Source of the DNA: Nitrososphaeraceae archaeon
GTDB taxonomy: Archaea > Thermoproteota > Nitrososphaeria > Nitrososphaerales > Nitrososphaeraceae
Direction of reading: 5' to 3'
NCBI GenBank assembly: GCA_035250975.1
Contig: DATFEP010000024.1
Span: 1-10,739, forward strand
DNA: 10,739 bases
Made by a program: the position numbers and the translations under genes. Every line of letters begins with the position of its first letter. The stretch's first letter is position 1. A model generated the notes under the pieces. That model was not told where the DNA came from and searched no databases. It saw nothing but the letters and a program-made list of their open reading frames with translations. Of this stretch, positions 1 through 10,739 are shown in pieces.

Positions 1-648
1 GACTATTTCACCTCCAATATTGAATAGAAATTGCTTTCTAATTTTGGTATTATACAGATAAACAAATAATTTGATCCAATTGTATACATGCTGTAGATCA
101 CATTTTATACTATTCTTGGTACAAGGATAGTAATCATCAAAGGATTCTGTCCTATCTTTAAAATACTGCATTACTCTTTCGATAAGGCTCTTCTCTAAAG
201 GTGAATGTAATCTATGTTTCAGATTCAAAAAGTTACATGCGTGAGGATACCATGTACCTCCATCAGTGTAAACTGTATGTTTACCATACTTTGTTACAAG
301 CGATCTGATAAAATTCTCTGCTACAAACATGTTTCTCTCTTCAGAAATATAGATTCCAAGCACAGATCTGTAAACAGGTTCAATACAGATCCATAACCAA
401 AAATGTTGACAACCAATCTGAATTATAGTTTCATCTATGATGAATGCTGATATTCTTTTTCTCTTGTAAATCTGCAATGAACCAAATCGTTGAATCCACT
501 CCCAAATGGCAACATGGCTCCTACTTTGGCCCTTAAAAGGTTCCAGTGCTTTAGATGTATTTCTTAAACTTAAACCAAGAAAGTACAAATAAAGAGAATA
601 CATTACTATACAGGTGGATGTTCTATTTCTGACAAATCTTAATAACAT
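1..648 (-). CDS. IS6-family DDE transposase (intact frame, 216 codons visible, stop just outside the window)
   Basis: Hand translation from ATG 648: [35 protein letters not shown]...[12 protein letters not shown]...[11 protein letters not shown]...WLWICIEP...[10 protein letters not shown]...[23 protein letters not shown]...GGEIV. No internal stop. The D(ET), (T)D(GG) and (I)E(R) triad is present. Missing from the ORF track because it runs off the edge. Confidence 0.92.
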
Positions 649-706
649 ATATATTGTTAGAATAGAACGTTCACAGCTATAGCTCTTTCCTTAGGTTAAC
701 AGGACC
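1..706 (-). mobile_element. IS6-family insertion sequence, left copy (about 16 bp of its downstream end lie outside the window; predicted length about 722 bp)
   Basis: Contains a DDE transposase ORF. The end at 690-706 reads GGTCCTGTTAACCTAAG on the minus strand and matches the opposite end of the second copy (GGTGTTGTTAATTTAAG, 10142-10158) at 13/17. GG-initiated IRs are typical of IS6. Position 1 aligns to 10158 of the right copy. Confidence 0.9.
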
Positions 707-757
707 TTTTCTACTTGTTAATATTATATATCTTAAGTTATTTACCCCTTTTGAAAA

Positions 758-817
758 TGATATCGTGATATCAATAAATAACAACATTTATATAATGATA
801 GCATGATATCACATCGT
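758..817 (+). promoter_or_regulatory. Archaeal promoter of the osmC-like gene with two palindromic operators
   Basis: TTTATATA TATA box at 787-794, ending 24 nt before ATG 818. TGATATC-GT-GATATCA at 758-773 and TGATAGC-AT-GATATCA at 796-811. Confidence 0.7.
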
Positions 818-1420
818 ATGAATCAAATAAATAAACAACAAAAAAACGAACAAAAAAAAATTGAACAAAAAGAACAAATCGTAAATGGAGTCAATGTGTC
901 AAAGCTCTTTGATACAGTTGGAGTAATAAAGGAAAAACCTGATATTGCAAAATTCAATTTCCAAGCAAAAGGTAAATGGATTGATGGAGCACATGGTCGT
1001 ACAAGTATTAATGACTTTTATGGAGCATGTCAGACATTCAAAAGAAGTGAACCCTTTGTCTTTGAAAAAGATGAACCACCAGTATTGTTAGGAGAAGATC
1101 ATGGTGCAAACCCTGTTGAATATGTATTAGCAGCACTTGATGGCTGTTTAACAACAAGTCTTATTTATCATGCAGCAGCAAAGGGAATAAAAATAGATGA
1201 AGTAGAAACATCCTTTTCTGGTGACCTTGACTTACATGGCTTTCTTGGATTGGATGAAAATACAAGAAATGGATATGAAAAGATAAAAGTGGAATTTAAA
1301 ATCAAAGCTGATGCACCAAAAGAAAAACTACAGGAATTAGTACAACTTGCACAAAAGAGATCACCAGTATTTGATATTGTTTCACATCCAACTCCAGTAG
1401 AAGTTAGTTTGAAAGAATGA
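818..1420 (+). CDS. OsmC/Ohr-family protein, long subtype with second canonical Cys replaced by Ser
   Basis: Motifs DEPPVLLGEDHGANPVEYVLAALDGCLTT, GDLDLHGFLGL, GYEKIKVEFKI and AQKRSPVFDIV. The frame is open from ATG 803. ATG 818 is preferred from TATA spacing and because 803 lies inside an operator palindrome. Confidence 0.9.
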   Translation: MNQINKQQKNEQKKIEQKEQIVNGVNVSKLFDTVGVIKEKPDIAKFNFQAKGKWIDGAHGRTSINDFYGACQTFKRSEPFVFEKDEPPVLLGEDHGANPVEYVLAALDGCLTTSLIYHAAAKGIKIDEVETSFSGDLDLHGFLGLDENTRNGYEKIKVEFKIKADAPKEKLQELVQLAQKRSPVFDIVSHPTPVEVSLKE

Positions 1421-1681
1421 AAATTTATTAAAGTATTGGATCCCAAAAAATTTTTAATTATATCCAATATATTTTTTGTCACTATACTTTTCATAAAATA
1501 TCGTGTTTTGATTAATATTAATAGTAGTTAGATTTGATTAATGGAAATTAAAAAAAGATATAAAAAAAAGTAACTATAATTTGTTAAAGTGATATTTAAA
1601 ATAAATACCATATTCTAAAAAATTACTTTTAATTGCATTTAAATTACAAAATTGAATTCATGATACAGTTAATAATTATAA

Positions 1682-2680
1682 TTAATTGGATAAAAATTCT
1701 TTAGCCTCAAAAAATCCTGTAAGATCTTTTGATAGATGGTCACAAAATATTCCTAGCATTTCAAAGTCAATTGTTGAAAATTTCTTACGACTGAATATAG
1801 CCAAGACTGCAATTGCTTCCTGTTTGTATAAAAGAGGATATGCTGCAAAGGACAATAACTTTTCTTTTTTAACCCATTCTGGATGTCTTGTTAAAGGATC
1901 ATGAGGTAAATCATTCGTAACAAATGGTTTTTTCTTTTTGATAGCAGGTCCCAGTTGTAGTGAATCGTGAAGAGAAACTTTTGAAAATTCGCCATCAATT
2001 CTTGTATATTTTCCAGCACTGAATCTTAAGATCAGATTTGTTTTATTCTTATCAACAAACCAGATTCTTGCAAAATATGCATTGAAATATTTTACTACAT
2101 ATTCTACAGTTTTTTGGAGACGATCATTGAGATTATCGTATTTCTTTAATGAATTTAGAATTTGAAATACTTTTGTCTTTCTTTCTATATCTTCCAGATT
2201 ATTATCATAAACAGAATAAGGCAATAGTTTTAAATTTATCGATTCATATGTTCTAAAATCACTAATTAGTTCACCAAAGCGATTAAGAAAATTTATTGAT
2301 TCAATCTCATATTGTTCAATAGAATCAAATATAAAATGACATACCCAATCAAAGTCGCCATTTAATTTACTTGCATAAATACAAAATAAAGATTCTTGGG
2401 CATATTCATTCAATAATTTAAGATTTTCAGAATTTTTAGAATACTTAAATTTCAAAAGAATTGTACGATTTGCTTTGTTATTTGTTATTAATTCAGGATT
2501 TAATATAGCTGAATAACCTAAGACAATCTTTTTCTTTACAAGCCCTGCAATTCTATTCCTGACGGTTCTATCAGTTATAGAAAAGCCTAAGTTATTCATT
2601 TGTTTTCTAATCTCAAGAGAAGATATCCTTGCATCTTTTACAAGATAAGAAAGAATTATCTTATCAATCTCATCTAACAC
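1682..2680 (-). CDS. Lrp/AsnC-family transcriptional regulator with C-terminal GAF domain
   Basis: N-terminal AsnC-type HTH (LDEIDKIILSYLVKDARIS...TVRNRIAGLVKKKIVLGYSAILNP), RAM-like middle domain (KLNGDFDWVCHFIFDSIE), and GAF domain (FARIWFVD...LILRFSAG...PFVTNDLPHDP...EKLLSFAAYPLLYKQEAIAVLAIFSRKKFS). GTG start. Confidence 0.88.
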   Translation of the reverse strand: MLDEIDKIILSYLVKDARISSLEIRKQMNNLGFSITDRTVRNRIAGLVKKKIVLGYSAILNPELITNNKANRTILLKFKYSKNSENLKLLNEYAQESLFCIYASKLNGDFDWVCHFIFDSIEQYEIESINFLNRFGELISDFRTYESINLKLLPYSVYDNNLEDIERKTKVFQILNSLKKYDNLNDRLQKTVEYVVKYFNAYFARIWFVDKNKTNLILRFSAGKYTRIDGEFSKVSLHDSLQLGPAIKKKKPFVTNDLPHDPLTRHPEWVKKEKLLSFAAYPLLYKQEAIAVLAIFSRKKFSTIDFEMLGIFCDHLSKDLTGFFEAKEFLSN

Positions 2681-2712
2681 ATATATCTAAAACAATAATC
2701 AATAATATATCA

Positions 2713-2802
2713 ATTTCCAACTTGGAAAAATTAAATGTTAATGGTTTAATAAAGCTATAAAATAATTTCCAAAATGGAAATATAATGAATTTTTGATTTC
2801 CA
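2713..2802. promoter_or_regulatory. Phased palindromic binding sites in the divergent promoter
   Basis: ATTTCCA-ACT-TGGAAAA at 2713-2729, ATTTCCA-AAA-TGGAAAT at 2765-2781 and half-site ATTTCCA at 2796-2802. Spacings are 52 and 31 bp. Confidence 0.7.
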
Positions 2803-2836
2803 TCCTAAATAATAATGATTCAGAGATACATATAGC

Positions 2837-3361
2837 ATGTATAATACAATACATCAAAATATTAAAAAAGAATATATCAATATTAAAAAATATTTTTGGA
2901 AAAATCAGCAATACATACTTTTGAATAGAAGTATATTTACTGGAATAATAGCAGCTGTTTTAATCTCTTCTTTAGCGTCTCATCTAACGAGAGATCTAGA
3001 ATATCATTTAAACACTAGTTTTACGATAGCAATAAGCTATATAACATATTATACAGTTTTTGGACTATTATATTATCATGATAACAAAGAAGAATATCTT
3101 TTAGAGAATGGAAAACTTGATACTAAAAAGTTAAGAAATATCTTGAAAATAATATTTTCTGTTGGTATTGCTGAATTAGTTTATGTAATAATAAGATGGA
3201 CAATGCACTTTTATCTTTTAACAATCGGATATGAATCTTATTTAACATCTATTATAGCTCATATTTCTTCAGCTATAATATTTGCTATTATTGTAAATCT
3301 AGGTGTCAAAGCAACAAAACTATTCAACAATAGATATGACCATAGAGATAGCAAAATCTAA
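2837..3361 (+). CDS. Small four-TM membrane protein, GtrA-like (conserved thaumarchaeal type)
   Basis: 174-aa ORF with four hydrophobic segments in two pairs, separated by a charged loop (YYHDNKEEYLLENGKLDTKKLR). Family assignment is by resemblance only. Confidence 0.7.
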   Translation: MYNTIHQNIKKEYINIKKYFWKNQQYILLNRSIFTGIIAAVLISSLASHLTRDLEYHLNTSFTIAISYITYYTVFGLLYYHDNKEEYLLENGKLDTKKLRNILKIIFSVGIAELVYVIIRWTMHFYLLTIGYESYLTSIIAHISSAIIFAIIVNLGVKATKLFNNRYDHRDSKI

Positions 3362-3554
3362 TATATAGTTAAATTTCTTATTTTTATGGTTGTTATATTT
3401 TTGTATCTAAGATAAAATAGTATTAGTACTATTGACTAATATAGATTACAATATAGTAAATTATAAAAACAATTATGAATAGTTCTAGCAAATAATATCA
3501 TATTTTGACAAGCTAATGATAATACTTATATTAATATTCTATATTATTATCTTA

Positions 3555-4640
3555 TTGAATCAACAATTAAAAAATAATGTCAATGAGTCCAAGATACAAG
3601 ACTTTATGAATAAAGCTATACAAGATATTGCTGGAAGCTCTACTGCTATGCTAGTCATTTTAGGAGAAAGACTTGGATTATATAAAGCGATGGCAGATGA
3701 AAACAAATACATTACGTTTCAAGAACTTGCAAAAAAGACAGGAACTAATGAAAGATTAGTTAAGGAATGGCTAGGAAATCAAGTCTCGGCTGGTTATATA
3801 GAATATGATCCTTCAACTGAACAATACTTTTTACCTCCTGAACATGCACTAGTATTATCTGATTCTAATAGTCCCATCTATATTCAAGGAATTTTTAAAG
3901 CAATAAAATCTTATTTTAAAGATGAAGAAGAATTCATAAAAATGTTCAAAGACGAAAGAACTTTCACTTGGATGGATCATCATCCTTGTATGGCAGATGG
4001 CTTTGCCGAATTCTTTAAAGCTGGATATATAGGTAACTTATTAAATTTATGGATACCATCAATAGAAAATGGAAAAATTCAAGAAAAACTCAAACAAGGA
4101 GGTATCAAAGTAGCAGATGTAGGCTCTGGCTACGGAATTAGTACAATACTTTTGGCAAAAGCTTTTCCAAATTCTAATTTTATAGGATTTGATTTTCATA
4201 AAGAATCAATTGAAAAAGCAACTAATCTTGCAAAACAAGAGAATTTAAAAAATGTAAAATTTGAGATAGCATCAGCATCAGATTTTCCAGGTACTAATTA
4301 TGATTTCATTACATTCTTTGACTGCCTTCATGATATGGGTGATCCTCAAGGTACATTGACTCATGTATTAGATGTCATAAATAAAGAAGAAGGAGTTTGT
4401 ATGATAGTTGAACCATATGCTAAAAATAAACTTGAAGATAATATAAATCCAATATCAGAGACATTCTATGCTGCCTCTACATTAATATGTGTACCTAATT
4501 CCTTAGCTTTTAACGGTCCAGCATTAGGAGCACAAGCAGGAGAAGAAAGAATTAGAGATATTGTGAAGAAAAGTGGTTTTAGACATTTTAAAAGAGCAAT
4601 AGACACACCTATAAATATTGTATATGAAATTAAGCCATAG
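3555..4640 (+). CDS. Class I SAM-dependent methyltransferase with N-terminal winged helix (Rv2258c-like)
   Basis: Motifs LGERLGLYKAM, ELAKKTGTNERLVKEWL, motif I VADVGSGYG, FIGFDFH, FFDCLHDMGDP and STLICVPNSLA...ALGAQAGE. The frame is open from ATG 3516, but TTG 3555 fits TTATATTA at 3526-3533 and removes an implausible AT-derived hydrophobic N-terminus. Confidence 0.92.
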   Translation: MNQQLKNNVNESKIQDFMNKAIQDIAGSSTAMLVILGERLGLYKAMADENKYITFQELAKKTGTNERLVKEWLGNQVSAGYIEYDPSTEQYFLPPEHALVLSDSNSPIYIQGIFKAIKSYFKDEEEFIKMFKDERTFTWMDHHPCMADGFAEFFKAGYIGNLLNLWIPSIENGKIQEKLKQGGIKVADVGSGYGISTILLAKAFPNSNFIGFDFHKESIEKATNLAKQENLKNVKFEIASASDFPGTNYDFITFFDCLHDMGDPQGTLTHVLDVINKEEGVCMIVEPYAKNKLEDNINPISETFYAASTLICVPNSLAFNGPALGAQAGEERIRDIVKKSGFRHFKRAIDTPINIVYEIKP

Positions 4641-4910
4641 ATATCTAATTTTTTAAAGGATAACTAACTATATTTTGCATATATTTTTTTTAATTAACTA
4701 CTTGAACAACAAATACATTTTCTTATTCTGAAGAAGATAATACTACCAAAAAAATTTTTATTGATTGAACACTGAAACCATCACTATTCAACTCCCGACG
4801 GGCAAGGTTCTTTCTAGGGCCAACTATATGCGATAAATATTATTTACGCATCATCTCCTTTAGAGACTAATATGTTTTTAGAGTTTAAAACCGATAAGAT
4901 ACACAAAATT

Positions 4911-5897
4911 CTAGTGTGTAGCTTAATTCTACTATATGATGATTTATTCACAAATTATTGTTACTAAAGTGATATGAATTTGTTATAGAACCTTATCTTT
5001 AGGGAAGTTTCTACTTTTTGCATACCAAATTTTCTTGATAGTAAATGTTCTCCCAGCACACGTTTTAATAATGAAAAGACAACCTCGGCAATCCATCTCT
5101 GTCCAGTATCTTTCAGTTTCTTATATTGGTCATATCCAATATTTTGAATCAGATATACCAGTTCATTTCTTGATTTACATTTTCTTGTTCTACCATTAGC
5201 ATTCTTTCTGATAGATATGACAGGTTCAATATGCATTTTATCTAGAAGATTAAAATTATTCGTACTGTCATATGCTTTATCTGCATATGTTTTTGCAATC
5301 TTCTAATGTTTGGAAATCTCTTTTATCATTGGTACAAATTTCTTGGTATCATGAACTGTACATTTAGTGACTCTAAACGAGACTATCTGTTTGGATTTTA
5401 CATCAATTGCAATATGTAGTTTGAGGTACTCTCTTCGTCCCTTCTTCATTTATCTTCAATATAATGACCTCTTTTTGATATTACAAGACCTGATGCATCA
5501 ACTACCAAGTTTACAGACTTGTCTTTGATATTATTGTCGTAGATATTTCTAAAATTAGTACACATTTTCTTGATACGTCTTCTTAATTGAGTAAAATGTA
5601 TTTCATATATTCTGATATATTCTGCTAATCCTCTTACAATTCCCTGTACGGTTCTGTATGAAATAGAGAATCCAATTTTCAGAAATGATAGAAATTGTAC
5701 ATAACTATCAGGATATAAAAATGGTCTGCCCACTTTCTTTTTGTTCATAGTTACTAGTTTCTCGTCTCTGTGATTTGATAAACCCAATATCCATCAAGAT
5801 ATGACGACGTTCTATTAGGGATTCATTATATGCAGACCAATTTCTTTTGGACACTAGAAGAATAACAAGATTGCAGGATAATAATGCTACAAACTAG
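4911..5897 (-). mobile_element. IS5-family insertion sequence (degenerate), bounded by imperfect IRs and CTAG at both ends
   Basis: 4911-4933 CTAGTGTGTAGCTTAATTCTACT matches the reverse complement of 5875-5897, CTAGTTTGTAGCATTATTATCCT, at 18/23. These ends enclose the transposase remnant. Confidence 0.75.
4964..5854 (-). pseudogene. IS5-family transposase pseudogene (two frameshifts, one nonsense)
   Basis: From GTG 5854: VSKRNWSAYNESLIERRHILMDIGF / frameshift near 5770 / MNKKKVGRPFLYPDS...VVDASGL...GHYIEDK(W) / 1-nt loss near 5446 / KKGRREYLKLHIAIDV...HDTKKF...KH*KIAKTYADKAYDS...GQRWIAEVVFSLLKRVLGE. DDE residues are recognisable. Confidence 0.9.
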
Positions 5898-6008
5898 TGT
5901 ATAACATACAATCCTAACAGAATGGTCAGGATTTCATTTATTTGGATTTTTCTAATCTACAACACAATTATTTTTATATAGGTTTTTTAGTACATTTATC
6001 AAGATTAA

Positions 6009-6241
6009 TTGCCAAAATATTTAGATTCTCATTTAAAGACAGAGGTAGATGAAGATATTTTAAAAACAGCCAAAGAGTTACCTAGAGATGAATATGGTGT
6101 AAAAGTTGACAAATTTTATACAACGTTGAAGCAGGGATAATTTTTTGTATGGTAGATGCACCCAATGAAGAAGCAATAATTAAACATCATGAAAAATATA
6201 ATGTAAAATGTGATAATATCTGGCAAATAAAAGAGATTTAA
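6009..6241 (+). pseudogene. DUF4242 / SCO4226-like (nickel-binding-type) small protein, frameshifted
   Basis: From TTG 6009: MPKYLDSHLKTEVDEDILKTAKELPRDEYGVKV, then a -1 shift near 6108-6110 to QILYNVEAGIIFCMVDAPNEEAIIKHHEKYNVKCDNIWQIKEI*. The FCxxDAPxxEAxxxHH motif is characteristic. TTTATATA at 5973-5980 lies upstream. Confidence 0.8.
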
Positions 6242-6361
6242 AAGATAGATCAGAGTAAGAAGTATATTTTTTTCTTTTAGTTAGTTAGTTAGTATTTTAT
6301 TTCTCAATTAACAAGTTATATTATATCTCTACCAAATCGTTTTAAAGCATTTTTAAATGTT

Positions 6362-6772
6362 TTAAAATTTGCCTTCTTTCTTAATTAAAAGAATAATTTT
6401 TTCCATTATTATATTATCAAAATTACTTTCCTCAAAATCCATGGTAAAAAAGAGGTAATAATTTTCATTGATTGGAATTATACATCTACTCATTTTTTCA
6501 TATCTCCTAAATGCATAGATTAATTTACCCATTTTTGATTCAAATTTTAATCTTGCTTTATGTCTAATTATTGAATTTTTTGCAAATTCGTTATTTTCTT
6601 CTTTGGTAAGGAGGCGCTTTAGCCCTTCTCTAACTCTTTCATTTAGAATAGTACCATTATGATTAGTTATTCCTACCCATCGTATAGACTTGTGGGATTT
6701 CAATATAATTTTGGTAAAATTGTAAAGGAAATTATTATTGTTATTATTATCATTAACATTTGACGACGACAT
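6362..6772 (-). CDS. Thaumarchaeal roadblock/LC7-like protein (DUF6659-type)
   Basis: Pattern IRWVGITNHNGTIL..REGLKRLLTKEE...FESKMGKLIYAFRRYEK...IPI...LFFTMD matches this expanded family by recognition. Confidence 0.7.
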   Translation of the reverse strand: MSSSNVNDNNNNNNFLYNFTKIILKSHKSIRWVGITNHNGTILNERVREGLKRLLTKEENNEFAKNSIIRHKARLKFESKMGKLIYAFRRYEKMSRCIIPINENYYLFFTMDFEESNFDNIIMEKIILLIKKEGKF

Positions 6773-6956
6773 ATACGTATAAGTATATTTGTATTAAATA
6801 AATTCTAATAGTACGAGGATTAATAATATAGTTTCTGTGAAAAAACGACCTTGTTTTCACTTCCTCTATTTTATCCTCAGTAACCCAATAATATTTCTGT
6901 CCTTGTCGTAAAAAAGAAATCCTTTATTCCCTTAGTTACTACTATATTGTATTGTT

Positions 6957-7345
6957 ATGGTAAGATTTATTGAAATGGACGAGAGAGTAAAATTTAAGGA
7001 TCAGATTGAAGAAAAAGAAAAAGAGGGCTCAGTGATTCTGATAAACAAATTCAATGTAGAACCAGATAAGGTTGAGCAGTTTTTAAAGGATTGGGCAGAG
7101 GATGCTACTAACTTTAAACAACAACCAGGATTTATTTCCACACAATTGCATAAAGGGATTGGAAAAAGTAGTGTATTCATTAATATGCAGTTTGGGAATC
7201 GATAGAGCATTATAAGGAAGCGGTTAACAAAATATTGTTTAGTTCTGAAACACAGTCGTCACTTTTAAAATATGATGATGATAGTTTAGTAGTTTCACCA
7301 CATTTATTCAAGAAGGTCCATGTTCGAGGAATATGTGTAGAGTAA
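6957..7345 (+). pseudogene. Antibiotic biosynthesis monooxygenase (ABM)-family protein, frameshifted
   Basis: VILINKFNVEPDKVEQFLKDW...FKQQPGFISTQLHKGIGKSSVFIN. One T is missing near 7184 (AAT-AT GCA GTT TGG). Restoring it gives YAVWESIEHYKEAV...VVSPHLFKKVHVRGICVE* ending at 7345. Confidence 0.88.
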
Positions 7346-7353
7346 TAATTATA

Positions 7354-7415
7354 AATATTATCCATTATACTACATGATTAGACTCTTATTTTTGCACCGC
7401 TATCGGTATTACTCC
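7354..7415. repeat. Dispersed ~62-bp direct repeat, copy 1
   Basis: Aligns with 8760-8820 at 49/62 by hand count, with the exact core ATTAGACTCTTATTTT at 7377-7392. Confidence 0.85.
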
Positions 7416-7638
7416 CTCCTTGGGCATATTAAGTTTCTATTCTTTTAAAGTATCCAAATCAATCTTATCAAGTTCTAATTATGAAATACTATTTTTAAAA
7501 ATAATTTAATATTTTATATAGATAAACAAAAGAAGAATATGATGATATTTATCACATAACAATTAAGCCGTTAACAATTCCATATACTTGCTGATTTCCA
7601 AAATATTTAGTAATACTATAATTTTTTGAAAATCAGAC

Positions 7639-7785
7639 ATGGGTGCTTTATACAAGGCTTGGTTAGGTTATTGGATAACTATAGATAAATTGGAACCTGA
7701 TAAGGAAATTTATTATGCGAAAGTAATACAAAAGTTACAGAGGGAATTGGGGTTAGAGGTTTCAGAGTTTGAGTGTTTAAGTTAA
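7639..7785 (+). CDS. Small hypothetical protein (48 aa; possibly 5'-truncated)
   Basis: MGALYKAWLGYWITIDKLEPDKEIYYAKVIQKLQRELGLEVSEFECLS*. More G-rich than its flanks, with an amphipathic helical pattern. Below the ORF-track cutoff. Confidence 0.55.
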   Translation: MGALYKAWLGYWITIDKLEPDKEIYYAKVIQKLQRELGLEVSEFECLS

Positions 7786-7832
7786 CAAAGATTAGAAACA
7801 TAGAATACCAATACACATCAAAGCTAAAAAAA

Positions 7833-8132
7833 TTAGGGACTTGTAAATATTTTCAGTTGCATCCTTTCTCTCCATTCTTTAGATGAAATCATCTTTTTTT
7901 CTTCCAATAATTCAACAGCTGAGGATATCATGTATTCAAGAACATCCAGATTATATTTATAGTCATTACATGCATGTTTGTCAGAATTTGTCTTGTAACT
8001 GTTTAGAAGAATAGAGGAAATGACAATATTTTGGATTCATTCTGATTCAGTATTTCCTAACCAAGCCAGATCTTTATCGATAATTTCCCAGACTCCTTTT
8101 GGAAATGATAATTTTAGATCCTTGGTATCCAT
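7833..8132 (-). pseudogene. CopG/ribbon-helix-helix-like regulator with internal TGA
   Basis: 100-codon frame MDTKDLKLSFPKGVWEIIDKDLAWLGNTESE*IQNIVISSILL...LDVLEYMISSAVELLEEKKMISSKEWRERMQLKIFTSP*. The only internal stop is codon 32 (8037-8039). The alternating beta strand, helix, G-x-T-x-S-E turn and helix fit the RHH pattern. Confidence 0.65.
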
Positions 8133-8308
8133 TTTAATAAATTATTGCATCTAAAGTTTTTATTATTTTCAATACGATCTTTTTCCTTTTTTTTTAAAAA
8201 GAACCAGCAAGAGCGTTTGTAAATTATTTTTTCATTGAAATTAATTGAAATATTTTTAAAATTAATTATTAATATTTAATAGCATCTTCTTGTTATTGAA
8301 TAATTAAG

Positions 8309-8712
8309 TTGACTAACATTGATATTTGGCAAAAAGAGTTCTGGAATCGATTGAATCAACAAATGCAAGAAAATTTTAAAAAACAAATGGAACTTACACA
8401 AGAACAGGTAAAAAAACAAATGGAACTTACACAAGAACAGGTAAAAAAACAAATGGAATTTACACAAGAACAGATAAAAGAACAATTGGAATTTACAGAA
8501 GAACTGGTAAAAAAACAATTGAACTTACAGAAGAATAGCCAAGAAGATCAGAAGAAGAAGCAAAAATATCCATAGAAGTGGCTATGAAAAATGCAGAGAC
8601 TTTTCTTAATCAACATAATCCAACATTAGCAATGATAGAATTTGAACAAGCAAGATTTTTAAGAAATTTCATGAGAGTGAAATTTCCTTTTATTTTTATT
8701 AATTTAAAATAA
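8309..8712 (+). pseudogene. 11-residue-repeat helical protein. Reads as 88 aa (8309-8575) but appears to be a disrupted ~134-aa gene
   Basis: The fifth repeat lacks one G (TTG-AA CTT ACA GAA GAA TAG). The restored frame passes TAG 8536-8538 and continues PRRSEEEAKISIEVAMKNAETFLNQHNPTLAMIEFEQARFLRNFMRVKFPFIFINLK* to 8712. Confidence 0.6.
8378..8538 (+). repeat. 33-bp coding tandem repeat, ~4.9 units
   Basis: AAAAAACAAATGGAACTTACACAAGAACAGGTA is identical at 8378 and 8411, with variants at 8444, 8477 and 8510. It encodes KKQMELTQEQV-type units. Confidence 0.95.
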
Positions 8713-8759
8713 TTTATTTTATATATAATAATATTAAAATAATTTAAACATAAATCTTT

Positions 8760-8820
8760 AATATTATCTTCTTTACTATAAAATTAGACTCTTATTTTCT
8801 CATCAATATCGTATTACTCC
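8760..8820. repeat. Dispersed ~62-bp direct repeat, copy 2
   Basis: See copy 1. Exact core at 8783-8798. Confidence 0.85.
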
Positions 8821-8845
8821 TCATAGATCCATTATGTTTAGGATT

Positions 8846-8878
8846 TTATTTATGGGTTAATTATTTATGGGTTAATTA
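8846..8878. repeat. 15-bp tandem duplication
   Basis: TTATTTATGGGTTAA x2 plus TTA. Confidence 0.9.
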
Positions 8879-8988
8879 CTGCATAAGAATGTCTAATATT
8901 TTTGTCATCCTAAAATCTCCACAATCCAATTTGTTGTAATGCTTACAACCACAGATGTTGGTATTCTGCCTTGTAATAAATCAACTAA
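8876..8988 (-). pseudogene. Relic of the catalytic C-terminus of an archaeal (SSV1-type) tyrosine integrase
   Basis: The minus strand reads LVDLLQGRIPTSVVV, then after a 1-nt loss near 8942 (R)HYNKLDCGDFRMTKILDILMQ*. DxLQGR...RHY is the box II/catalytic Tyr signature of archaeal SSV1-like integrases. Confidence 0.65.
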
Positions 8989-9035
8989 TTATTTTATATT
9001 TTATTCTAATAGTCCTTTGATATCTATAATAACTA

Positions 9036-9077
9036 TTGTTAAAATGTTATTATAATTTGTTAAAATGTTATTATAAT
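9036..9077. repeat. Perfect 21-bp tandem duplication upstream of the int(N)-like ORF
   Basis: TTGTTAAAATGTTATTATAAT x2 (9036-9056, 9057-9077). Confidence 0.95.
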
Positions 9078-9083
9078 ATCAAA

Positions 9084-9440
9084 ATGCAATCACATAACAA
9101 AAATACTAAGCAATCGAATTATTCACTTTTAACAAATTCAGAATTTCAATTACTCAATGGAAAAGGAGATCGGTCTATTTCAAAAAACTTTGAGTATAAG
9201 ATGAGATCCAATATTAAAAAGAAAGTTCGTATATTCTTAGAAAAGGAATTACCTCTTCTTTTAGAAAATCACTTGATTTCTTTTGGGTATGACAATTACA
9301 ATATTGATCCCAATATTGTAGAAAATATTAAAAAAGATAATGACTTGGTAAGGAAAAGGTCGCGGGATCGAATCCCGCTCAAGACTCAGCCTTTAAGCAT
9401 AAATTTTGGTATTTTTGAAAATAGCATAATAAAATTATAG
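9084..9440 (+). CDS. Putative N-terminal fragment int(N) of a tRNA-split integrase
   Basis: The ORF (open from TTG 9036; ATG 9084 preferred) reads through a tRNA 3' half as LVRKRSRDRIPLK and stops 54 nt later. The N-terminus LLTNSEFQLLNG...ISKNFEYKMRSNIKKKVRIFLEKELPLL is basic and helical. Confidence 0.55.
   Translation: MQSHNKNTKQSNYSLLTNSEFQLLNGKGDRSISKNFEYKMRSNIKKKVRIFLEKELPLLLENHLISFGYDNYNIDPNIVENIKKDNDLVRKRSRDRIPLKTQPLSINFGIFENSIIKL
9344..9386 (+). other. 3' half of tRNA-Thr(GGT): probable att site (not a complete tRNA)
   Basis: C-TTGGTAA (anticodon loop, GGT 9347-9349)-GGAAA-AGGTC (variable)-GCGGG-ATCGAAT-CCCGC (perfect T stem)-TCAAGAC-T. Spacing is canonical for positions 31-73. There is no D arm or 5' acceptor strand upstream. 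Confidence 0.82.
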
Positions 9441-9612
9441 ATAAATACAACTCTCAAAAAGATTTTTTTATCTTGTAAAATTTGCTAATTTATAATTTTG
9501 AGATAGGTTCTTAATTAAGCCAAATTGTGATCGTTAAATTGAAAAAATCTACTAAAATCAAGCACAGAACATAGCAGCAAAACAAAATATACTACTACTT
9601 TATCCGTTGTTA

Positions 9613-10038
9613 TTAGAACCGATATTTGTCTAAGTCTTTTTCTATAATTGCTAAACTGTCATAGAAAGATTTAATGCATTTTTGATAAATAGAATAATGG
9701 AATTTTCTTCCGTCGAAACATTCACGTGTATTTTGATATCCATGTTGATGATCTATGTTATAACAATGTCCTTCTTTAACTTTATTTGTTAGATTCATTA
9801 GTGTCCAAGACATAAATATTAGACTAAAAATCCACATTTTTATCTCCAAATCATTTTTATCATAACGAACACGGCATCTTTCGGATTCATAAGTTTCAGA
9901 AGATATAAGATCGTCTAAATTTGTCATTATATTCTTTGCAAGAATATTAATATCTAATCCTTCTTTTGTAGTTTTTTTGCTAATTTGATCTTGAACAAGA
10001 TTATAAAATTCATTTATGTTTGTTTGAGTAATTTCCAT
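9613..10038 (-). CDS. Hypothetical protein (141 aa) with Cys/His-rich C-terminal segment
   Basis: Uninterrupted ORF in AT-rich DNA with an ATG start. No family recognised. Confidence 0.6.
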   Translation of the reverse strand: MEITQTNINEFYNLVQDQISKKTTKEGLDINILAKNIMTNLDDLISSETYESERCRVRYDKNDLEIKMWIFSLIFMSWTLMNLTNKVKEGHCYNIDHQHGYQNTRECFDGRKFHYSIYQKCIKSFYDSLAIIEKDLDKYRF

Positions 10039-10141
10039 AATTTTTATTATGTTAATGAATTATATTAATAAGTCTAAAGATAATTATTAAATATGAATAC
10101 CATTCATAAAATTAATTATTTTAAAAATCTAATCATTGTTC

Positions 10142-10739
10142 GGTGTTGTTAATTTAAGACTATTTCACCTCCTATATTGAATATTATTGTCTTTCTGATT
10201 TTGGTGTTATATAGATATATGAATAATTTGATCCAATTGTATACATGTGATAGATCACATTTTATACTATTCTTGGTACAAGGATAGTAATCATCAAAAC
10301 ATTCTGTTCTGTCTTTGAAATACTGCATTACTCTTTCAATCAGACTTTTCTCGAATGGTGAATGTAATCGATGTTTCAGATGTAAAAAGTTACATGCCTG
10401 AGGATACCACGTACCACCCACCATCTGTATACACAGTATGTTTTCCATACTTTGATACAAGAGATCTAATAAAATTCTCTGCTACAAACATGTTTCTCTC
10501 TTCTGAGATGTAGATCCCAAGAACGGATCTATGAACAGGTTCAATACAGATCCACAACCAGAAATGATGACCCCCAATCTGAATTATAGTTTCATCTATG
10601 ATGAATGCTGATACTCTTTTTCTCTTGTAAATCCGTAATGAACCAAATCGTTGAATCCATTCCCAGACTGCAACATGACTTCTTTTCTCATCTCTAAAGA
10701 TTACTAATGCTTTAGATGTATTCCGTAGACTCAAACCAA
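10142..10739 (-). mobile_element. IS6-family insertion sequence, right copy (upstream end outside the window)
   Basis: IR GGTGTTGTTAATTTAAG at 10142-10158 overlaps the transposase stop. 10158-10739 is collinear with 1-578, with 9 mismatches in the first 60 aligned nt. Confidence 0.9.
10149..10739 (-). pseudogene. IS6-family transposase frameshifted by a 4-nt duplication
   Basis: ORFs 10390-10734 and 10149-10460 are two halves of one gene. The plus strand reads GTACCACCCACCATC (10411-10425) versus GTACCTCCATC in the intact left copy. Confidence 0.9.

Follow-up and report, generated by a model that had tools for sequence, protein, structure and literature searches.

Why does one half of a tRNA gene lie inside a protein-coding frame in this archaeal genome, and what does the DNA around it represent? 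The stretch analyzed here, referred to as the window, is an entire contig (C69, 10,739 bases) of a 2.49-Mb genome assembly that comprises 91 contigs, has 30.6% G+C and is 94.6% complete. An earlier note had recognized a half tRNA-Thr(GGT), positions 31-73, inside a coding frame that ends soon after it, and had proposed an attachment (att) site within the N-terminal part, int(N), of an integrase gene whose C-terminal part, int(C), would lie elsewhere. Our analysis leads to a related answer: with a probability of roughly 85%, positions 8991-9421 are the stranded right-hand junction of a small integrative element with an integrase of the SSV-type class, also termed 'type I' or 'suicidal'. The features on which this reading is built and those around them are collected in Table 1.

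Table 1. Features at and around the half tRNA gene in the window
Feature	Position	Strand	Evidence
Second IS6/IS240 copy, bounding the other contig end	1-~720		PF13610 matches
Candidate relic of an integrase C-terminal 'box II' segment, LVDLLQGRIPTSVVV	8908..8988	-	tblastn with P0084 and P0085, E 0.002-0.003 within 1.7 kb
Conserved arm upstream of int(N); probable promoter	8991..9083	+	Homology to C2, G016, and G019
int(N), 118 aa, N-terminal fragment of an SSV-type 'suicidal' integrase, reads through att	9084..9440	+	Homologs, profile, BLASTP
Conserved Int(N) domain, residues 14-62, short and long helix	9123..9269	+	Alignment A1, HMM, AlphaFold2
att core, which copies positions 31-73 of tRNA-Thr(GGT) without an intron; T loop ATCGAAT, A71	9344..9386	+	Direct reading, G019 match
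Conserved post-tRNA leader; start codons of int(C) where int(C) survives	9387..9421	+	C89 B site, genus matches
Multi-copy module with a 141-aa ORF (9613-10038), right of the junction, no assigned function	9487..10141	-	Copies in the genus
IS6/IS240-family transposase copy, cut by the contig end	10143..10739	-	PF13610 matches

The presence of the tRNA piece was confirmed by direct reading. It starts with C31 and proceeds through the anticodon loop TTGGTAA with anticodon GGT, the bases GGAAA (39-43), and the variable loop AGGTC to a T stem, GCGGG/CCCGC, closed by a 7-nt loop, and then to the acceptor 3' strand TCAAGAC and the discriminator T. The piece is identical at 42 of 43 bases to the 3' part of the intact tRNA-Thr(GGT) gene of the relative G019, and the intact genes of the relatives are called tRNA-Thr(ggt) by ARAGORN. 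None of 200 dinucleotide shuffles of the window matched the piece with three or fewer mismatches, and within its own genome the 43-mer occurs once at this tolerance. ARAGORN reports no tRNA in the window and Rfam no tRNA match there at E<=10, as expected for a half gene. The ORF that encloses the piece stops 54 nt past its end.

The T loop of the copy, ATCGAAT, had been taken as a hint of drift after integration. This interpretation was wrong: of the relatives examined, the two closest ones, G016 and G019, have this very loop in their intact tRNA-Thr(GGT) genes, and 10 of the 19 intact genes observed across the genus carry A54; the loop ATCAAAT is found in eight genomes (G002, G004, G009, G011, G013, G014, G020, and G023). 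The sole likely decay in the copy is A71.

The ORF itself has an ATG start, and an alternative TTG at position 9036 would extend the product to 134 aa. Homology to a second copy in the same genome (C2:62520-62147, 82% over 397 nt) as well as to G016 and G019 begins at 8991, and the upstream arm delimited in this way contains a perfect 21-nt tandem duplication at 9036-9077. The 118-aa product matches zero Pfam families; it fails the gathering threshold of PF16795 (Phage_integr_3), a model that covers the catalytic domain, which is missing from the fragment. No long paralog was found in its own genome. An exhaustive phmmer search of 1.84 billion representatives yielded 83 matches at E<=1e-3, all of 47-167 aa, which share a domain of about 50 aa with the pattern LL(T/S)xxExxWLxG...SKSFEYKxKSxIKKK...ELPLL. 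In the hand-picked alignment A1, which holds the window ORF and 61 of these 83 homologs (the 22 omitted are mostly short fragments), residues L16, E20, and P57 are invariant, and L15, L24, S33, K34, Y38, S42, K47, E55, L58, and L59 are conserved at 90% or more. When the N-domain HMM was run across the whole genome, the window ORF was the best match (E 1.6e-22). The AlphaFold2 model has helices at residues 18-24 and 34-61, with a mean pLDDT of 71 for the whole model and 10-residue block means of 91, 95, and 92 over residues 31-60. A role in oligomerization has been suggested for the N-terminus of the SSV2 integrase; the domain described here may act in oligomerization or in DNA binding.

A profile search among longer proteins (8000 scored candidates) detected two with this domain, P0084 (389 aa, E 5.9e-14) and P0085 (457 aa, E 1.5e-9), and pairwise BLASTP of the ORF against the two gave 6e-11 and 1e-10. 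Both contain PF16795, an 'archaeal phage integrase' domain of SSV type (34 and 27 bits, at a cut-off of 27). In P0084, the N-domain is followed by SLGKAKVAGPNPAQG and then by a catalytic domain ending in LLHGR...RHYY, and the att/tRNA copy is inside the reading frame, as it is in the window ORF. Two further full-length integrases with the N-domain, P0122 and P0169, were found among eight relatives of P0084 that were read. The long homologs are thus integrases with the domain at their N-terminus, just as the earlier note had required. Four full-length fusions were read individually, compared with hundreds of frames that consist of int(C) alone; the int(C) frames of P0086-88 have their start within a whole tRNA gene, and the frame of P0204 runs through a tRNA-Thr half that carries a T-loop intron. 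At the other end of the gene, many of the 18 small homologs that were read have tails that are translated tRNA 3' halves, either LVRQRSRVQIPAKA or SLGKAKVPGPNPGQG, which are two reading frames of a tRNA-Thr-like 3' half; hence it is the DNA, not the peptide, that is conserved. Given the N-domain at the N-terminus of full-length PF16795 integrases and the tRNA-half tails, ORF 9084-9440 is the Int(N) part of an SSV-type 'suicidal' integrase together with its att site, which supports the earlier proposal of an int(N) carrying att in its own gene and targeting tRNA-Thr(GGT).

Two readings that dispense with an integrase were weighed against this assignment. According to one, the ORF is an independent small gene, such as a regulator, that abuts a decayed tRNA fragment and has never belonged to an integrase. 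All 83 direct homologs are indeed short, the ORF lacks a Pfam match, and its frame is intact in the window and near-identical in contigs from other samples. However, the same domain forms the N-terminus of the four full-length PF16795 integrases and is contiguous with int(C) at 5 of 79 loci (see below), the tails of the family are tRNA halves in two frames, and the orthologous copies on C2 and in G019 have frames disrupted by stops or a frameshift (the C2 frame by one of each). The fusions largely refute this reading, and we consider it very improbable. The other reading takes the piece for the functional 3' half of a split tRNA gene that is joined in trans to a separate 5' half. Split tRNA genes are known in some archaea, and the perfect T stem and correct spacing of the piece would suit such a role; on the other hand, a complete tRNA-Thr(GGT) gene with a bulge-helix-bulge intron is present in the genome, A71 would mispair with the C at position 2 of the host 5' half, an ORF encloses the piece, and orthologous copies decay freely. 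We regard a split tRNA as extremely improbable.

Under the preferred reading, a stranded junction of an integrated element, the integrase gene of the free element would have consisted of (i) the N-domain, (ii) a linker, (iii) attP, a copy of the 3' part of tRNA-Thr(GGT), and (iv) the catalytic part. By recombination of attP with the tRNA gene on the chromosome, the integrase gene would be severed in two, so that int(C) would come to lie behind the rebuilt tRNA gene and int(N) at the far end of the element, reading into the duplicated tRNA 3' half. The content of the window would then be int(N) with its upstream arm, the copy of tRNA positions 31-73, and about 35 nt of conserved post-tRNA sequence.

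This geometry was observed in related elements. The search with P0084 returned 394 relatives at E<=1e-5, and 32 of the 120 listed proteins from these matches were hand-picked for the integrase profile (alignment A2). In the integrase-profile scan of species-representative genomes, 216 patterns were matched and 131 confirmed. For 79 loci fetched with the profile from these genomes, the N-domain was found within the 6-kb flanks in 17: downstream of int(C) on the same strand, i.e., split, in 10, contiguous in 5, and on the opposite strand in 2. At 8 of the 10 split loci, a direct repeat of 14-43 nt joins the start of int(C) to the end of int(N), whereas no more than 9-10 nt were seen at the other two; at the related locus L113, a 32-nt repeat extends 10 nt beyond the tRNA. 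tRNA-Thr(GGT) is involved in 7 of the 10 split loci and tRNA-Arg in one; the span from int(C) to int(N) in related elements is about 2.7-7 kb. P0204 has matches in 18 of the 24 genomes of relatives within the genus. Named carriers of the closest integrases are Candidatus Nitrosocosmicus and other Nitrososphaeraceae MAGs, and the host of the window, an ammonia-oxidizing soil archaeon, probably belongs to the same group. No relatives were found in viral contigs with P0084 or profile A2, nor in genome contigs scanned with P0169 alone.

The earlier note had predicted an intact tRNA-Thr(GGT) followed by int(C), upstream on the plus strand. ARAGORN found 19 tRNAs in the whole genome and none for Thr(GGT); the host gene was missed because of an intron in its T loop. 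The Rfam model RF00005 matches C89:172310-172364 at 24.6 bits, under its cut-off of 29, and direct reading revealed a complete tRNA-Thr(GGT) gene at C89:172310-172404 with a 21-nt insertion in the T loop. Its minimum-energy fold is a cloverleaf with a bulge-helix-bulge that is made up of the T stem, a 4-bp helix TCCA/TGGA, an inner hairpin, and two 3-nt bulges, AAA on one strand and ATT on the other. After removal of 21 nt in any of eight registers, ARAGORN calls tRNA-Thr(ggt), and the register that fits the bulges, a predicted splice at 59/60, yields the loop TCCAAAT, as in the intron-less gene of G012 and in the tRNA-Thr(TGT) of this genome. The host gene matches the window copy as predicted: the first 23 nt are identical, followed by four differences to the deduced spliced form, the window copy having no intron, a different loop (ATCGAAT), and A instead of G at position 71. 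The gene that shares this 23-nt core is on a different contig, and the window is bounded by IS copies.

The other half of the prediction did not hold in this genome. No int(C) is present behind the host tRNA on C89, and none of the family was detected in the assembly: the genome gave no int(C) in tblastn searches that used P0084 and P0085, P0204 had zero matches in it, and the family HMM, run over 97,747 six-frame segments of the whole genome, detected no int(C) of the family, its best match being a distant 365-aa recombinase on C12 (E 5.7e-8). A catalytic int(C) with the R...HxxR...Y signature behind the target tRNA occurs in relatives only, as a 248-aa frame in G009 and as a relic of about 60 aa in G019. 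The second-best integrase-HMM match genome-wide, a marginal one (E 0.075, 14.5 bits), is the 15-aa stretch LVDLLQGRIPTSVVV at 8944-8988 on the minus strand; the segment 8908-8988, which is 3 nt from the upstream arm, may be a relic of an integrase C-terminus, as this marginal similarity suggests. A tblastx comparison of window positions 5900-9100 with the bodies of nine related elements (9 of the 10 split-geometry loci, L121 being omitted) gave no match at 1e-4, and we recognized no element genes left of the junction. With the catalytic half missing from the assembly and no recognizable element genes on the left, the copy cannot move by itself; it is probably a dead relic, immobile unless a related integrase acts in trans.

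The organization of the tRNA-Thr(GGT) locus is clearer in the better assembled genomes of G016 and G019, where the tRNA gene is followed by decayed elements downstream on the same strand. In G016, a site designated 'B', comprising the last 15 nt of the tRNA and the conserved flank, lies 14 kb downstream, and a distal int(N) with half tRNA lies 18.5 kb downstream. In G019, the int(C) relic is directly behind the tRNA, and further downstream come a second int(N) with half tRNA (3.1 kb), a B site (9.8 kb), and the distal copy (14 kb); this is a tandem array of three int(N)/half-tRNA or end relics behind one tRNA. Among 25 ORFs tested in the islands of the two genomes, Pfam identified no integrase. 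In the genome under study, the same order is distributed between two contigs: the tRNA and a B site at 176214 are on C89, which breaks off 279 nt after that site, and C2, read backwards, carries three small genes, a lactonase, and the int(N) with half tRNA. The relic orthologous to the C2 copy lies 14-18 kb downstream of the tRNA in G016 and G019, both being on one strand. We considered the window copy as the ortholog of this distal relic and rejected it, since it is the C2 copy that has the right flank (GTAATAC...) of the distal copies in G016 and G019 and the lactonase neighbor. The window thus holds a second, better preserved copy, with an open frame and a near-perfect tRNA piece.

The right-hand limit of the junction has to be revised in part. 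The earlier note had placed the edge of the inserted DNA at 9386; the tRNA copy does end there, but att-related homology runs to about 9421. The 49-nt match between 9373-9421 and the B site on C89 is 90% identical, the leader past the tRNA has matches in G016, G019, G009, and other genomes, and a similar sequence follows the intact tRNA-Thr(GGT) in at least eight genomes of the genus. Given homology as far as about 9421, two forms of the junction come into question: an attR whose att is long, and an attP-like or tandem junction. The latter is a variant of the main explanation in which int(N), att, and the first int(C) codons are in one frame and the rest of int(C) was deleted past about 9421; it would then be what is left of the 5' end of an unsplit integrase gene, or else the seam where two elements integrated in tandem meet. 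The ORF is open through the leader (QPLSINFG), and in G009, where an intact tRNA-Thr(GGT) precedes the 248-aa int(C), the leader frame (LVRKRSRD...LSTNFG) continues through FHLSTNFG into that int(C) in the same frame as the window ORF. Across the leader, the two frames read LVRKRSRDQIPLKAFHLSTNFG against LVRKRSRDRIPLKTQPLSINFG, so that the window ORF would join in frame to the int(C) of that lineage. Furthermore, the 35 nt past the tRNA are 90% identical to C89:176228-176262 in the B site, the left edge of an older element that ends at the C2 int(N); circularizing this C89-C2 element would give exactly the order seen in the window, and the array in G019 provides an example of tandem relics. 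However, at least eight genomes of the genus have the same 25-35 nt behind an intact tRNA-Thr(GGT) gene, with int(C) or without it, so the leader could just as well be host flank that a long att takes in; att sequences that extend beyond the tRNA are described in PMC8371274 (cf. L113). The similarity covers some 12 codons, too few to decide, and we judge an attP-like or tandem junction to be unlikely.

For the stranded junction as such, an assembly chimera is excluded by its coverage in the metagenomes of three other studies. Two of these, X3 and X4, have one contig each spanning 9297-9643, with 4 and 7 differing letters, and X2 has two overlapping contigs, 8729-9373 and 9354-9660; X1, with one contig over 8749-9636, is possibly the source sample and was not counted. 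The joint of an excised circle was not seen in the contigs of four public runs, and contigs cannot show rare forms. The homology of the ORF to integrase N-termini, the identity of the tRNA piece, the split geometry across the family, and the absence of int(C) from the assembly are established; this copy probably arose by integration into tRNA-Thr(GGT) and not by later duplication or rearrangement of such a junction.

The target gene is a repeatedly overwritten hot spot in the genus, and the overwriting may account for the variety of alleles of its 3' half and for the T-loop intron among them. Among 25 genomes of the genus, an intact tRNA-Thr(GGT) was seen with the 21-nt intron in 6 (G000, which is the genome under study, G001, G017, G018, G021, and G024) and without it in 13; only att-like copies or nothing were seen in the remaining 6. 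It is conceivable, although we put it forward tentatively and with some doubt, that a suicidal-integrase element introduced, by exchange at att, the 3' part of the only tRNA-Thr(GGT) detected in this genome together with the 21-nt bulge-helix-bulge intron that it contains. Several observations fit such an import: (i) the intron-less ATCGAAT loop is common to both relic att copies (window and C2) and to the intact genes found in G016 and G019, the two relatives with the orthologous relic, (ii) the present host gene reads TCCAAA-intron-T and is followed by a flank that resembles the int(C) leader, (iii) frames through an intron-bearing tRNA-Thr half exist, in frame in the integrase P0204 and in int(N) plus half copies in G012 and G022, and (iv) an intron length of 21 nt keeps such a frame open. 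If true, a tRNA intron would have been gained from the attP of a mobile element.

The mechanism of type I suicidal integrases was described by She et al. and Badel et al. and is reviewed in PMC8371274. In the fuselloviruses SSV1 and SSV2 of Sulfolobales, as in the present case, att is within the integrase ORF and integration into a tRNA splits the gene into int(N) and int(C) (PMC8371274); PF16795 is likewise present in full-length relatives of the window ORF. The differences are that the host is a mesophilic Nitrososphaeraceae-like archaeon instead of a hyperthermophile, that no viral genes are present at the window, where the int(N) half alone survives, and that the N-domain of the window has no Pfam model. 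Closer in host is NitEve-E3 (Krupovic et al. 2019, PMC6563490), a cryptic element that is integrated in Nitrososphaera evergladensis and has a split integrase like that of SSV1. Going by its description, it resembles the present case as a thaumarchaeal cryptic element whose integrase is split on integration; the window copy, in contrast, is without int(C) and recognizable cargo. NitEve-E3 is the one SSV1-like split integrase that we found mentioned in that survey, whose supplementary tables may list more, and the usual integration targets it reports are tRNA genes, including intron-bearing ones.

The pTN3/pT26-2 family of Thermococcales and Archaeoglobales has the same suicidal integrase class and Pfam domain (PMC7253208, PMC8371274), and in its hosts stranded pseudogenes of int(N) and int(C) are common and are rescued by related incoming elements; for SSV2 and pTN3, the review PMC8371274 describes a related integrase acting in trans. 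These plasmids belong to hosts of another phylum and measure 20-40 kb, whereas the relatives of the window element span about 2.7-7 kb. The same tRNA species is affected at the tRNA-Thr(GGU) locus of Caldiarchaeum subterraneum, where fragmentation and intron gain driven by a mobile genetic element have been proposed (Sugahara et al. 2012, PMC3293823). In that case, the element was considered similar to the pNOB8 type and a 5' fragment was displaced, whereas in the window the case is of the SSV type and 3' halves are duplicated.

Taken by itself, the relic in the window is ordinary, one more stranded int(N)/att junction produced by a mechanism known since SSV1. The interest is at the level of the family, since mesophilic Nitrososphaeraceae and their neighbors harbor an abundance of suicidal integrases that combine PF16795 with a conserved N-domain. 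This abundance contrasts with the presentation of the suicidal integrase system in the review PMC8371274 as one developed by hyperthermophiles. In the literature searched, we found no description of the N-domain or of the abundance of the family in soil Nitrososphaeraceae; the supplement of PMC6563490 may bear on this point.

To the right of 9421, the multi-copy module and then an IS copy follow, and neither is recognizable as host flank. The 141-aa ORF of the module has zero Pfam matches; copies about 90% identical to the module occur on other contigs, in no fewer than 11 genomes of the genus, with several each in G005, G010, and G013, and its neighborhood is different in G016. IS6/IS240-type transposase copies are situated at either end of the contig, where 1-578 and 10158-10739 are 86% identical, and many more copies are found elsewhere in the genome. 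Between them, the window contains a broken IS5-type transposase at about 4913-5900 and ordinary genes for OsmC, a GAF regulator, a methyltransferase, and an ABM domain protein.

The 3' half of tRNA-Thr lying inside the integrase genes (window 9344-9386) is translated in two frames by different integrase lineages, as LGKxKVAGxNPAQG in one and as LVRxRSRxxIPxKA in the other, and in some lineages the tRNA is antisense to the gene (GRKGFEPSNPAM). The use of two frames and the antisense copies across lineages mean that the constraint on this stretch is on DNA and not on the peptide.

Further tRNA-derived and repeated sequences were found within int(C), the catalytic back half of the split integrase. 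At integrase locus L051 of genome G009, about 100 nt past the att site, the motif TTACCAAATA.AGTAAG occurs twice, each time coding LPNxVR, and an inverted copy of the tRNA 5' half codes RSTRLSY. In the alignment of 32 integrases, 18 contain at least two LPxxV(R/M) motifs, and RST(R/S)LSY is present in 11. These repeats and the inverted half may be integrase-binding sites or the trace of a past inversion inside the gene.

Two other integrase-related loci were observed in the present genome (see the table). The third Int(N)-domain relic is truncated and lies in convergent orientation about 640 nt from the half-tRNA of the second int(N) copy on contig C2; no tRNA piece was recognised adjoining it. 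The intact tyrosine recombinase on C12 scores 26.2 bits against PF16795, just below the cut-off, and is located 460 nt downstream of tRNA-Ala(CGC) on the same strand; it probably represents an integrase, left unsplit, that belongs to a different integrated element.

The host tRNA-Thr(GGT) gene, located outside the window, was missed by ARAGORN, and its Rfam score is below threshold. Its T loop holds a 21-nt intron, for which position 59/60 is deduced and a bulge-helix-bulge fold of textbook form is predicted. This intron allele is present in 6 of the 25 genomes of the genus; the intronless tRNA-Thr(GGT) of G012 has the loop TCCAAAT, an exact match to the deduced spliced loop.

Coordinates of the loci, repeats and duplicated segments
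Feature	Location	Strand	Details
Third Int(N)-domain relic	C2:61384-61510	+	N-domain HMM, E 1.2e-11
Tyrosine recombinase, 365 aa	C12:9671-10765	-	distant relative of integrase family, E 5.7e-8
tRNA-Ala(CGC)	C12:11226-11298	-	
L051 int(C) motifs	G009:C65, about 6700-6810		
Host tRNA-Thr(GGT)	C89:172310-172404		
Dispersed repeat, ~40 nt	window 7378-7420, 8786-8826; C89:~172450-172490		many further contigs (C2, C20, C23, C26, C68, C71)
88-aa repeat ORF	window 8309-8575	+	8366-8473 vs 8432-8538, 85% identity
Tandem duplication, 15 nt	window 8846-8875		perfect
OsmC, GAF-regulator, methyltransferase segment	window 757-2167, 2998-4639		C56 (35495-32428), 80-83% identity
141-aa ORF module	window 9487-10141		~90% identical copies

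Directly downstream of the host tRNA-Thr(GGT) gene lies one copy of a dispersed repeat, TTAGACTCTTATTTT.CACCG.TATCGGTATTACTCC, that contains a palindrome (CACCGATATCGGT-like). The window also carries a short tandem duplication and an ORF in which a 66-nt unit recurs imperfectly in tandem, so that it codes for KKQMELTQEQV again and again.

Larger segments are duplicated as well. The paralogous copy of the OsmC, GAF-regulator and methyltransferase segment on C56 lacks 830 nt corresponding to window 2168-2997, the start of a membrane-protein ORF. At least 11 of the genomes in this genus have copies of the 141-aa ORF module on other contigs, and some of these genomes have several. The right edge of this module is constant wherever it adjoins an IS6-type element, with which the module may travel.
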